Assembly: GCA_035295705.1 (NCBI GenBank)
Contig: DATGIN010000003.1
Location: forward strand, 3,476-67,475
Length of the DNA stretch: 64,000 nucleotides
Direction of reading: 5' to 3'
Source of the DNA: Caulobacteraceae bacterium
GTDB lineage: Bacteria; Pseudomonadota; Alphaproteobacteria; Caulobacterales; Caulobacteraceae
In this document: piece after piece, positions 1 through 64,000 of the stretch
Position numbering within the stretch: the stretch's first letter is position 1
Layout: every line of letters begins with the position of its first letter
Notes under the pieces: model-generated
What the model was told of the DNA's origin: nothing
What the model saw: the letters and a program-made list of their open reading frames with translations, nothing else
The model's database searches: none
Translations under genes and position numbers: made by a program

Positions 1-2
1 GC

Positions 3-971
3 TTGGGCGCAATGAATTTCGGGACTTCGGAGAGCGCCCCGACCGACGAGGCGGAGGGGACGCGGATCATCCACGCGTTCCTCGACGCCGGGAACAACTT
101 CATCGACACGGCCAACGTCTACACCGGCGGCCAGTCCGAGGAGATCGTCGGCCGGGCGGTCAAGGGCCGGCGCGAAAACGTCGTGATTGCGACCAAGGCG
201 CGGGGCGCGCAGGGGCCTGGGCCCAACGACGTCGGCCTGTCGCGGCTGCACCTGACACGGGCGCTCGATGCGAGCCTGAAGCGGCTGGGAACCGACTACG
301 TCGACCTCTACCAGATGCACCACTTCGATCCGGACACGCCGCTGGAAGAGTCGATGGATACGCTGGCCGGCTTCGTACGCGCCGGGAAGGTTCGCTACAT
401 CGGCTGTTCGAACTTCACCGGCAGCCAGATCGTCGAATGCCAGTGGGCCGCGGAGCGGCAGAACGGCGTGCCGTTGACCAGCCTGCAGCCGCGCTACTCG
501 CTCATCGCCCGCGACATCGAGGCGGACGTGCTCCCGACCGCCGAGCGGCATGGCCTCGGGACGTTGATCTACAGCCCGATCGGCGGCGGCATGCTCAGCG
601 GCAAGTACCGCCGCGGTGAAGACCCCGCCGCGGACTCCAGGCTTGGCCGCCGCGGCCGCGTCGGGATGGCCGGCATGATCCTGACCGACCGCAACTTCGA
701 CATCGTGGATGCGGTCGAAGACGTCGCCGCCGAGCTCGGGACCACGCCGGTTGCGGTCGCCATCGCCTGGTGCCTGACCCGCCGCGGCGTGACCAGCGTC
801 ATCATCGGCCCGCGCACGCTTCAGCAGCTGAAGGACTACGAGCCTGGCTTCACGCTCAAGCTGCCGGAGGAAGCGATCAAGCGGCTGTCCGACGTCTCGC
901 GGCCTAACGGCCCGCGGGCTGCGCCCGCGACGCAAGCGGCGACGCGGCGCGAGCGCGTACCGGCCGAATAG
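3..971 (+). CDS. Aldo/keto reductase (5' end outside window)
   Basis: AKR motifs DTANVY, VIATK, DLYQMH, GKVRYIGCSN, YSPIGGG; ORF open at window edge. Confidence 0.9.
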   Translation: MGAMNFGTSESAPTDEAEGTRIIHAFLDAGNNFIDTANVYTGGQSEEIVGRAVKGRRENVVIATKARGAQGPGPNDVGLSRLHLTRALDASLKRLGTDYVDLYQMHHFDPDTPLEESMDTLAGFVRAGKVRYIGCSNFTGSQIVECQWAAERQNGVPLTSLQPRYSLIARDIEADVLPTAERHGLGTLIYSPIGGGMLSGKYRRGEDPAADSRLGRRGRVGMAGMILTDRNFDIVDAVEDVAAELGTTPVAVAIAWCLTRRGVTSVIIGPRTLQQLKDYEPGFTLKLPEEAIKRLSDVSRPNGPRAAPATQAATRRERVPAE

Positions 972-974
972 GGA

Positions 975-1418
975 CTAGGCGGCCAGGTAGCGCGCGAGGC
1001 TGTTCAGGCAGGGGATCCACCCCTGGGCGGAATGCCACGACTCCTCACCGGTGGTGGTGAGGACCAGTTCCGTTCGGCCATCGCCGAGGTCGCGGAACTC
1101 CAGGACGATGCTCTCGCCGATCATGTCCTTGCCGTCGAGCGACACGCCCGCTTCCCAGGCCAGCCGCGTCATCGGCTTCACCTCGCTGTAGACGCCCGTC
1201 TCGATGTAGGGCGTGGCCCCCTGCTTGCCGAACGCGACGCGGTAGCCGCCGCCGGCGCGAACGTCGGCCTCCGCCCAGTGCACGACGTGGTCGTCGTCGG
1301 CCATGTACCAGCGTCCGAGGGCTTCGGCCGTCGTCCAGGCCGCCCAGACCCGCTCCACCGGCGCGTCGTAGATGCGCCTCAGCACAAGCGTGCATTCGAT
1401 CCTGTAAGGCTCGGCCAT
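975..1418 (-). CDS. SRPBCC/AHSA1 (START-like) domain protein
   Basis: LVLRRIYDAPVERVWAAWT...ARW and ADVRAGGGYR are typical of AHSA1-type SRPBCC; start placed at ATG 1418 (alternative 1433/1436). Confidence 0.85.
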   Translation of the reverse strand: MAEPYRIECTLVLRRIYDAPVERVWAAWTTAEALGRWYMADDDHVVHWAEADVRAGGGYRVAFGKQGATPYIETGVYSEVKPMTRLAWEAGVSLDGKDMIGESIVLEFRDLGDGRTELVLTTTGEESWHSAQGWIPCLNSLARYLAA

Positions 1419-1431
1419 CGGCGTCGATCCC

Positions 1432-1454
1432 ATCACTTAAGCAAGTGATTAAGT
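1432..1454. promoter_or_regulatory. AT-rich palindromic operator upstream of the SRPBCC gene
   Basis: ACTTAAGC-aagt-GATTAAGT (1435-1454, one mismatch) overlapping ATCACTT-aagc-AAGTGAT (1432-1449) in a ~70% GC background. Confidence 0.6.
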
Positions 1455-1489
1455 AAAATCCGGCGCACGGTCAAGGTGAACGTCGGCGC

Positions 1490-2599
1490 CTACGGCTGCG
1501 TGATGCGCCCGCCTGTCATCGGGGCGGCGACGCCGGTCGTGCCCGGGAAGGAGATCGGCAAGCCCAGCAGGCAACGGGCGGCGAGATAGGCGAAGGCCTC
1601 GGCCTCGACCGAGTCACCTCGCCAATGCGCCTCTTCGGCGGTCAGCATCGGAAACGGCAAGGGGTCGTGGATCATCTTCATGAGTGTCGGGTTGTGCCGT
1701 CCGCCGCCGGTGACCACCAGGCGAAGCGGCGTTTCCGACAACGCCTTCAGCCCCAGCACGACCGCGCCGGCCGCAAACGCCGTGAGCGTCGCGGCGGCGT
1801 CCTCGAGGCTGAGCGCCCCGACCGGATCCAGCGGGAAGTCGAACCGGTCGAGCGATCTAGGTCCTGTGCGACGGAAGTACGGGTGCTCGAAATAGGCCGC
1901 GACGGTGGCGACATCGAAGCGGCCGGCGGCGGCGAGCGCGCCTCCGGCATCGTAGCGGCCCGCTCCCCTCGTCTGGACAAGCTGGTCGATCATCCCGTTC
2001 GCCGGCCCACAATCGAACGCCTCGAGGATGCCGTCGGAGCGGACCAGCGTGAGGTTCGCCACTCCACCCAGATTCAGCACCGCCGTCGGCGGAGCCAGGT
2101 TGGAATATCGAACGAGCGCGGCGTGGTAGACCGGCGCCAGCGGCGCCCCCTGCCCGCCTGCCGCGATGTCGTCGGAGCGGAAGTCGTAGGCGACCGCAAC
2201 GCCGAGGCCGCGGGCGACCGCGGCGGCGTCGACCAGCTGCACGGTCCGCCCTTGGGGCCGCTCCGGCGTCGGCGGCGCGTGCAGCACGGTCTGGCCCTGC
2301 AGCCCGATGAGGTCGATGTCCTCGGGCAGGAGGCGATGCCGGCGCATCAATTCCTCGCCCGCCGCGATGTGCTCTTCGGCGATCGCGGTCGCCGCGGCGG
2401 CGAAGCTCGCGGGGGGCGCGTCCCCCGGCGAAGAGCGCAAGGCGTCGGCGATCGCCGCCTCGACCAGCGCCCGGACCGGCGGGTCGAGCGGCTTCTCGCC
2501 TACCGGCCCCAGCCGCTCGATCGCCTCGCCGTCGGTCTCGATGACCGCCGCATCGACCGCGTCGAGCGAGGTCCCCGTCATGAAGCCCAGGATACGCAT
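1490..2599 (-). CDS. anmK: Anhydro-N-acetylmuramic acid kinase
   Basis: N-terminal GFMTGTSLDAVD, GGQGAPL, NLGGVAN, FDCGPAN, GGGRHN, EAEAFAYLA motifs; divergent from tyrS. Confidence 0.95.
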   Translation of the reverse strand: MRILGFMTGTSLDAVDAAVIETDGEAIERLGPVGEKPLDPPVRALVEAAIADALRSSPGDAPPASFAAAATAIAEEHIAAGEELMRRHRLLPEDIDLIGLQGQTVLHAPPTPERPQGRTVQLVDAAAVARGLGVAVAYDFRSDDIAAGGQGAPLAPVYHAALVRYSNLAPPTAVLNLGGVANLTLVRSDGILEAFDCGPANGMIDQLVQTRGAGRYDAGGALAAAGRFDVATVAAYFEHPYFRRTGPRSLDRFDFPLDPVGALSLEDAAATLTAFAAGAVVLGLKALSETPLRLVVTGGGRHNPTLMKMIHDPLPFPMLTAEEAHWRGDSVEAEAFAYLAARCLLGLPISFPGTTGVAAPMTGGRITQP

Positions 2600-2604
2600 G
2601 GGCG

Positions 2605-2634
2605 TTGACTGCCATAGGCCCGCGCCGCTACCAA
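2605..2634 (+). promoter_or_regulatory. Housekeeping sigma70-type promoter for the tyrS leader
   Basis: TTGACT (2605-2610), 16 nt, GCTACCAA (2627-2634), close to the Caulobacter sigma73 consensus TTGACG...GCTANAWC; implies a start near 2640. Confidence 0.55.
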
Positions 2635-2643
2635 GCGGCCGCC

Positions 2644-2694
2644 ATGACCGGAACGGCTCGCCTCAGCCGCCGCTACTACCGCTCGCACCTCTAG
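2644..2694 (+). CDS. Putative tyrS leader peptide MTGTARLSRRYYRSHL
   Basis: ATG...TAC TAC...TAG read from sequence; tandem Tyr codons immediately followed by the 5' arm of a hairpin (CCGCTCG 2679-2685 / CGAGCGG 2698-2704). Confidence 0.6.
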   Translation: MTGTARLSRRYYRSHL

Positions 2695-2796
2695 GGACGA
2701 GCGGCCGGTCCAGCACGCCCAGCCGCCCGCGAAGGCCGGCTTCGGGCTCTTGCAAAGAGACGGTCTCCGGCCGAAAGCCACATCAAGGATTCCGTC

Positions 2797-4071
2797 ATGC
2801 CGCCAGACGCAGCAACGCCAGCCTTCAAGCCGAAGTCCGACCTCGTGCGGACCTTGCTCGAGCGCGGCCATGTCTACCAGGCGACCGACCTCGCTGGCCT
2901 GGACGCGGCGGCGGCCAAGGGCCCGATCACCGGCTACATCGGCTTCGACGCCACCGCCTCGTCGCTGCACGTGGGCAGCCTCGTGCAGATCATGACGCTC
3001 CGCCGCATGCAGGAGACGGGGCATCGGCCGATCGTCCTGATGGGTGGCGGAACGACGAAGGTCGGCGATCCCTCTGACAAGTCGAGCCAACGTCCGCTGC
3101 TCTCCGACGCGCAGATCGCGGCCAACATCGCGGGCATCCAGCGCGCGTTCGCGCCTTTCCTGCGCTTCGGCGATGGGCCGACCGACGCTGTCATGGTCAA
3201 CAACGCCGACTGGCTGGAGGCGCTCGGCTACATCGAGTTCCTCCGTTCGTTCGGGGTGGAATTCACCCTCAACCGGCTGCTGACCCTCGAGTTCGTCCGC
3301 TCACGGATCGATAACGAGCTGCCGCTGACGGTGCTCGAGCTCAACTACGTCTTGATGCAGGCGGTCGACTTCCTCGAGCTGCACCGGCGCCTGGGCTGCA
3401 GGCTGCAGTTCGGCGGCTCCGAGCAGTGGGGCAACATCGTCAACGGCATCGACCTGATCCGCCGGCTGGACGGTGCGGAGGCCTTCGGCGTGACAGCGCC
3501 GCTGGTGACCACAGCGTCCGGCGTCAAGATGGGCAAGACGGTAGAGGGCGCCGTGTGGCTGAATCCGGAGCTGTTGGGCGCCTACGACTACTGGCAGTTC
3601 TGGCGCAACACCGACGACGCGGACGTGGGCCGATTCCTGCGCCTATTCACCGATTTGCCGCTGGACGAGATCGAACGGCTGGAGCGTCTCGGCGGGGCCG
3701 AGATCAACGAAGCCAAGAAGATCCTGGCAAACGAGGCCACCGGCCTGCTGCACGGGCCCGAGGAGGCGGAGTCCGCGGCGCTCACCGCAAAGGCGGCGTT
3801 CGAGGAGGGCCGCACGGCCGACGCTCTCGCCGGCCTGCCCTCGGTCGGCCTGCCGGAGACGACCTTCCGCGGCATGTCGAACACGCAGCTGATGGTTGCG
3901 GTCGGCTTTGCGACGTCCAACTCGGACGCACGGCGGCAGATCGCCGGCGGCGGCTTCCGCATCGACGGCGTAAAGGTCGCCGACGCCGACGCGCCCGCGC
4001 GCATCGACGGACGCGAAGCCGAACTGCGCAAGGGCAAGACCCGCATTCGTTTCTTTCTTGAGGAGGCGTGA
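2797..4071 (+). CDS. tyrS: Tyrosine--tRNA ligase
   Basis: YIGFDATASSLHVGS (HIGH), QWGNI, KMGKT (KMSKS), C-terminal S4-like domain. Confidence 0.97.
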   Translation: MPPDAATPAFKPKSDLVRTLLERGHVYQATDLAGLDAAAAKGPITGYIGFDATASSLHVGSLVQIMTLRRMQETGHRPIVLMGGGTTKVGDPSDKSSQRPLLSDAQIAANIAGIQRAFAPFLRFGDGPTDAVMVNNADWLEALGYIEFLRSFGVEFTLNRLLTLEFVRSRIDNELPLTVLELNYVLMQAVDFLELHRRLGCRLQFGGSEQWGNIVNGIDLIRRLDGAEAFGVTAPLVTTASGVKMGKTVEGAVWLNPELLGAYDYWQFWRNTDDADVGRFLRLFTDLPLDEIERLERLGGAEINEAKKILANEATGLLHGPEEAESAALTAKAAFEEGRTADALAGLPSVGLPETTFRGMSNTQLMVAVGFATSNSDARRQIAGGGFRIDGVKVADADAPARIDGREAELRKGKTRIRFFLEEA

Positions 4072-4074
4072 ACG

Positions 4075-4545
4075 ATGGCCAAAGAACTGGCGGTGGGCGA
4101 CGCTGCGCCCGACTTCGACCTGGAGGCGGATGGCGGCAAGCGCGTGCGCCTCGGCGATTTCAAGCGACGCAAGCTCGTTCTCTACTTCTATCCCAAGGAC
4201 GATACGTCTGGCTGCACCACCGAAGCGAAAGCGTTCGCCCAGGCGGCCAGCGATTTCGACGCCGCGGGCGCGTCGATCGTCGGGGTGTCCAAGGACTCCG
4301 TGAAGAGCCACGACAAGTTCAAGGCCAAGTACGAGCTCAACTTCGCGCTCGGCTCCGACGCCGACGGGCAGGTGATGGAGCGCTACGGCGTCTGGGTCGA
4401 AAAGAGCATGTACGGGCGCAAGTACATGGGCACGGAGCGCACGACGCTGCTCATCGACGGGGGCGGCCGCATCGCAAAGATCTGGCGCAAGGTGAAGGTG
4501 CCCGGGCACGCGAAGGCCGTGCTGGATGCGGTTCGCGCCCTCTGA
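4075..4545 (+). CDS. bcp: Peroxiredoxin BCP/PrxQ (single Cys)
   Basis: LYFYPKDDTSGCTTEA peroxidatic motif, GVSKD, ERTTLLID. Confidence 0.93.
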   Translation: MAKELAVGDAAPDFDLEADGGKRVRLGDFKRRKLVLYFYPKDDTSGCTTEAKAFAQAASDFDAAGASIVGVSKDSVKSHDKFKAKYELNFALGSDADGQVMERYGVWVEKSMYGRKYMGTERTTLLIDGGGRIAKIWRKVKVPGHAKAVLDAVRAL

Positions 4546-4702
4546 GCATCGCACCTTCTGCGCCGGAAGAGGCCGGGCCTGAAGCCGCTTGCCGCAACGC
4601 AGCCGGACGAAACGCCGCGCTGTGCGCATGGGCTCGGCCGGTTGCCTATGCCGTACCGGATGGGTCATAACGCGAAGGACGCTCGAGGTGGGGTCCGCGC
4701 GG

Positions 4703-5872
4703 ATGGTCGTCGACCAACTGACACGGTTGCGAGGCTTTCTGGAGCGCACCTTTCCCGAGCGTCATGTCTATGTCCGCTCCGGCGGCGGGACCGTGAAGGG
4801 CGTCGTGCTGACGACGCGCCACCAGACCCTCGCGGCCGGCGGGGCATCGTTGCTCGGCCTGTGGCTCCTGGTCTGCACCGCGACGGTCTTCATCGGCGCC
4901 GTCTCCCCGAGCCCGGCGGATCGCGCCGCCGCCCGGATGCAGGCGTACTATGAGCGACTGACCGCCGACCGGCAGGCGAAGCTCAACAGCGCCATGGCGC
5001 AGCTCAGCGACACGAACGGCGCGCTCGGCGAGCTGGCGCGTTCGGTCGAGACCCGTCATGAGGCGCTGGCTCTCTTGCTGACCGAGGCGAGGGGCGAACC
5101 CGGCGCGGCGCAGGCGCTTGCTCCGGCGCCCATGCCAGCCCTGGCCAACGCCAATCCCCTCGCCGGCGTGCGCGCCGTCGAGCAGGACCAGGACCGACTG
5201 ATCGCCCAGGCGGAAACCTACGCCAAGTCGAAGGCCGACCGCCTGCGCCTCGCCTTCCGGCTCGCCGGGCTCGACCCTGCGTCATTTAGCCCCGTGAGCG
5301 ACGACAACCTGGGCGGCCCGCTGATCGAAGCGAAGGACCCACGCGCGCTCGCCGCCATCCTCGACGTCGATCCCGCATTTGCGCAGCGCATCCAGAGCGC
5401 CGCCACCGACCTGTCGGACATGCGGGCGTTGAGCGGCGTGGCGCGGTCGCTGCCGCTCGGATTCCCAACCCTCGCCTCGCAAACGCACCGCACCAGCGGG
5501 TTCGGCGTCCGCATCGATCCGTTCACCGGCCAGCGCGCGTTCCACCCGGGAGTCGATTTTGCGGGACCGATGTACACCCCGGTGCATGCGACAGCGCCTG
5601 GGGTGGTCTCCTTCGTCGGGCAGCGCAACGGCTACGGCAACGTGGTCGAAATCGATCACGGCCACGGCCTAAAGACACGGTTTGGCCATCTCGCCGCGAT
5701 TTACGTGCAGGTGGGCCAGCACGTCGCTATCGGTACGAAGCTGGGCGGCATCGGTTCAACCGGCCGCTCGACCGGGCCGCACCTGCACTACGAGGTGTGG
5801 GTTGACGGTCGGCTGCAAAACCCTGAACGTTTCCTGGAGGCTGGCCAATATGTTCAGCAAGCAACCCAATAA
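4703..5872 (+). CDS. M23 (LytM) endopeptidase with N-terminal TM and coiled coil (LdpA/LmdC-like)
   Basis: HPGVD (HxxxD) and STGPHLHYEV (HxH) Zn motifs; TM helix; overlaps downstream bactofilin gene. Confidence 0.9.
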   Translation: MVVDQLTRLRGFLERTFPERHVYVRSGGGTVKGVVLTTRHQTLAAGGASLLGLWLLVCTATVFIGAVSPSPADRAAARMQAYYERLTADRQAKLNSAMAQLSDTNGALGELARSVETRHEALALLLTEARGEPGAAQALAPAPMPALANANPLAGVRAVEQDQDRLIAQAETYAKSKADRLRLAFRLAGLDPASFSPVSDDNLGGPLIEAKDPRALAAILDVDPAFAQRIQSAATDLSDMRALSGVARSLPLGFPTLASQTHRTSGFGVRIDPFTGQRAFHPGVDFAGPMYTPVHATAPGVVSFVGQRNGYGNVVEIDHGHGLKTRFGHLAAIYVQVGQHVAIGTKLGGIGSTGRSTGPHLHYEVWVDGRLQNPERFLEAGQYVQQATQ

Positions 5873-6341
5873 GGCGCCGGCCGCCGCGCCGGACAGAACC
5901 TCAACCCCAAGCATCGTGAGCGAGATGAATACGTTTTCCGACCCCAACGCCGCGCGGAAGTCCGCATCGCCCAAGGTGGCCTCGCTGATCGCCGAGGATA
6001 CGACGATCGACGGCGGCGTCAGTGGCGACACCGAGCTGCATGTCGACGGCACCATTCGCGGAGACGTGGCGGTGGCGCGCCTCTCGATCGGCGAGACCGG
6101 CCAGATCGAAGGCGCCATTCAGGCCGAGGCCGTCGAGGCCCGCGGCCGCGTGATCGGCTCGATCACCGCCAAGCAGGTCAGGCTGTACGCCAGCTGCCAC
6201 ATCGATGGGGACATCACCCACGAACAGCTGACGATGGAGGCCGGGGCCTTCTTCCAGGGCCGCAGCCTGAAGTTCCAGCGCAACACCGCCCCGGTGGCGC
6301 AGATCACCGGCGAAGTGATCGAGATCACCGCCGCGGAATAG
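5850..6341 (+). CDS. bacA: Bactofilin cytoskeletal protein
   Basis: Beta-helix repeats LHVDGTIRGDV / IGETGQIEGAI / CHIDGDITHEQLTMEAGAFFQG; MFSK N-terminus; ATG overlaps end of M23 gene. Confidence 0.9.
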   Translation: MFSKQPNKAPAAAPDRTSTPSIVSEMNTFSDPNAARKSASPKVASLIAEDTTIDGGVSGDTELHVDGTIRGDVAVARLSIGETGQIEGAIQAEAVEARGRVIGSITAKQVRLYASCHIDGDITHEQLTMEAGAFFQGRSLKFQRNTAPVAQITGEVIEITAAE

Positions 6342-6349
6342 CGCCGGCC

Positions 6350-7475
6350 CTAGTCCGGCGCCGTCGCCCCGCGCGTCGCCCCCACGCGCTGGGCCAAGGC
6401 GGCGCCCATGAAGGGGTCGAGCGCGCCGTCGAGCACCCCTTGCGTGTCGGACGTCTCGACGTCGGTCCTGAGGTCTTTGACCAGCTGGTAGGGCTGCAGC
6501 ACGTAGCTGCGGATCTGGTGCCCCCAGCCGATGTCGGTCTTCTGGTCCTCGATCGCCTGCGCCTGCGCCTCACGCTTGGCGAGCTCGAGCTCGTAGAGCC
6601 GGGCGCGCAGCATCTTCCAGGCTTCCTCGCGGTTCTGGTGTTGCGAGCGCCCGGCCTGGCAGGCGACGGCCACCCCGGTTGGGATGTGGGTCAGCCTGAC
6701 CGCGGAGTCCGTCTTGTTGATATGCTGGCCGCCCGCGCCGGACGAGCGGTAGGTGTCGGTGCGTACATCGGCCGGGTTGATCTCGATCTCGATCGCGTCG
6801 TCGACCACCGGATACACCCACACGGACGCGAAGCTCGTGTGCCGCCGGGCGTTGGAGTCGAACGGCGAGATGCGCACCAGTCGATGCACCCCCGCCTCCG
6901 TCTTCAGCCAGCCATAGGCGCTTGGCCCTTTGACCTGCAGCGTCGCCGACTTGATGCCTGCCTGCTCGCCGGCGGTCTCTTCGATCACCTCGACCTTGTA
7001 GCCATGCGCCTGGGCCCAGCGCATGTACATGCGAAGCAGCATCTGCGCCCAGTCGGCCGATTCCGTGCCGCCGGCGCCGGCGTTGATTTCCAGATAGGCG
7101 TCGTTGGCGTCCGCTTCGCCGGACAGGAGCGCCTCGAGCTCGGCGCGGCCCGCGCGCGCCTTGAGCTCGGCAAGCTGCTTGCGCGCGTCCTCGAGCGAGG
7201 CCTCGTCGCCTTCCTCGTCGGCAAGCTCGGCGTAGTCGAGCGTGTCCGCTAGCGCTCGCTCGATCGAACGCACAGCCTCGACCTGGCCCGCCAGACGGGT
7301 GCGCTCGCGCATCAGCGCCTGCGCCGCCGTCGGGTTGTCCCAAAGCTTCGGGTCCTCGACGCGAGCGTCGAGCTCGTCGAGCCGCCTTAGCGCCGGATCC
7401 CAGTCAAAGGCGCCTCCTGAGCAGCTCGATCGACTGCTCGATGTCGGCCTTGGCGGCCTCGACATCCGCTCGCAT
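6350..7475 (-). CDS. prfB: Peptide chain release factor 2, translated through a +1 programmed frameshift
   Basis: GGQ motif ([12 protein letters not shown]), SPF motif; short first frame [23 protein letters not shown] from ATG 7475 ends at CTT TGA C. Confidence 0.97.
7403..7418 (-). other. prfB +1 ribosomal frameshift site
   Basis: Minus strand AGGAGG-CGC-CTT-TGA-C: internal SD 3 nt before the slippery Leu codon and UGA stop. Confidence 0.95.
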
Positions 7476-7501
7476 GAACCTCTCCTCGGTGCTCTCGAAG
7501 C

Positions 7502-9877
<2,376 letters not shown>

Positions 9878-10071
9878 GCTGCGAAGACCTCCGGGACCGC
9901 CCCCCGCGCGCATGCTCTAACCTGTGTCGGGCGTGCTCGCAAAGGCTTGCGCCCAGGCCCTTCGCGGCCGCCGGCGACGGGGCATTGTTACGGCGAAGTC
10001 ACTGGCTTCCCGCCACGCTTCGCAGCAGAAATGGGCGTCCGGCTGACTCCCTGATTCCAAAGGAGCTGCGC

Positions 10072-12138
10072 TTGCGTGTTGGGAGCGGCGTCCTCGTCGC
10101 CGCTGCGATGCTCTCCTGCGCGCCCGCCGCGATGGCCGCGCCTGGCGACCCCCTGCCCGCGCCCGCGCCACGCCCGGCGGCGCCCGCCACGGTCACCAGC
10201 TATCCCGCGAGCTTTTTCGCCGACATCCGGCCGAACACCGCGCTCGACATGATCAACGCGCTGCCGGGGTTTGCGCTTGACACCGGCGACCAGGTGCGCG
10301 GCTTCGGGGGCGCCGCGGGCAACGTCCTGATCGACGGCGACCGGCCCGCCACGAAGAACGACGTCCTGTCGGACATCCTGCAACGCATTCCGGCCAGCGC
10401 CGTCCTTCGTATCGACGTGATCCGCGGCGGCGCGCCCGGGATCGACATGCAGGGCAAGCCGGTCATCGCCAACATCGTCCGCAAGGCGAACGCCGGGCTC
10501 GAGGTGACCGCCGTCCTGCAAGGGATCTACCTGGCGAACGGCATCGCCGAGCCGACCGCGCGCATCGAGGCCACCAAGCAACTGGGACGCCTTTCGCTCG
10601 AAGGCTCGCTGCTGCATTCGACCGGCCCCGACGACGGGACAGGGGATGGCCTCCACGTCATCGAGGCGCCAGGCGGCGCGGTCACGCAGGCCGACATCGA
10701 GCGCTACTTCGGCTGGGCGATCACCGACAAGGCAACCGTCGCCGCGGAAGGCCCGCTCGATGGGGGAACCCTGCGGCTCGAGGGCTCGTTCGTCGCCAAT
10801 CCCTACTGGTCGCACAGCCATGACCTTTCGCCGCTGGCCGCCGCGCAACAGACGGAGCTTTTCAGCCAGGACCAGGACACGGGCGAGATCGGCGCGCGCT
10901 ACACGCGGCGCTATGGCGCCAGCACCGGGCTCGAGGTCTACGCCTTGCAACAGCTCAGCGGCTTCGACGAGCGCGACAACCTGGCTACGCCTTTCGACGA
11001 CACCCGGTTCAGCCTGACCAAGCGACAGGGCGAGAGCATCCTCCGCGCAACCGTCACCCGCGACATAGGCGGCAGGGTCACGATCCGCTCGGGCCTCGAA
11101 GGCGACTACAATTGGCTGGTCAGCCACACGCTGGAAACCGACCAGGGCGCCGCGGTGTTCGTGCCGGCCGCGAACGTCCAGGTCTCCGAGCTTCGCGGCG
11201 AGGCCTACAGCGACCTCACGTGGCGCGCACGGCCGGACCTCGTCGTCGAGGCGGGCTTGCGCGTCGAAGGATCGAAGCTGACCTCGCGCGGCGACGTGGT
11301 TGGCGAGGAGACGTTCGTGTTCGCCAAGCCGCGGCTGGTGTTGACCTGGTCGCCGGGCCCGACGCGGCAATTTGAGGTTCGCTTCGAGCGCGAGGTTTCG
11401 CAGCTGGATTTCGCCAACTTCGCGGCGCAGGGCTCGCTCGGGCAAGGCGAGCACGCCGGCAACCCGCAGCTCACGCCACAGCAGGACTGGGTCGTTGAGG
11501 CGACCTACGATCAGCGCTTCTGGACCGGTGGCGACGCCAGCCTGACCTTTCGCGACTACTGGTACGAGGACGTGATCGACTACGCGCCCGTCTGCCAGGG
11601 CTGCGGCGCGGCCAACGAGTTCGACGCACCGGCCAACATCGGCGCAGGAGAAAGGCGCGAGCTGGCGGCGAGCCTGACGCTTCCGACCGACAAGCTCGGC
11701 CTGCGAGGCGGCCAGCTGATCCTGCGCGGAACCTGGCGCTACTCCCGCGTCATCGATCCGAGCACCGGACGCGCCCGCGAGATCTCGGGGCTGCACCCAC
11801 TCGACGCGGAGGCGCACTTCACGCAAGGGCTGCCGCGGCTGCGTTCGACCTGGGGGTTCGACGTCTCGCCGCCCTGGCGCCAGGCGGAGTACCACTTCAA
11901 CGAGGTCGATGTGCAGACGCTAGGGCCGTGGCTGGACCTATGGTTCGAGTACAAGCCCCGCCCTGACCTAAGCCTGCGGCTCGAAGGCGACAATCTCCTT
12001 CGCCACGGCGTCGAGCAGGTCCGCCGGTTCTACGATCCGTTCCGCGACGTCGGCGGCGGCGCGCTCAGCGCCATAGACGATCGCAATCCGCACTTCGGGC
12101 AGGAGCTGATGTTCCGTATGCGGAAGACGTTCAGCTAG
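10072..12138 (+). CDS. TonB-dependent outer-membrane receptor
   Basis: Signal peptide, plug motifs (LPGF...NVLIDGDR, RIDVIRGG...VIANIV), amphipathic beta-strands, C-terminal aromatic (RKTFS); AAGGAG SD before TTG 10072. Confidence 0.85.
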   Translation: MRVGSGVLVAAAMLSCAPAAMAAPGDPLPAPAPRPAAPATVTSYPASFFADIRPNTALDMINALPGFALDTGDQVRGFGGAAGNVLIDGDRPATKNDVLSDILQRIPASAVLRIDVIRGGAPGIDMQGKPVIANIVRKANAGLEVTAVLQGIYLANGIAEPTARIEATKQLGRLSLEGSLLHSTGPDDGTGDGLHVIEAPGGAVTQADIERYFGWAITDKATVAAEGPLDGGTLRLEGSFVANPYWSHSHDLSPLAAAQQTELFSQDQDTGEIGARYTRRYGASTGLEVYALQQLSGFDERDNLATPFDDTRFSLTKRQGESILRATVTRDIGGRVTIRSGLEGDYNWLVSHTLETDQGAAVFVPAANVQVSELRGEAYSDLTWRARPDLVVEAGLRVEGSKLTSRGDVVGEETFVFAKPRLVLTWSPGPTRQFEVRFEREVSQLDFANFAAQGSLGQGEHAGNPQLTPQQDWVVEATYDQRFWTGGDASLTFRDYWYEDVIDYAPVCQGCGAANEFDAPANIGAGERRELAASLTLPTDKLGLRGGQLILRGTWRYSRVIDPSTGRAREISGLHPLDAEAHFTQGLPRLRSTWGFDVSPPWRQAEYHFNEVDVQTLGPWLDLWFEYKPRPDLSLRLEGDNLLRHGVEQVRRFYDPFRDVGGGALSAIDDRNPHFGQELMFRMRKTFS

Positions 12139-12148
12139 GACCGCGCAC

Positions 12149-13357
12149 TCAACGCAAAGCGGCGATCTGCACGCCCTGGCGGAAGTAGTCGTCGATCGCC
12201 GCCGCGACCTCGCCCATGAAGCGGTCGCGCTGGGCGGGATTGTTCAGCAGCCGCTCATCCTCGGGGTTGTTGATGTAGCCCATCTCGAGCAGGACAGCGG
12301 GCACGTCGGGGGCCAGCAGCACCATGAAGCCGGCGTCGCGGTGGCCCGAGTGCGCCTGCGCGCGATCGGCGATGTGGCCAAGCAGCGACTCCGCGAACGC
12401 GTCCGAACAATTCCGCGTCGCTCGCTGGGTGAGGTCGCGCAAAATCTGGTTCACCGCCGGGCTCTGGCCGCGCAGCTCGGCGCTCATCAGCCAGTTCGTG
12501 CGATCGGTGACGCCGTGCACGACGCGCTCGGAACCCTTGTCGGAAAGCGTGTAGACCGTCGCGCCGCGGATCCCGTTGGTCGGACCGGAATCCGAATGCA
12601 GCGATATGAACAGGTCGGCGTTCGCGCGGCGCGCGATCTCGACCCTGGTGGGCAACGGCACGTAGACGTCCGAACTGCGCGTCAGGACGACGCGGTACCG
12701 GCCGGTGGCCTCGAGCTTGGCCCGAAGGGCCCGCGCGGCTGTCAGGTTCACGTCCTTCTCGCGGCTGACCGCGCCGTGCGCCCCCGGGTCGCGGCCCCCG
12801 TGGCCCGGATCGATGACCACGACCTTGCGGGCGTGGGAGAGGAGAGCGCGCGTCGTGGCGAGGGGGTTGTGCGCAGCGCCTCTGGGCGCGTACGCAGCCG
12901 GCCGGGCGCCGGCGGCCCCGATCGGCTCGAGGTCGATGACATAGCGATACGTCGGCGCGCCATCGCCCGGCGGCAGCAGGAAGCGGCGGCGCACGGACGC
13001 AGGACGGGCGAGCGCGAGGCGCACCCGCGCCGCGCCGGCGGCGCTGTCGACGCTCCAGTGCGTGACCAGTCCGAGGCCGGCGCCGTGGAGATCGGTGTCG
13101 AGCGCCACGCCTGGCAGCGCCAGGATCACCGGCGTGCGCGGCGATCCGTCAGCGACGATGAGGCGACCCTTCGCGGACTGGTTGAGCTCGACCACGACAC
13201 GGGTCATCGCCGAATCGCCGCCCAGACGGACGCTCCGCACGTCCTGGCCCACGGTGGTGTTCTGCGAAGCGGCGGTCGCAAGGCAAAGCACCGCGCCAAA
13301 CGCCGCAGCCAGCCGCCCCCAAGCTGATCCAATCGCGCCGACAAGCCGCGCGGGCAT
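12149..13357 (-). CDS. amiC: N-acetylmuramoyl-L-alanine amidase (Amidase_3 with AMIN-like domain)
   Basis: VVIDPGHGGRDPGA, EKDVNL, FISLHSD, AVLLEMGY Zn ligands; conserved rne-amiC-pbp1A neighbourhood. Confidence 0.92.
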   Translation of the reverse strand: MPARLVGAIGSAWGRLAAAFGAVLCLATAASQNTTVGQDVRSVRLGGDSAMTRVVVELNQSAKGRLIVADGSPRTPVILALPGVALDTDLHGAGLGLVTHWSVDSAAGAARVRLALARPASVRRRFLLPPGDGAPTYRYVIDLEPIGAAGARPAAYAPRGAAHNPLATTRALLSHARKVVVIDPGHGGRDPGAHGAVSREKDVNLTAARALRAKLEATGRYRVVLTRSSDVYVPLPTRVEIARRANADLFISLHSDSGPTNGIRGATVYTLSDKGSERVVHGVTDRTNWLMSAELRGQSPAVNQILRDLTQRATRNCSDAFAESLLGHIADRAQAHSGHRDAGFMVLLAPDVPAVLLEMGYINNPEDERLLNNPAQRDRFMGEVAAAIDDYFRQGVQIAALR

Positions 13358-13771
13358 CTGAAAAAGCCCCCACGAAGACTGGGTCTTTGTTTAGTTCGAA
13401 AGGCTAGGTCTGTCCTGTAGCAATTCCGTTAACCGCCTTAACGAACCTAGCCTTTCTTTTCTCACGCGATTGTTGCAGAGTCGCCTGCGCCGGTCACGCG
13501 CGCCGAAATGCCGCGATTGACCCCCAGGCTCTCTCGCCGTCGCCTGCCCTGGCCCGTCCTCCCTCAAGAGCGATGCGCCGAACGCAGCGACAGCGAGGAC
13601 GCCACATATATGTACGTCCGCGCCCATCCCCGGGCGCGATTTGGACAGAGAATCCCATGGGCAGCGTCGCTCACCCCTCCAGGCGGCCGGTCATCCCCGG
13701 TTACGCAGCGCGCTCCCTGTTGCACATCGGGCCCCCGGCCAACGCCGGCGCGCGCCCCGGAGACATCATTA

Positions 13772-16222
13772 ATGCCGAAGAGAATGCTGATCGACGCCGC
13801 ACACGCCGAAGAGACGCGTGTGGTCGTCGTGGACGGAGCGCGGATTGACGATTTCGATTTCGAAGCGCAGGCCAGGAAACAGCTCCGCGGAAACATCTAC
13901 CTCGCCAAGGTCACGCGGGTAGAGCCCAGCCTGCAGGCCGCCTTCATCGACTATGGCGGCAACCGGCACGGGTTCCTGGCCTTCAACGAAATCCACCCCG
14001 ACTACTACCAGATCCCGCTGGCCGATCGCGAAGCGCTGCTGCGCGAGGAGGCGGAGGAGGCCGACGGCGACGCGGCCGTCGCGCGCGGGGGTGACGACGA
14101 CGCCGAAGAGGACGACGCCGACGACGACGTGATCAGCGAGGAAGCGGCCCGTCGCCGCCGCCGCATCGCCCGCCGCTACAAGATCCAGGAAGTCATCAAG
14201 CGCCGGCAGATCATGCTGGTGCAGGTCGTGAAGGAAGAGCGGGGCACCAAGGGCGCGGCGCTGACCACCTATCTCTCGCTCGCCGGCCGCTACGGCGTCC
14301 TGATGCCCAACACCGCCCGCGGCGGAGGGGTCAGCCGCAAGATCACCGCCGCGAGCGACCGCAAGCGGCTGAAGACCCTGGTCGCGGAGCTGGGCGTGCC
14401 CGAGGGCATGGGCCTGATCGTTCGGACCGCCGGCGCGAAACGCACCAAGGCCGAGATCAAGCGCGACTACGAGTACCTGATGCGGCAGTGGGAGAACATC
14501 CGCGACCTGACCCTCCATTCGATCGCGCCGGCGCTGATCTACGAGGAGGAGGACCTGGTCAAACGCGCCATCCGCGACATGTTCGACAAGGACATCGACA
14601 GCGTCGTCGTCGAGGGCGATGCGAGCTTCCGCGAAGCGCGCGACTTCATGCGCATGCTGATGCCGAGCCAGGCGAAGAAGATCCAGCGATACGACGAGCC
14701 CTTGCCGCTGTTCGCGCAGGCGAAGGTCGAGGAGCAGCTGGCGCAGATCTATTCGCCGGTCGTACCGCTCAAGTCGGGCGGCTACCTGGTAATAAACCAG
14801 ACCGAGGCTCTGGTGGCCGTCGACGTGAACTCCGGGCGCTCGACGCGCGAACGCAACATCGAAGCCACGGCGCTGAAGACCAACCTCGAAGCGGCCGAGG
14901 AGGCCGCACGACAGCTGCGGCTGCGCGACCTCGCCGGGCTCATCGTGATCGACTTCATCGACATGGATGAGGCCAAGAACAACCGTGCGGTCGAGAAGCG
15001 GCTCAAGGAAGCGCTGGCCGACGATCGCGCCCGCGTGCAGATGGGCAAGATCTCCGGCTTTGGCCTGATGGAGATAAGCCGCCAGCGCCGGCGGACCGGC
15101 GTGCTCGAGGGCACCACGCACGTCTGCGAGCACTGCATGGGCACGGGCAGGGTCCGGTCCACCGAATCGAGCGCGCTGGCGGCCCTGCGGGCGGTCGAGT
15201 TGGAGGCGGTGCGCAACGGCGGCGGCGCGGTCACCTTGCGGGCGCCGACGGGCGTGGCGCTTTATCTGTTGAACGAGAAACGGGCGCACCTGGAGCGCCT
15301 GCACACCGCGCAGGGCCTGGACGTGACCGTCGTCGTCGACGACAGCCTCGCCCATGCCGAGTTCGCCGTCGATCGCACGGAGGCGCGGGGCCATGAGACC
15401 CAGCCCTCGCCGGTCGGCCGCTATCAGGTCGATGAGGATGTCGAGGTCGCCGACGAGGCGGAGATCGAGGCCGAGGACGTCGACGACGATGAGCCGCGCG
15501 CGCGCATCGAGACCCGCGACGACGAGGATGGCGAGGGCCAACGGCGCGGCCGCCGCCGCCGACGCCGCCGCGGCGGCCGGCGGGACGACGATGGCGAGGC
15601 GGTTGCGTCGCATGCCGCCGCCCGGCCACGCGAGGACGACGATCGGGAGACGACGGACCAGCATGATGACGGCCAGGGGCAGCGGCGGCGTCGGCGCGGC
15701 CGCCGCGGAGGCCGGCGCATCAGGGAGGAACTGAGCGCCGACGAGCCCTACGTTTGGCATCGGCCGCGCGTGCCGGAAGGCGACCCTTACATCTGGATGG
15801 AGCCCGGCCAGCCGGTCACGCCGCAAACGGCGTCCGCGGCCCCCCTCGCCCCCGTGGTTGCAGAAGCGGCACCGCCGTCGCAGACCCTCGCCGCCGAGGC
15901 GCCGCCGCCCGAGGCCGAAATCTGGGTCGAGCTGCCGGCCGAGCCCGAGCCAGCGCCGAAGCCGGCCCGCCGGCGCAGCCGGAGCAAGGCGAAAGACGCT
16001 GAATTGGCCGCCGACGAGCCGGCCGCCGCGGCGCCCGTCGAGGCGGCGCCGGCCCCCGAGCACGTGGCCGCGGCGCCCTCCCCGCCTCCGCAGCCCGAGG
16101 CCGCCGAGTCCGAGCCGGCGCCGGCGCTTGCCGAGCCGCCGGCGCTCGCCGTCGTCGACGCGGCCGAGATCTCCAGCCCCCCCGCCGCGCCCCGCCGGGG
16201 CTGGTGGCGCCGCAGCGGTTGA
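13772..16222 (+). CDS. rne: Ribonuclease E
   Basis: MLIDAAHAEETRV, GNIYLAKVTRVEPSLQAAF, DVNSG, VIDFIDM, CEHC Zn link; long acidic/Arg-rich disordered C-terminus ending GWW. Confidence 0.97.
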   Translation: MPKRMLIDAAHAEETRVVVVDGARIDDFDFEAQARKQLRGNIYLAKVTRVEPSLQAAFIDYGGNRHGFLAFNEIHPDYYQIPLADREALLREEAEEADGDAAVARGGDDDAEEDDADDDVISEEAARRRRRIARRYKIQEVIKRRQIMLVQVVKEERGTKGAALTTYLSLAGRYGVLMPNTARGGGVSRKITAASDRKRLKTLVAELGVPEGMGLIVRTAGAKRTKAEIKRDYEYLMRQWENIRDLTLHSIAPALIYEEEDLVKRAIRDMFDKDIDSVVVEGDASFREARDFMRMLMPSQAKKIQRYDEPLPLFAQAKVEEQLAQIYSPVVPLKSGGYLVINQTEALVAVDVNSGRSTRERNIEATALKTNLEAAEEAARQLRLRDLAGLIVIDFIDMDEAKNNRAVEKRLKEALADDRARVQMGKISGFGLMEISRQRRRTGVLEGTTHVCEHCMGTGRVRSTESSALAALRAVELEAVRNGGGAVTLRAPTGVALYLLNEKRAHLERLHTAQGLDVTVVVDDSLAHAEFAVDRTEARGHETQPSPVGRYQVDEDVEVADEAEIEAEDVDDDEPRARIETRDDEDGEGQRRGRRRRRRRGGRRDDDGEAVASHAAARPREDDDRETTDQHDDGQGQRRRRRGRRGGRRIREELSADEPYVWHRPRVPEGDPYIWMEPGQPVTPQTASAAPLAPVVAEAAPPSQTLAAEAPPPEAEIWVELPAEPEPAPKPARRRSRSKAKDAELAADEPAAAAPVEAAPAPEHVAAAPSPPPQPEAAESEPAPALAEPPALAVVDAAEISSPPAAPRRGWWRRSG

Positions 16223-16298
16223 GACATCGCCGGCGCTGTGCGCTAGGGTGGCCGCCGCTGGGCCGGGTTAACGCGCGAACGACCGTGGAGGCTTTCGC

Positions 16299-17738
16299 AT
16301 GAGCAATCGGCCCTCGCGCCGACCCGGCCGCAAAGCGCTCGCCGCCGCCATCGGCGCGGCCGCCCTGGTCGGCGCCGCGCTGTCGCCGACCGCGCCCGTG
16401 ATCGCCCAGGAGCAGGGCAGCCCCACCCAGGGGCTGATCAGCGACACCGAGATGGACGAGATCGTGCGCCAGGACACGGACCCGATCTATCGCGCCGCCG
16501 ATCTCAATCCGAAGTCGGTCAGGGTCTACATCGTGGGCGACATCACGCAGGAGGGGATGAACTCCTTCGTGACCGGCGGCCAGAACATGTTCGTCACCGG
16601 CGGGCTCATCCTGGCGGCGAAGACGCCAAACCAGCTGATCGGCGTGTTTGCGCACGAGACAGGGCACATGGCCGGCGGCCACCTCATCCGCGAGCAAGAG
16701 GGCGAGCGCCAGTCGCTGGCGACCTACCTCCTGACGCTTGGGCTCGGCATCGCGGCGGCGGCGGCCGGCGCCCCCGACGCCGGCGGCGCGCTCATGTACT
16801 CCGCCGGCGAGTTCGCCTACCTGACCCAGGCTGGCTTCACCCGCACGCAGGAAGCGTCGGCCGACCAGGCCGCGATCACCTACCTCGAGAAGTCCGGGCA
16901 GTCGGCGCGCGGGCTGCTCGAGTTCTTCGAGAACTTCCGCTACGAGGAGGTGTTCTCCGAGGCCAAGCGCTATCGCTACTTCGACGACCACCCGCTGACC
17001 GACGACCGCATCGAGGCGTTGCGCACCCGCGCCCAACAACAGGCGCACTGGAGTGAAACCGACACCCCCGAAGCGATCGAGCGGCACCAGATCCTGCAGG
17101 CCAAGATCCGCGCGTACCTCGAGCAGCCGGACGAGGTTCTGACCGACTACCCGCAGACCAGCACGAGCTTTGCGGCGCGCTACGCCCGCGCCATCGCCTA
17201 CGCGCGCATGTTCGAGGTCGACAAGGCTTCGAAGCTGCTCGACATCCTCTCCGCCGAGCGACCCAACGATCCCTACATCTATCAGGTCAAGGGGCAGATG
17301 TTCTTCGACGCGGGGCGTCCGGCGGACGCGGAAGCGCCGCTGCGCAAGGCGGTGCAGATGAAGCCCACGGCGCCGGAGCTCTTGATCCTGCTGGGGCAGA
17401 CCCTGATCGCGGAGAACAACCCGGCCAAGCTCGACGAGGCGATACTGAGCCTGAAGAAGGGCGTGGCTGTCGACCCCGACGGCCAGTTCACCCCGTTCGG
17501 CTGGCTCTACCTGTCGCAGGCTTACGATGCGAAGGGGCAGGAAGGCCTGGCCAGGCTTGCCGCAGCGGAAGAGAACTTCGCGCTCGGCCAGGCGGCCGAC
17601 GCCAAGATGTTCGCCATGCGGGCGCGCATGGTGCTGCCGAAGGGCACCCCGGAGTGGCGGCGCGCGACCGATATCGTTCTGGTGTCGAAGCCGACCAAGG
17701 AAGACCTGCATCTGCTCGCCCAGCAGGGCGGCGCCTGA
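16299..17738 (+). CDS. M48 metalloprotease with TPR repeats (BepA/YfgC-like)
   Basis: HETGH (HExxH), QEASADQ, DHP motif, TPR C-terminus, signal peptide. Confidence 0.88.
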   Translation: MSNRPSRRPGRKALAAAIGAAALVGAALSPTAPVIAQEQGSPTQGLISDTEMDEIVRQDTDPIYRAADLNPKSVRVYIVGDITQEGMNSFVTGGQNMFVTGGLILAAKTPNQLIGVFAHETGHMAGGHLIREQEGERQSLATYLLTLGLGIAAAAAGAPDAGGALMYSAGEFAYLTQAGFTRTQEASADQAAITYLEKSGQSARGLLEFFENFRYEEVFSEAKRYRYFDDHPLTDDRIEALRTRAQQQAHWSETDTPEAIERHQILQAKIRAYLEQPDEVLTDYPQTSTSFAARYARAIAYARMFEVDKASKLLDILSAERPNDPYIYQVKGQMFFDAGRPADAEAPLRKAVQMKPTAPELLILLGQTLIAENNPAKLDEAILSLKKGVAVDPDGQFTPFGWLYLSQAYDAKGQEGLARLAAAEENFALGQAADAKMFAMRARMVLPKGTPEWRRATDIVLVSKPTKEDLHLLAQQGGA

Positions 17739-17794
17739 AAAGGAAGGGACGGCTCGCAAGGCAGCCGCCGCCTCGAGGAGATCCGAGTTTCGTG

Positions 17795-18511
17795 ATGAAC
17801 GTCCCCCGCCGCCTCATGGCGCTCGCCGCACTTGCCGTTCTGCTTAGCGCCTGCAGCAAATCCGATGCATCGTTCGACGCCAAGGTGCACGATTACATCC
17901 TGGCGCACCCCGAGGTGATCCAGCAGGCGATCGCCAAGCTTCAGGCGCAGCAGGACCAGCAGGCGGCGCAGCAGGCCAAGCTGGCGATCGCGCAGAACCG
18001 GCAGAGCCTGGAGCGCGATCCGCGCGACTACGTCGCCAATCCGAACGGCCGCATCACGGTGACCGAGTTCTATGACTATCGGTGCCCGCACTGCATCAAC
18101 GCCGCCCCGGCGGTATTGAAGATCATCCACGACCACTCGGATGTGCGGTTCGTGTTCAAGGAGTTTCCGATCTTCGGCGACATCTCCGAGCATGCCGCCG
18201 CCGGCGCGATCCAGCTGAAAAAGCAAGGGGGCGACGTGGTCTCGCTCTACAGCGACTTCATGAACACCCATCCGTTGGACGACGCCGCCATCGACCGCAT
18301 CCTGCGCGCGCATGGCGTCGACCCGGCGACGCTGGACAAGCCGGACGTCCACGCCCAGACGCAAGCGCAACTGCTGGCGGTGCGCAAGCTTGCGATCGAC
18401 CTCGGCATCGAGGGCACGCCCGCCTTCATCGTCGGCGACACCCTCATCCCCGGCGACGACACCGACGCGATCAACGCCGCCATCAACCAGGCCCGCGCCC
18501 GCGCCGGCTGA
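17795..18511 (+). CDS. DsbA-family thiol-disulfide oxidoreductase lipoprotein
   Basis: Lipobox LSAC, EFYDYRCPHC, FKEFPIF, GTPAF cis-Pro loop. Confidence 0.9.
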   Translation: MNVPRRLMALAALAVLLSACSKSDASFDAKVHDYILAHPEVIQQAIAKLQAQQDQQAAQQAKLAIAQNRQSLERDPRDYVANPNGRITVTEFYDYRCPHCINAAPAVLKIIHDHSDVRFVFKEFPIFGDISEHAAAGAIQLKKQGGDVVSLYSDFMNTHPLDDAAIDRILRAHGVDPATLDKPDVHAQTQAQLLAVRKLAIDLGIEGTPAFIVGDTLIPGDDTDAINAAINQARARAG

Positions 18512-18526
18512 GCCGATCCGGCGACC

Positions 18527-18595
18527 TTGACTGACATGGTGCGGCGCACCATATGAGCCGCAAGAATGCTGCGTCGCACCATTGGCGGCGCAGCG
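18527..18595 (+). promoter_or_regulatory. Promoter with tandem PhaR/AniA-like boxes
   Basis: TTGACT at 18527; TGCGGCGCACCA (18540-18551) and TGCGTCGCACCA (18570-18581) exactly 30 bp apart; degenerate third copy GGCGGCGCAGCG (18584-18595). Confidence 0.5.
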
Positions 18596-18612
18596 GGATT
18601 GGAGGCCCTGTC

Positions 18613-18720
18613 ATGTTCAATCGTCTGATCCAGTGGATCGATGAAGCCTTCGCAGAGGGCTTCGAGCTCGTCGGCCGGCTGCCGCCTCAGGCGCTCCGTC
18701 CCGGCGCATACCCGTTCTGA
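18613..18720 (+). CDS. Small protein, 35 aa: MFNRLIQWIDEAFAEGFELVGRLPPQALRPGAYPF
   Basis: GGAGG SD 7 nt before ATG, own promoter upstream and hairpin terminator directly after TGA; below the ORF-track size cut-off. Confidence 0.6.
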   Translation: MFNRLIQWIDEAFAEGFELVGRLPPQALRPGAYPF

Positions 18721-18724
18721 CGCC

Positions 18725-18756
18725 GAAAGCGGCGCGCCCCGAGGCGCGCCGCTTTC
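18725..18756. terminator. Bidirectional hairpin terminator between the small ORF and thiG
   Basis: GAAAGCGGCGCGCC-ccga-GGCGCGCCGCTTTC, perfect 14-bp stem between convergent genes. Confidence 0.75.
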
Positions 18757-18784
18757 GCGAGCACACCCGCCAAACCGATCGGGG

Positions 18785-19591
18785 TCAAATCAGGCCCGCC
18801 AGCGGCGAGGAGGGGTCCGCGTACGTCCGCTTGGCCATGCGCCCGGCAAGGTAGGCTTCCCGGCCGGCGATCACCGCGTGCTTCATCGCGCGGGCCATCC
18901 GCACCGGGTCCTTGGCCTCGGCGATCGCGGTATTGGTCAGGACCGCATCACAACCGAGCTCCATCGCCTCGACCGCATCGGCGGCCGCCCCGACGCCGGC
19001 ATCGACCAGCACCGGCACGGTCGATTGCTCGACGATCAGGCGGATGTTGAGCGGGTTCTGCAGGCCGAGACCCGACCCGATCGGCGCACCGGCCGGCATG
19101 ATCGCCGCGGCGCCAGCGTCCTCGAGCTTGCGGCAGAACACCGGATCGTCGGTGCAATAGGCCATCACCGAGAATCCATCGGCGACCAGGAGCTCGAGCG
19201 CGCGCAGCGTCTCCACCATGTCGGGGTAGAGGTGCCTGGTGTTTGACAGCACCTCGAGCTTGACGAGGTCCCAGCCGCCGGCTTCGCGGGCCAGTCTCAG
19301 CGTGCGGACGGCGTCCTCGGCCGTGAAGCAACCGGCCGTGTTCGGCAGGTAGGTGAAGCGGTCGGGTTTGACGTGGTCGACCAGCATCGGCTGGCTGGGG
19401 TCGCTCAGATTGACCCGGCGGAGCGCGACGGTAACGATTTCGGCGCCGGCGGCCTCCGCCGCGGCGGCGTTCAGCGCGTAGTCCTTGTACTTGCCGGTTC
19501 CGACGATCAGGCGCGAGTGGAACACGCGTCCGGCGAGCGTCCAGACGTCCTCTTCGACATTGGCCTCGGGCCTCAGCGCGACTTCGTTCAT
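18785..19591 (-). CDS. thiG: Thiazole synthase
   Basis: [38 protein letters not shown]. Confidence 0.96.
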
Positions 19592-19597
19592 GCGGCG

Positions 19598-19798
19598 TCA
19601 TCCGCCTCCAATGAAATGCACGATTTCGATCCGGTCACCGTCGGCGATCGGCGCCTGGCGATAGGTCGACCGCGGCACGATCTGGAGGTTTCTCTCCACC
19701 GCGACCTTGCGCACGTCGAGGCCGAGGCAGGCGATCAGGCCGGCCACGGTCGCGATCCCGGAAAACGCCCGTTCCTCGCCGTTGACGGTCAGTCGCAT
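19598..19798 (-). CDS. thiS: Sulfur carrier protein ThiS
   Basis: 66 aa, LTVNGE...VAVERN...IEIVHFIGGG C-terminus; upstream of thiG. Confidence 0.95.
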   Translation of the reverse strand: MRLTVNGEERAFSGIATVAGLIACLGLDVRKVAVERNLQIVPRSTYRQAPIADGDRIEIVHFIGGG

Positions 19799-19801
19799 GC
19801 C

Positions 19802-19906
19802 TCTCCCTTCGCCGGCATGACCCGGATCAGGTCCAGCGGGTCGCCGCGCCGAAAATGCGGCCTCTCAGCCCCTTTGCGCAAAAAGCGGCGGGACTCCCCG
19901 GAGAAT
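19802..19906 (-). ncRNA. TPP (thi-box) riboswitch upstream of thiS-thiG
   Basis: Minus strand GGGG...GCTGAGA...GACCCG-ctg-GACCTGATC-c-GG-g-TCATGCC-g-GCG-a-AGGGA matches the THI consensus; P1 3' arm GGGAGAG is the thiS SD. Confidence 0.93.
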
Positions 19907-20046
19907 GGCGCGGACCTTAGGACCCACGGCCGCCGGGTCAAGCGGCGAGATGGCGCGGGGCGTCAGCTTGTTCGCCGCGGCAGGCGACGATAGAAGACGC
20001 GGCGCGCGAAACGCCTGAAGCAGGCGAGCCTCTCAGCCGGGAGCCG

Positions 20047-20496
20047 ATGCCCAAACCCATCTACGTGCTGAGCGGGCCCAACTTGAACCTGCTCGGGTCG
20101 CGCGAACCGGCAATCTACGGCGCGGCGACGCTGGCGGAGATTCAGGCGTCGTGCGAGGCGCGGGCGAAGGCGCTTGGACAGACCATCGTCTTCCGCCAGA
20201 CCAACCACGAGGGCGAGCTCATCGACTGGGTGCAAGAAGCCGGGCGCGACGGCCAGGCGCTGGTGCTGAACGCTGCCGGTTATGGTCACACCTCGGTCGC
20301 CCTGCACGATGCGCTCCGCACGCTGGCGATCCCGATCGTCGACTGCCACCTGTCCAACCCGGCGGCGCGCGAGGCGTTTCGCCACCAGAGCTACGTTTCC
20401 GCCGTGGCGACGGGCGTCGTCTCCGGCTTCGGGCCGCAGAGCTACCTCCTCGCGATCGAAGCCGCGGCCGGCGCGCTCGCGGCGCCCAAGCGTTAG
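20047..20496 (+). CDS. aroQ: Type II 3-dehydroquinate dehydratase
   Basis: [43 protein letters not shown]. Confidence 0.96.
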
Positions 20497-20516
20497 ACAA
20501 GGGAAGGTCGGGGCTG

Positions 20517-20996
20517 ATGGCGGATCGAGCGGAGACGACCGGCAACGACGCCAACATCAACGAGGGCGCTGTCCGGGCTCTGGCCGAGATCCTTACTGAA
20601 ACGGGTCTTACGGAGATCGAGGTCGAACAGCACGGCGTTCGCATCCGTGTCGCCCGCGCGCCGGCGCAAGCCCAGGCCGTCTACGCGGCAGCGCCGCCCG
20701 CGCCGGCCGCCGCGGTGCAGCCTGCGACAGCGGGCGGTCACGTCGAAGAGGCGCCGGTGCGCGGCGAGACGGTCACCTCGCCGATGGTCGGGACGGCGTA
20801 CTTGAAGCCGCAACCCGAGGCGGACCCCTTCGTTCGGGTGGGAGACCGCGTGAGCGCCGGCCAGACGCTGCTGATCGTCGAAGCCATGAAGACGATGAAC
20901 CCGATCCCGGCGCCGCGCGACGGCGTCGTGTTGGCGGTGCTTGTCGAGGACGCCCAGCCTGTCGAGTTCGGCGAGCCGCTGGTCGTCATCGAGTAG
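20517..20996 (+). CDS. accB: Biotin carboxyl carrier protein of acetyl-CoA carboxylase
   Basis: [15 protein letters not shown] biotinylation motif, VEFGEPL. Confidence 0.96.
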
Positions 20997-21004
20997 CGCC
21001 GGCG

Positions 21005-22348
<1,344 letters not shown>

Positions 22349-22351
22349 GCG

Positions 22352-23020
22352 TTGCAGACCGGCTCGCGCGCCTCGCAGTTCACGGTCGACGACCTGATCG
22401 CGTGCTACCAGCGCGGCGTCTTTCCGATGGCCGACGCGCGCGAGGACGAGCGGATCTTCCTTATCGATCCGGATCGCCGCGGGATCATTCCGCTGACTGG
22501 CTTCCACGTCCCGCGCCGCCTCGCGCGAACGATCAGGCAGGATCTCTTCGAGGTCAGGATCGACGCCGCATTCGACGCCGTGATCGAGGCTTGCGCCGAG
22601 TCCCGGCCCGGCCGCCTGGAGACCTGGATCAACGCCCCGATTCAGGCGCTCTATGGCGAGCTCTATCGCCGCGGGCTCGCCCACAGCGTCGAGTGCTGGG
22701 CCGGCGACGACCTGGTAGGCGGACTCTATGGCGTCGAGCTGGGCGCGGCCTTCTTCGGCGAGAGCATGTTCTCGCTCGCCCGCGACGCCTCGAAAGTCGC
22801 CCTAGCCCACCTCGTGGCGCGGCTCAGCCTCGGCGGCTACCAGCTGCTGGATACGCAGTTCCTGACCAGCCACCTGGCGCAGTTCGGGGCGCAAGACATC
22901 CCCCGCGCGCAGTATCGCAAGCGTCTCGCGCAGGCGATCACGGCCCATGCGGACTTCCACAGCCTCCCGGCTCAGGCGCCGGGGGCGTCGGTCTTACAGG
23001 CGATCAGCCAAGCGTCGTAG
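22352..23020 (+). CDS. aat: Leucyl/phenylalanyl-tRNA--protein transferase
   Basis: [39 protein letters not shown]. Confidence 0.95.
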
Positions 23021-23577
23021 ACGGGGTGCTCGAACGGGTCGACGCCGGGGGCGTTGGCGAACATCCAGCCGCGAAAGACCTGCCTTGGCGCGGGCGGGGG
23101 CCGGTCGGGCGGCAGCGGCTGTGAATCGATCTCGACGTAGCTGGCCGCGTCGGTGAACCCTTCGTCGGGCGCCGTCGTCTCGCAGGCGCGCACCACGAAG
23201 ATCAGGTTCTTGTAGCGGATGGGTCGATTGATCGGCGCCTCGAAACGCAGCGTCTCGGCGGTCACCTTATCCAACGCCTGTATGACCGCCGCCTGATAAC
23301 GCGGCCGCTTCATGGCCGGCGGCGGCTTGGCGGAAGACTGCGGGGACGCCGAAACGTCGGGCTCGACGTCGCTCGCCTCGCTCGGCTCGGCGGAAGACGG
23401 GGGTGGGAGCACCACGGCCGGCAGCCCCGAGGGCGGCGGCGCCTCTTCGGACGCGCCGGCTGGCGAGGCTGAGGCTGCCGCCCCGGTCGGCTGGCTCTCC
23501 TCGGCGGCGGCCGCGCCGATCAGTCCCGCGCCGAGTGCAACAGCCGCAACTACCGCCAGGGTCCTCGAGACGCGCAA
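22972..23577 (-). CDS. DUF2155-type exported protein
   Basis: Signal peptide, Pro-rich linker, ALDKVTA...VRAC...FRGWMFA...[13 protein letters not shown]. Confidence 0.8.
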
Positions 23578-23584
23578 GGCAGGG

Positions 23585-23980
23585 CTACTCCGGCCGCCAG
23601 GCCTCGTAGTCGCCGGTCGCGCGCGGGCGCTCGCCCGTGCGGGCGATGGAACCGGTCGGCTTCCAGGCGTTCACGGTGCCCGTCAGGTTCGGGATGTGGT
23701 CCTTCTCCCACGGCCGCCGCGGGAGCGGCGCCACGGTCGGAGGCTCGTCGAACGTGTAGTGCAGCCATCCGTGCCAATCCGGCGGGACCTTCGAGGCTTC
23801 CGCGTAGCCGTTGTAGATAACCCAGCGGCGCTTGCGCTGATCGTAGCTGTCGCTGTTGTCGCGCGCCTCGTAGTAGCGGTTGCCGAAGTCGTCTTCGCCG
23901 ATGAAGCGGCCGCGCCGCCAGGTCGTGAATCGGATGCCGAGCGTGGCCCCGTTCCACCAGGTGAAAATCGATTTCAGCAT
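23585..23980 (-). CDS. NADH:ubiquinone oxidoreductase NDUFA12 (17.2 kDa) family protein
   Basis: [37 protein letters not shown]. Confidence 0.93.
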
Positions 23981-24049
23981 GACCTGGACTATAGGCGTGC
24001 GTCGGCCGTGGCGTCCAGGGCGCGGAGACGCGACAGGCCCTGTGGGCGT

Positions 24050-24097
24050 CCACAACATCTTGTGGACAGCGCCACTCGTTGCACCAACATGTATTGC
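24050..24097. promoter_or_regulatory. Tandem NrdR boxes
   Basis: CCACAACATCTTGTGG (24050-24065) and CACCAACATGTATTGC (24082-24097), 32 bp apart, matching acaCwAtATaTwGtg upstream of the RNR-like gene. Confidence 0.8.
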
Positions 24098-24145
24098 CGC
24101 TGGTGGGCGCCGAGCCTAGGCTCAATGGCGCGGAGGCTCTCGTTC

Positions 24146-26749
24146 ATGCGCGTTTCGCCGAGGTTCGCGACGCTCGCCAACCGCGCCGGCGCGCTCGTCA
24201 TGCGCGCGGCCGACCGCGGCGGCTTCGAGCGCAATGTCTTTGCGCCGGCCCGCTGGACCCGCGCGCAGCTGGACGCCTGGCTGGACTGGGCGGAGGCCCT
24301 GCCGGCCGGCCCGAACGAGGGACCGCCGGCGGAGGCCGCCGGGGAATCCTTTCTGGGTGGCGCGCCGGCGCGATGGGCGCGCTCGCTGCGCGCCCACGGT
24401 CTGTCGGGCGGCCTGTTCGATACGCCGGGGGACGCGGACCGGTTCGTCGACGAGCTGCTCGGCTGCCTGATCGCCGGCATCGCCGCGCCAGCGGGAAGCA
24501 ACGCCCAGCCGGCGCCGGTGATCGAAGCAAACACCGGGGCGCACGTCATCGCCGCGCGGGTGTCGAGCGCCCAGGCGGCGTCGCTGGCGGCGGACGCCTT
24601 GGCGGCGGCCGAGCTGCGGCTCGCCGCCGTCAGCGACGCGGTGGCGAGGGCGGATGGCGAAACGGCGACCCGCGTCGACCCGCTGAGCAATCCCGCGCTA
24701 GCGCGCGCCGCGCACGGCGCCCGCGGGGCCGGTCTCTCCGACGCGAGGATCGCCGAAGCCGTCGCTCGCGGCGAGCGTGGCGATCATCTCAGCATCGGGG
24801 CGCTCGCGCTGGAAAGCCCGGGCGAGCGCCTGGTCGTGCATTGCCCGCGCGAAACCGTAACGCCCGGGTCCGCCGACGTCCGCGGCGTCGCCCGCGGAAT
24901 GTGGGAGACGGGCGGGCTGGTCGCTGCTTTCAGCGCCGAGGACGCCCGGAGCGCGGCGGCGCTGGCCGGCGCCGCGCGCGTTGCGATCGACATCAATGCG
25001 CTCGCCGCTGACGGCGAGCTGGACGCCGAGGGCCTGGAAGCGGCTGCGGCGCTCTGGGCGATGGCGCTCGCGATCGAGCGCGCCGCCAGCGGCAAAGACG
25101 ACGCCGCGTCCGCGGTCCTTACCTTCGCTGGCGTTGGCGAATGGCTCGTGAGCCGTGGGCTGGCGTACGACAGCGACGACGCCCGGACGGCCGCCGGCGC
25201 CGCGTTCGCTGCGCTTACCGCCGCTGTCGGGCGGACCGGTCTCGGCGATGGGGTCGTCACGGCGCTCTTCGATGACCCCGAGCTGGCCTTGCGGCTGGGT
25301 CGCGCCAGCCTGGGGGCAGCGCCATGGGCGGGGGCGATCTCGCTGTCGGAGACGGAGGACGGCGCCATCCTGCGCGGGCTTGCCGACGTCGCCTTCGGCG
25401 GGCTGGCTGCGATCGGGCTCGATCCCGACGCAACCGCGACGGCGCTGCTGGGACAACGGGAGCTCGACGGCGCGCCGGTGATAAACACCGAGCAGCTACG
25501 CGCGCGGGGCTTTACGGACCACGAGTTGGACGCCGTCGCGGCCGCCCTCGTCGAAGCCCCATCGCTGCGGGCGGCTTTTGCGCCCTCAGTGGTCGGCGCA
25601 GGCTTCCTGCGTGATGTCCTGGGCGCCTCGTCAGAGACAGGCGCCGACGCCGACGCGTTGACCCTGGCCGGCTTTTCCGAAGACGAGATCGCGGCAGCCG
25701 AGGCGTATGTCTATGGCGCGGCGCTCGCAGACGGCGCTCTGCCCGAAGCGGCGAAGGCGCTCTTGGCGGCGGCGGAGATCGGTCCAAGCGCACGCCTTGC
25801 GATGCAGGCGGCTTGCGAGCGTTTCACGCTGGCTGCGACGCTCTGTCCGATTCCGCTCGACTGGGCCGTCAGCGCCGGCGAGATCGAGGCGCTGATCGTC
25901 GAGGCGGCCGCGCTCGGCGCCCGAACGCTCTGGCCCAAGCGGGCGCCGGCCCCGCCGCAGTTCCGCCTCGCGCTCCCACCCGCCGAGCCGCCCACCCAGC
26001 GCAAGAGCGAGGTCGCGACGCCGATCATCGCCGAGCGCATCGTGGAGACGCTGGTCGAGCGCGACCCGGTGCGGAGGCGCCTGCCCGACCGGCGCAAGGG
26101 CTATATCCAGAAGGCTTCGGTGGGCGGCCACAAGGTCTACCTCCACACCGGCGAGTACGACGACGGCCAGCTGGGCGAGGTGTTCATCGACATGCACAAG
26201 GAGGGCGCCGCCTTCCGCTCCCTGATGAACAACTTTGCGATCGCGGTCTCGATCGGTCTGCAATACGGCGTGCCTTTGGATGAGTTTGTCGACGCCTTCG
26301 TCTTCACGCGCTTCGAGCCGGCGGGACCGGTGAGCGGCAACGATTCCATCCGCTCGGCGACGTCCATCCTCGATTACCTGTTTCGGGAGCTCGCGGTCTC
26401 GTATCTCGGTCGCGTCGACCTTGCGACCGCCGACGCAAACGAACTGCACGCCGACGGGTTGGGCAGCGGCTCCGGCGAAGGGACCGCAGCCGACGGCGAG
26501 ATCCCGGCGCCCCCCGAACCGTCGCCGGTACCCGCGTCGCGCTACATCTCAAGAGGCTTCAGCCGCGGCTCAGCGCCGGACAACCTGGTCTTTCTGCCGA
26601 CGGCGCAACGTCGCGCCTCGCCGCTGCGCGAGGAGGCCAATCACCTTCAGGAGGAGGTCTGCCCCGCGTGTGGCGACTTCTCGCTGGTGCGCAGCGGCGG
26701 ACTTCTGGTTTGCACCAGCTGCGGGGCCGCCCCGGAGCAGGCAGGATGA
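24146..26749 (+). CDS. Degenerate class II ribonucleotide reductase (NrdJ-like) with conserved C-terminal TSCPD domain and Zn ribbon
   Basis: C-terminal [29 protein letters not shown]...[15 protein letters not shown]...TRFEPAG is the alphaproteobacterial NrdJ tail; CPACG...CTSCG; catalytic NPCxE and TIAPTGT motifs not found; GGAGG SD before ATG 24146. Confidence 0.8.
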
Positions 26750-26785
26750 GGCGACCGGCGTCCTCGCGATGACGCCGATGGCGAC

Positions 26786-27198
26786 CTAGGCGCGTTCCGT
26801 CGCTCTGCTCGCGACCTTGGCGCCCTCCCCGCCCTCGCGCAGCATGAGGAACCGGCCGCTCGAGGTTCGAACGTTCCAGCGTCCCTCGATCTCGCAGCCG
26901 TCCGGCGTGACGTCGCCCTCGTAATGCACGTAGTCGTAGACGCGGCCGGCGCAGAGCTCTGGACCCGCTCGTACAGCTTGACCAGCGTCACGAAACCGCC
27001 GCTGCGCTTGCCCTGCAGGGCGGCTCGCAGCGTTGCGGGCGCTCCGGCGACCTCGGCCGTCTCCTCCGTCCAGCCAGCGAGCACGCCGGCGGCGTCGCTC
27101 AGCTCGGCGATGAAGCCCACCGCCTCGCGGCCGGGCTCGTCGTAGGTGTACTGGCCGTGCCATACGCCGGACAGATTCGATGCGGCTGCGTCGCTCAA
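26786..27198 (-). pseudogene. Frameshifted small hypothetical gene (about 137 codons)
   Basis: Frame A (TTG 27198: SDAAASNLSGVWHGQY...VKLYE) and frame B (VYDYVHYEGDVTPDGCEIEGRW...SGRFLMLR) read as two halves of one protein; total length is 1 nt short of a multiple of 3. Confidence 0.6.
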
Positions 27199-27289
27199 AG
27201 CCTCTTCAACCCTCACCCGCACCCCTTTTGGCCCCAAGCTTGCCACGACCGCGGCAAACGCCGGCTTAAGGCTGAAGAGGTGTGCCGAA

Positions 27290-27775
27290 ATGAAAACCGC
27301 TGCGCTCGTCATCGCGCTTAGTCTCGCCGCAGCGCCCGCGCTGGCTCAGAACGCAGCGCAGGTCGCCCGCGCCGCGGCCGGCGCCGACTGCCCGCGCTGC
27401 AACCTGTTCCAGGCCGATCTTGGCAACAAGGTGCTGAAGGGCCGCGACTTCGCGGGCGCGAGGCTGCGTCAGTCGGATCTCAGCCTCTCGGTGTTCAACC
27501 ACACGACCTTCGCCGGCGCCGACCTGCGCGACGTGAACGGCTATGGCGCGCTCTTCACCGACGCCAACTTCGCCGGCGCGAACCTCACGAACGCCACCTT
27601 GGTGGGCGCCTATCTGCAAGGCGCGAACTTCCGCGGCGCGCGCCTCTCGGGCGTGAACTTCTCCGGCGCCGAGATGGACCGTGCGGTCGGCCTCAGCCAA
27701 GGCCAGCTGGACGCCGCTTGCGGCGACGACACGACCCGCCTCCCGCGCGGCTACCGGATCCCGACCTGCCGCTGA
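27290..27775 (+). CDS. Exported pentapeptide-repeat protein
   Basis: Signal peptide, A(D/N)LXX repeats, Cys-containing caps CPRC and ACG...IPTC. Confidence 0.88.
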   Translation: MKTAALVIALSLAAAPALAQNAAQVARAAAGADCPRCNLFQADLGNKVLKGRDFAGARLRQSDLSLSVFNHTTFAGADLRDVNGYGALFTDANFAGANLTNATLVGAYLQGANFRGARLSGVNFSGAEMDRAVGLSQGQLDAACGDDTTRLPRGYRIPTCR

Positions 27776-27788
27776 GCCGTCCGGCGCC

Positions 27789-28346
27789 CTAGCGCTGGAC
27801 CCAGTGCGTGACGACAAGCCCTGTCGGCGCGTCGAGAACCTCATGCTCGCGCTCGACGAGCCCATGCTCGGCCAGCACGGCTTCGGGGGTCAGGTTCGGG
27901 ACGCTGGGAAACACGGGGCGCCCGCCGGGCAACCGCACCTTCGGCCCACGGGTGAGGTGGAAGGCGTCGTAGCGGTCGAGGAAGAGGCCGAAGACGTCCG
28001 TGCCGCCTATCACGGCGACGACCGCGTCCGCGACGCCCAGCGCATCGAGCGCGCTCTCGAGCGACGCGCCGGCCGGATTCCACAGCCGGCCAAGGGCGTT
28101 CGAGGGATCCGCCTCCACCGCATCGACGGAGCGGGTGACGACCAGCCGCAAGCGCCGCGACGAGTTCGCCTGTTGTTCGTGTGAATGGCGGCCGTGAACC
28201 ATGACATCCGCCGCGTCGAGCCCAGCTTCGAAAAACCGCTGGTCCGCCGGCTGCTTGAGCGCCTCGGGCATGACGCCGCCGGCGTCGGCCAGCATCCCGT
28301 CCGCCGAGACGATGGCGTAGCCTTCGATGCGGGCGACCGCGGCCAA
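27789..28346 (-). CDS. Dihydrofolate reductase-like (RibD C-terminal fold) protein
   Basis: IVSADGMLAD, DQRFF, MVHGRHS, LVVTRS, AVIGG. Confidence 0.7.
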   Translation of the reverse strand: MAAVARIEGYAIVSADGMLADAGGVMPEALKQPADQRFFEAGLDAADVMVHGRHSHEQQANSSRRLRLVVTRSVDAVEADPSNALGRLWNPAGASLESALDALGVADAVVAVIGGTDVFGLFLDRYDAFHLTRGPKVRLPGGRPVFPSVPNLTPEAVLAEHGLVEREHEVLDAPTGLVVTHWVQR

Positions 28347-28362
28347 GCGCGAAGACCGCCGC

Positions 28363-30144
28363 CTAGGCCTTCGGCGGCGCGACGAGGCGGATGTTCAGCT
28401 CTTTGAGCTGGCTGTCGCGCACTTTCGACGGCGCGCCCATCATAAGATCCTGCGCCTGCTGGTTCAGCGGGAAGGCGATCACGTCGCGGATCGCGCTCAC
28501 GCCCGCAATCAGCATGACCATGCGGTCGATGCCGGGTGCCACGCCCGCGTGCGGCGGCGCCCCGTAGCGGAAGGCGTTCAGCAGACCGGCGAACTGCGTT
28601 TCCACCTCTTCCGGCGTGTACCCCACGAGTTCGAACGCCTTCGTCATGATGTCGGGACGGTGGTTCCGCACCGCCCCCGACGAGAGCTCCACCCCATTGC
28701 AGACGATGTCGTACTGCCAGGCGATGATCTCGAGCGGGTCGTTCGCCTTGAACGCCTCCATCTCGCCCTGCGGCATGGAGAAGGGGTTGTGCATGAAGTC
28801 GATCCGCCGCTCTTCCTCGTTGTACTCGTACAGCGGAAAGTCGACGACCCAGCAGAACCTGAACTGTGCTTCGTCGGTGAGCCCGAGGTCGGTTCCCACC
28901 TTCGTTCTTGCCGCGCCGGCGAAGCGATAGAACACCTTCGGGTCGCCGGCGGCGAAGAAGACCGCATCGCCGACGCCGAGGCCGAGTTGCTGGCGAAGAG
29001 CCTCGGTGCGCTCCGGCCCGAGATTGCGCGCGACCGGACCGGCGCCGCCGTCCTCCCCCTCGCGCCAGAAGATATAGGCCATGCCCGGCTGGCCCTCGGC
29101 CTTGGCCCAGGAATCCATCCGGTCGCAGAACGCGCGGCTTCCGCCCCCGGGCGCCGGCACGGCCCATATCGCCGCCTTCGGCTGCTCGAGGATGCGCGCG
29201 AACACGCCGAACCCCGAGCCTCGAAAGTGCTCGGAGACGTCGGCCATCTCGATCGGGTTGCGGAGGTCCGGCTTGTCCGTGCCGTACTTGGCGATCGCCT
29301 CCCGGTAGGGGATGCGCGGGAACGGGACGGGCGTCACGGGCTTGCCGCCGCCGAATTCCGCGAACACCCCGTGCATCACCGGCTCGATCGCGGCGAAAAC
29401 GTCGTCCTGGGTCGCGAACGCCATCTCCATGTCGAGTTGGTAGAACTCGCCGGGCGAGCGGTCGGCTCGCGCCGCCTCGTCGCGAAAACAGGGCGCGACC
29501 TGGAAGTAGCGGTCGAAGCCGGAGACCATCAGCAGCTGCTTGAACATCTGCGGCGCCTGCGGCAGCGCGTAGAACGTCCCGGGATGCAGCCGCGACGGCA
29601 CTAGGAAGTCGCGCGCCCCTTCCGGCGAAGACGCGGTCAGGATCGGCGTCGTGAACTCCAGAAACCCCTGTTCGACCATCCGGCGGCGGATTGAATCGAC
29701 CACCTTCGAGCGAAGCATGATGTTGCGGTGCATCGTCTCGCGGCGCAGATCGAGGTAGCGATACTTGAGCCGCAGGTCCTCCGGGTACTCCGGCTCTCCG
29801 AACACGGGGACGGGCAGCTCGGAGGCCTCGGAAAGCAGGTCCAGCGCGTCGACGCGAACCTCGACCTGGCCGGTCGGCAGGTTGGGATTCAGCGTCTCTT
29901 CGGAGCGGGCGACGACCTGGCCGTCGACTCTGATCACGCTCTCCGCCCGTAGCCGCTCCGCGACGGCGAACCCGGGCGTCGACGGACCGAACACGAGCTG
30001 CGTCAGGCCGTAGTGGTCGCGCAGGTCGATGAACAAGAGCCCGCCGTGGTCGCGCTTGCGATGGATCCAGCCTGAAAGCCGCACCGGTTGGCCGGCGTCG
30101 GCGATGCGGAGCTCGCCGCAGGTGTGGGTGCGATACGCGTGCAT
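28363..30144 (-). CDS. aspS: Aspartate--tRNA ligase, probably non-discriminating (Asp/Asn)
   Basis: [16 protein letters not shown] (His typical of ND-AspRS), PEGARDFLV, motif 2 FRDE, motif 3 GIDR. Confidence 0.96.
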
Positions 30145-30238
30145 GGTCTCAGTTGGCTTGCGGGAGCCGATTTCGAGAGGCGCGGAAGGCGCATGAGCCG
30201 CCCCGCATGTCAAGCGAGGCGCCGCGCGGCGGGTAACG

Positions 30239-31075
30239 CTAGCTGACGCGCACGGCGATCGGAATGGCGCAGGGGTCGAACGCGTCCGGCTTCGCGGCGC
30301 GCGTGGCGGCGACCTTGGCCTTGAACGCCTCGCTGGAGGTGTCCTCGACGAGCAGCTTCGGTCGCGCCCCCTCCGGCATGTCGGCCAGGATCTTCACGCT
30401 CACCATGCGGTCCTGCGGGTCTGGAACCGGCTCGCCCGCCTTGATGGCGCGGACCGCGTCGAGCCCGACGACCACCCGGCCCACCGGCGTGTACTTGCCA
30501 TCGAGGTCCTGATGTTCGTTCCGCATCAGGAAGAACTGGCTGTTGGCCGTGTCCGGATCCTGCGCCCGCGCCATGCCCATGACGCCGGCGCAGAATAGGC
30601 CAAGCCCCCTCACCTTGCCGTCGACCGTCAGCGCCGCCATCGCCGCCGGCTGACCGGCGATCGGCAGGGTGCCGACGAACCCGAGCGATGCGCCGGGCAG
30701 ATCCAGCGCGTCGCTGACGCCGGCGGCCGCACCCGGTGCGAACTTGAAGTCGAATTCGCCCTTCAGGTTCGGCAGGCTGGAAGCGCCCTTGCCGCTGTTC
30801 AGCGGATCGCCGGTCTGGTCCATGAACCCGTCGACGACGCGGAAGAACGTCAGTCCGTCGTAGAAGTGCTGGCGCGCCAAGGTCTCGACCTGCGCCACCG
30901 CGTTCGGCGCAACCAGCGGGTAGAGCTCGACGATCACCCGCCCCTTCGAGGTCTCGATGACCAGCGTGTTCGCTGCGTCGATGGGCCGCCAGGCCGGTTC
31001 GGGGGCCGCGTGCGTGGCCGTGACCGGGATGCTGAGCAGAACGGCGGCGGTCGCCGCCAACGTCCTACTCCGCAT
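30239..31075 (-). CDS. Cyclophilin-type peptidyl-prolyl isomerase (exported)
   Basis: [43 protein letters not shown]. Confidence 0.92.
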
Positions 31076-31562
31076 GGGCGAACTTCTCATGCAGGCGGCG
31101 CTCGATGCGCGGCGTGACGAACGGCGAAACGTCTCCGCCCATCTGCGCGATCTCCTTCACCAGCCGCGATGCGATGGCCTGATAGAGCGGATCGGTCATC
31201 AGAAAGATCGTCTCCAGATCGCGGTCCAGCTGCTGGTTCATCGCCGTCATCTGGAACTCGTATTCATAATCGGAGACCGCCCTCAGCCCCTTGACCACGA
31301 CGCTCGCCCCGACCTGGCGCGCGTACTTGACCAACATGCTGTCGAACGGCTGGACCTGGACTTCGCCGTGGGTCGCCAGGTGGGGCACCTCTTCGCTGAT
31401 GATCGCCACCCGCTCCTCGAGCGAGAAGAGCGGCCCCTTGGGCTCGTTGATGGCGACCGCCACGATCAGTTTGTCGACGACCTTGGACGCCCGCTGGATG
31501 ATATCGAGATGGCCGTTGTGGACCGGATCGAACGTGCCGGGATAGAGACCGATCCGCGTCAT
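31065..31562 (-). CDS. coaD: Phosphopantetheine adenylyltransferase
   Basis: YPGTFDPVHNGH, KGLRAVSDYEYE, IASRLVKEIA. Confidence 0.96.
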   Translation of the reverse strand: MTRIGLYPGTFDPVHNGHLDIIQRASKVVDKLIVAVAINEPKGPLFSLEERVAIISEEVPHLATHGEVQVQPFDSMLVKYARQVGASVVVKGLRAVSDYEYEFQMTAMNQQLDRDLETIFLMTDPLYQAIASRLVKEIAQMGGDVSPFVTPRIERRLHEKFAHAE

Positions 31563-31617
31563 AGACGGCTCCCTCTAAGCGCAAACCGCCTCGAAGGACT
31601 GAAAATCCTCTCGTGAG

Positions 31618-34368
31618 TCAATCGGCTTGGCCGTCGTCGCCGTCTTCGGAATCGTCGGGTTCCCCCTCGCCTTCCAGCCGCTCAACGCCCACGACGTGCT
31701 CGTCGTCCGCGGTGCGGAAGATGGTCACGCCCGATGTGTTGCGTCCCGCGATGCGAATGCCCTCGACCGGCACGCGGATGAGCTGACCCTGATCGGTCAC
31801 CAGCAAGATCTCGTCGGAGTCCTCGACGGGGAAGGAGGCGACCAGGCGGCCGCCTTTCTTGGACAGGTCGTGCGCGATGAGGCCCTGCCCGCCGCGGCCG
31901 GTGCGCCGATATTCATAGGCCGACGTACGCTTGCCGAAGCCTTCGCTGGACACCGTCAGGATGTATTCCTCGGCAGCCTGCAGTTCGGCGATGCGCTCGA
32001 TCGTGAGGCTCACCTCGCCGTTCTCGCCGGTCTCGTCATCGTCGGCGGCGTTGGTCTCCTCCTCTGCCCCCTGCGCGGCGCGCATGGCGCTCGCGTGCCT
32101 GAGGTAGGCCGAGCGTTCGGCCGGCGTTGCATCGACCCCGTGCAGGATGGCCATCGAGATCACCTGGTCGCCGGCCGCGAGCCTGACGCCGCGCACGCCG
32201 GTCGACTCGCGGCCGGCGAAGACGCGGACCTCGTCGGCCGGGAATCGGATGCAGCGGGCGAGCGCCGTCGTCAGCAGGACGTCATTGGCCGTCGTGCATA
32301 GTCCCACGCCGATGATGGCGTCGCCTTCGTCCAGCTTCATGGCGATCTTGCCGCCACGATGGACCTGCACGAAGTCGGCCAGCTTGTTGCGGCGGACGCC
32401 GCCCGTTCGGGTCGCGAACATCACGTCCAGCCGCGCCCAACTCACCTCGTCTTCGGGCAACGGCAGGATGGAGGTGATCGTCTCGCCTGGCTCGATCGGC
32501 AGGAGATTGATGAAGGCTTTGCCGCGTGACGCCGGTTGACCCAGCGGCAGCCGCCAGACCTTCAGCTTGTAGACCTTGCCCCCGGACGAGAAGAACAGCA
32601 CCGACGCATGGGTCGAAGCCGAAAAGACGCGGGTGACGGCGTCTTCCTCCTTCGTCGCCATGCCGGCGCGGCCCTTGCCGCCGCGACGCTGGGTCCGATA
32701 GGTCGCGAGCGGCGTGCGCTTGACGTAGCCGCCATGGGTCACCGTGATGACCATGTCCTCGCGCTCGATAAGGTCTTCATCCTCGAGGTCGGCTTCGCCC
32801 TCGACGATCATGGTCTGCCGCGGGACCGCGAAGTCCTCACGCACCTCGACAAGCTCGCTTCGGACGATCGCCAGGATGCGCTCGCGGGACGAGAGAATTT
32901 CGAGCTTTTCACGGATCTCGGCGGCCAGGGCCTCGGCCTCGGCGAAGATCTCATCGCGGCCCAGGCCCGTCAGCCGCGACAGCGTGAGCGCCAGGATCGC
33001 GCGCGCCTGCTCCTCGGTCAGCTGAATGCGGCCGCCTTCGACGAGCAACGTGCGCGGGTCGGCGATCAGGTCGATCAACGCCGCCATGTCGCCGATCGGC
33101 CAGGCCCGCCCGACCAGCCGCTCGCGCGCCTCGGCGGGGTCCTTCGCCTGTCGGATGATGCGGATGGCTTCGTCGATGTTCGCGACCGCGATTGCGAGGC
33201 CGACCAGGACGTGGCCGCGGTCGCGGGCCTTGGCGAGCTCGAACTTGGTCCGCCGGACGACGACATCTTCGCGGAAGTTCACGAAGTGCGCGAGCATGTC
33301 GCGCAGGCTCATCTGCTCCGGGCGGCCGTGGTTGAGGGCCAGCATGTTGGCCGGAAACGAGCTCTGCAGCGTCGTGAAACGGTAGAGCTGGTTCAGCACC
33401 ACCTCGGGCGAGGCGTCGCGCTTGATCTCGACGACGACGCGCAAGCCCTGGCGATCGCTTTCGTCGCGCAGGTCCGAGACGCCCTCGATGCGCTTTTCGC
33501 GCACCAGCTCGGCGATACGCTCGACCATCGCGGCCTTGTTCACCTGGAACGGGATCGAGGTGATGACGATCGCCTCACGGTCCTTGCGGATCTCTTCGAT
33601 CGTGGCCACGCCGCGCATGATCACCGACCCGCGGCCGGTCAGCAGCGCCTGGCGCGCGCCTGAACGGCCGACGATCTCGCCGCCGGTCGGGAAGTCGGGA
33701 CCTGGGACGATGTCGAGCAGCGCTTCGGCGCTGATGTCGGGATCGTCGATCATCGCCAGGCACGCGTCGACGATCTCGCCGAGGTTGTGGGGCGGCACGT
33801 TGGTGGCCATGCCGACGGCGATGCCGCCGGAGCCGTTCACGAGCAGGTTCGGAACCCGCGAAGGCAGAACCACCGGCTCGCGCGCACGGCCGTCATAGTT
33901 GTCCTGGAAGTCGACCGTGTCGGCGTCGATGTCGGCCAGCAAGGCCATCGCCGCCTTGGTCAGCCGACATTCGGTGTAGCGCATCTGCGCCGGCGGGTCG
34001 TTGTCGATCGAGCCGAAGTTGCCCTGGCCATCGACCAGCAACAGGTTCTCCGAGAACGGCTGCGCCATCCGCACCAGCGCGTCGTAGATGGAGGCGTCGC
34101 CGTGCGGGTGATAATTGGCCATCACGTTGCCGACGACGTTGGCGCACTTCACGTATCCGCGGTCGGGCGTATGCCCCTGCTCGTTCATCGAATGCAGGAT
34201 GCGCCGCTGCACGGGTTTGAGCCCGTCGCGCACGTCCGGAAGCGCGCGCGCGACGATCACGCTCATCGCGTAGTCGAGGTACGAGCGCTTGAGCTCGTCC
34301 TCCAGCGCGATCGGCGCGACCGCGCCTCGCCGGCCGTCGTCCGGCGGTCTGGTTTCGTCGTCGCTCAA
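31618..34368 (-). CDS. gyrA: DNA gyrase subunit A
   Basis: [20 protein letters not shown] catalytic Tyr, GyrA-box QRRGGKG, C-terminal pinwheel repeats. Confidence 0.97.
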
Positions 34369-34629
34369 CGGATTTTCAAGCGCGAGAATCGGGCGCGAAA
34401 GTCATGAAACGGTTTAGCATCTTGCAGTGCAGCAAGGCAAAGATTCTCGGGTGGCTGAAGGGCCCCGAACTGCGCCCCAGGCGCGCGCGCCTTACAGGTT
34501 CGTAATGTTGTACGAGGCGGGCGGCGTGTAAGCTCCGTCCCGCCGATGCGGGGCGCATGGGGGGACATGTTCGAGCGATCGCCGCTGGCGCGCGCCAGCC
34601 CCCATGGACGGGCTTCCTGACGTGGCTGC

Positions 34630-35898
34630 ATGAGCAACGAGACGCTGCTGAACCAGCTGCGCATCGACCGCGATGCCCCGAAAAAACGTCCCCAGCGACG
34701 ACGCCGACGGCCGTGGGCGCTGATCATCGGCGCCGCCGCGGCGGCGCTGGCGGTGATCGGGGCTCTGGTTTGGTACCTGGTCGCCCAGCCAGACCGCACG
34801 GCGGTGCGGGCGGCCACGGCCGCCGCGGTGTCATCGGCCGGGGCGCCGCAGGGAGCGCCGCTGCTGGATGCTTCCGGCTACGTCGTCGCGCAGCGCGAGG
34901 CCACGGTCTCGGCGAAGATCCCGGGCAAGGTGCTGGCGGTGTTGATCCAGGAAGGACAGCGGGTCGCCGCCGGCCAGGTGATCGCGCGACTGGACGACTC
35001 GAACGCGCGCGCCGCCGAAGCGCAGGCCGCCGCTCAGGTCGCACAGGCCGAGGCCAATGTTCGGCTGGCGCAGGCCGCGTTAGCCAACGCGCAGGTGAAA
35101 TTCGACCGCTACGGGGGCCTAAAGGGCAAGGGCGTGGTGGCCGACCAGGCCATCGACGACGCCCGAACGACGCTCGACAACGCCCGCGCCGATCTTGGCG
35201 TGCAACGCAGCGCCGTCGCTGTGGCGAGCGCGGGGCTGAACGTTGCGCGCCGCAACCTCGACGACACCATCGTCCGCGCGCCCTTCGCCGGCGTTGTGAC
35301 CGCGACCGCCGCCCAGCCTGGCGAGATCGTCGCGCCGGTCGCTGGCGGCGGATTCACCCGCACCGGAATCTGCACGATCGTCGACATGGACTCGCTCGAG
35401 GTCGACGTCGATGTCGCCGAAAGCTTCATCAACCGCGTGCGTCAGGGCATGCCGGCGGTGGTTCGCCTGAACGCCTATCCGGACTGGGCGATTCCGGCCG
35501 AGTTGCTGGCGGTGATCCCGACCGCGGACCGCTCCAAGGCGACCGTCGCCGTTCGCGTGGCGTTGAAGGTGAAGGACCCGCGCATCGTGCCGGAGATGGG
35601 CGCGCGCGTGACCTTTCTCAGCCCAGCGCCGGCTGGCGCGCCGGCCGGCGGCCCGGAGGGCGGGGTGAGCGTTCCCGACGAGGCGGTGAAGACGGGCGAC
35701 GACGGCCAGTCGGTGGTGTTCGTGATCGGCGATGGGCGACGGGTGGAGCGTCGCGCCGTGCGCCTCGGCCCGCACGAGGGCGCCAATCAGATCGTGATCG
35801 CGGGCCTGCGCCCCGGCGAGACCGTCGCGATCAGCGACAAGACGCTGAACGACGGCGACAAAGTGCGTGTGATCAAGGGCGACGCCCAAGGCGACTAG
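34630..35898 (+). CDS. Periplasmic membrane-fusion (adaptor) protein of an ABC exporter
   Basis: N-terminal TM, ASGYVVA, lipoyl/barrel-sandwich half motifs, coiled coil, IVRAPFAGVV. Confidence 0.9.
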   Translation: MSNETLLNQLRIDRDAPKKRPQRRRRRPWALIIGAAAAALAVIGALVWYLVAQPDRTAVRAATAAAVSSAGAPQGAPLLDASGYVVAQREATVSAKIPGKVLAVLIQEGQRVAAGQVIARLDDSNARAAEAQAAAQVAQAEANVRLAQAALANAQVKFDRYGGLKGKGVVADQAIDDARTTLDNARADLGVQRSAVAVASAGLNVARRNLDDTIVRAPFAGVVTATAAQPGEIVAPVAGGGFTRTGICTIVDMDSLEVDVDVAESFINRVRQGMPAVVRLNAYPDWAIPAELLAVIPTADRSKATVAVRVALKVKDPRIVPEMGARVTFLSPAPAGAPAGGPEGGVSVPDEAVKTGDDGQSVVFVIGDGRRVERRAVRLGPHEGANQIVIAGLRPGETVAISDKTLNDGDKVRVIKGDAQGD

Positions 35899-35915
35899 GA
35901 CGGAAGGAGGGCGGC

Positions 35916-36614
35916 ATGGCCCCGGTGGTCAGCCTAAGACACGTGATCAAGCGCTACCGGCGCGGCCGGCAGGCGATCGAAGTGTTGCACAACCTCGATC
36001 TCGAGGTGGAAGCCGGCGAGTTCCTGGCGCTGATGGGCCCGTCTGGGTCCGGCAAGACCACGCTGCTGAACCTCATCGGCGGCCTCGACCGCGCGACCGA
36101 GGGCGAGGTGATCGTCGCCGGCGAAAACCTCGACAACCTCACCGGCAGCGAGCTCGCGCACTGGCGCTCGCGTCACGTCGGCTTCGTATTCCAGTTCTAC
36201 AACCTGATGCCGACTCTCTCAGCCGAGCGGAACGTCGAGCTGCCGCTGCTGCTCACATCGCTCTCCAACGCCGACCGCAAGAGGAGCGTCGCCGCCGCGC
36301 TCGAGCTTGTCGGCCTGACCGACTGGCGCAAACACCGCCCGAACGAGCTCTCGGGCGGCCAGCAGCAGCGCGTCGCGATCGCCCGCGCCATCGTCGCCGA
36401 CCCGACGCTCCTGGTATGCGACGAGCCGACAGGGGATCTCGATCGCGAGACCGCCGAAGACGTGCTGGGTCTGGTGCAACAGCTGAACCGGGGCCACGGC
36501 AAGACGGTGGTCATGGTTACGCACGACCCCAAGGCCGCCTCCTTCGCCTCGCGCATCGTCAATCTCGACAAGGGCGCGCTGGTTCCGGCCTCGCTCGCCG
36601 ACGCCGCCGTATGA
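35916..36614 (+). CDS. ABC transporter ATP-binding protein (LolD/MacB-type)
   Basis: Walker A GPSGSGKT, signature LSGGQQ, Walker [16 protein letters not shown]. Confidence 0.95.
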
Positions 36615-37756
36615 AATTCTTACCACTCGTCTGGGCCGGGATCTGGCGAAAGCCGGGGCGCGCCATCCTGACCCTTTTGTCGGTCGCCAACGCCTTCCTG
36701 CTGTTCGGCATCCTGCAAGGGTTCGCGAGCGGGCTGAATCACGCCGTCGCGCAGACGCACGCGGACGTGCTTTTGACGTTCAGCCGCGTCAGCCAGGTCG
36801 AGCCGCTGCCGTTGTCCCTCGTCGACCAGATCCGCACCGTTCCGGGGGTGCGGGCCGCAACACCAATGGCGCCGCTGATCTCCACCTATCGCACGCCGAC
36901 GCAATTCGTGCCCGCCGAGGGTATCGATCCAAAGCAGATCCTCGCAGTCGATCCCGGGCTCGTCATCTCGCCCGGCATGATCGCCGCGCTGGCCAACGAC
37001 CGCACCGGAGCGCTCGTCAGCCGCACGATCGCGCTTCGCTACGGGTGGAAGGTGGGGGACCGCATTCCGCTGAAGGCTCTGCAGGTCGCCAACCGAGACG
37101 GCTCCCAGACCTGGCCGATCGACATCGTGGGCATCTTTTCGTCCAAAGGCGGGACGCTGTTCGCCAACAGCGTCCTGTTGAACCTGGACTATATCGATCA
37201 AGGCCGCGCAACCGGCGGCGGAACGGCGAACGTCTTCTTCGTCCGCGTGAACGACCCCAACCGCGCGAACCAGGTCTCGGCCGCCATCGATCGGCTGTTC
37301 GCAAACTCGGTGAACGAGACGAAGACCGCGACGGTGCGCCAGATCGCTCAGGACCAGATCAAGCAGTTGGGCGACATCGGCCTCATCATCAACGCCATCG
37401 TCGGCGCCGTCTTCTTCGCGCTGCTGTTTTCGGTTGGCGCCATCATGATGCAGTCGGTGCGCGAACGGACGCCTGAGCTCGCGGTGCTGAAGACCCTGGG
37501 TTTCACCGATCGCGGCGTGCTTGGCCTGATCCTTTCCGAGGCGCTCGCCTTCTGTTTGGTGTCGGCTGCAGTCGGGCTCGCCCTGGCCTCGCTGCTGTTC
37601 CCGGTCGCGCGGCGCCTGATCGGCTTCCAGGTCCAGGCGGGCCCGCTGATGCTGGCCGGGTTTGCGCTTGCGATCGGCCTGGCGCTCGTAACCGGGCTGC
37701 CGCCGGCCGTCCGCGCCATGCGGCTGCAGGTCGTCGACGCCTTGGCCGGGCGGTGA
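36611..37756 (+). CDS. ABC transporter permease (MacB/FtsX family)
   Basis: TM1, periplasmic domain, three TMs with [14 protein letters not shown]. Confidence 0.9.
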
Positions 37757-37760
37757 GGCG

Positions 37761-38930
37761 ATGAACGCTATTCAGCAGGTCTGGGCGGTCACGGCGATGA
37801 ACGTGCGGGCCATCCCGCAGCGTGCGGGCGCCTCGCTGGTGACCGTCGTCGGCGTAGCCACGGTCGTGGCGGTTATGGTCTCGCTTCTGTCGATCGCCGC
37901 CGGGCTGATGCGGATGGTGGACAAGAACGTGCGTCCGCAGGACGCGATCGTGCTCTCGTCCGGCGCTCCGGCCATCTACCTCGGCTCGATTTCGCGCGCC
38001 GCCGCGGCGATCATCGCCGACGCCCCCGGCATCAAACGCGACCCGGGTGGAAAGCCGATGGTGCAGCCCACCGCGATCGTCATCGTCGAGGTGGCGAAGA
38101 AGCACGACGGCGGCAGCGTCAACATCGCGTTCACCGGCTCCGGCCCCGAGGGCGAGCTGATGCAGCCGAACGCACGCCTGATCGCCGGCCGGCGCTTTCG
38201 CCCGGCGGTGCACGAGCTGATCGCCGGCCGGGTCGCGAGCGCTCAATACGAGCACCTTGGCCTGGGCGACCACATCACGTTGAAAGGCACCGACTGGACG
38301 GTCGTCGGCGTGTTCGCTGACAACGGCGGCACCGACGAGAACGCCCTGGTCGGCGATGCCGACACTGTGATGACCGCGTTCGACCGTCCGGCCTACCAGA
38401 GCGTCGGCGTGCGGTTGACCTCGGCCTCGATGTTCGAGCGCTTCAAGGACGCACTCACCTCGAACCCGCAGCTGTCGGTCGATGTGAAGCGGACCAGCGA
38501 CTACGCGCGCGACCAGCTGAAGCCGATTACGGGCGTCCTGAATTTTGTCGGCTATTTCGTCGGGGTCGTGATGGCCATCGGCGCAATCTTCGGGGCCATC
38601 AACACGATGTACTCGGCCGTCGACGCCAGGGCGCGCGAAATCGCAACGCTGCGCGCCATCGGGTTCGGCGGAACGGCGGTCGTCGTCTCGGTGCTGGTCG
38701 AATCGCTTCTACTCGCCGTGCCCGGAGCGATTCTGGGCGTCCTGGCGGCCTGGATCCTCTTCAATGGCCGCGCGATCTCGGCGCTCGGCCTCAGCTTTCC
38801 GCTGGCGGTGACGCCGCAGCTCTTCGGGCTGGCCATCGTGTGGGCGCTGGCGATCGGAGTCCTGGGCGGGCTCGCGCCCGCGGTGCGGGCCGCGCGGCTG
38901 CCGGTCGCTTCTGCGCTGCGGGCGACCTAG
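37761..38930 (+). CDS. ABC transporter permease (MacB/FtsX family), second copy
   Basis: Same topology, [13 protein letters not shown] motif. Confidence 0.9.
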
Positions 38931-39406
38931 AAGGGAATCTCGTCGTCGAGGTCGGCCGAGAAGCTCTCGGCCGCTCCTTGCGGTTCGAGGCGACGTCCGC
39001 TGGGCTGCTGGTAGGAGCCGCTGTAGGCGCCGCCCTCCTCGCGCTCGACGTCGCCCCGCCCGTCGAGCATCGTCAGCTCGCCACGGAACTTCTGCAGCAC
39101 GACCTCGGTCGAGAACTTCTCTACGCCCGCGTTGTCGGTCCATTTCCGTGTTTGCAGAGTGCCTTCGACGTAAATCTTCGAGCCCTTTTTCAGGTAATTC
39201 TCCGCCACCTTCACGATGTTGTCGTTGAAGACGACGACGCGGTGCCACTCCGTCTTCTCGCGCCGCTCGCCGGTCTGCCGGTCGCGCCAGGTCTCCGACG
39301 TCGCCAGCCGCAAGTTCGCCACTCGATCACCGGAGTTGAGCGTCCGAATCTCCGGGTCCGCGCCCAAATTGCCGATCAGGATCACCTTGTTGACGCTTCC
39401 CGCCAT
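38927..39406 (-). CDS. ssb: Single-stranded DNA-binding protein
   Basis: [24 protein letters not shown]-terminal DDEIPF. Confidence 0.97.
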
Positions 39407-39472
39407 CTCATCCTCGCTTCCGTAGCTGGCCGTTCAATAAGGACCCTAGCGGAGGTTGCAGGGCCGCACAAT

Positions 39473-39487
39473 GTTCTTGTTCTGTTC
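39473..39487. promoter_or_regulatory. LexA (SOS) box upstream of ssb
   Basis: GTTC-TTGTTCT-GTTC, the alphaproteobacterial GTTC-N7-GTTC consensus. Confidence 0.8.
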
Positions 39488-39500
39488 CGGTCCCGCCCCG

Positions 39501-39890
39501 CTACTGTCCGGTCGAGAGGGCCGAAGCCGTCGCGAGCCGGCCGTCAGGCGTCAAGCCTAGAAAGAAGAACCGCGCACCGTTCAACGTCTGGCCCGTGAAA
39601 ACGCCGTTGTCGTTCAGGAACAGGAACGTGCCCTGATAAGCGCCGGTGATGTCGTGGTGGCTTCCGCCCATCGCGAGGAAGCGCAGGCGAACAGCTTCGA
39701 GCGACGCGGCGCAGCTCTCGAGCGTCGCATCGCCGCCGCTCACCTTGTTGAAAGCGACCTTCCCGTCCGCGCCGGTCACCGCCTGCCAGCAAACCCCAGG
39801 CGCGGTCGGCGCGGCCACTTCCGGCTGGCACCCGGCGAGCGCCGCCGCAGCGATCCCGGCGGCGGCCAGACGGAGCCGGAGCGTCATCAT
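39501..39890 (-). CDS. Hypothetical lipoprotein
   Basis: Lipobox LAGC, two further Cys, GC-biased codon usage. Confidence 0.7.
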   Translation of the reverse strand: MMTLRLRLAAAGIAAAALAGCQPEVAAPTAPGVCWQAVTGADGKVAFNKVSGGDATLESCAASLEAVRLRFLAMGGSHHDITGAYQGTFLFLNDNGVFTGQTLNGARFFFLGLTPDGRLATASALSTGQ

Positions 39891-39899
39891 CGGCGCCTC

Positions 39900-40598
39900 C
39901 TAGAAGTCGGCGATGGCACAGTCGGGCGGAGACTGTTGAGTGAGGTCTCGGAAGTTGTTGTTATCATTCGATATATCAACCTCCCCGGGGACCTGTTTCA
40001 GGGTCTGGCCCATCCAGCGGCCGTAGGCGATCGCGGCCCCTCGCGCGCAGTGCCCGGAGAACAATAGCTTGACGCAGCCGGAGAGCGACATGCCCGCGCC
40101 GGCCTCCCGCCACGCACCGGCAACGTAGCGCAGGCAGTCCCCGGTTCCGGCGCTTAGGTCAGTCGCGTCCGGCTGGGCACTCTGGGCCAACGCGGCGGCG
40201 GCGGGCAGCGGCGTGAGCGGCGTCGCCGATTGGCTTGCCTGGTTGGCCGCAGCGAGTTGCCCGGTCTGGTCGACGCCCACGTCCAGCGCCTCGGTCGCGA
40301 CGCCGTTGCGTCTCGCGCAATCGGCCAGCGTCTCCTCGCCAACCAGCTGGCCGTTCACGAAGCAACGCATCGGCTTCTGCGGGTCGAGCTTCGCCTGGTC
40401 GCCGGCTTGCGTCACGACGAGGCCGCCGGTGGAGGCCGGCGGCGGGGTCGTGGCCCTCGGCCCGTGCAACAGGATGAGAAGGCCGCCGGCGATGCCCAGC
40501 GCAGCGACAGCGACGCCGCCGCCGAGCGCTACCCAAAGCCTGCGGGCCGTCACCGCGTCCATCGGCTCTGAGCTATGCCGAGCGGCCGGATCATGCAA
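39900..40598 (-). CDS. Hypothetical single-pass membrane protein with Cys-rich periplasmic part
   Basis: One TM (VALGGGVAVAALGIAGGLLILL), six Cys; abuts the next gene. Confidence 0.65.
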   Translation of the reverse strand: MHDPAARHSSEPMDAVTARRLWVALGGGVAVAALGIAGGLLILLHGPRATTPPPASTGGLVVTQAGDQAKLDPQKPMRCFVNGQLVGEETLADCARRNGVATEALDVGVDQTGQLAAANQASQSATPLTPLPAAAALAQSAQPDATDLSAGTGDCLRYVAGAWREAGAGMSLSGCVKLLFSGHCARGAAIAYGRWMGQTLKQVPGEVDISNDNNNFRDLTQQSPPDCAIADF

Positions 40599-40692
40599 GC
40601 CGCGCCCGCGTCCCCGCTTTTGTCCGAAAAGTTAAGCAACTCGCAGTCATCTCAACAGAAAATGCGGATCGGAGGTCCGCGACGACGCGCTG

Positions 40693-43443
40693 ATGGTCAT
40701 CTCGATCAACACAAATCTGCTGCTGGCCTACTACGGCGTTCCGACCTCGCTCGGCGCAAATGGCTCAGCGACAGCGGCGGTCAGCACGCCCACCACGCCA
40801 GTTACCCCATGGGCCAGCGCGGCCACGCAGACGCAGACCAACAATCTCATCCAATCGGCGCTGAACGGGCGTTCGCTGTTCAACGCCTCGTCGGTCAAGC
40901 TCTCGATCCCGACGACGACGCCGAACTATGGCAATACCAAGCAGCTCTTCGCGCTCTATCAAGGCCTCACGGCGCTGCAGGATCTGGCGAACCAAGCGAA
41001 GACGCCCGGACTGTCGAGCGTTCAGCTGTCGGCCGTGCAGACCGCGTTTCAGGGCGGCATGCAGCAACTCGGCACGTACCTGAACGGGGCGCCGTTCAGC
41101 GGCTTCACGGTCGCCCTAGGCGGAGTCGCCGCCAGCCAGCAGACCAGCGCCGGCGCGCTCGGCGAGACCGACACCTACACGACGCGTACGCTCGTCAGCG
41201 GCGACACCACGACGCCGGTCCCCGCCTTCGCCGGCAACGTGCAGTTTTCGATGACGGTCACGCTGCCGTCGGGAAGCCAGACGGTGGTCAACTTCAACCT
41301 CGCGGACATGGGGTCCACGCCGCGCTCGCTTTCGAACGTGATCAACTACCTGAACGGGCAACTCGCTGCGGCCGGGGTTTTCACGCGCTTCGCCGACGTG
41401 CTGACCCAAGGGACGTCGAGCAGCATAAAGGTGAATGGGCAGACGATTTCCGGCCCCACCTCGCCGAATACCTACGCGCTTCAGATCGTCGGCAACCCGA
41501 TCGAGCAGATCAGCTTGTCGGCGCCGACAACCAGCCCTGGAATCTATGTCACCCAGCAGGCCGGCGAGACCCCGAGCTCGACCGGCGGGGGATCGACGCC
41601 GACCGGCAATACGACCACCCCGGCCGTGAGCCAGCAGCTGCTGAAGCTGACCACCGATCCAAGCGCGACCAGCCCGCGGGTGTTCACCGACACGCTCAGT
41701 CAGGCGACGCAGGCCGCCGTAGCGACCGCGACCGCTCCGGATGGGTCCGTCTATGTGCTCGCCAACATCGACGGGCCGACCCAGAGCGGCCTGCTCAACG
41801 GCTCGCATGGCATCGTGGGCGCCCAGGACGTCGCGCTGATGAAATACGACTCAGCCGGGAACCTCATCTGGACCCAGACCGTGGGGTCGACGCAGACGGC
41901 GACGGGCCTCGGCCTCGCGGTTTCGGCCGACGGCAGCCAGATCGCGGTCGTCGGCCAGGGAACCGGGCTTCTCGACAACGACGGCGGGCCGCCGGCCGAC
42001 ACCACCGACCCGACCGGGTTCGTCTCGGTCTTCTCCAGCGCCGGCGCGCCGGCATGGTCGCAGTCGGTCGACGGCTTCAACGCCAGCGCCGTGTCCCAGG
42101 CGACGTTCGGGGCGGACGGTTCGCTCTATGTCGCGGGCACGACCCAGCTGGCCAGCGGCTTCTCGGACACCTTCCTGGCCGGATTCTCCGCAAGCGGCGC
42201 GCCTAAGTTCAACACCATCGTCGGGCCGACCGCCTCGAGCGGGGTCAGCGGCATCGCGGTCGACGGATCCTCGCTCGTCACCGCCGGGGACCAGAGCGGC
42301 CAGGCGGTGGTGCAGAGCTACACGCTGAACGGCTCAGGCGCCCCCACGCTGGCGGCCAGCGAAACCCTTGGGCAGGCGGACGTGGCCGGACTGGCGGTGA
42401 ACGCCGACGGCTCGATCGTGGTCGCAGGCTCGACCAACAACGGGGCGCTCGCGCCGGGCGCCACGGTCGCAAACGCCTACTCAGGCGGCACGAACGCGTA
42501 CGTGGCGAACCTGAACGCGGCGCTGAGCCCCTCGAGCGCCGATACGATCACGTACTTCAACGGCGGGGCGGACACGACAGCGACCGCCGTCACGGTGGCG
42601 GGCGGGCAGGTCTACCTGGCGGGCCGGATCGCGGCGACGCCGACTGCAGGGCAGACCACCGCCTTCGACGGATACGCCGCCGAAGTCGACCCCGCGACCG
42701 GCCAGATCACCTGGTCGAGCGTCATCAACACCGACGACAACGAGTCGGCTCCGAGCTCGATCGCGGTATCGCCGACCGGGTCGTCCGCTCTGGATGCGCT
42801 CGGCCTGCCCAGCGGCGCGATCGACTTCTCGCCGGACCAGGCGCTCGTGCAGAACACTGCGCTGCAGCCAGGCGACCAGTTCACGATCAAGTCCAACTTC
42901 GGCTCGCTGGCGACCATCACGGTCCAGGCGAGCGACACGTTGCAGTCGCTCGCGCAAGAGATCGGCCGCGTCACCGGGTTCGCGGCGACCGCGCAAGTGG
43001 TCACGGGGACGGGCGGCGTCCAGGAGCTGAAGATCACTCCGACCAGCTCCAGCTTCCAGGTCACGCTGGGCTCTGGGCCAGCCGGCCAGAACGCCCTGCC
43101 GGCTTTGGGGCTGACCGATGGTCTGATCACGGCCAACGCGACGGCGAAGGCGAAGAGCGCGATCGGGGTGAACGGCGCCAAACCGACCACGACGCTGCAA
43201 GCCAACTACGGGCTCGGATTGGAGTCGACGCTGAGCCTCGCCACGCCCAGCGGCGTCGCCAACGCGCTCGCCCAGCTGGGCGGCGCGATCTCGACCGTGA
43301 AGTCGATTTACTCCGCGATGACGACGCCGCCGTCCGCGCCCGGCGCGAACGGCCCGGTCCCTGCCTACCTGACGGCTGAGATCGCGAACTATCAGGCGGC
43401 GCTGGCACGCCTTACGTCGGGCAGCGGCTCGGTCGCCATCTAG
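40693..43443 (+). CDS. flaEY: FlaEY-like large Ser/Thr-rich flagellar-cluster protein with central beta-propeller repeats
   Basis: 916 aa; flagellin-like N-terminus MVISINTN; propeller-like repeats (DVALMKYDSAGNLIWTQ, DGSLYVAGTT, GGQVYLAG); position next to the flagellin cluster as recalled for Caulobacter. Confidence 0.65.
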   Translation: MVISINTNLLLAYYGVPTSLGANGSATAAVSTPTTPVTPWASAATQTQTNNLIQSALNGRSLFNASSVKLSIPTTTPNYGNTKQLFALYQGLTALQDLANQAKTPGLSSVQLSAVQTAFQGGMQQLGTYLNGAPFSGFTVALGGVAASQQTSAGALGETDTYTTRTLVSGDTTTPVPAFAGNVQFSMTVTLPSGSQTVVNFNLADMGSTPRSLSNVINYLNGQLAAAGVFTRFADVLTQGTSSSIKVNGQTISGPTSPNTYALQIVGNPIEQISLSAPTTSPGIYVTQQAGETPSSTGGGSTPTGNTTTPAVSQQLLKLTTDPSATSPRVFTDTLSQATQAAVATATAPDGSVYVLANIDGPTQSGLLNGSHGIVGAQDVALMKYDSAGNLIWTQTVGSTQTATGLGLAVSADGSQIAVVGQGTGLLDNDGGPPADTTDPTGFVSVFSSAGAPAWSQSVDGFNASAVSQATFGADGSLYVAGTTQLASGFSDTFLAGFSASGAPKFNTIVGPTASSGVSGIAVDGSSLVTAGDQSGQAVVQSYTLNGSGAPTLAASETLGQADVAGLAVNADGSIVVAGSTNNGALAPGATVANAYSGGTNAYVANLNAALSPSSADTITYFNGGADTTATAVTVAGGQVYLAGRIAATPTAGQTTAFDGYAAEVDPATGQITWSSVINTDDNESAPSSIAVSPTGSSALDALGLPSGAIDFSPDQALVQNTALQPGDQFTIKSNFGSLATITVQASDTLQSLAQEIGRVTGFAATAQVVTGTGGVQELKITPTSSSFQVTLGSGPAGQNALPALGLTDGLITANATAKAKSAIGVNGAKPTTTLQANYGLGLESTLSLATPSGVANALAQLGGAISTVKSIYSAMTTPPSAPGANGPVPAYLTAEIANYQAALARLTSGSGSVAI

Positions 43444-43450
43444 GCGACAA

Positions 43451-44005
43451 TCACGCTTCGATGAGGTTCGCCGTGGTCAAGGCCCGGCGAAGCGCGGTCC
43501 GCCGCTCGCGCCACTCGGGCGCAAGAATCCCAAGCAGCACGACGTCGCGGCGACGGCCATCCTTGACCACGTGAGCGCGCAGGTAGCCCTCGCGACGGAA
43601 ACCGGCCGCGGCCTGCGCCTTGAGCGCAACGTCGTTGTCGGCGAGCACCTCGGCCTGCACCTTTTCGAGCCCGAGTGCGTCGAAGGCGATATCGAGACCC
43701 AGCGCCTGCGCCGCCCGCCCGGCGCCGCGTCCCCGGGCCGCAGCGTCGCCGATATACCATCCCCAGGAAGCGCGCCGGTGGCGGCTCGTCAGGCCGGTAA
43801 GCGTGAGAAACCCCGCCGGGACGCCATCGACGGTGATGATCCAGCCGCGACGATCCGGGTCGAGCCTGAACTCGTCAAACCAGCGCCCGTTCTCCTCAAG
43901 AGTTTGCGCCGCCTGGTCGCTCATCCAACGGTCGACTTCCGGCTCAAGCCGCCAGTGGAACAGCCGGTCGCGATCGTCGTCCTGAAGGTCGCGCAGCGCG
44001 ATCAT
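43451..44005 (-). CDS. pseH: PseH-like GNAT N-acetyltransferase (pseudaminic acid pathway)
   Basis: RimJ/RimL-type GNAT (RASWGWYIG, GLEKVQAEVLADN, GFRREGYLR); location in flagellin glycosylation cluster. Confidence 0.75.
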   Translation of the reverse strand: MIALRDLQDDDRDRLFHWRLEPEVDRWMSDQAAQTLEENGRWFDEFRLDPDRRGWIITVDGVPAGFLTLTGLTSRHRRASWGWYIGDAAARGRGAGRAAQALGLDIAFDALGLEKVQAEVLADNDVALKAQAAAGFRREGYLRAHVVKDGRRRDVVLLGILAPEWRERRTALRRALTTANLIEA

Positions 44006-44055
44006 GCCCGTATCCTAGCGTGCGGCTGACAACGCTGCATGAACGCACGGGACCG

Positions 44056-44850
44056 TCATCGGAACAGCGACAAGACAAGCTGGGGCGAAGCGTTCGCGAT
44101 CGGCTGGCCCTGGCTGGTCAAACCCTGTTGGACCTGAAGCGCGAGCAGTCTGGCGCCATCGGCGCCACCATCAGCGCTAGCAAGCCCTTGCTTCAAGGCG
44201 CTCGACAATTGATCGACGATCGCGCCGTGCGCCGAGATCTGGCCCGCCTGCTGGCTAAGGGCTGAAAGCGCGGCCCCGAGGTTGTCGATCGAATTGGAGA
44301 CATCGCCCAGCGCCGTCGCAGCGGCTGTCGGCGAATCGAGATTTGCGCTCGCGCCGACGGTGAGGATGGGGCCGCCGAGCGTCAGGTTCTGTGGCGTCAG
44401 ACTGCCGCCCCCCGGAATCCTCACGCCGCCGGTGCTGGATCCATCCAGCAGATTGACGCCGCCAAAGCTCGCCTGACCCACCGTCTGAGCGATCTGGGCG
44501 AGCGCCGCCTGGAAGTCTGCGTTCAACCCTTGTCGCGCCGACGGATCGAGCGTCGGATCCTCGCCGGTCGCCGCCTGTTGCTTCAGGGTCGAGAGCAAGC
44601 CCGCCACCGACTGTCCGGCGGCGATGGCGAAATCGGCGATGCCGGCGGCCGCGTTCAGGCCAACGGCCAGCGCATCGACCGTCGACACGTCGAGGCGCCC
44701 GGCCTGCCCGATCGCGACGGAACTGGGCTGCGCCCCGTCATCCGCTGGGGTTGCCGCGCCATCGGCGCCGCCGGCGGCGCCCTGAGACGGCGGCGTCAGG
44801 TCCGGCAGGGGCGGAGTGACAAGGCTGGCGCCGTTCACGCTTATCGCCAA
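44056..44850 (-). CDS. Degenerate flagellin (FljJ-like)
   Basis: Flagellin core (GQSVAGLLSTLKQQA, ASFGGVNLLDGS) and C-terminus LVLSLFR; N-terminus replaced by Pro/Ala/Gly-rich sequence. Confidence 0.75.
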   Translation of the reverse strand: MAISVNGASLVTPPLPDLTPPSQGAAGGADGAATPADDGAQPSSVAIGQAGRLDVSTVDALAVGLNAAAGIADFAIAAGQSVAGLLSTLKQQAATGEDPTLDPSARQGLNADFQAALAQIAQTVGQASFGGVNLLDGSSTGGVRIPGGGSLTPQNLTLGGPILTVGASANLDSPTAAATALGDVSNSIDNLGAALSALSQQAGQISAHGAIVDQLSSALKQGLASADGGADGARLLALQVQQGLTSQGQPIANASPQLVLSLFR

Positions 44851-44966
44851 GACGGCCTCCTTCGAAAGCCAAGCAGACGCTTCAGATCCAAAGGCGTGCG
44901 CCCAGCTTGGAGGCGCATTTTGCGGACCTGGCGGCTGGCGAAGTCTTAAGAGGCCAGCGTCTATTT

Positions 44967-44975
44967 ATGGTTAAC
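44967..44975 (-). promoter_or_regulatory. CtrA-type site (GTTAACCAT) upstream of the fljJ-like gene
   Basis: Minus strand GTTAACCATAAAT, the ungapped CtrA motif, in an AT-rich intergenic patch. Confidence 0.5.
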
Positions 44976-45000
44976 GAAGGAAGAACGCCTTTCCGGCCCG

Positions 45001-45300
45001 CTAGGCGCGCGTCCGGATCAGCGCGCCGGCCGCATAGCCGGGGTCGCGGCTGAGCTCGAGCAGGCTCTCGCGGGGAAGCTGGCGGATCACCGCGCCTGTG
45101 CGCCGATCCACGGTGATGTAGGTGAACCCCGCTCCGCTCTCGTCGCCCTCGATGATGAGCCGCACGTCGTCGGTGGGCTCGGAGGCAGCCGCAGCCGGCG
45201 ACCCTTCGGCCGTCGAGGGTTGACCGTCGCTTTCGCGCGGGTAGGCGCCGCCGTGGCTGTGGTCGCCGACGCCGCCTGCATTGCTGACAATGCGCGTCAT
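45001..45300 (-). CDS. flaG: FlaG-like flagellar protein
   Basis: RLIIEGDE...YITVDRRTGAVIRQLPRE FlaG signature; follows the flagellin gene. Confidence 0.75.
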   Translation of the reverse strand: MTRIVSNAGGVGDHSHGGAYPRESDGQPSTAEGSPAAAASEPTDDVRLIIEGDESGAGFTYITVDRRTGAVIRQLPRESLLELSRDPGYAAGALIRTRA

Positions 45301-45317
45301 GATCGGCTCCGCTCATG

Positions 45318-45358
45318 GGCTGGGCGGCGAGCCCTTCGAACAGGCCCGCCGCGCCAGC
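45318..45358 (-). terminator. Stem-loop after the flagellin gene
   Basis: Minus strand GCTGG-CGCGGCGGGCC...GGCTCGCCGC-CCAGC; no clear U tract. Confidence 0.4.
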
Positions 45359-45366
45359 TTTCAGAG

Positions 45367-46191
45367 TTACCGGAAGAGGCTGAGCAGCGCCGTGCTCGAC
45401 TGGTTGGCGATCGACAGCGCCTGGATGCCAAGCTGTTGCTTGGTCTGCAGGGCGGTCAATTGAGCGCTTTCCTTGCCGAGGTTGGCGTTGACCAGGTTGC
45501 CGATGCCGGTGTCCAGCGTGTCCTGCAGATCCTGAACGAACGTCAGTTGGTTCTGCAGAGCCGTGGCCCCATTGCCCAGCGTGCCGAGCGCGGCGTTGAC
45601 CTTGGTGATCGCGGTGTTGACCGAAGCCACCATCGCGGTCGCCAGAGCCGTGGTGCCGATCGAGGCGTTAGCCGAGACCTGCGCCATGTTCGCGCCGCCA
45701 AGAGCCAGATTCTCGGCCAACACGGTGATCTGCGCGCCGCTCGCACTGGCGAGCGCCATGATGTTGGTGCCGCCCGTCTTGATCATGTTGACTCCGTTGA
45801 AGTCGGAGTTGGTCACGATCTGGGTGATCTGGGTCAGGATCGACCGGAACTGGGTGTTGTTCGCCGACACGCTGGTGGCGTCCAGCGACGTGTCCGAGTT
45901 CGCCAGAGCCAGCGTCTTCAGCTGGTTGAGGAGATTCGAGACTGACGTGCCCGCCGAGGTGGCGACCTGGATGGTCGACTGTCCCCGCTGCAGCGACTGA
46001 ATGACCGCCGTCAGCGACTGCGACGTACCGCGCTCGCTCTGGGCGATAGCCCAGACCGCGCCGTTGTCCTGCGGGTTCGCGACCGCAAGGCCGGTCGAGA
46101 CCTGGTTTTGCGTTTGTTGGAGCTGGGCGGCGGTGTCGTTGAGGTTCTGGAGCGCAACGAGCGCACCAGGATTGTTGTTCACGCTAAGCAT
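45367..46191 (-). CDS. Flagellin (FljK/FljL-type, 274 aa)
   Basis: LSVNNNPGALVALQNLN, NQVSTGL, GNLVNANLGKESAQLTALQTKQQLG, LLSLFR. Confidence 0.96.
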   Translation of the reverse strand: MLSVNNNPGALVALQNLNDTAAQLQQTQNQVSTGLAVANPQDNGAVWAIAQSERGTSQSLTAVIQSLQRGQSTIQVATSAGTSVSNLLNQLKTLALANSDTSLDATSVSANNTQFRSILTQITQIVTNSDFNGVNMIKTGGTNIMALASASGAQITVLAENLALGGANMAQVSANASIGTTALATAMVASVNTAITKVNAALGTLGNGATALQNQLTFVQDLQDTLDTGIGNLVNANLGKESAQLTALQTKQQLGIQALSIANQSSTALLSLFR

Positions 46192-46216
46192 GACTTCACA
46201 TCCTTTTCTCAGGTGT

Positions 46217-46251
46217 CCGGCGTCATTTTGACGGCCGGGGGCGTTTTGCCC
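46217..46251 (-). promoter_or_regulatory. Flagellin mRNA leader with two CAAAA-loop hairpins
   Basis: Minus strand GGGCAAAACGCCC then CCGGCCGTCAAAATGACGCCGG between the sigma54 promoter and SD. Confidence 0.6.
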
Positions 46252-46263
46252 GCCGCGCGCCAC

Positions 46264-46278
46264 GCAAGCGTCACGCCA
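46264..46278 (-). promoter_or_regulatory. Sigma54 promoter of the flagellin gene
   Basis: TGGC-GTGACGC-TTGC (GG-N10-GC). Confidence 0.8.
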
Positions 46279-46387
46279 GAGGGGCGCCGTCCCGGAAGAC
46301 GCCTGTCCTGGAAAGGGTTAGCCTGAGAACCTCGTAACCGATCCGCGCACGGCAGAGCGGTTGCGCAAGATGGTTAGCGGGAAATTT

Positions 46388-46768
46388 CTACCCAGCGCCG
46401 GTCGGAACTTGCCGGGGCGATCGGACGCCCAGCCCCTGCATCATGATCCGATTGATCTCGATAAGCGGCTCGATGGGCTCTTCCTGGCGCACCACCGCGT
46501 TCGTGTGCCGCCCGACCCACATGCTGAGCGATATGATCTGGGCGCGCAGCTCGGCCGGAAGCGAGTTGTTGGTGCGGGCGCAGTCGGCGGCCAGCGTCAT
46601 CCACACACGCCGGTTCCAGTCCAGCGCCTTGATCCGCTGCACGAACGCATCCGATGGCAGCTGAGCCGCGTCCATGAGCGCCCGCGTCACCTCTCCGAAC
46701 AGCCGGTATTCGGAGTCGCGCGGATGCTCAGCCCGCTCGGAGGCCTGCTGGTAGGCTTGGAGCGACAT
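46388..46768 (-). CDS. flaF: Flagellar biosynthesis regulator FlaF
   Basis: [52 protein letters not shown]. Confidence 0.93.
46398..46416 (-). promoter_or_regulatory. Possible ftr (FlbD enhancer) element
   Basis: Minus strand CCCGGCAAGTTCCGACCGG, about 120-140 bp upstream of the sigma54 site; only one arm is a good match. Confidence 0.35.
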
Positions 46769-47153
46769 GGCCCAATCTTTCGTCTTCGTACTCGATCAGC
46801 CGCCGGCAAAGCACGAGGGCCTTGTAGTACTCGCGCTGCAGCACGTGCCTCGAGATGTTGACGCAGTCGGCAAGCACGTCCGGGTTGGCGATCGCGCCCA
46901 TGAACTCCTGCAGCCGCCGGACGAATTCCTCGTGCCAAGCTCCGGCGTCGGACTCGTCCAGGTACATCATCATCACCGGGAAATAGATCCGGCGTGAGGG
47001 CGTGCTGGCCTCGTCGGCCTGCATGATGTCCTTCTCGCGCAGGACCGAGGCCTTGTTCTGCAGAAGAAGCACGCCGCGCCGATCGCCGTTCTGCACCACC
47101 GCGCCGTTCAGGACGAACTTTTCGTGCGGCTTAAGCGACAATTTGAGCGGCAT
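46728..47153 (-). CDS. flbT: Flagellin translational repressor FlbT
   Basis: [38 protein letters not shown]; overlaps flaF start. Confidence 0.95.
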
Positions 47154-47276
47154 CTGCCTCGCGCGAGCTCCGCTGGCTCACTCCCCGGGGATCGGACGTG
47201 AGCCGCAAACGACCAGCACGACTAAGGCGGTTCAGTTAATGGGTCGTTGCCTCGCGGGGCCTCGGCCCGAGCGGGC

Positions 47277-47291
47277 TTAGCACTCCCTTAA
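47277..47291 (+). promoter_or_regulatory. CtrA-type box upstream of flmG
   Basis: TTAG-CACTCCC-TTAA (TTAA-N7-TTAA with one mismatch). Confidence 0.45.
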
Positions 47292-47356
47292 GCCTGATGG
47301 CGGCACTCATGCGTCGGACCCGAATCTCCTTCTGCGATCAGGGTTGGAGACGCTCA

Positions 47357-49144
47357 ATGGCCGCTCGCGCTTCACGCAGACGGGGGCTCGACAGCGCCGC
47401 CGATTTCGCCTTCCGCGGCGACCCGCCGCGCCCGCTGCCCCTGCTTTCGGATCGCGAGATGGGCGATTCGGCCTCGGACGCTGCGCTGGCGCGGCTGAAC
47501 GAGGCCATAGCCGCGCTTCGGGCGATACGGACCGCCCCGCTGCTGCAGGACGCCGTCGCCGCCATTCGCGCCGGCGACAGCGCGCGAGCGTCCGAGCTCG
47601 CGATCGAGGCGCTGGGCATCGACGAGAAGAGCGGCCACGGCTGGCATGTTCTGGCCATCGCCCGCGAGCAGTGCGGCGACTTCCGAAGCTCGATCTCGGC
47701 CTATGAGGCGGCGCTGGCGCTCCTCCCGGACCAAGCTGACGTGGCCAACGACCTTGGCCGGCTCGCATTCCGCATGGGCATGACCGAGGTTGCGGCGCAG
47801 CTGTTCGCCCTCTACCGGCAGGCGCAGCCCGCCTGTGCGCAAGGCGCCAACAACATGGCGTGCGCACTGCGCGACCTTCATCACTACGAGGCCGCGATCG
47901 AGGTCCTGACGCCGGCGATCCACGCCGCGCCCGACTCGGCCATGCTCTGGAACACGCTTGCCACCGTACAGATCGCGCGCGGCGACACCGCCAGCGCGAT
48001 GCCGTTTCTCGAGGAAGCGGTCCGGCTGGAGCCGGGATTCGCCAAGGCGCGCTACACCCGAGCAAACGCCCGCCTGGAGCTGGGCGACGTCGAGGGCGCC
48101 CTCGCCGATTGCGACGCCGCCGCGTCGAACGCGGAGCTGGAGAGCGACCTGGCGATGATGCGCTTCGCCCGTGCGCAAATGCTTCTGGTCGGCGGGCGCG
48201 TGGCAGAAGGCTGGGACGCTTACGAGGCGCGCTTTGCGCCCCAGTTCGCGGGCCGCGTGACGTTCCTCGTGGATCGTCCGCGCTGGACGCCGGAGACGAA
48301 CGTCGCGGGCAAGGCGTTGCTGCTCATCGGCGAGCAGGGCCTGGGCGACGAGGTGATGTTCGCCAACATCCTGCCCGACGTCATCGACGCACTGGGGCCG
48401 AAGGGTCGCCTTGCCGTCGCCGTAGAGCCCAGGCTCGCCCCGCTCTTCCGGCGTTCCTTCCCGGCGGCGTCCTTCACCGCCCACGCCGACCTCAAGCTCG
48501 ACGGCTACAACTACCGCGTGGTCCGCGACATCGACGCCGATGCATTCGACCTCTGGGCGCCGCTCGCCTCGCCATTGCGGCGCTTTCGGCCTGACGTGGT
48601 GGCTTTCCCCGACCGCCCCGCATACCTGACCCCGGATCCCGAGCGGGTGCGGCGCTGGCGGCGCGAGCTCTCCGGCTTGCCCGGCCGGAAGGTCGGGATC
48701 CTGTGGAAGAGCCTCAAACTGGACGGCGCGCGGCTACGCGAGTTCTCGCCGTTCGAGCGCTGGCGGCCGGTGCTCGCAACCCCGGGCGTGACGTTCGTGA
48801 ACCTGCAGTACGGCGAGTGCGAAGCCGAGCTCGCGCAGGCGCGCGAGGCGTTCGGCGTCGATATCTGGCGTCCTCCCGGCATCGACCTGAAGGACGACCT
48901 CGACGACCTCGCCGCGCTCTGCTGCGCGCTCGACCTGGTGCTGGGGCCAGCCAACGCAACCACCAACATAGCAGGCGCGTGCGGTGCGCCCGTCTGGCTC
49001 ATCTCGACGCCGGTCGCTTGGCCGCGCCTCGGGACGGACCGCTACCCGTGGTACCCGACCACGCGGGTTTTCATCACGCGCGCCTTCGGCCAGTGGGATG
49101 AGGTCATGGACGAGATCGCCGTCGCGCTGAGACAAGGCAACTAG
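47357..49144 (+). CDS. flmG: Flagellin glycosyltransferase FlmG/FlbA (TPR + GT-B)
   Basis: N-terminal TPRs, EQGLGDEVMF, VGILWKS, FVNLQYG, LDLVLGPANAT; divergent from flbT; GGAGA SD before ATG 47357. Confidence 0.85.
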   Translation: MAARASRRRGLDSAADFAFRGDPPRPLPLLSDREMGDSASDAALARLNEAIAALRAIRTAPLLQDAVAAIRAGDSARASELAIEALGIDEKSGHGWHVLAIAREQCGDFRSSISAYEAALALLPDQADVANDLGRLAFRMGMTEVAAQLFALYRQAQPACAQGANNMACALRDLHHYEAAIEVLTPAIHAAPDSAMLWNTLATVQIARGDTASAMPFLEEAVRLEPGFAKARYTRANARLELGDVEGALADCDAAASNAELESDLAMMRFARAQMLLVGGRVAEGWDAYEARFAPQFAGRVTFLVDRPRWTPETNVAGKALLLIGEQGLGDEVMFANILPDVIDALGPKGRLAVAVEPRLAPLFRRSFPAASFTAHADLKLDGYNYRVVRDIDADAFDLWAPLASPLRRFRPDVVAFPDRPAYLTPDPERVRRWRRELSGLPGRKVGILWKSLKLDGARLREFSPFERWRPVLATPGVTFVNLQYGECEAELAQAREAFGVDIWRPPGIDLKDDLDDLAALCCALDLVLGPANATTNIAGACGAPVWLISTPVAWPRLGTDRYPWYPTTRVFITRAFGQWDEVMDEIAVALRQGN

Positions 49145-49204
49145 AGCCGGCCGGCTTCCGTTCTTCGCACGAGGTTCTCGCGATGTCGCGAAGGAGGCCG
49201 TGCG

Positions 49205-49684
49205 ATGAGGCCGCACACCCCGGACGACGACCCCGATCCGCAGGCTCGTGCGGAAGTCGAGGACGAAACCCACCTGAGCGACGACGCCGAGTTCGCGACG
49301 CTCGAGGAGGCGCCTGACGTCTACGACGCGACGGAGCGCGAAGGCGACCGGAGGGACGAAGAGGCCTTCGCGGCCGACGCCGCCGACCTGGACCCGGACC
49401 TGCTGGACGAAGAGCAAGCCGAGGACGACGAGCGCGAGCAAGGCGCCGACGACTACGAGCCGGAAGTAGAGTGGGCCGAGGCCGCCGGCGACGACGGCTC
49501 GGAGGCAAGGGGTGCGGTCGAGGAGGCGCTGCCGGCCGACGACATCGAAGGGCTGGACAAGGTTGGCGACGCCGACTCGGTCGAGGGCGGCGAAGACGAT
49601 TTCACCAACTTCCAGTCCAGCCGCCTGAGCGACGCCGACCTCGATGCGCTCGGCTACCGCCGCACCGGCGGTCGCGACAGCTGA
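49205..49684 (+). CDS. Highly acidic hypothetical protein
   Basis: AAGGAGG SD; 159 aa, very D/E-rich, probably disordered. Confidence 0.7.
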   Translation: MRPHTPDDDPDPQARAEVEDETHLSDDAEFATLEEAPDVYDATEREGDRRDEEAFAADAADLDPDLLDEEQAEDDEREQGADDYEPEVEWAEAAGDDGSEARGAVEEALPADDIEGLDKVGDADSVEGGEDDFTNFQSSRLSDADLDALGYRRTGGRDS

Positions 49685-49831
49685 AGCCGACACGGCGGCC
49701 GGCATCCACAGCCGCGCCAGTCCGCCTCGCGAAACGCCCTTGCAACGCGCGGGCCTCCCCTTACTTTGCGCGCCTGTCGAACAGTTGTTAGAGACGAGGC
49801 GCCGATAGCGAGACGCGCCCAGAGGAGATGT

Positions 49832-50707
49832 ATGAGCCAGCAGCGGTTTGAAGGCACTGCCGACTATGTCGCCACCGACGACCTGAAAGTCGCGGTGAAC
49901 GCGTCGATCGCGCTCGAGCGCCCGTTGCTGGTCAAGGGAGAGCCCGGCACCGGCAAGACGGTGCTGGCTTACGAAGTCGCCAAGGCGCTCAACGCGCCGC
50001 TCATCACCTGGCACATCAAGTCGACCACGAAAGCGGCGCAGGGCCTCTACGAATACGACGCGGTGACCCGCCTGCGCGATTCGCAGCTTGGCGACGAGCG
50101 CGTGAAGGACGTCCGCAACTACATCCGCCAGGGCAAGCTCTGGGACGCCTTCGCGTCCGACGAACGGCCGGTGCTGTTGATCGACGAGATCGACAAGGCC
50201 GACATCGAGTTCCCGAACGACCTCCTGCAGGAGCTCGATCGGATGGAGTTCTACGTCTACGAGACCAACGAGACGATCCAGGCCAAGATCCGGCCGGTGG
50301 TGCTGATTACGTCCAACAACGAAAAGGAGTTGCCGGACGCCTTCCTGCGCCGCTGCTTCTTCCACTACATCCGCTTTCCGGATGCGGAAACGATGGAAGC
50401 CATCGTCGACGTGCACTTTCCTGGCATCAAGAAGAAGCTGGTCGCCGAGGCGCTGCGCATCTTCTACGACATGCGCAAGGTGCCGGGGCTGAAGAAGAAG
50501 CCGTCGACGTCAGAGCTGCTCGACTGGCTGAAACTGCTGCTGGTCGAGGACATCGACGACGAGGCGTTGCGCGAGCGCGATCCGACCAAGCTGATCCCGC
50601 CGTTGCACGGCGCGCTCTTGAAGAACGAGCAAGACGTGCACCTGTTCGAGCGGCTGGCCTTCCTGGCGCGGCGCGAGAGCGCCGGCAATCGTCCCGGACA
50701 GCAGTAG
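49832..50707 (+). CDS. MoxR-family AAA+ ATPase
   Basis: GEPGTGKT, LLIDEIDKAD, ITSNNEKELPDAFLRRC; GAGGAG SD. Confidence 0.93.
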   Translation: MSQQRFEGTADYVATDDLKVAVNASIALERPLLVKGEPGTGKTVLAYEVAKALNAPLITWHIKSTTKAAQGLYEYDAVTRLRDSQLGDERVKDVRNYIRQGKLWDAFASDERPVLLIDEIDKADIEFPNDLLQELDRMEFYVYETNETIQAKIRPVVLITSNNEKELPDAFLRRCFFHYIRFPDAETMEAIVDVHFPGIKKKLVAEALRIFYDMRKVPGLKKKPSTSELLDWLKLLLVEDIDDEALRERDPTKLIPPLHGALLKNEQDVHLFERLAFLARRESAGNRPGQQ

Positions 50708-50916
50708 AAAGTCAGCGTCTCAGGCGGCTTTCGCTGAACGTCCGATTCGGCCCGCAAGGGCTGGCTGACGCGCCCAGAGCGGGCGATGGCCGCCGAGCGC
50801 GCGTCCGCATCGCAACGGCCAAAAACCCTGCTAGAGAAGGAGCACGTCGCCTCGGCGCGCCGCGGGGCGCGGGCGGGGCGAGGCCCTTTGCGTGGACCGC
50901 CTATCGAGGGTTTGCG

Positions 50917-52254
50917 ATGCGAGCGATCATCGGTGCTGCTTTGCTCGTGTCGGCCGCACTCCCGGCGAACGCGGGCGTCCTTGCCGGCATGGCGGCCTAC
51001 GGTGACTGGCGCACGGACCACCCTGGCGTCGTGCGAAAGATCACCCCGGCCGACCTGCCGGCGATCGGCAAGACGCCCGTGGGCGTCGCCCCGCCGGCGA
51101 TGGTCGACAAGCCGGCGAAAGCGTCGCTGGACACCCTCCCAGGGTTCTCCGTAAGCGCGTTCGCGAAGTTGGACGCCCCTCGCCTGATCCGCGTTGCGCC
51201 GAACGGCGACATCTTCGTCTCGGAGGGCGACGTCGGCCGGGTCGCCGTGCTGCGTGCGCCGGCGGGCGCCGCCCAGGCGGGGACCGTCGAGCGGTTCGCT
51301 GAGGGTCTGAAGCAGCCGTTCGGCATCGCCTTCTATCCGCCGGGGCCCAATCCCCAGTGGGTCTACATCGCCAACACCGACTCCGTCGTTCGCTTCCCCT
51401 ACCGCAACGGCGACCTGAAGGCGCGTGGCGCGCCCGAGACGGTCATCGCAAAGCTGACCGAAACCCACTCCGATCACTGGACGCGCGACATCGTCTTCTC
51501 GCCGGACGGCAGGCGCATGTACGTCTCGGTCGGTTCCGGCTCCAACGACGCGGAGTCGATGCCGAAGAAGACCGCGGACGAGACGAAAGCCTGGCAGGCG
51601 GGCCATGCCTTGGGCGCGGCGTGGGGCATCGAGACCGGCCGCGCCGACGTGCTGGTCGCCGACCCCGACGGCAAGAACGTCCAGGTGTTCGCCACAGGCC
51701 TTCGCAACTGCGTCGGGATGGCCATCCAGCCGCAGACCCACGACCTCTGGTGCTCGACCAACGAGCGGGACCTGCGCGGCGACGACCTGCCGCCCGACTA
51801 TGTGACCCGCGTTCGCCAGGGCGGATTCTATGGCTGGCCGTGGTTCTACATCGGCGACCACGTCGACCCGCAGCACCGCGGCGAGCGCCCGGACCTGGCT
51901 GGCAAGATCACCGTTCCCGACGTGCTCATCCAGCCGCACTCGGCGCCGCTGCAACTCACCTTCTACGACGGACGCGGGCCGGCGGCGTTCCCGGCCGAGT
52001 ACCGGGGCGATGCGTTCATCGCGCTGCACGGATCGTGGAACCGCGCCAAGCGGACCGGCTACAAGGTCGTGCGCGTCCACCTCCGCAACGGTGTCCCCGA
52101 CGGGGCCTACGAGGACTTCCTCACCGGCTTTGTGGTTGACGCGACGAGCGTGTGGGGGCGGCCGGTCGGCGTTGGCGTGGCGTCCGACGGCGCCCTTCTG
52201 GTGGCGGACGACGGATCGAACGAGATCTGGAGGGTGGCGTATGCGAAGCATTAG
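50917..52254 (+). CDS. Sorbosone/glucose dehydrogenase (GSDH) family beta-propeller oxidoreductase, exported
   Basis: Signal peptide, PFGIAF, HWTRDIVFSPDG, GLRNCVG, STNERD, YGWPW, HGSWNR, GRPVGV. Confidence 0.85.
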   Translation: MRAIIGAALLVSAALPANAGVLAGMAAYGDWRTDHPGVVRKITPADLPAIGKTPVGVAPPAMVDKPAKASLDTLPGFSVSAFAKLDAPRLIRVAPNGDIFVSEGDVGRVAVLRAPAGAAQAGTVERFAEGLKQPFGIAFYPPGPNPQWVYIANTDSVVRFPYRNGDLKARGAPETVIAKLTETHSDHWTRDIVFSPDGRRMYVSVGSGSNDAESMPKKTADETKAWQAGHALGAAWGIETGRADVLVADPDGKNVQVFATGLRNCVGMAIQPQTHDLWCSTNERDLRGDDLPPDYVTRVRQGGFYGWPWFYIGDHVDPQHRGERPDLAGKITVPDVLIQPHSAPLQLTFYDGRGPAAFPAEYRGDAFIALHGSWNRAKRTGYKVVRVHLRNGVPDGAYEDFLTGFVVDATSVWGRPVGVGVASDGALLVADDGSNEIWRVAYAKH

Positions 52255-52606
52255 GCTGGCCGCCCTCGGCGCCGCGACGGCGATGATCGCGTTGGCGACC
52301 ACAGCCTCGGCGCAGGACGCGGGCTCCGAGGTCTATCAGGAGCGCTGCAGCCAGTGCCACGTGCTGAACGGGGTCGGGCAAGGCCCAAGCCTGATCGGCG
52401 TCGTCGGCCGCAAGGCGGCATCGCTGCCCGGCTATCCGTTCTCGGCGGCGCTCAAGAAATCCGGCCTCAGCTGGACGCCGGCGAACCTCGACGCATTCCT
52501 GGAATCGCCGACCAAGCTCGTTCCCGGCACCGCCATGCGCGCCGTTGTCGCGGACGCCGCGGAGCGCAAAAGCCTCGTCGCTTACCTTGCCACACTAAAG
52601 CGGTAG
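52241..52606 (+). CDS. Class I cytochrome c (c2-like)
   Basis: Signal peptide, CSQCH, GPSLIGVVGR, WTPANLDAFLESP...PGTAM; overlaps the dehydrogenase stop. Confidence 0.9.
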   Translation: MRSIRLAALGAATAMIALATTASAQDAGSEVYQERCSQCHVLNGVGQGPSLIGVVGRKAASLPGYPFSAALKKSGLSWTPANLDAFLESPTKLVPGTAMRAVVADAAERKSLVAYLATLKR

Positions 52607-52610
52607 GCGA

Positions 52611-52979
52611 TCACGCCCGCTGGACGTCGGTCACCTTGTAGGTCAGCAGCCGGCCGTCCTCGTCGGTGACGGAAACGTACTCCCCCACCGCAAACCGGTG
52701 CTCACCCAGGCGGTAGAGCGGCTCCTCGGCGTCGGCCTGGTCTCCATAGTCGAAGAACCAGCGGCCATTGCGATGCGCGAGCTTGCCTTCCTCGGGGTCT
52801 TCGTCGGGCGCGAACCGCCGCACGGTGCAGCCGCCGCGCGCGCGCCGAAACGCCGCCTCGTCCAGCTTTCCATCGGCCGTCAGCGGCGCCACCAACGAAT
52901 ATCCCCGGTGGTCGTCGCCGTCCGCGAACTCGGTGCCAGGGTTGCGCGCCAGGCGCATGACGATGCGGCTTAGGGCCAT
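52611..52979 (-). CDS. Conserved hypothetical protein (122 aa)
   Basis: LARNPGTEFADGD...GYSLVAPL..DG, FFDY, HRFAVGEYVSV; immediately downstream of usp. Confidence 0.7.
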   Translation of the reverse strand: MALSRIVMRLARNPGTEFADGDDHRGYSLVAPLTADGKLDEAAFRRARGGCTVRRFAPDEDPEEGKLAHRNGRWFFDYGDQADAEEPLYRLGEHRFAVGEYVSVTDEDGRLLTYKVTDVQRA

Positions 52980-53005
52980 CGGGATCTCTTTGCGCTCGAG
53001 GGAAG

Positions 53006-53821
53006 CTAATGCGACAGGAAAAGCGAGGGGGCTTCGGTGGCGTTCATGAACGCCCTGGTGGTGCCGCCGAAGATGTACTCCTGCAACCGGGGGTGGCCAA
53101 AGGCGCCGGCGACCAGAAGGTTCGCGCCGGCTTCCTTCGCGGCGCGAATCAGGCCGCCGCCAGGATCGCCGGATTCGCTCAGACTCTGCACATCGGCGGC
53201 GATTCCGCGCACCTGGAAGAAGCCCTGCAACCGCACCGGATCGAAGTAGCGCGCGGATGACGCCGGCGCGGCGAGAATGACGACGCGCGACGCGCGCTGC
53301 AGCAACGGCAGCGCCGTGCGGGCGGCGCGGCTGGCCTCCTTGCCGCCGTCCCAGGCCACCGCGACGACCCCTCCCACGCTTAGCCCTTGGCGCGCGACGA
53401 TCGTCGGCCGCTGTTCGTCGGCGACGATCTGCTGGAAGCTCTCGGCCAGCGGCCCCCTGCCCTTCGCGGCGCCGTCGTCGAAGACGACGACGTCTGAAAG
53501 CCGCCCCTCCATCGACAGCGCCGACCAGACCGGCGACGAAAGCGCGGTGAACGACTTTCTCCCGTAGCCGACCGCCTCGCATGCGGCGCGGGCCGCCCGC
53601 TCGCCTTCGGCGGCGGCCTCCTTCAGGCTCTGAACGGCGGTGACCTGCACGCCGCCCATGAAACCCTCGCCCATCCACGGCATGAGGTCGGCCACGTCGG
53701 CCGGCGCGTATACCGCAGCCAGCTCGGCCTCGAACGGTTCGGCGATGGCCCGCGCGGCATCCAGCAGCGCCGCATCGGCGTCGCCGCCTGCGACCGGCGC
53801 CATGATCCGCGCCCAGCTCAT
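53006..53821 (-). CDS. Universal stress protein (tandem Usp domains)
   Basis: RIMAPV, VAVAWDGGKEASRA, LLVAGAFGHPRLQEYIFGGTT; alternative start 53836. Confidence 0.9.
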   Translation of the reverse strand: MSWARIMAPVAGGDADAALLDAARAIAEPFEAELAAVYAPADVADLMPWMGEGFMGGVQVTAVQSLKEAAAEGERAARAACEAVGYGRKSFTALSSPVWSALSMEGRLSDVVVFDDGAAKGRGPLAESFQQIVADEQRPTIVARQGLSVGGVVAVAWDGGKEASRAARTALPLLQRASRVVILAAPASSARYFDPVRLQGFFQVRGIAADVQSLSESGDPGGGLIRAAKEAGANLLVAGAFGHPRLQEYIFGGTTRAFMNATEAPSLFLSH

Positions 53822-53897
53822 GCTCAGCCCCGCCATGTTCCTCGCGCTCCCGACGCGTCTTGTGTCTCTCTGTTGACGCCGTTCTTCGCCGTTGGGA

Positions 53898-53911
53898 TTA
53901 CGATAGATCAA
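53898..53911 (-). promoter_or_regulatory. Imperfect FixK/Fnr box upstream of usp
   Basis: Minus strand TTGAT-CTAT-CGTAA versus consensus TTGAT-N4-ATCAA. Confidence 0.4.
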
Positions 53912-53930
53912 ATCTGGGCCAGTCCGCAGC

Positions 53931-54596
53931 ATGGGAACGCGAATGCCGCCGAAACGGCTGCGCCGCGCCGAGCGCACCCCGCGCGCCTGGCAGCGCATGC
54001 TCTCCGGACGGCGGCTCGACCTGTTGGACCCCTCGCCCCTCGACATCGAGATTGAGGACATCGCCCACGGCCTCGCGCGCGTGGCGCGCTGGAATGGACA
54101 GACGCTCGGCGAGCACGGATTCTCGGTCGCGCAACATTCGCTGGTGGTGGAAGAGATCGCCGTTCATATCGACCCGACGCTCGAGCCGCGCTGGCGGCTC
54201 GCGGCCCTGCTGCACGATGCCGCCGAGTACGTGATCGGTGACATGATCTCGCCCTTCAAGGCGGCGCTTGGCCTGAACTACAAGGGATTTGAGGAACGAC
54301 TGGAAGCAGCCGTGCAGGTCCGCTTCGGACTTCCCGGCCGACTGCCGGCGCCGGTCAGGACCCTCATCAAGCAGGCGGATCGCGCCAGCGCCTTCTTCGA
54401 GGCGACGCAGCTGGCGGGGTTCAGCGCCGAAGAGGCGGTCGCCCTCTTCGACCCGCCGCCGCATTCATACCGGCCGGCGCTCACGCCGATGAGCGCCACC
54501 GAGGCGCAGGCGCGCTATATCGAGCGCTTTCTGCTGCTCAGCCAAGCGACAGGGTTTGCACCGCTCCAACGGCGGGCGGATACGGAACGGGCATGA
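53931..54596 (+). CDS. HD-domain hydrolase (YfbR-like 5'-deoxynucleotidase family)
   Basis: IEDIAHGLA, FSVAQHS, LLHDAAEYVIGD. Confidence 0.88.
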   Translation: MGTRMPPKRLRRAERTPRAWQRMLSGRRLDLLDPSPLDIEIEDIAHGLARVARWNGQTLGEHGFSVAQHSLVVEEIAVHIDPTLEPRWRLAALLHDAAEYVIGDMISPFKAALGLNYKGFEERLEAAVQVRFGLPGRLPAPVRTLIKQADRASAFFEATQLAGFSAEEAVALFDPPPHSYRPALTPMSATEAQARYIERFLLLSQATGFAPLQRRADTERA

Positions 54597-55126
54597 CCCT
54601 GGTCGTCTGTTCGCTGGCCAATCTCGACGAAGTGATCCTCACGCGGCGGCCGTCGCATGTGATCACGCTGCTCAGCGGCGGCCTGATGATCGGCCCGCTA
54701 GCGGCGTTCGGGCCGGACCGGCATCTGCGCCTGGCGGTGGACGACATCCACGAGCCGATCGCTGGCATGGTCGCGCCCGACGAGGCGACCGTCGAGCAGG
54801 TGCTGGCGTTCGGGCACGCCTGGGACGGCGCGGCCCCCATGATCGTGCACTGCTTTGCCGGCGTCAGCCGCTCGTCCGCCTCAGCGCTCGCCATTGCCTG
54901 TGCGCGCAATCCCGACGTCGACGAGCTCGTCATCACGACAGCGCTCCGGCGCCTGGCGCCCCACGTCTTCCCCAATCGGCGCATCACCGCCATCGCCGAT
55001 GCGATGCTCGGCCGCCAGGGCCGACTGATCGCGGCGGTCGAAGCCATGGGCGCCGACGACCTCGAGGCGCCGAAGCGGCCGGTCGAACTGCCATCGGACT
55101 TCCGGGCGCACGCACGCGCGCCATGA
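54593..55126 (+). CDS. Protein-tyrosine-phosphatase-like protein
   Basis: VHCFAGVSRS (CX5R) P-loop, FPNRRI; ATGA overlap with upstream gene. Confidence 0.85.
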   Translation: MTLVVCSLANLDEVILTRRPSHVITLLSGGLMIGPLAAFGPDRHLRLAVDDIHEPIAGMVAPDEATVEQVLAFGHAWDGAAPMIVHCFAGVSRSSASALAIACARNPDVDELVITTALRRLAPHVFPNRRITAIADAMLGRQGRLIAAVEAMGADDLEAPKRPVELPSDFRAHARAP

Positions 55127-56079
55127 CGACGGTGGTCATCGGCCTTTCCGCGGTCGTCGTCGCGGTGCGGGAGCGCGATGCGGTGGTGCTGACCGTGCGC
55201 GCGCACGACGCGCAGACCGGCGAGGCGTCGCGGATGCTCGGCCTGCCGTTCGGCCCGTTCGACCCGGATGCGCACCGCACGTTCGAGCTTGCGATGCGCG
55301 CGTTCGTCACCGAGCAGACGCGGTTCGAACTGGGCTACGTCGAGCAGCTCTACACCTTCGGCGACCGCGGCCGCGACGCGCCGCGCGCCGACGTCGGCGC
55401 GGGCGGCGCGCGGGTCATCTCCGTCGGCTATCTGGCGCTGACGCCGGCGGCCGTCGAACAGCTCGGGCCTGACACCGTGTGGACCCCCTACACCCGCTTC
55501 TTTCCGTGGGAGGATTGGCGGCGCGGGCGACCGGCGCTGATCGACGATGTCATCGCCCCCAAGCTCGCCGAGTGGGCGGCCGGGGCGGAAGAGCGCCGCG
55601 CCCGCGCCAGGCTGTTGTTCGCCCTGGACGGCTCGCCGTGGAACGAGGAGCGCGTCCTTGAGCGCTATGAGCTGCTCTACGAGGCCGCTCTTGCTCCGGA
55701 AGCGGCGCGCGATCGGGCGCGCGGCGCCGGCGCATCAGCCGTGCTCGACGCCACGCTCGGCGAGCCGATGCTCTCGGACCACCGACGGATTCTGGCCACG
55801 GGCCTCGGCCGTCTGCGCAGCAAGCTCAAGTACCGGCCGGTGGCGTTCGAGCTCATGCCGCCGGAGTTCACGCTGTCGCACCTGCAGCGAACCGTTGAAG
55901 CGGTGGCCGGCGTGGCCCTGCACAAGCAGAACTTCCGCCGCGGGCTGGAGCGGACCGACCTCGTCGAGGGGTTGGGACGTCGTCACGCCGAGACCGGCGG
56001 CCGCCCCGCCGAGCTGTTTCGCTTCCGCCGCGAGCGGCTGATGAAGGCGCCCGCGCCGGGGCTGGCGCTGCCGCGCTGA
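55123..56079 (+). CDS. Nudix-fold/wHTH transcriptional regulator (NrtR/NadQ-like)
   Basis: VEQLYTFGDRGR, ISVGYLAL, DHRRILATG, C-terminal wHTH FTLSHLQRTVE...LHKQNFRR...TGGRPAELFRF. Confidence 0.8.
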   Translation: MTTVVIGLSAVVVAVRERDAVVLTVRAHDAQTGEASRMLGLPFGPFDPDAHRTFELAMRAFVTEQTRFELGYVEQLYTFGDRGRDAPRADVGAGGARVISVGYLALTPAAVEQLGPDTVWTPYTRFFPWEDWRRGRPALIDDVIAPKLAEWAAGAEERRARARLLFALDGSPWNEERVLERYELLYEAALAPEAARDRARGAGASAVLDATLGEPMLSDHRRILATGLGRLRSKLKYRPVAFELMPPEFTLSHLQRTVEAVAGVALHKQNFRRGLERTDLVEGLGRRHAETGGRPAELFRFRRERLMKAPAPGLALPR

Positions 56080-56143
56080 CCGCGCAGAAGTGCGGAGGAC
56101 CGCTGGCGTCGCGGCGCCGGCGACCTCCGCCTGCTCCTGGTTT

Positions 56144-56665
56144 CTAGAATTTCCGCACGTAGGCGAGCGACCAGACGTTGGCGTCAAGGTCCGAGCGGTC
56201 GGCCGTCTCGCGCGTGTAGTCGGCTCGCACCCCGTCGTGGCCCGCGAAATACTGGGCGCCGACGCCGGCGTTCCAGCTGGTCACGTTCGCATGGAAGCTC
56301 TCACCGGGTCGGCTCAGGTGAAGGTCGGTCGCGCCATAGCCGACCCTTCCCAGGACGTCGAGATTCGGCGTGATTGGCAGGAATCCCACCGCGTAGCCCG
56401 CGTACTGGTCGTTCACGTGCACGGACGCGGCTTGGCCGCCGATGTTGACGCGGTCGCCGCCCAACCCGGCCGACCCTTCCCCCTCGACGCCGAGGTAGGG
56501 CATGAACCGGTAACCGAGCCGGCCGGTGATCGCGCCGACGTTCGCCGACCCGCTGTTCAGGTCCTCGCCGCCGAGCGTGCCGTAGACGCCTGTCGCCTGC
56601 GCGAAGGCGGGGGCGGCCGTGGCGAGCAGCGTCAACGCCGAGGCGGTCAGAAGCACTGATTTCAT
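56144..56665 (-). CDS. Small 8-stranded outer-membrane beta-barrel protein
   Basis: Signal peptide, GRLGYRFMPYLGVEGE, NLDVLGRVGYG, AGVGAQY, terminal Phe. Confidence 0.85.
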   Translation of the reverse strand: MKSVLLTASALTLLATAAPAFAQATGVYGTLGGEDLNSGSANVGAITGRLGYRFMPYLGVEGEGSAGLGGDRVNIGGQAASVHVNDQYAGYAVGFLPITPNLDVLGRVGYGATDLHLSRPGESFHANVTSWNAGVGAQYFAGHDGVRADYTRETADRSDLDANVWSLAYVRKF

Positions 56666-56819
56666 AAGGCTTACTCCCTGCTGATGAGAAGCGTCGTGCT
56701 CACCCGCCCAGCCATGGTCGCAGACCTTCAAACGCGCAGGTGGCCGCTTCGGGTCGCCCGTGCGGCCGGAATGAGGGCGCCGTTGCACAACGGCAAAGCC
56801 AGCCAGGCCGCAGCGCGGC

Positions 56820-57383
56820 TCAGAGAAGATATGCCCAGATCGCTACAGCGACGCCCGCCAGGCCAAGCAAACTCGCGCCGATCCAGGGCCAGCGCTTCTT
56901 GGTGATGATGGCGATCGTCGAAACCGCGATGCCGATTTCGAGCAGCGTGGCGGCGATGGACAGCCGATGGTGCCGCGCCTCGTGGCTCTCGCTCTTTTCC
57001 AGCGCCCGATCGCGCTGATGTTCGAAGGCCTTGGCCTCGGCCTGCGCCTGGTCCTGACCCTGGCCCTCGGTCTTCGCCTTCTTCGCGTTGTCAGCCGCGT
57101 TCGCCCCGCCCGCAGCCGCCGCGATCGCGTACATGTTCTTCTTGAGGCTCTTGGCCTCGTAGAAGTTCCATTGGTCGGTCGCCTGCTCCTGGGCCAGCAC
57201 CGCCTGGTTCGCCGCGATGATCGCGCTGGCGCTCTCGAACGTCTCGAGGCTGGCGGCGGTGGCCGCGACGACGGCCAGGATGGCGATGGTGATCGAAACG
57301 CGGGAGACGAAGGGATCGCTCTCGTGCGCAGCATGCGCGGCGTGTTCTGCGTGCTCGTGCGCATCGAGCGCTGGGTCGCTCAT
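56820..57383 (-). CDS. DUF4337-like membrane protein
   Basis: His-rich N-terminus, TM, DQWNFYEAKSLK, coiled coil, two C-terminal TMs. Confidence 0.75.
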   Translation of the reverse strand: MSDPALDAHEHAEHAAHAAHESDPFVSRVSITIAILAVVAATAASLETFESASAIIAANQAVLAQEQATDQWNFYEAKSLKKNMYAIAAAAGGANAADNAKKAKTEGQGQDQAQAEAKAFEHQRDRALEKSESHEARHHRLSIAATLLEIGIAVSTIAIITKKRWPWIGASLLGLAGVAVAIWAYLL

Positions 57384-57397
57384 CGGACGGCTCCGTC

Positions 57398-60088
57398 TCA
57401 CGCGTTGCGCCGCGCCAGGGCCGCCTGCGCGGCCGCCAGGCGTGCGATCGGCGTCCGGTAGGGCGAACACGACACGTAGTCCAGTCCGACGCTCTCGCAG
57501 AACGCGATCGAGGCGGGGTCGCCGCCATGCTCGCCGCAGATGCCCAGCTTGATGTCCGGCCGCACCGCCCTGCCCCGCTCGGCCGCGATGGTGATGAGGT
57601 CCCCAACGCCGTCGGCGTCCAAGGTGACGAACGGATCCTTCTCGAACACGCCCTTTTCCATGTAGGCGCCGAGGAAGCGCGCCGAGTCGTCGCGGCTGAT
57701 GCCGAAGGTGGTCTGGGTAAGGTCGTTGGTGCCGAACGAAAAGAACTCGGCGGCTGCGGCGAGCTCGCCTGCGCGCAGCGCCGCGCGCGGGAGCTCGACC
57801 ATGGCGCCGACGCTGTAGGCGATCTCCTGTCCGCGCTCGTCCATGACCTGCCGGGCGACACGGTCGGTCAGCGTCCGGAGGAACTGCATCTCTTCGCCCT
57901 TGGCGATGAGGGGATGCATGATCTCGACGATCGGCGCCGGCCGGCCGCAGGCGACGATTTCGCAGGCGGCCTCGATGATGGCGCGCACTTGCATCTCGTA
58001 GATCTCCGGGTGCGAGATCCCCAGCCGGCAGCCGCGGTGTCCGAGCATTGGGTTGGTCTCGGCAAGGTCGCGCGCGCGCTGCAGAAGCTTCAGCGCGTCA
58101 AGCCCTGTGGCCTTTGCCACGGCCTCCACATCGTCGCGCGAATGCGGCAGAAACTCGTGCAGCGGCGGGTCGAGCAGCCGGATGGTGACCGGCAGGCCGT
58201 GCATGATCTCGAAGAGCTCAAGCAGATCGGCGCGCTGCATCTCCAACATGCGCGCGAGCGGCGGGCGGCGCCCCGCTTCGTCGTCGGCCAGGATCATCTC
58301 GCGCACCGCCGCGATGCGCTCGGCGTCGAAGAACATGTGCTCGGTGCGCACCAGTCCGATGCCCTCAGCGCCGAACTGGCGCGCCGTCCTCGCATCCAGG
58401 GCGGTCTCGGCGTTGGCGCGCACCTTGAGCCGGCGAAAGGCGTCGGCCCAGCCCATCAGGGTGGCGAAGTCGCCGGTCAGCTCCGGCTCCACCATCTTCA
58501 CCGCGCCCGCCAGTATTTCTCCCGTCGAGCCGTCGATGGTGATCAACTCTCCGGCGTGGACGGTCCGCCCGCGCGCATGGAAAACCCGCGCCTTGGCGTC
58601 GATGGCGATCTCGCCGACGCCGGACACGCAGGGACGGCCCATGCCCCGCGCCACCACCGCGGCATGGCTCGTCATCCCGCCCCGCGCGGTGACGATGCCG
58701 ACGGCGGCGTGCATCCCGTGAATGTCTTCAGGGCTCGTCTCGTCGCGCACCAGGATGACGGCCTCGCCGGCCTGCCCCATCCGCTCGGCCTCGCCTGAAT
58801 CGAACACCACCTTGCCGGTCCCGGCGCCCGGCGATGCCGGGAGGCCGGAGGCGATGACCTCACGCGCGGCGCCCGGATCGATGGTCGGGTGCAACAACTG
58901 GTCGAGGGAGGCGGGCTCGATCCGGCCGACCGCCTCTTCACGGCTGATCACGCCTTCCGCCGCGAGCTCGACCGCGATCTTCAGGGCCGCCTTCGCCGTG
59001 CGCTTGCCGCTGCGCGTCTGCAGCATGTAGAGCCGGCCCTGCTCGACCGTGAACTCGATATCCTGCATGTCTCGATAGTGGCGCTCGAGCTTGCGCACGA
59101 CGCCGCAGAACTCTTCGAACACGGCGGGCAGCGCCTCCTCCATCGACGCGGCCTTCTCGCCCATTTCTTCGCGCGCCGCCCTGGTCAGCGCCTGCGGCGT
59201 GCGGATGCCGGCCACGACATCCTCGCCCTGTGCATTGACGAGGAACTCGCCGTAGAGCGTCGCCTCGCCGGTCGAAGGGTTGCGGGTAAAGGCGACGCCG
59301 GTGGCCGACGTATCGCCCATGTTTCCAAAGACCATGGACTGCACGTTCACGGCGGTGCCCCAGGCTTCCGGGATGTCGTGCATGCGCCGGTAGAACTTGG
59401 CGCGCTCGTTCATCCAGCTCAGGAAGACCGCGCCGATCGCGCCCCACAGCTGGTCGTGCGGATCCTGCGGAAACGGCTGGCCGAGCTCGCTCTCGACCAA
59501 TTGCTTGTAGGCGCCGACCACCCCGGTCCATGCGTCGGCGTCCAGCGCCGTGTCGACCGCCAGGCCCAGCCGGTCCTTATGGTCGTCGAGGATCTCCTCG
59601 AACATGTGGTGGTCGAGCCCGAGCACGACGTTCGAGTACATCTGGATGAAGCGCCGATAGCTGTCGAACGCGAACCGTCGGTCGCCCGAGAGCCTGGCGA
59701 GGCCTTCGACGGTCCGGTCGTTGAGACCAAGGTTGAGGACCGTGTCCATCATCCCCGGCATCGAGGCGCGCGCGCCCGAGCGGACGGAGACGAGAAGCGG
59801 ATTGTCTGCATCGCCGAACCGCTTCGAGGTCAGCTGCTCGACGCGCGCCAGACCTTGGCCGACCTCCTCCTGCAGGGACGCGGGGTAGGTCCGATTGTTC
59901 GCGTAGTAGTGGTTGCAGGCTTCGGTCGTGATGGTGAAGCCCGGGGGCACCGGCAGCCCCAGCGCGCTCATCTCGGCGAGGTTGGCCCCCTTGCCGCCGA
60001 GCAGGTCCTTCATCGAAGCGTCGCCGTCGGCGCGGCCGCCGCCGAATGCGTAGACCCACCTCATCTTCACCGCGCCGTCGGCCGCCAT
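57398..60088 (-). CDS. ppdK: Pyruvate, phosphate dikinase
   Basis: LLGGKGANLAEM, SVRSGAR, GGMTSHAAVVARG (phospho-His), FSFGTNDLTQ, GICGEHGGDP. Confidence 0.97.
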   Translation of the reverse strand: MAADGAVKMRWVYAFGGGRADGDASMKDLLGGKGANLAEMSALGLPVPPGFTITTEACNHYYANNRTYPASLQEEVGQGLARVEQLTSKRFGDADNPLLVSVRSGARASMPGMMDTVLNLGLNDRTVEGLARLSGDRRFAFDSYRRFIQMYSNVVLGLDHHMFEEILDDHKDRLGLAVDTALDADAWTGVVGAYKQLVESELGQPFPQDPHDQLWGAIGAVFLSWMNERAKFYRRMHDIPEAWGTAVNVQSMVFGNMGDTSATGVAFTRNPSTGEATLYGEFLVNAQGEDVVAGIRTPQALTRAAREEMGEKAASMEEALPAVFEEFCGVVRKLERHYRDMQDIEFTVEQGRLYMLQTRSGKRTAKAALKIAVELAAEGVISREEAVGRIEPASLDQLLHPTIDPGAAREVIASGLPASPGAGTGKVVFDSGEAERMGQAGEAVILVRDETSPEDIHGMHAAVGIVTARGGMTSHAAVVARGMGRPCVSGVGEIAIDAKARVFHARGRTVHAGELITIDGSTGEILAGAVKMVEPELTGDFATLMGWADAFRRLKVRANAETALDARTARQFGAEGIGLVRTEHMFFDAERIAAVREMILADDEAGRRPPLARMLEMQRADLLELFEIMHGLPVTIRLLDPPLHEFLPHSRDDVEAVAKATGLDALKLLQRARDLAETNPMLGHRGCRLGISHPEIYEMQVRAIIEAACEIVACGRPAPIVEIMHPLIAKGEEMQFLRTLTDRVARQVMDERGQEIAYSVGAMVELPRAALRAGELAAAAEFFSFGTNDLTQTTFGISRDDSARFLGAYMEKGVFEKDPFVTLDADGVGDLITIAAERGRAVRPDIKLGICGEHGGDPASIAFCESVGLDYVSCSPYRTPIARLAAAQAALARRNA

Positions 60089-60101
60089 CGACTTCTCTCG
60101 G

Positions 60102-62114
60102 TTATCCCGCGATCTGGCTGAAGTCCGCCACCCGACCCATCAGGTCGCGCACCTGAACCAGTAAACGGAGGCGGTTATCCCGCGTTGCAGCATCCGGATC
60201 GTTCACTAGCACATGGTCGAAAAATGCGTCGACCGGCGCGCGCAAGCCGGCGAGCGCACGCATCGCGGCGGTGAAGTCTTCGTTGCCCAGGTCCGCCTCC
60301 ACGCGCGGCGCAATCGAGGCGAGTGCATTGACGAGGGCCGTTTCTTCCGGCGGCGCATCCGCCTTCCGCCGCGCTTCGCCGGATGGCAGCGGCCCCTTCC
60401 TCTCCTCCGCCCGCAGGATGTTGCTGGCGCGACGGTAACCCGTCAGCAGGTTCGCCCCGTCCTCGGTGGAGAGCAGGATGTCGAGTGCGTCCACGCGGGT
60501 GACGACGCGCAAGAGGTCGTCGTCGCCGAGCGCAAACACCGCATCGACCAGGTCGTGCCGCTTGCCCTGCTCTCGCAGCGCGACCTTCAGCCGGTCAGCG
60601 AAGAACTCGACAAGGTCCGCCGCGACCTTCGGAGCGAAGCGCGCGCGAAGCGGCAGCCGGAGGCCATTGGCCAGGACAATGCGGATGACACCCAGCGCCG
60701 CGCGGCGGAGCGCGAAGGGGTCGCGCGATCCCGTGGGCTTCTCGCCGATAGCGAAGAAGCTGCCGAGCATGTCCAGCTTGTCGGCGAGGGCGACCGCGAC
60801 CGTGACGGGGGTTGTCGGCGCTTCGTCGCTCGGGCCTTGCGGCTTGTAGTGGTCGCGGATGGCGTCGACAACGGACGCCTCGAGGCCCTCCTCGGCCGCG
60901 TAGTAGCCGCCCATGACGCCCTGCAGCTCCGGGAACTCGCCCACCATGCCTGTTGCGAGGTCGGCTTTGCAGAGGCGCGCCGCCTCCGCAGCCAGCTCCG
61001 CATCCGCCCCGACCACGGGGGCAAGTTCGCGGGCGAGCGCCTGGATGCGCTCCACGCGTTCGTACATCGTGCCGAGCTTGGCGTGGAACGTGACGCCCTT
61101 CAGCCGTTCCAGCCGGTTGGCCAGCGGGACCTTGCGGTCCTCGTCCCAGAAGAAGCGCGCATCGTTCAGACGCGCCGCCAGCACCCGGGCGTTGCCAGCC
61201 GCGATCAGCGCGCCTCCGTCGGGCGCCTCGATGTTGGCGACCGTGATGAAGTGCGGTGCGAGACCTTCGCCCAGGGGATTGCGCACGGCGAAGTACTTCT
61301 GGTGGGTGCGCATCGAGGTGGTGATCACCTCGCCCGGCAGGTCAAGGAAGCTCTCGTCCATGTCGCCCATGAGCGGCACGGGCCACTCGGCGAGGCCGGC
61401 GACCTCCTCAAGCAGCCCAGGGTCCTCGACCAGCGCAAGTCCCTTTGCCGCGGCGAGCCTGGCCGCGCCGGCCTGGATGCGGGCTTTGCGCTGGTCTGCC
61501 TCCAGGACGACGAAGTTGTCGGCGAGGCCGGCGGCGTAGCTCGCGAAGTCACGCACGGCGAAGGGTCGCTTGGAGCCCATGAAGCGGTGGCCCTCCGCCG
61601 CGTCGCCGCTGGCGATCCCGTCGAGGTCGAAGGGAACGACCCTGGCGTTGAACACGCAAAGGATGCGCTGCAACGGGCGCACCCAACGCAGCGAGCCGTC
61701 GCCCCACTTCATCGACTTCGGCCAGGGAAACCCGCGGACGATGTCCGGGACCATCTCGGCGACCACCGCGGCGGTCTGACGTCCCTTTGCCTCGGTCGTA
61801 GCGAAGTAGACGCCGTCGCGCTCGACAAGCTGGCTGCGTTCGAGGCCGGTCGAGCGCAGGAAGCCGTTGACCGCGGCGTCGGGCGAGCCGACGCGGGGAC
61901 CCTTGCGCTCCTCCCGCCGGTCGGGCTGCGCCAGCGGCAGGCCCTCGACGACCACGGTCAGACGCCGCGGACCCGCGTAGGCGCGCACCGCCTCGTAGCC
62001 CAGCCCGGCTGCGTCCAGCCGTTCGCGCGTCATGCGGTCGAGATCGCGGGCCGCGCCGCTTTGCATGCGCGCGGGAATCTCCTCGGAGAACAGCTCGAGC
62101 AGAAGCTCCGGCAT
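60102..62114 (-). CDS. glyS: Glycine--tRNA ligase beta subunit
   Basis: [54 protein letters not shown]. Confidence 0.97.
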
Positions 62115-63037
62115 CAGGCGCCGAGCGCGGGCAGCGCCGCGTTCTCGCCTTCAACAGCCAGCCAGGCTTCCGCGCAGGCTTTGCACAGATCGCGGATCCG
62201 GCCGATGTAGCTCTGTCGCTCCGCGACCGCGATCGCGCCGCGGGCGTCCATCAGATTGAACAGGTGCGAGGCCTTCAGCACGTAGTCGTAGGCCGGCAGC
62301 ACAAGCGGTTGCCCCTGGCGACCGCGCGCGGCCAACAGCCTGGGGACCTCGCGTTCCACGTCCTCGAAGTGACGCTTGAGCATCTCGACGTTCGCCGCCT
62401 CGAAGTCGAAGGCGGAGAACTCCCGCTCCTGCTCGAGGAAGACGTCGGCGTAGGTCTTGCGGTCCGCGCTCTGCGGGTCGTTGAATGCGATGTCCTTGAA
62501 GTCCTCGACGCCCTGGACATACATCGCCAGCCGCTCGAGACCGTAGGTCAGCTCGCCCGCCACCGGATCGACGTCCAGGCCGCCGACCTGCTGGAAGTAG
62601 GTGTACTGGCTGATCTCCATCCCGTCGCACCAGACCTCCCAGCCGAGCCCCCAGGCGCCGACGGTCGGATTCTCCCAATCGTCCTCGACGAAGCGGACGT
62701 CGTGCAGGGCAAGGTCGATGCCGATCGCCTCGAGCGAGCCCAGGTAGAGGTCCTGCATGTCGGGCGGGTTCGGCTTCAGCATCACCTGGTACTGATAGTA
62801 GTGCTGGTAGCGGTTGGGGTTCTCGCCGTAGCGCGCGTCGGCCGGGCGCCTGGACGGCTGCACATAGGCGGTGCGCCAGGGTTTCGGCCCAAGCGCGCGC
62901 AGGACCGTCATCGGGTGGAGGGTGCCGGCGCCCACCTCGAGGTCATACGGCTGCAGGATCACGCACCCCTGGCGGCTCCAATAGGCGTGCAGCGCCAGGA
63001 TGATGTCCTGGAAGGATAGAGGCGGCCGGCTGGTCAT
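62114..63037 (-). CDS. glyQ: Glycine--tRNA ligase alpha subunit
   Basis: [52 protein letters not shown]. Confidence 0.97.
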
Positions 63038-63068
63038 CGGGCTAAGAGCAGATTCGCAAACGCGCTGC

Positions 63069-63112
63069 GAAAAGCCGGCGGACCATAGGGTCCGCCGGCT
63101 GGCCCTTCAAGC
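63069..63112 (-). terminator. Intrinsic terminator after the fasciclin gene (repeat copy 1)
   Basis: Minus strand GCCGGCGGACC-CTAT-GGTCCGCCGGC-TTTTC. Confidence 0.8.
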
Positions 63113-63130
63113 TGTCGGGGGTTCGGCGGT

Positions 63131-63739
63131 TTAGCGGCGCACCGCGGAGGCGTTGACGCCCGCGCTGGCCGCGGAGGCCGCGGCCTGCGGCGACAGCACC
63201 CGGTCGAGCGCGTAGATCTGTCCGTTGGACACGGCCGCCTGGCCGACGATATCGGCGTTGTTGACCTTGAACGGCGTCGACGAGCCGTCGATCTGCACGT
63301 CGGGACCGGCGGCGGTCGGCACGGGACCCTTGGTGCCCTGCACCTTCGACGGCGGCACGCTGGCGGCGATGAGGTGGTAGGCCAACAGCTGCTGCAACTG
63401 CGCGGCGTTGGCGGATTGCATCAGGCTGTCGAGCTGTCCCTGCGGCAGGGCCTTGAACGCTGCGTCGGTCGGGGCGAGCAACGTGTAGGGGCCGGCGCCT
63501 TGCAGGAAGCTCGTGAGGTTCGCCGCGTCCAGCGCCTTCAAGAGAATCGTGAACTGACCGGAGGCCTTGAGCGTGCCGATGATGTCTCCGCTGGGCGTGA
63601 GCTGCAGCTGCGGCGCCGCTGGCGGTGGGGCGGGCTCGGCGGCGGCGGTCGGCTGGGCGGCCGCGGCTCCCGTCTGCGCCATCGCCGGCGCCGCAATCGC
63701 GAGCGCGAGGGCGCCCGCCAACATCAGTCGGTGCATCAT
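63131..63739 (-). CDS. Fasciclin (FAS1) domain protein
   Basis: Signal peptide, YTLLAPTDAAF, LLAYHLI, NGQIYALDRVL. Confidence 0.92.
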   Translation of the reverse strand: MMHRLMLAGALALAIAAPAMAQTGAAAAQPTAAAEPAPPPAAPQLQLTPSGDIIGTLKASGQFTILLKALDAANLTSFLQGAGPYTLLAPTDAAFKALPQGQLDSLMQSANAAQLQQLLAYHLIAASVPPSKVQGTKGPVPTAAGPDVQIDGSSTPFKVNNADIVGQAAVSNGQIYALDRVLSPQAAASAASAGVNASAVRR

Positions 63740-63842
63740 GAGTTCAAGCTTCCTTGTCCAGGTGAGGGGCCAACCTGCGTTATCCGGCCGCCTTGTGTCA
63801 TTTCTAAGAAGCGGCTGCGGTTGATCTGGCAGGGGTGGGGTC

Positions 63843-63887
63843 GAAAAAGCCGGCGGACCATAAGGGCCGCCGGCCGATGCTTCAAGC
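63843..63887 (-). terminator. Intrinsic terminator upstream of the fasciclin gene (repeat copy 2)
   Basis: Minus strand GCCGGCGGCCC-TTAT-GGTCCGCCGGC-TTTTTC, near-identical to copy 1. Confidence 0.75.
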
Positions 63888-63930
63888 GCACCGCTCCGCT
63901 TCTGCGGAGCGGCGGCCCGGACCCGGAACC

Positions 63931-64000
63931 TTAGTCGCCGATCGGCTTGGTGTGGCGGCCGGCGTTGCTCATCGGCCCGCCGAATGCCTTGCGGTTGGCA
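63931..64000 (-). CDS. C-terminal end of a gene running off the window (...ANRKAFGGPMSNAGRHTKPIGD*)
   Basis: Open frame ending in TAA at 63931-63933, followed on its strand by terminator copy 2. Confidence 0.5.
   Translation of the reverse strand, partial: ANRKAFGGPMSNAGRHTKPIGD

Follow-up and report, generated by a model that had tools for sequence, protein, structure and literature searches.

A candidate tyrosine-codon leader-peptide attenuator upstream of tyrS in the Caulobacteraceae

The closest described systems are the leader-peptide attenuators of E. coli, namely pheM-pheST and the trpL/hisL/pheL class. Like these, the leader that we describe here has a short ORF with codons that are cognate to the controlled gene, which in this case encodes an aminoacyl-tRNA synthetase. 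Also as in E. coli, a hairpin begins at the sensor codons, segments 1 and 2 flank the stop codon, the pairings 1:2, 2:3, and 3:4 are mutually exclusive, and the sensor codons are in tandem (as in trpL). Among the Alphaproteobacteria, the trpL leader (rnTrpL) of Sinorhizobium meliloti is leaderless, its transcript beginning at the leader AUG (PMC10117765), and ribosome profiling of Caulobacter crescentus identified small leader CDSs for trpS (CCNA_03913) and for ilv (Schrader et al. 2014, PMC4117421).

The control of tyrosyl-tRNA synthetase (TyrRS) beyond T-boxes is poorly known. The T-box of Firmicutes (RF00230) regulates the same gene, tyrS, in response to the same signal, uncharged versus charged tRNA-Tyr, but it binds the tRNA directly, without translation. 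Neither Rfam nor the searchable literature yielded a leader peptide with Tyr codons for tyrS. For the leader in question, the T-box and the known leader families of Rfam were rejected, as no covariance model matched: a scan at E up to 10 gave four chance matches (miRNA, viral), all below the thresholds, and none to a T-box or a known leader.

The leader lies in a 64,000-nucleotide stretch of contig DATGIN010000003.1 from a Caulobacteraceae bacterium (the window). We propose, with a probability of roughly 0.75, that positions 2605-2799 are the whole control region of tyrS and form a ribosome-mediated Tyr leader-peptide attenuator that would work as laid out below. An earlier note on this DNA had proposed that a leader with Tyr codons controls tyrS via the ribosome. 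This idea is strongly supported by the conservation of the ORF, the Tyr codons, and the hairpin, by copies of the leader at tyrosine genes, and by a transcription start site (TSS) in C. crescentus.

Table 1. Features of the tyrS leader region, in window positions.
Feature	Position	Strand	Basis or remark
anmK (AnmK), divergent neighbor outside the element	1490..2599	-	gene identification
-35 box TTGACT of the leader/tyrS promoter	2605..2610	+	window letters and conservation in the family
-10-like element GCTACCAA, alphaproteobacterial GCTANAWC type	2627..2634	+	window letters and relatives
Predicted TSS, near-leaderless	2641	+	about 3 nt 5' of the leader AUG
Leader ORF, 16 codons, MTGTARLSRRYYRSHL	2644..2694	+	ATG 2644, stop TAG 2692-2694
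P0 5' arm GACCGG, overlaps the leader start codon; partner 2705-2710	2646..2651	+	MFE and pairing test
Sensor codons TAC TAC (Tyr11, Tyr12)	2674..2679	+	first Tyr codon invariant (64/64)
Segment 1, P1 5' arm CCGCTCG, begins at the last base of Tyr12	2679..2685	+	compensatory changes and pairing test
Segment 2, P1 3' arm CGAGCGG	2698..2704	+	pairing test and fold
P0 3' arm CCGGTC	2705..2710	+	MFE and pairing test
Segment 3, P2 5' arm AGCCGCC	2721..2728	+	pairing test and fold
Segment 4, P2 3' arm GGCCGGCT, no U tract after it	2734..2741	+	terminator scan and fold
P3, small hairpin CTCTT-GCA-AAGAG, weak in the window	2747..2759	+	relatives and pairing test
Anti-SD block GACGGTCTCCGGCC, best-conserved stretch of the leader	2759..2772	+	near-invariant alignment columns
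tyrS SD AAGGA (2785-2789), CCGTC, start codon ATG 2797	2785..2799	+	P4 partner
tyrS, tyrosyl-tRNA synthetase, 424 aa, regulated gene	2797..4071	+	Pfam tRNA-synt_1b, 6.6e-67

The leader ORF and its promoter in relatives

A covariance model of the leader (R1) matched 237 of 401 Caulobacteraceae genomes (59%) from 17 of 27 genera, nearly always in a single copy, and 80 of the 82 genomes of one genus; the other 164 of the 401 had no match. A 16-codon ORF whose codon 11 encodes Tyr is present at 20 of 30 tyrS loci from relatives, and one relative (L023) has only a deletion remnant of the leader. The leader remains beside tyrS in relatives that have anmK elsewhere. One genus has a second copy directly 5' of the gene for prephenate/arogenate dehydrogenase (NF005694, 484 bits), which is a tyrosine-synthesis gene, so the element is tied to tyrosine and not to tyrS alone. 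Also, leaders with two Tyr codons are found in two other alphaproteobacterial families, 5' of another gene of the prephenate dehydrogenase family. All further statistics are for 64 distinct copies of the leader, of which 57 have tyrS as the target and 7 have prephenate/arogenate dehydrogenase. The sensor codons are cognate to the amino acid of these two targets, and Tyr is invariant.

The earlier note had described a 16-codon ORF with a tandem TAC TAC. The start, the stop, and these codons are all present (Table 1), and TAC TAC are the sole Tyr codons of the ORF, which ends 102 nt 5' of tyrS on the same strand. In the alignment of relatives, the ORF, its frame, and its Tyr codons are kept across the Caulobacteraceae. 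In a comparison with relatives at the level of contigs, just the flanking coding sequences aligned. The ORF varies from 15 to 18 codons, and its indels are, without exception, of whole codons. The first two positions of the first Tyr codon have zero entropy, and the third is either T or C. This codon is preceded by 10 codons in 61 copies and by 9 in the other 3; a second Tyr codon follows in 57 of the 64 copies, and seven relatives have a single sensor codon. The start codon is ATG (58 copies) or GTG (6), and the stop codon is TAG (56), TGA (6), or TAA (2). Codons 3-10 are highly variable (1.2-1.8 bits per position), and GC content is higher at third positions than at first or second positions. 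TAT, the rarer codon for Tyr, is used at the first Tyr position in 67% of the copies, whereas its share in the downstream genes is 16%. Near the C terminus, Y-Y-R-S-P is conserved, 4-5 codons ahead of the stop. Sister leaders have Trp-Tyr-Phe at the same codons. Because the ORF shows these coding signatures, we disfavor a reading of the leader as a specifier loop. Overall, it is quite probable that a ribosome on the leader ORF senses Tyr.

The promoter that the earlier note had called sigma70-like is indeed present, with 16 nt between TTGACT and GCTACCAA. Among relatives, the -10-like element is kept as GCTACC, GTAGCTAG, or GTACCA, and GCTACCAA fits the consensus for Caulobacter sigma-73. A scan for E. 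coli-type promoters gave zero matches; the consensus of that scan is E. coli's, and the promoter here is of the alphaproteobacterial type. In all 64 distinct copies, a TTGAC-type -35 box lies 35-39 nt 5' of the leader's start codon, so the leader mRNA is probably leaderless. Given this spacing, as well as the 36 nt between the -35 box and the TSS in C. crescentus, we place the TSS at about position 2641.

The element appears to occur in C. crescentus as a small CDS, CCNA_03958, that was annotated as "NEW." In published data for strain NA1000, a primary TSS at position 2088068 carries the assignment "CCNA_03958 NEW." LC-MS has confirmed the start of tyrS at 2088215, 147 nt further downstream. 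RNA-seq coverage jumps from 31 to 462 at the TSS and is 214 just 5' of a second, internal TSS at 2088259. The motif TTGACTGCCAT is at -36 (36 nt from the start of the -35 motif to the TSS), and with this same motif as the -35 box, the TSS in C. crescentus is at the distance where the leader start of the relatives sits. The earlier note had suggested a look at TSS data from Caulobacter, and these data do have a primary TSS, assigned to a small "NEW" CDS, at the matching place. The number CCNA_03958 belongs to the CCNA_039xx series, which includes the published CDS of the trpS leader and RNAs that were noted as translated. We found no functional description of CCNA_03958 in the searchable literature; the text of PMC4117421 discusses the trpS and ilv leaders only. 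Searches of sequencing runs turned up no RNA data for the window or for three relatives.

Helices and alternative pairings

The single-sequence fold of the window's leader is only weakly better than that of shuffled sequences (z = -1.87) and is unconvincing alone, so the significance of the structure rests on conservation. RNAalifold on a MAFFT alignment recovered just P1 and a long-range helix, GGTCGG:CCGGCC. Because this alignment was too shifted for P0, we replaced it with an anchor-based permutation test, which compares the pairing of each arm with its own partner to its pairing across species, among distinct leader copies. The compared leaders are kin, so the z-scores overstate their independence: they are about -6 for P0 (0/5000), -6.4 for P1, -5.7 for P4 (0/3000), -4.0 for P2, -3.3 for the alternative pairing 2:3 (2/3000), and -2.3 for P3. 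Control pairings that were run alongside P1, 2:3, and P2 were not significant. Covariation across relatives, which the earlier note had asked about, thus supports four helices (P0, P1, P2, and P4) and one alternative pairing (2:3). Distant relatives retain P0, P1, P2, and P4 in unrelated sequences.

P1 is the hairpin that the earlier note had seen at the end of the Tyr codons: its arms, CCGCTCG and CGAGCGG, are complementary, and they covary. Compensatory changes in P1 are evident from pair counts on the alignment: UA became CG in 10 copies, and CG became UA or AU in 7. Segment 2, together with 2694-2697, can instead pair with segment 3 (2722-2728). This 2:3 hairpin has an energy of -14.7 kcal/mol in the window and -14.9 kcal/mol on average across the copies, versus -10.5 for P2. 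By the pairing tests, the leader has mutually exclusive 1:2, 2:3, and 3:4 pairings, of which 2:3 and 3:4 are comparable in energy, and segment 1 is located at the sensor codons. P3 is conserved in relatives yet varies in its letters (CTCTTGCCAAGAG, GTCTTCGGGAAGAC, GTCTCGGGAGAC).

As the earlier note had claimed, there is no U tract: a scan found no site like an intrinsic terminator, and P2 is followed by TCGGGCTCTTGC. Most of the copies from the Caulobacteraceae also lack a U tract after P2. In three distant relatives (L108, L161, and L165), P2 is a canonical terminator with a stem and a U tract. By eye, we noticed pyrimidine-rich tracts 3' of P2.

The wiring of the hairpins differs in part from what the earlier note had drawn. 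The competing segments that it listed are all present (CGGCCGG at 2702-2708, GGCCGG at 2734-2739, and CCGGCCG at 2767-2773), and GGCTTCGG at 2738-2745 is complementary to CCGAAAGCC at 2771-2779, with one bulge. In every copy, CGGCCGG and CCGGCCG could pair strongly as proposed, at a mean of -16 kcal/mol, but this pairing does not covary. Two pairings that do covary, P0 at the start codon and the alternative 2:3, were absent from the note. The pairing tests gave no covariation for 4:5 or 2:5, the pairings through which the sensor would reach the SD.

The SD and the start codon of tyrS are where the earlier note had put them, and both are held in a conserved helix, P4. By MFE, 2787-2789 pair with 2766-2768, and 2792-2796 pair with 2759-2763. 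In equilibrium folds of the full-length leader, the accessibility of the SD was the same for a ribosome on the Tyr codons, for one on the stop codon, and for no ribosome, and with the window's own sequence, P4 persisted in every state of the ribosome mask. For transcripts that end at the tyrS AUG, a mask for the stalled ribosome raised SD accessibility by more than 0.1 in 19-21 of the 64 copies and lowered it in 6-7; the window's copy did not open. P4 coexists with true terminators in distant relatives.

Proposed mechanism and alternatives

In our model, a promoter of the sigma-70 type would start the RNA 0-3 nt before the AUG of a leaderless 16-codon ORF whose codons 11 and 12 encode Tyr. The RNA carries six interacting segments in P0-P4. 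P0 pairs the start-codon region with the stretch directly 3' of P1. P1 (1:2) starts directly after the Tyr codons and has the stop codon in its loop. P2 (3:4) is a GC hairpin and P3 a small hairpin, and in P4, the anti-SD block pairs with the SD of tyrS and the bases ahead of its AUG. If charged tRNA-Tyr is ample, the first ribosome would reach the stop codon and cover segment 2; P2 would then form, P4 would shut the ribosome-binding site of tyrS, and TyrRS would be low. In relatives with a U tract at P2, transcription would halt there as well. If charged tRNA-Tyr is scarce, the ribosome would stall once Tyr11 or Tyr12 enters the A site and would cover segment 1, and the freed segment 2 would pair with segment 3 and block P2. 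GGCCGG (segment 4) and/or CGGCCGG (segment 2), now free, would then capture the CCGGCC that lies next to the anti-SD, ahead of transcription of the SD, which would leave the SD open and raise the synthesis of TyrRS. If no ribosome loads, P0 and P1 would fold, and the default would be off. P0 sequesters the start codon of the leader itself, so translation is compatible with it only via a kinetic (co-transcriptional) argument. Also against the model are the low number of sensor codons (two here, one in seven relatives), the SD accessibility that stays constant in the equilibrium folds, and the missing covariation of 4:5 and 2:5.

The comparisons show a conserved, leaderless ORF whose Tyr codon is invariant, the helices P0, P1, P2, and P4 with the alternative 2:3, and a link to tyrosine genes; we infer the stalling, the sign of the regulation, and the last step, which might be release of the SD or termination. 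If Tyr is sensed as proposed, the chance that the output in this genome is mainly translational is slightly under even, and mainly premature termination is possible at somewhat longer odds. Classical termination is doubtful because P2 has no U tract here.

A more specific version is speculative and rather unlikely as a whole: a one-shot, purely translational attenuator of an aminoacyl-tRNA synthetase, derived from the terminator type, with a small Tyr regulon. The AUG would later be locked in P0, so only the pioneer ribosome, during transcription, would report on the supply of Tyr-tRNA. A stall would redirect co-transcriptional folding (2:3, then capture of CCGGCC/anti-SD), and the SD of tyrS would never be sequestered. 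On this version, an ancestral, terminator-based attenuator for aromatic amino acids became a terminator-free translational switch in the Caulobacteraceae, and the ancestral type would persist in other Alphaproteobacteria, as leaders that encode Trp-Tyr-Phe or Tyr-Tyr and have U tracts. The regulon would consist of tyrS and tyrC. Genera like Caulobacter might drive a starvation-specific isoform of TyrRS, extended at its N terminus, beside a constitutive short one.

The same sensor could instead control premature termination, with P2 as a weak intrinsic or Rho/NusG-assisted terminator that acts if the ribosome does not stall, and with P4 as a constant damper on translation that lies outside of the switch. 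The canonical stem and U tract exactly at P2 in other families (L108, L161, and L165) fit this idea, as does the 1:2, 2:3, and 3:4 logic of classical attenuators, for which all three pairings are supported. P4 is also independent of the sensor in the equilibrium folds and is found alongside true terminators in distant relatives. The drop in coverage in C. crescentus, from 462 at the 5' end of the leader to 214 just before the internal TSS, could reflect termination, but RNA stability can yield such a drop too. The missing U tract in the window and in most copies from the Caulobacteraceae argues against termination, and the anti-SD/CCGGCC block is conserved beyond the needs of a passive damper. 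Overall, we consider termination with a passive P4 less likely than not.

Other explanations give up the sensing of Tyr codons. It is very improbable that the leader goes untranslated and works as a structured RNA whose direct signal is tRNA-Tyr, TyrRS, or tyrosine (like a T-box, the thrS operator, or a riboswitch), with the ORF as a by-product. Structure is indeed extensive in the leader, a helix lies over the would-be start codon, and the conserved YYRS codons overlap P1, so that the conservation of the peptide is partly at the RNA level. However, P1 does not include the first Tyr codon, in which only synonymous third-base changes are seen; insertions and deletions span whole codons; the three stop codons interchange, as do ATG and GTG; and the promoter is at a fixed, leaderless distance from the AUG. 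Also, a ribosome could read the Trp-Tyr-Phe sister leaders but an RNA with a single ligand could not, the CDS in C. crescentus is numbered with the trpS leader CDS and translated RNAs, and no fitting Rfam family, T-box included, was found at E ≤ 10. We give just as little credence to a TnaC-like arrest peptide, for which the ligand in the exit tunnel would be free tyrosine or some other molecule, or to a small protein that acts in trans. The leader peptide peTrpL of S. meliloti does act in trans (PMC7298713), and the placement of Y-Y-R-S-P shortly before the stop would suit arrest. But residues 2-10 are unconserved, the conservation of R-S-P tracks the P1 stem and shifts with its compensatory mutations, and both tyrS and a tyrosine-biosynthesis gene would be induced by excess tyrosine, which is the wrong sign of control. 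Least probable of all is that the small ORF plays no part in regulation and is merely a constitutively translated uORF or an accident of its position near the promoter. The genomes without the element and the deletion remnant in L023 do suggest that it is dispensable, but its conservation, its covariation, and its association with tyrosine genes argue for a role.

Significance and comparison with known attenuators

The element is widespread, with matches in 59% of the sampled Caulobacteraceae and relatives in other Alphaproteobacteria, and it joins tyrS to tyrosine biosynthesis. Its apparent occurrence in C. crescentus would make it accessible to standard genetics in a model organism. The build is unusual: the sensor ORF is leaderless, its start codon is bound up in a covarying helix, there is no U tract, and the anti-SD block is conserved. 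This build may reveal how attenuators work in GC-rich genomes that are short of good intrinsic terminators. The element might also be a template for finding more leaderless sensor ORFs, such as the Trp-Tyr-Phe versions that we saw in passing.

Relative to the E. coli class, the tyrS element senses Tyr codons, is leaderless, and has a leader without an SD. It also adds a helix that sequesters the start codon, a 3:4 hairpin that lacks a U tract here, and then an anti-SD:SD helix. The trpL leader of S. meliloti is similar in that it encodes an alphaproteobacterial leader peptide, is leaderless, and senses an aromatic amino acid. It differs in that it senses Trp and uses an intrinsic terminator to control trpE(G), and its RNA and peptide have known functions in trans. 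We found no relation in sequence or in Rfam between the two leaders. The trpS leader of C. crescentus (CCNA_03913; PMC4117421) is from the same bacterial family and is likewise a small CDS 5' of an aminoacyl-tRNA synthetase gene. The trpS uORF of this genome (MGREGPKTGRW*) is built differently from the tyrS leader: its lone Trp codon is the final one. The polycysteine leaderless short ORFs of mycobacteria (bioRxiv 10.1101/834739) appear to resemble the tyrS leader as leaderless sensor ORFs that control downstream genes in a GC-rich genome; these Cys-responsive attenuators differ in having runs of Cys codons and in being from another phylum. Most likely, the Tyr-codon attenuator belongs to the known class of leader-peptide attenuators and is new in its sensor (Tyr and tyrS) and in its build.

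The tyrosine leader and its coding signatures

An earlier note, made from the sequence alone, proposed that a short ORF with tandem tyrosine codons and switchable hairpins form a ribosome-mediated attenuator for tyrS. The elements that it described are all in the window (see table): a promoter with TTGACT, a 16-nt spacer, and GCTACCAA; an ORF that runs from ATG to TAG and encodes MTGTARLSRRYYRSHL; TAC TAC as the only tyrosine codons of this ORF; CGAGCGG, which complements CCGCTCG; the GGCCGG/CCGGCC blocks; and the AAGGA and ATG of tyrS. A scan for E. coli-type promoters detected none. An Rfam search of the leader region gave no family matches, so we rejected a T-box. The fold of the window's leader gains only slightly over shuffles (z = -1.87 for this single sequence), so whether it exceeds chance had to be decided by comparison with relatives.

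Features in the window around the tyrosine leader
Feature	Position	Strand	Basis or remark
AnmK gene	1490-2599	-	gene identification in window; divergent from tyrS
TTGACT	2605-2610		promoter
GCTACCAA	2627-2634		promoter
Leader ORF	2644-2694		ATG at 2644, TAG at 2692-2694
TAC TAC	2674-2679		tyrosine codons
P0	2646-2651 with 2705-2710		window fold
P1	2679-2685 with 2698-2704		window fold; CCGCTCG with CGAGCGG
P2	2721-2728 with 2734-2741		window fold
P4	2759-2763 with 2792-2796 and 2766-2768 with 2787-2789		window fold
GGCCGG/CCGGCC blocks	2702-2708, 2734-2739, 2767-2773		
AAGGA	2785		tyrS SD
tyrS (TyrRS)	2797-4071	+	gene identification in window; ATG at 2797
156-aa ORF	4075-4545		between tyrS and M23 peptidase gene
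M23 peptidase with DUF5930	4589-5872		identified in window

We analyzed the coding signatures of 64 distinct leaders. These start with ATG (58) or GTG (6), stop with TAG (56), TGA (6), or TAA (2), and have 16 codons in 56 cases, 15 in 6, 17 in 1, and 18 in 1. Changes in length are thus always of whole codons. The first tyrosine is preceded by 10 codons in 61 copies and by 9 in the other 3. At codons 3-10, all three positions vary freely, with 1.2-1.8 bits. The first tyrosine codon has zero entropy at its first two positions and only T or C at the third. The search pattern for these leaders fixed the distance between the start and a tyrosine codon, which is a source of ascertainment bias; even so, the ORF is intact in 49 of the 50 loci that were obtained from covariance-model matches (L111-L160), and the single exception is an indel-ridden assembly. 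The sensor pair is Tyr-Tyr (57/64), Tyr-Arg (5/64), or Tyr-Cys (2/64), and GC content by codon position is 0.69/0.75/0.83. In 43/64 leaders (67%), the first tyrosine codon is TAT, the rarer of the two, which makes up 16% of the tyrosine codons in the genes downstream. At the second sensor position, TAC is almost always used, and the window has TAC TAC. Rare codons at sensor positions are also known from classical attenuators.

All 64 copies have a TTGAC -35 box 35-39 nt 5' of the start codon, which implies that transcription starts at the AUG or within ~3 nt of it, giving a leaderless mRNA without its own SD. The comparison shows a mini-ORF that is leaderless, conserved, and evidently coding, with tyrosine as its only constrained codon identity.

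Distribution and linkage to tyrosine genes

In about 20 of 30 related tyrS loci, the gene is preceded by an ORF that has exactly 16 codons, with tyrosine at codon 11. Behind this come a hairpin whose loop contains the stop codon, then a conserved GC hairpin, and the near-invariant block AGACGGTCTCCGGCC. A covariance model, trained on 26 leaders, matched 237 of 401 sampled Caulobacteraceae genomes (213/332 high-quality genomes; 17/27 genera), including 80/82 genomes of one large genus. Matched genomes nearly always have one copy, as does the window's own genome. Other alphaproteobacterial families have relatives as well, weaker but genuine. In some relatives anmK is not adjacent, and the leader remains with tyrS. 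The earlier note had left it to be checked whether relatives share the short tyrosine ORF and covarying stems; both are kept across the Caulobacteraceae (64 distinct leaders). The leader is absent altogether from other genomes of the window's genus (G004) and from several genera. At one locus from this genus (L023, genome G006), the promoter TTGACTGCCAC and ATGATCGTCGTCCGCTAG (5 codons) join directly to GGAGACCGCCTATG of tyrS, as if the sensor had been deleted naturally.

Several genomes of one Caulobacteraceae genus have two leader copies; the window's own genome has the tyrS copy only. The second copies (L141-L147, from genomes G209, G352, G319, G344, G299, G380, and G289), whose peptides include VTRALRLRQRYYRSPR and MTAARLRQRYYRSPS, lie directly upstream of a prephenate/arogenate dehydrogenase gene. 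Its product (318-323 aa) has Pfam domains PDH_N and PDH_C and scores 484 bits against NCBIfam NF005694 (prephenate/arogenate dehydrogenase; cut-off 409). This is the committed enzyme in tyrosine synthesis. Another PDH-family gene has related YY leaders (MTTSPILSGLYYAPLP, MTKAPFIAGLYYPSLS) ahead of it in two further alphaproteobacterial families, and such a leader also stands before tyrS in an Ensifer MAG and in one more family. Because the leader is found ahead of both tyrS and dehydrogenase genes, the element tracks tyrosine genes and not the tyrS neighborhood.

In two loci from other alphaproteobacterial families (L161 and L165), codons 10-12 of a sister leader, which lies at ~1505 on the minus strand, read Trp-Tyr-Phe (MTGRRHHFGWYFTSLP, MIVPARATRWYFSATS). 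Both leaders combine a helix at the start codon with a canonical terminator and a helix that sequesters the SD, and both precede a gene for a GNAT acetyltransferase. Behind the L161 leader there is no gene of an aromatic pathway.

Helices and the proposed switch

Because the MAFFT columns were shifted, we tested each pairing separately, comparing the duplex energy of a leader's own two segments to that of segments from different species (3000-5000 permutations). P0 joins the initial 8-12 nt, start codon included, to the stretch just 3' of P1 (-11.6 versus -10.0 kcal/mol across species; z about -6, 0/5000), with clear compensatory pairs that include ATGACCGG/CCGGTTCAT, ATGACCCGC/GCGGGATCAT, ATGATCAGC/GCTGATC, TTCGAAC/GTTCGA, and GTGAACC/GGTTTAT. 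P1 (z = -6.4) pairs segment 1, which starts at the last base of the tyrosine codons, with segment 2, and has the stop codon in its loop; in a model-fitted alignment it changes from UA to CG in 10 copies and from CG to UA or AU in 7. Segment 2 can instead pair with segment 3 of the next hairpin, P2 (segments 3 and 4). Both the 2:3 pairing (z = -3.3, 2/3000) and P2 (z = -4.0) are supported, and their mean hairpin energies (-14.9 versus -10.5 kcal/mol for P2 alone) make them genuine competitors. In P4, an anti-SD pairs with the SD of tyrS and the bases that precede the AUG (z = -5.7, 0/3000), which puts the ribosome binding site within a covarying helix. Three control pairings were not significant in this test.

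Pairing of segment 4 with CCGGCC has no covariation support, though the two are strongly complementary everywhere. The earlier note also paired 2702-2708 with 2767-2773. The complementarity is strong in all copies (mean -16 kcal/mol) and this pairing is present in the window's folding snapshot ending at 2775, but it shows no covariation.

On the model of the trp, phe, and pheST attenuators, we infer the following switch. With ample Tyr-tRNA, the pioneer ribosome at the stop codon would cover segment 2, so that P2 would form and P4 would shut the ribosome binding site. If Tyr-tRNA is scarce, a stall at codon 11 or 12 would cover segment 1, and 2:3 would form in place of P2; the freed GGCCGG-type sequences would grab the CCGGCC next to the anti-SD before the SD is transcribed, raising translation of TyrRS. 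Without a ribosome, P0 and P1 would fold and the state would be off, and P0 would restrict sensing to ribosomes that load during transcription.

In the folding models, the last step, SD opening, is the weak point. Equilibrium folds did not open the SD in any ribosome-mask state. Snapshots ending at the tyrS AUG opened it in 19-21 copies and closed it in 6-7, and in them the window's own sequence retained P4. We therefore give serious weight to the alternative that the output is premature termination at P2, either weakly intrinsic or Rho-assisted. P0, P1, P2, and P4 are kept in distant relatives as well, where the sequences are unrelated and P2 has a U tract behind it (for instance, GCCGCCGCAGACCGGCGGCATTTTCGTTTTG); there, with ample Tyr-tRNA, transcription would end at P2 as well. 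In the window's leader, as the earlier note held, there is no U tract: a scan of the region gave no terminator-like site. Since tyrS is an essential gene and, in this genome, no second promoter separates it from the leader, the switch has to be leaky. The switch probably tunes expression over a modest range, as attenuation does for pheST.

A putative Caulobacter crescentus counterpart and known systems

C. crescentus NA1000 has the same anmK-tyrS gene order as the window. There, anmK is CCNA_01945 (2086909-2088006, minus strand), tyrS is CCNA_01946 (2088215-2089540, plus strand; start codon verified by LC-MS), and an M23 peptidase gene lies farther 3' (Schrader et al. 2014, Dataset S1, PMC4117421). 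The order behind tyrS at 4075-5872 of the window also resembles that of C. crescentus (tyrS, thioredoxin peroxidase, M23 peptidase). Global 5' RACE found a primary, TAP-dependent (26.9 vs 1) TSS at 2088068 (plus strand), given to "CCNA_03958, NEW", with RNA-seq coverage rising from 31 to 462 across it and the promoter motif TTGACTGCCATGGCGGTGAAACGGT at -36 (Zhou et al. 2015). The -35 box is the same as the window's, and the 147 nt from this TSS to the tyrS start fits the 134-162 nt from leader AUG to next start codon in relatives. A TSS, which the earlier note suggested looking for in Caulobacter, lies at the matching position. CCNA_039xx numbers denote new CDSs added after ribosome profiling, and CCNA_03913, before trpS, is a leader CDS (Schrader et al. 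2014). From its position and promoter motif, we infer that CCNA_03958 is a putative homolog of the leader ORF; the searchable literature does not mention it. Coverage is 214 just 5' of a strong internal TSS at 2088259 (Zhou et al. 2015), versus 462 at the leader TSS, so that, in minimal medium, about half of the leader signal extends in the direction of tyrS.

In the window's own genome (L194, contig C115), an 11-codon uORF (MGREGPKTGRW) lies ~145 nt upstream of trpS. Its single tryptophan is the last sense codon, followed by TGA, and its build is unlike that of the tyrosine leader. It may correspond to the reported trpS leader CDS of C. crescentus.

Many genera have 23-36 extra codons behind the start codon that the leader releases, in frame with the usual TyrRS start (L007, L009, L014, L016, L022, L026, L059, L138, L148-L155, and L190-L193; 2088215-2088284 in C. 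crescentus). These codons hold a second promoter-like sequence, CTTGGG...GTGCTAMACGC. In C. crescentus, the LC-MS-verified start is the upstream one, and the internal TSS at 2088259 is inside the extension. A long, leader-controlled TyrRS and a short, constitutive one probably coexist there. L013 has a separate short uORF instead, and the window's clade has lost the segment.

In the freely searchable literature, we found no description of a tyrosine-codon leader for tyrS or prephenate dehydrogenase in Alphaproteobacteria; an earlier prediction may exist in subscription papers, such as a 2004 comparative study of proteobacterial attenuators. Its wide distribution and its apparent, as yet unexplained, presence in a model organism make the leader of solid interest. 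It would share its working principle with classical leader-peptide attenuators. The closest are pheM-pheST, which also controls an aminoacyl-tRNA synthetase, and the leaderless trpL of S. meliloti. The U-tract terminator, one of the features that define the classical class, is absent from the window's leader; the start-codon helix and the anti-SD helix are additions to that class.

Follow-up and report, generated by a model that had tools for sequence, protein, structure and literature searches.

The gap between a ScsC/DsbA-like gene and the convergent thiG gene in this Caulobacteraceae genome raises the question of whether it holds a gene of its own and, if so, what controls it. The window, the whole stretch of 64,000 nucleotides that was analyzed, belongs to contig C3 of a MAG-like assembly of 3.78 Mb with 69.5% GC. 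A first-pass annotation had read the gap as an unannotated 35-aa protein that forms its own transcription unit under tandem PhaR-like boxes. The best explanation overall, which we consider likely, is a self-contained unit for a 35-residue cytoplasmic micro-protein of the PhaR (AniA) regulon. The small unit extends over positions 18526-18756, between the end of the ScsC/DsbA-like gene at 18511 and thiG, and both flanking genes are kept in most of the examined loci of the source genus. The coding part and its neighbours are:

17795-18511, plus strand: upstream neighbour, a ScsC/DsbA-like thiol-disulfide oxidoreductase gene (Pfam PF01323, PF13462, PF18312); context only, outside the unit
18601-18605, plus strand: Shine-Dalgarno sequence GGAGG, 7 nt ahead of the ATG
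18613-18720, plus strand: 35-codon micro-protein gene MFNRLIQWIDEAFAEGFELVGRLPPQALRPGAYPF, with the ATG at 18613, codons to 18717 and the stop TGA at 18718-18720
18785-19591, minus strand: convergent downstream neighbour thiG (Pfam PF05690, 366.9 bits); context only

The GGAGG and the 35-aa ORF MFNRLIQWIDEAFAEGFELVGRLPPQALRPGAYPF are both present as first described, and a GGAG-type motif lies at a similar distance from the start codon in most relatives. A six-frame search located the peptide in 12 of the 18 genomes of the source genus, an uncultured genus of the Caulobacteraceae, and a search with a profile added 30 of 78 genomes of a second genus of this family. The homologues are always 34-36 aa long, with an invariant ATG and a stop in register, and the sole indel in the source genus is one codon, in frame. 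Comparison of the 12 source-genus sequences gave pN<pS in 66/66 pairs (Nei-Gojobori), and dN/dS relative to the source genome was 0.09-0.56. Column entropy was 0.60 at the first, 0.43 at the second and 0.88 at the third codon position, frame 0 alone is stop-free in all 12 sequences whereas the other frames have stops, and GC3 of the small ORF lies above GC1 and GC2. The expectation that the ORF is conserved in relatives and prefers synonymous change was thereby borne out. The small ORF is a real gene under purifying, protein-level selection.

It is highly improbable that the ORF is spurious or untranslated and owes its conservation to overlapping regulatory DNA. In favour of this reading, the ORF is very short, and its GC3 of 0.77 falls under that of typical genes of the source genome (0.8-0.95 in the ORFs listed). 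The codon periodicity, the conserved Shine-Dalgarno sequence and ATG, and a length that stays fixed over 36 or more clusters (50% identity) argue against it, as does the opposite strand, which is free of genes there. Two other readings of the frame were considered and rejected. A 55-aa version would start from an ATG at 18553 that sits in the -10/operator region, and its upstream frame shows no conservation at the protein level; the 'LHRTI' or 'VRCTI' at the start of some over-extended database entries is translated operator. A leader peptide or attenuator was rejected because in both genera the ORF is followed by a gene that runs towards it on the opposite strand.

When 1.84 billion representative proteins were searched with a profile of the peptide, 38 clusters at 50% identity were obtained, of which two are unrelated long proteins and nearly all others are 34-36 aa long or are longer calls that share the C-terminus. 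No convincing homologue was located outside the Caulobacteraceae family in 401 genomes across the order. Within the Caulobacteraceae the gene was absent from all genomes sampled from other genera, among them the large-genome genus g41; Caulobacter crescentus NA1000 does have phaR (CCNA_00543). Judged by these searches the peptide occurs in two genera of the Caulobacteraceae only. The description of the protein as unannotated holds in so far as it lacks a name. Two public metagenome assemblies already list the exact peptide as a 35-aa gene, and its relatives appear in databases under the label 'hypothetical protein', so that the gene had been recorded before, only without a name. All observed carriers are uncultured MAGs or metagenome contigs. 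The relatives of the source genome are Caulobacteraceae MAGs that come for the most part from soil catalogues. Within the two genera the distribution of the small ORF is patchy, and the gene is therefore dispensable. PhaR is near-universal (294/301 genomes of the Caulobacteraceae family), thus its co-occurrence with the small ORF is uninformative. In the DNA ahead of the gene the following elements were recognized:

18526-18531, plus strand: -35 element CTTGAC, invariant in 12/12 source-genus genomes and in 10/10 second-genus genomes
18537-18551, no strand assigned: box 1, a putative PhaR-type operator TGGTGCGGCGCACCA, a perfect 15-bp palindrome that fills the promoter spacer and overlaps the -10 element
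18549-18554, plus strand: -10 element CCATAT, 17 nt past the -35 element; GCACCATAT is invariant in 12/12 genomes
18567-18581, no strand assigned: box 2, a second putative PhaR-type operator TGCTGCGTCGCACCA, with a column identity of 0.91 over 12 genomes, around the expected transcription start

The promoter consensus of the S. meliloti type is CTTGAC-N17-CTATAT, and the -35 element of the unit matches it. The arrangement CTTGAC-N17-CCATAT would accordingly read as a near-consensus alphaproteobacterial promoter, an assignment of promoter and start site that we infer from conservation. The -35 element had first been given as TTGACT; these letters are present at 18527-18532, but CTTGAC, one position upstream, is the better reading. 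The two 12-mers 30 bp apart that had been reported, TGCGGCGCACCA at 18540-18551 and TGCGTCGCACCA at 18570-18581, were recovered, and both extend to 15-mers. In the alignment of the 12 genomes the column identity is 0.89 for the block formed by the -35 element, box 1 and the -10 element, and 0.91 for box 2, and it drops to 0.45-0.65 in the flanks, between the boxes and in the leader. A degenerate third box had been proposed at about 18584-18595. This stretch is poorly conserved, with a column identity of 0.53, and therefore the third box is probably not a real site. The spacing of box 1 and box 2 at the small ORF varies from 28 to 30 bp within the source genus, thus the exact distance of 30 bp is no constraint at this locus. 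One genome has a degenerate box 1, and two genomes of the second genus have a degenerate box 2. In 12 source-genus genomes, 10 second-genus genomes and two metagenome members, one or more boxes of the TGC-N3-GCA type lie on the promoter or directly past it.

The persistence of the boxes in the second genus is informative since the surroundings differ. There the small ORF lies between an upstream ABC exporter gene and a convergent downstream gene of ~402 aa. The promoter reads CCTTGAC, ~17 nt and CCTAT, followed by the boxes TGCACTGCAACA and TGCACTGCACAA, 15 bp apart, which are positioned directly past the -10 element and run into the Shine-Dalgarno sequence. Most second-genus loci harbor an additional conserved box ~100 nt upstream. 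Recognisable boxes are also present in two divergent metagenome members, each downstream of a ScsC/DsbA-like gene. As the second genus keeps tandem boxes in spite of another arrangement and another neighbourhood, the promoter, the boxes and the ORF act as one mobile, self-contained module. That the boxes persist with the ORF through rearrangement argues for their function. A family of at least 36 clusters (50% identity) travels in this way with PhaR-type operators through two genera and two neighbourhoods.

Regulation by PhaR, with palindromic operators and derepression by PHB, is a textbook circuit. DNase I footprinting of phaP1 and phaP4 in Bradyrhizobium diazoefficiens yielded the operator consensus TGCRNYGCASMA (PMC6201568). 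The first-pass annotation had fitted the two 12-mers to this consensus; the consensus is genuine and footprint-derived (PMC6201568), and both 12-mers match it at 12/12 positions. PhaR/AniA of S. meliloti binds the palindromic core YGC-RNY-GCR, as determined by EMSA with mutated sites (PMC12542648), and both boxes of the small unit fit this core. Two PhaR sites each are present at phaP1 and phaP2 of S. meliloti, and single sites lie by the -35 or -10 element of two depolymerase genes (PMC12542648). The sequestration of PhaR by PHB granules is an established model, summarised for Caulobacter (bioRxiv 10.1101/2023.07.06.548030) and shown for S. meliloti (PMC12542648).

A short motif of this type has to be judged against the base composition of the genome. 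The single 12-mer TGCRNYGCASMA has 50 matches in the source genome compared to 31 for the reversed control, which is not significant at 69.5% GC. The strict 15-mer site, defined as T[GT][GCT]TGC-N3-GCA plus the mirrored arm, occurs 18 times in 3.78 Mb. Only two pairs of strict 15-mers within 70 bp exist genome-wide, one at the small ORF and one at the phasin promoter, each with a distance of 30 bp. The tandem of strict 15-mers is significantly above chance in the source genome. The genome encodes phaR on contig C128 (PF07879, 100.8 bits), which has the same motif ~100 nt upstream, and the motif also precedes phaZ, the gene of the intracellular PHB depolymerase (PF06850, 311.8 bits). The 145-aa Phasin_2 gene phaP (PF09361) has two boxes 30 bp apart upstream; this tandem lies just upstream of the -35 element, with the spacing of 30 bp, in 7/7 source-genus genomes. 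Another PhaR-boxed small ORF, of 37 aa, was noticed in the source genome at positions 5924-6037 of contig C135, and its product resembles a membrane helix.

These counts also bear on the idea that the palindromes serve a regulator other than PhaR, or are mere promoter architecture, so that the link to PHB would be coincidental. In a genome of 70% GC, TGC-N3-GCA cores are common, and strict sites also occur at non-PHB genes, namely at an acyl-CoA thioesterase gene, in the atp operon region and near gyrA. We nevertheless regard this idea as improbable, as the same extended motif recurs in tandem layout at phaP in 7/7 source-genus genomes and stands also at phaZ and phaR, and as it agrees with the PhaR sites that experiments have defined in two alphaproteobacteria. 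The exact promoter-operator string points in the same direction. When CTTGAC-N8-TGC-N3-GCACCATAT was scanned in 185,579 species genomes, one per species, 67 matches were obtained compared to ~17 expected by chance (our own estimate). Ten of the 67 are the small ORF itself, in Caulobacteraceae MAGs. Another 34 precede Phasin_2 genes (34/34 tested score as Phasin_2) in Rhodobacterales, Hyphomicrobiales, Dongiaceae and Rhodospirillaceae, and 2 more are phasin starts cut by the locus end. Three matches precede phaR, in Zixibacteria, and two precede a GNAT gene, in one Bradyrhizobium isolate and one unclassified alphaproteobacterial MAG. About 11 matches, in unrelated phyla, resemble chance occurrences. 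The string precedes phasin genes elsewhere, so the small ORF uses the same promoter-operator cassette as these genes.

This species-wide scan is the strongest single result for PhaR operators. The two boxes are very probably such operators, as judged from their sequence and position, and it is highly likely that the unit is a PhaR-controlled protein-coding gene. The original proposal of a putative PhaR-repressed, stand-alone micro-protein gene is thus supported by the selection on the ORF, the conservation footprints of the boxes, the motif at phaP, phaZ and phaR, and the string at phasin and phaR genes. The small gene would probably be switched on during PHB storage.

The unit closes with one further element:

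18725-18756, no strand assigned: symmetric GC-rich hairpin with a 14-bp stem and the loop CCGA (dG -34.6 kcal/mol, z -5.0)

It had been described as a perfect 14-bp terminator. The strong 14-bp hairpin is present, but it is followed by just UUUC without a T-run, and the terminator scan reported nothing at this position. Given its symmetry and its place between two convergent genes, the small ORF and thiG, we read it as a putative bidirectional terminator common to both. In the second genus nearly all loci with enough sequence have a T-run directly after the hairpin that lies past the ORF.

A short unit (~200 nt) that ends in a very stable hairpin could also give rise to a regulatory RNA, as the first-pass annotation had allowed. 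The transcript would then act mainly or additionally as an RNA, either MmgR-like or as a 3' UTR-derived sRNA, and the ORF would be secondary. There are precedents for both forms: a PhaR-repressed sRNA, mmgR, exists in S. meliloti (PMC12542648), and small-protein mRNAs can yield 3'-UTR sRNAs, such as RSP_7527-UdsC (PMC9779115). The pattern of conservation is that of a protein, however. Synonymous change prevails in every pair, variation is concentrated in the wobble position, length, ATG and Shine-Dalgarno sequence are held, and the peptide motifs are kept across two genera with diverged DNA. The 5' leader and the 3' region are poorly conserved (column identity 0.52-0.53), and an Rfam search at E<=1 over positions 17500-20500 matched a TPP riboswitch only, not the unit. 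The coding signature together with the absence of an Rfam match at the unit disfavours the sRNA alternative, which we consider quite improbable.

What the micro-protein itself might do was approached through its sequence and predicted structure. The family consensus is M-x5-R-W-I-x2-(A/L)-F-x-(P/D/E)-x-F-E-L-L-x2-L-P-P-x-A-x-(R/N)-x3-(Y/F/A)-P-F. The N-terminal half had been described as an amphipathic helix, and the calculations agree: the hydrophobic moment of residues 2-21 is 0.58, a value reached by 0.1% of shuffles, and it is 0.45-0.61 in six family members, where at most 0.6% of shuffles reach it. AlphaFold2, run with a 21-sequence alignment, predicts a helix at residues 2-22 (pLDDT about 86), after which the chain turns at the LPP motif and continues into a low-confidence tail; the mean pLDDT is 78.5. 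The mean hydrophobicity of the peptide is 0.26-0.45, and the sequence shows no signal peptide and no transmembrane segment. The best-conserved residues are located in the tail, P24 and P34, with L23, P25, A27 and F35 nearly invariant. This position of the conserved residues suggests that the tail carries a docking motif, beyond the surface-binding helix alone.

The peptide has no match in Pfam at E<=1, no related chain in the PDB and no NCBIfam model above cut-off. A homology to phasins was rejected, and with it the idea that the ORF is the remnant of a truncated phasin gene behind its old promoter, as hhalign gave a probability of 0.1% against the phasin alignment. The first-pass term 'mini-phasin-like' therefore stands as a functional analogy based on the amphipathic helix, but not as a relation in sequence. 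Membership in the RSP_7527 family (NF046098) was likewise rejected: 3/21 members match, with a best E of 0.056, below the curated cut-off (26 bits), and the NF046098 model run on the source genome gave no match at the small ORF.

From these observations we infer how the unit may be repressed by PhaR, how PHB may release it and what its peptide may do. PhaR, the PHB-granule-sensing repressor, would bind the two palindromic operators. Bound to box 1 between the -35 and -10 elements, and to box 2 over the expected transcription start, it would block RNA polymerase. When PHB is synthesized, PhaR would be drawn to the granules and off the DNA, and the micro-protein would then be made at the same time as phasin and PHB depolymerase. 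The helix (residues 2-22) would most probably place the peptide on a hydrophobic surface, for which the PHB granule is the first candidate, and the LPPxAxR...(Y/F/A)PF tail would contact a partner. An action at the granule surface is a tentative proposal. The peptide lacks homology to phasins or any known family, and a granule role therefore rests on co-regulation and amphipathicity. Going a step further, and with somewhat more doubt, the peptides could be seen as 'micro-phasins', a new class of carbonosome surface component unrelated to phasins, in which the helix anchors the protein and the LPP...PF tail recruits or tunes PhaC, PhaZ or PhaR.

The peptide might instead be PhaR-controlled and translated but have its target away from the granule, at the inner membrane or in a soluble enzyme or regulator. 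It would then tune metabolism during carbon storage and could modulate PhaR, PhaC or PhaZ. PhaR regulons extend far past PHB genes, and the S. meliloti set includes small hypothetical proteins (PMC12542648). The strictly conserved LPP...PF C-terminus also resembles a docking motif more than a surface binder, the peptide is unrelated in sequence to phasins, and the second PhaR-boxed small ORF of the source genome resembles a membrane helix. Nothing points to a specific partner, however; the flanking genes, which are not the same in the two genera, offer no clue to a function, and the missing transmembrane segment and the mean hydrophobicity of only 0.26-0.45 count against this reading. A target away from the granule is possible, albeit rather unlikely.

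The reading of the locus as a PhaR-controlled micro-protein gene leads to a precise and cheap hypothesis: does the micro-protein become part of the granule surface, or does it influence how PHB is turned over? PhaR-phasin control is well understood, yet small proteins under strong regulation and without an assigned role continue to turn up in PhaR regulons. New here is a lineage-restricted 35-aa family without described relatives that is tightly coupled to PhaR-type operators. An operator-guided search of the kind used here finds micro-protein genes that homology-based annotation leaves 'hypothetical' or misses. The second PhaR-boxed ORF of 37 aa in the same genus hints at several micro-proteins that are hidden in PhaR regulons and missed by standard annotation and proteomics. 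If the peptide binds PHB, a granule tag of 20 residues could serve PHB-bead display technology.

Several known systems share single traits with the unit. RSP_7527 (NF046098) of Rhodobacter sphaeroides is likewise a small hypothetical protein of an alphaproteobacterium, translated from a short mRNA of its own. This mRNA yields the sRNA UdsC, and RSP_7527 is RpoHII-dependent, not PhaR-dependent (PMC9779115). The sRNA MmgR (alpha-r8) of S. meliloti, which is repressed by AniA/PhaR and tied to PHB metabolism, resembles the unit as a short stand-alone unit with a PhaR operator, putative in our case, on its promoter. The unit differs from it by the conserved, selected ORF with a Shine-Dalgarno sequence and by the absence of an Rfam family match. 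SMc03998 and SMc02051 of S. meliloti are PhaR-regulated small hypothetical proteins that are strongly derepressed without PhaR and have PhaR motifs in their promoters (PMC12542648). Proteomics of a cultured model organism revealed them, whereas the small ORF is known from sequence and its family from two Caulobacteraceae genera only; the likeness drawn here is one of small size and of PhaR motifs in the promoter. A close parallel to the control region is provided by the phaP promoters, those of S. meliloti phaP1 and phaP2 and B. diazoefficiens phaP1 and phaP4, in which a TGC-RNY-GCA palindrome with extended arms, often in two copies, is placed on or beside a sigma-70 promoter (PMC12542648, PMC6201568). 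The phaP products are phasins of roughly 113-165 aa at the string matches, whereas the product of the unit is a 35-aa peptide unrelated to Phasin_2; an amphipathic helical character is common to both, as a resemblance in kind only. The logic expected by analogy would be the same in both cases, with repression lifted when granules titrate PhaR.

Boxes of the PhaR type (TGC-N3-GCA-type palindromes, the putative operator of the PHB regulator PhaR) also occur elsewhere in the assembly that holds the window, at the following contig positions:

C236:4732, box 5' of the intracellular PHB depolymerase gene phaZ (PF06850)
C94:308, perfect palindrome TTGTGCGCCGCACAA 5' of an acyl-CoA thioesterase II gene (PF02551)
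C128:6403, box CTGCAGCGCAG 5' of phaR
C49:33734/33764, tandem boxes 5' of the phasin gene phaP
C135:5886-6037 (locus L121:1463-1614), second small ORF with box, outside the window

The phaZ, thioesterase, phaR and phaP loci together form a candidate PhaR regulon of this genome. The small ORF on C135 encodes 37 amino acids (MTTSLTDIIDRFAMTFGQLAMLAALPVAAIALAVHAL) and is preceded by the PhaR-type box ATGCTGCGACGCAACAT about 22 nt upstream. Both ORF and box are kept in the 8 examined genomes of this uncultured Caulobacteraceae genus, and the peptide was present in 9 of the 13 genomes searched. A Pfam search with the peptide gave no match; its C-terminal half looks like a membrane helix. More than one micro-protein may be under PhaR control here.

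Further elements were located within the window and in the second Caulobacteraceae genus that carries the 35-codon small ORF:

34420-34434, further consensus 12-mer TGCAGTGCAGCA, inside TCTTGCAGTGCAGCA, in the intergenic space that separates gyrA from a divergent ABC transporter gene
31618-34368, minus strand, gyrA, flanking this box
34557-36614, ABC transporter gene, divergent from gyrA
19787-19910, minus strand, TPP riboswitch (RF00059, 65.6 bits), upstream of thiS-thiG
Second-genus loci L039-L049, columns 55-80 of their alignment (A6), additional conserved box TGCTGCGTCGCA-N3-TGATCG, roughly 100 nt 5' of the small-ORF -35

Pfam indicated no PHB link for either gene beside the 34420-34434 box, and this 12-mer may be a chance occurrence. 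The TPP riboswitch is an ordinary feature; the thiS-thiG genes that follow it are convergent with the neighbouring 35-codon small ORF. The extra box of the second genus lies well 5' of the small-ORF promoter, right behind an ABC exporter gene, and could mark either an additional promoter or a third site for PhaR.

In database proteins of the small-ORF family, gene calls with a start too far upstream turn operator DNA into the recurring pseudo-motifs 'VRCTIS', 'LHRTI' and 'MLRRTIA' (P0030, P0033, P0042, P0057, P0060 and P0063). These provide a useful fingerprint for spotting operator-linked family members in protein databases.

The promoter-operator string CTTGAC-N8-TGC-N3-GCACCATAT recurs identically in Bradyrhizobium sp. 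LHD-71 (L059:6574-6602) and in an alphaproteobacterial MAG (L110), where it precedes ORFs of 214 and 165 aa with closely similar N-termini. The 214-aa product is a GNAT acetyltransferase (PF00583), and the GNAT-type gene is possibly an unrecognised PhaR target. The same string stands immediately 5' of phaR itself in Zixibacteria MAGs (L060, L063, L072), whose sites include perfect palindromes such as TGGTGCGGTGCACCA. Its position directly before phaR in so distant a phylum indicates that the promoter-embedded, predicted PhaR operator is conserved far beyond the Alphaproteobacteria.
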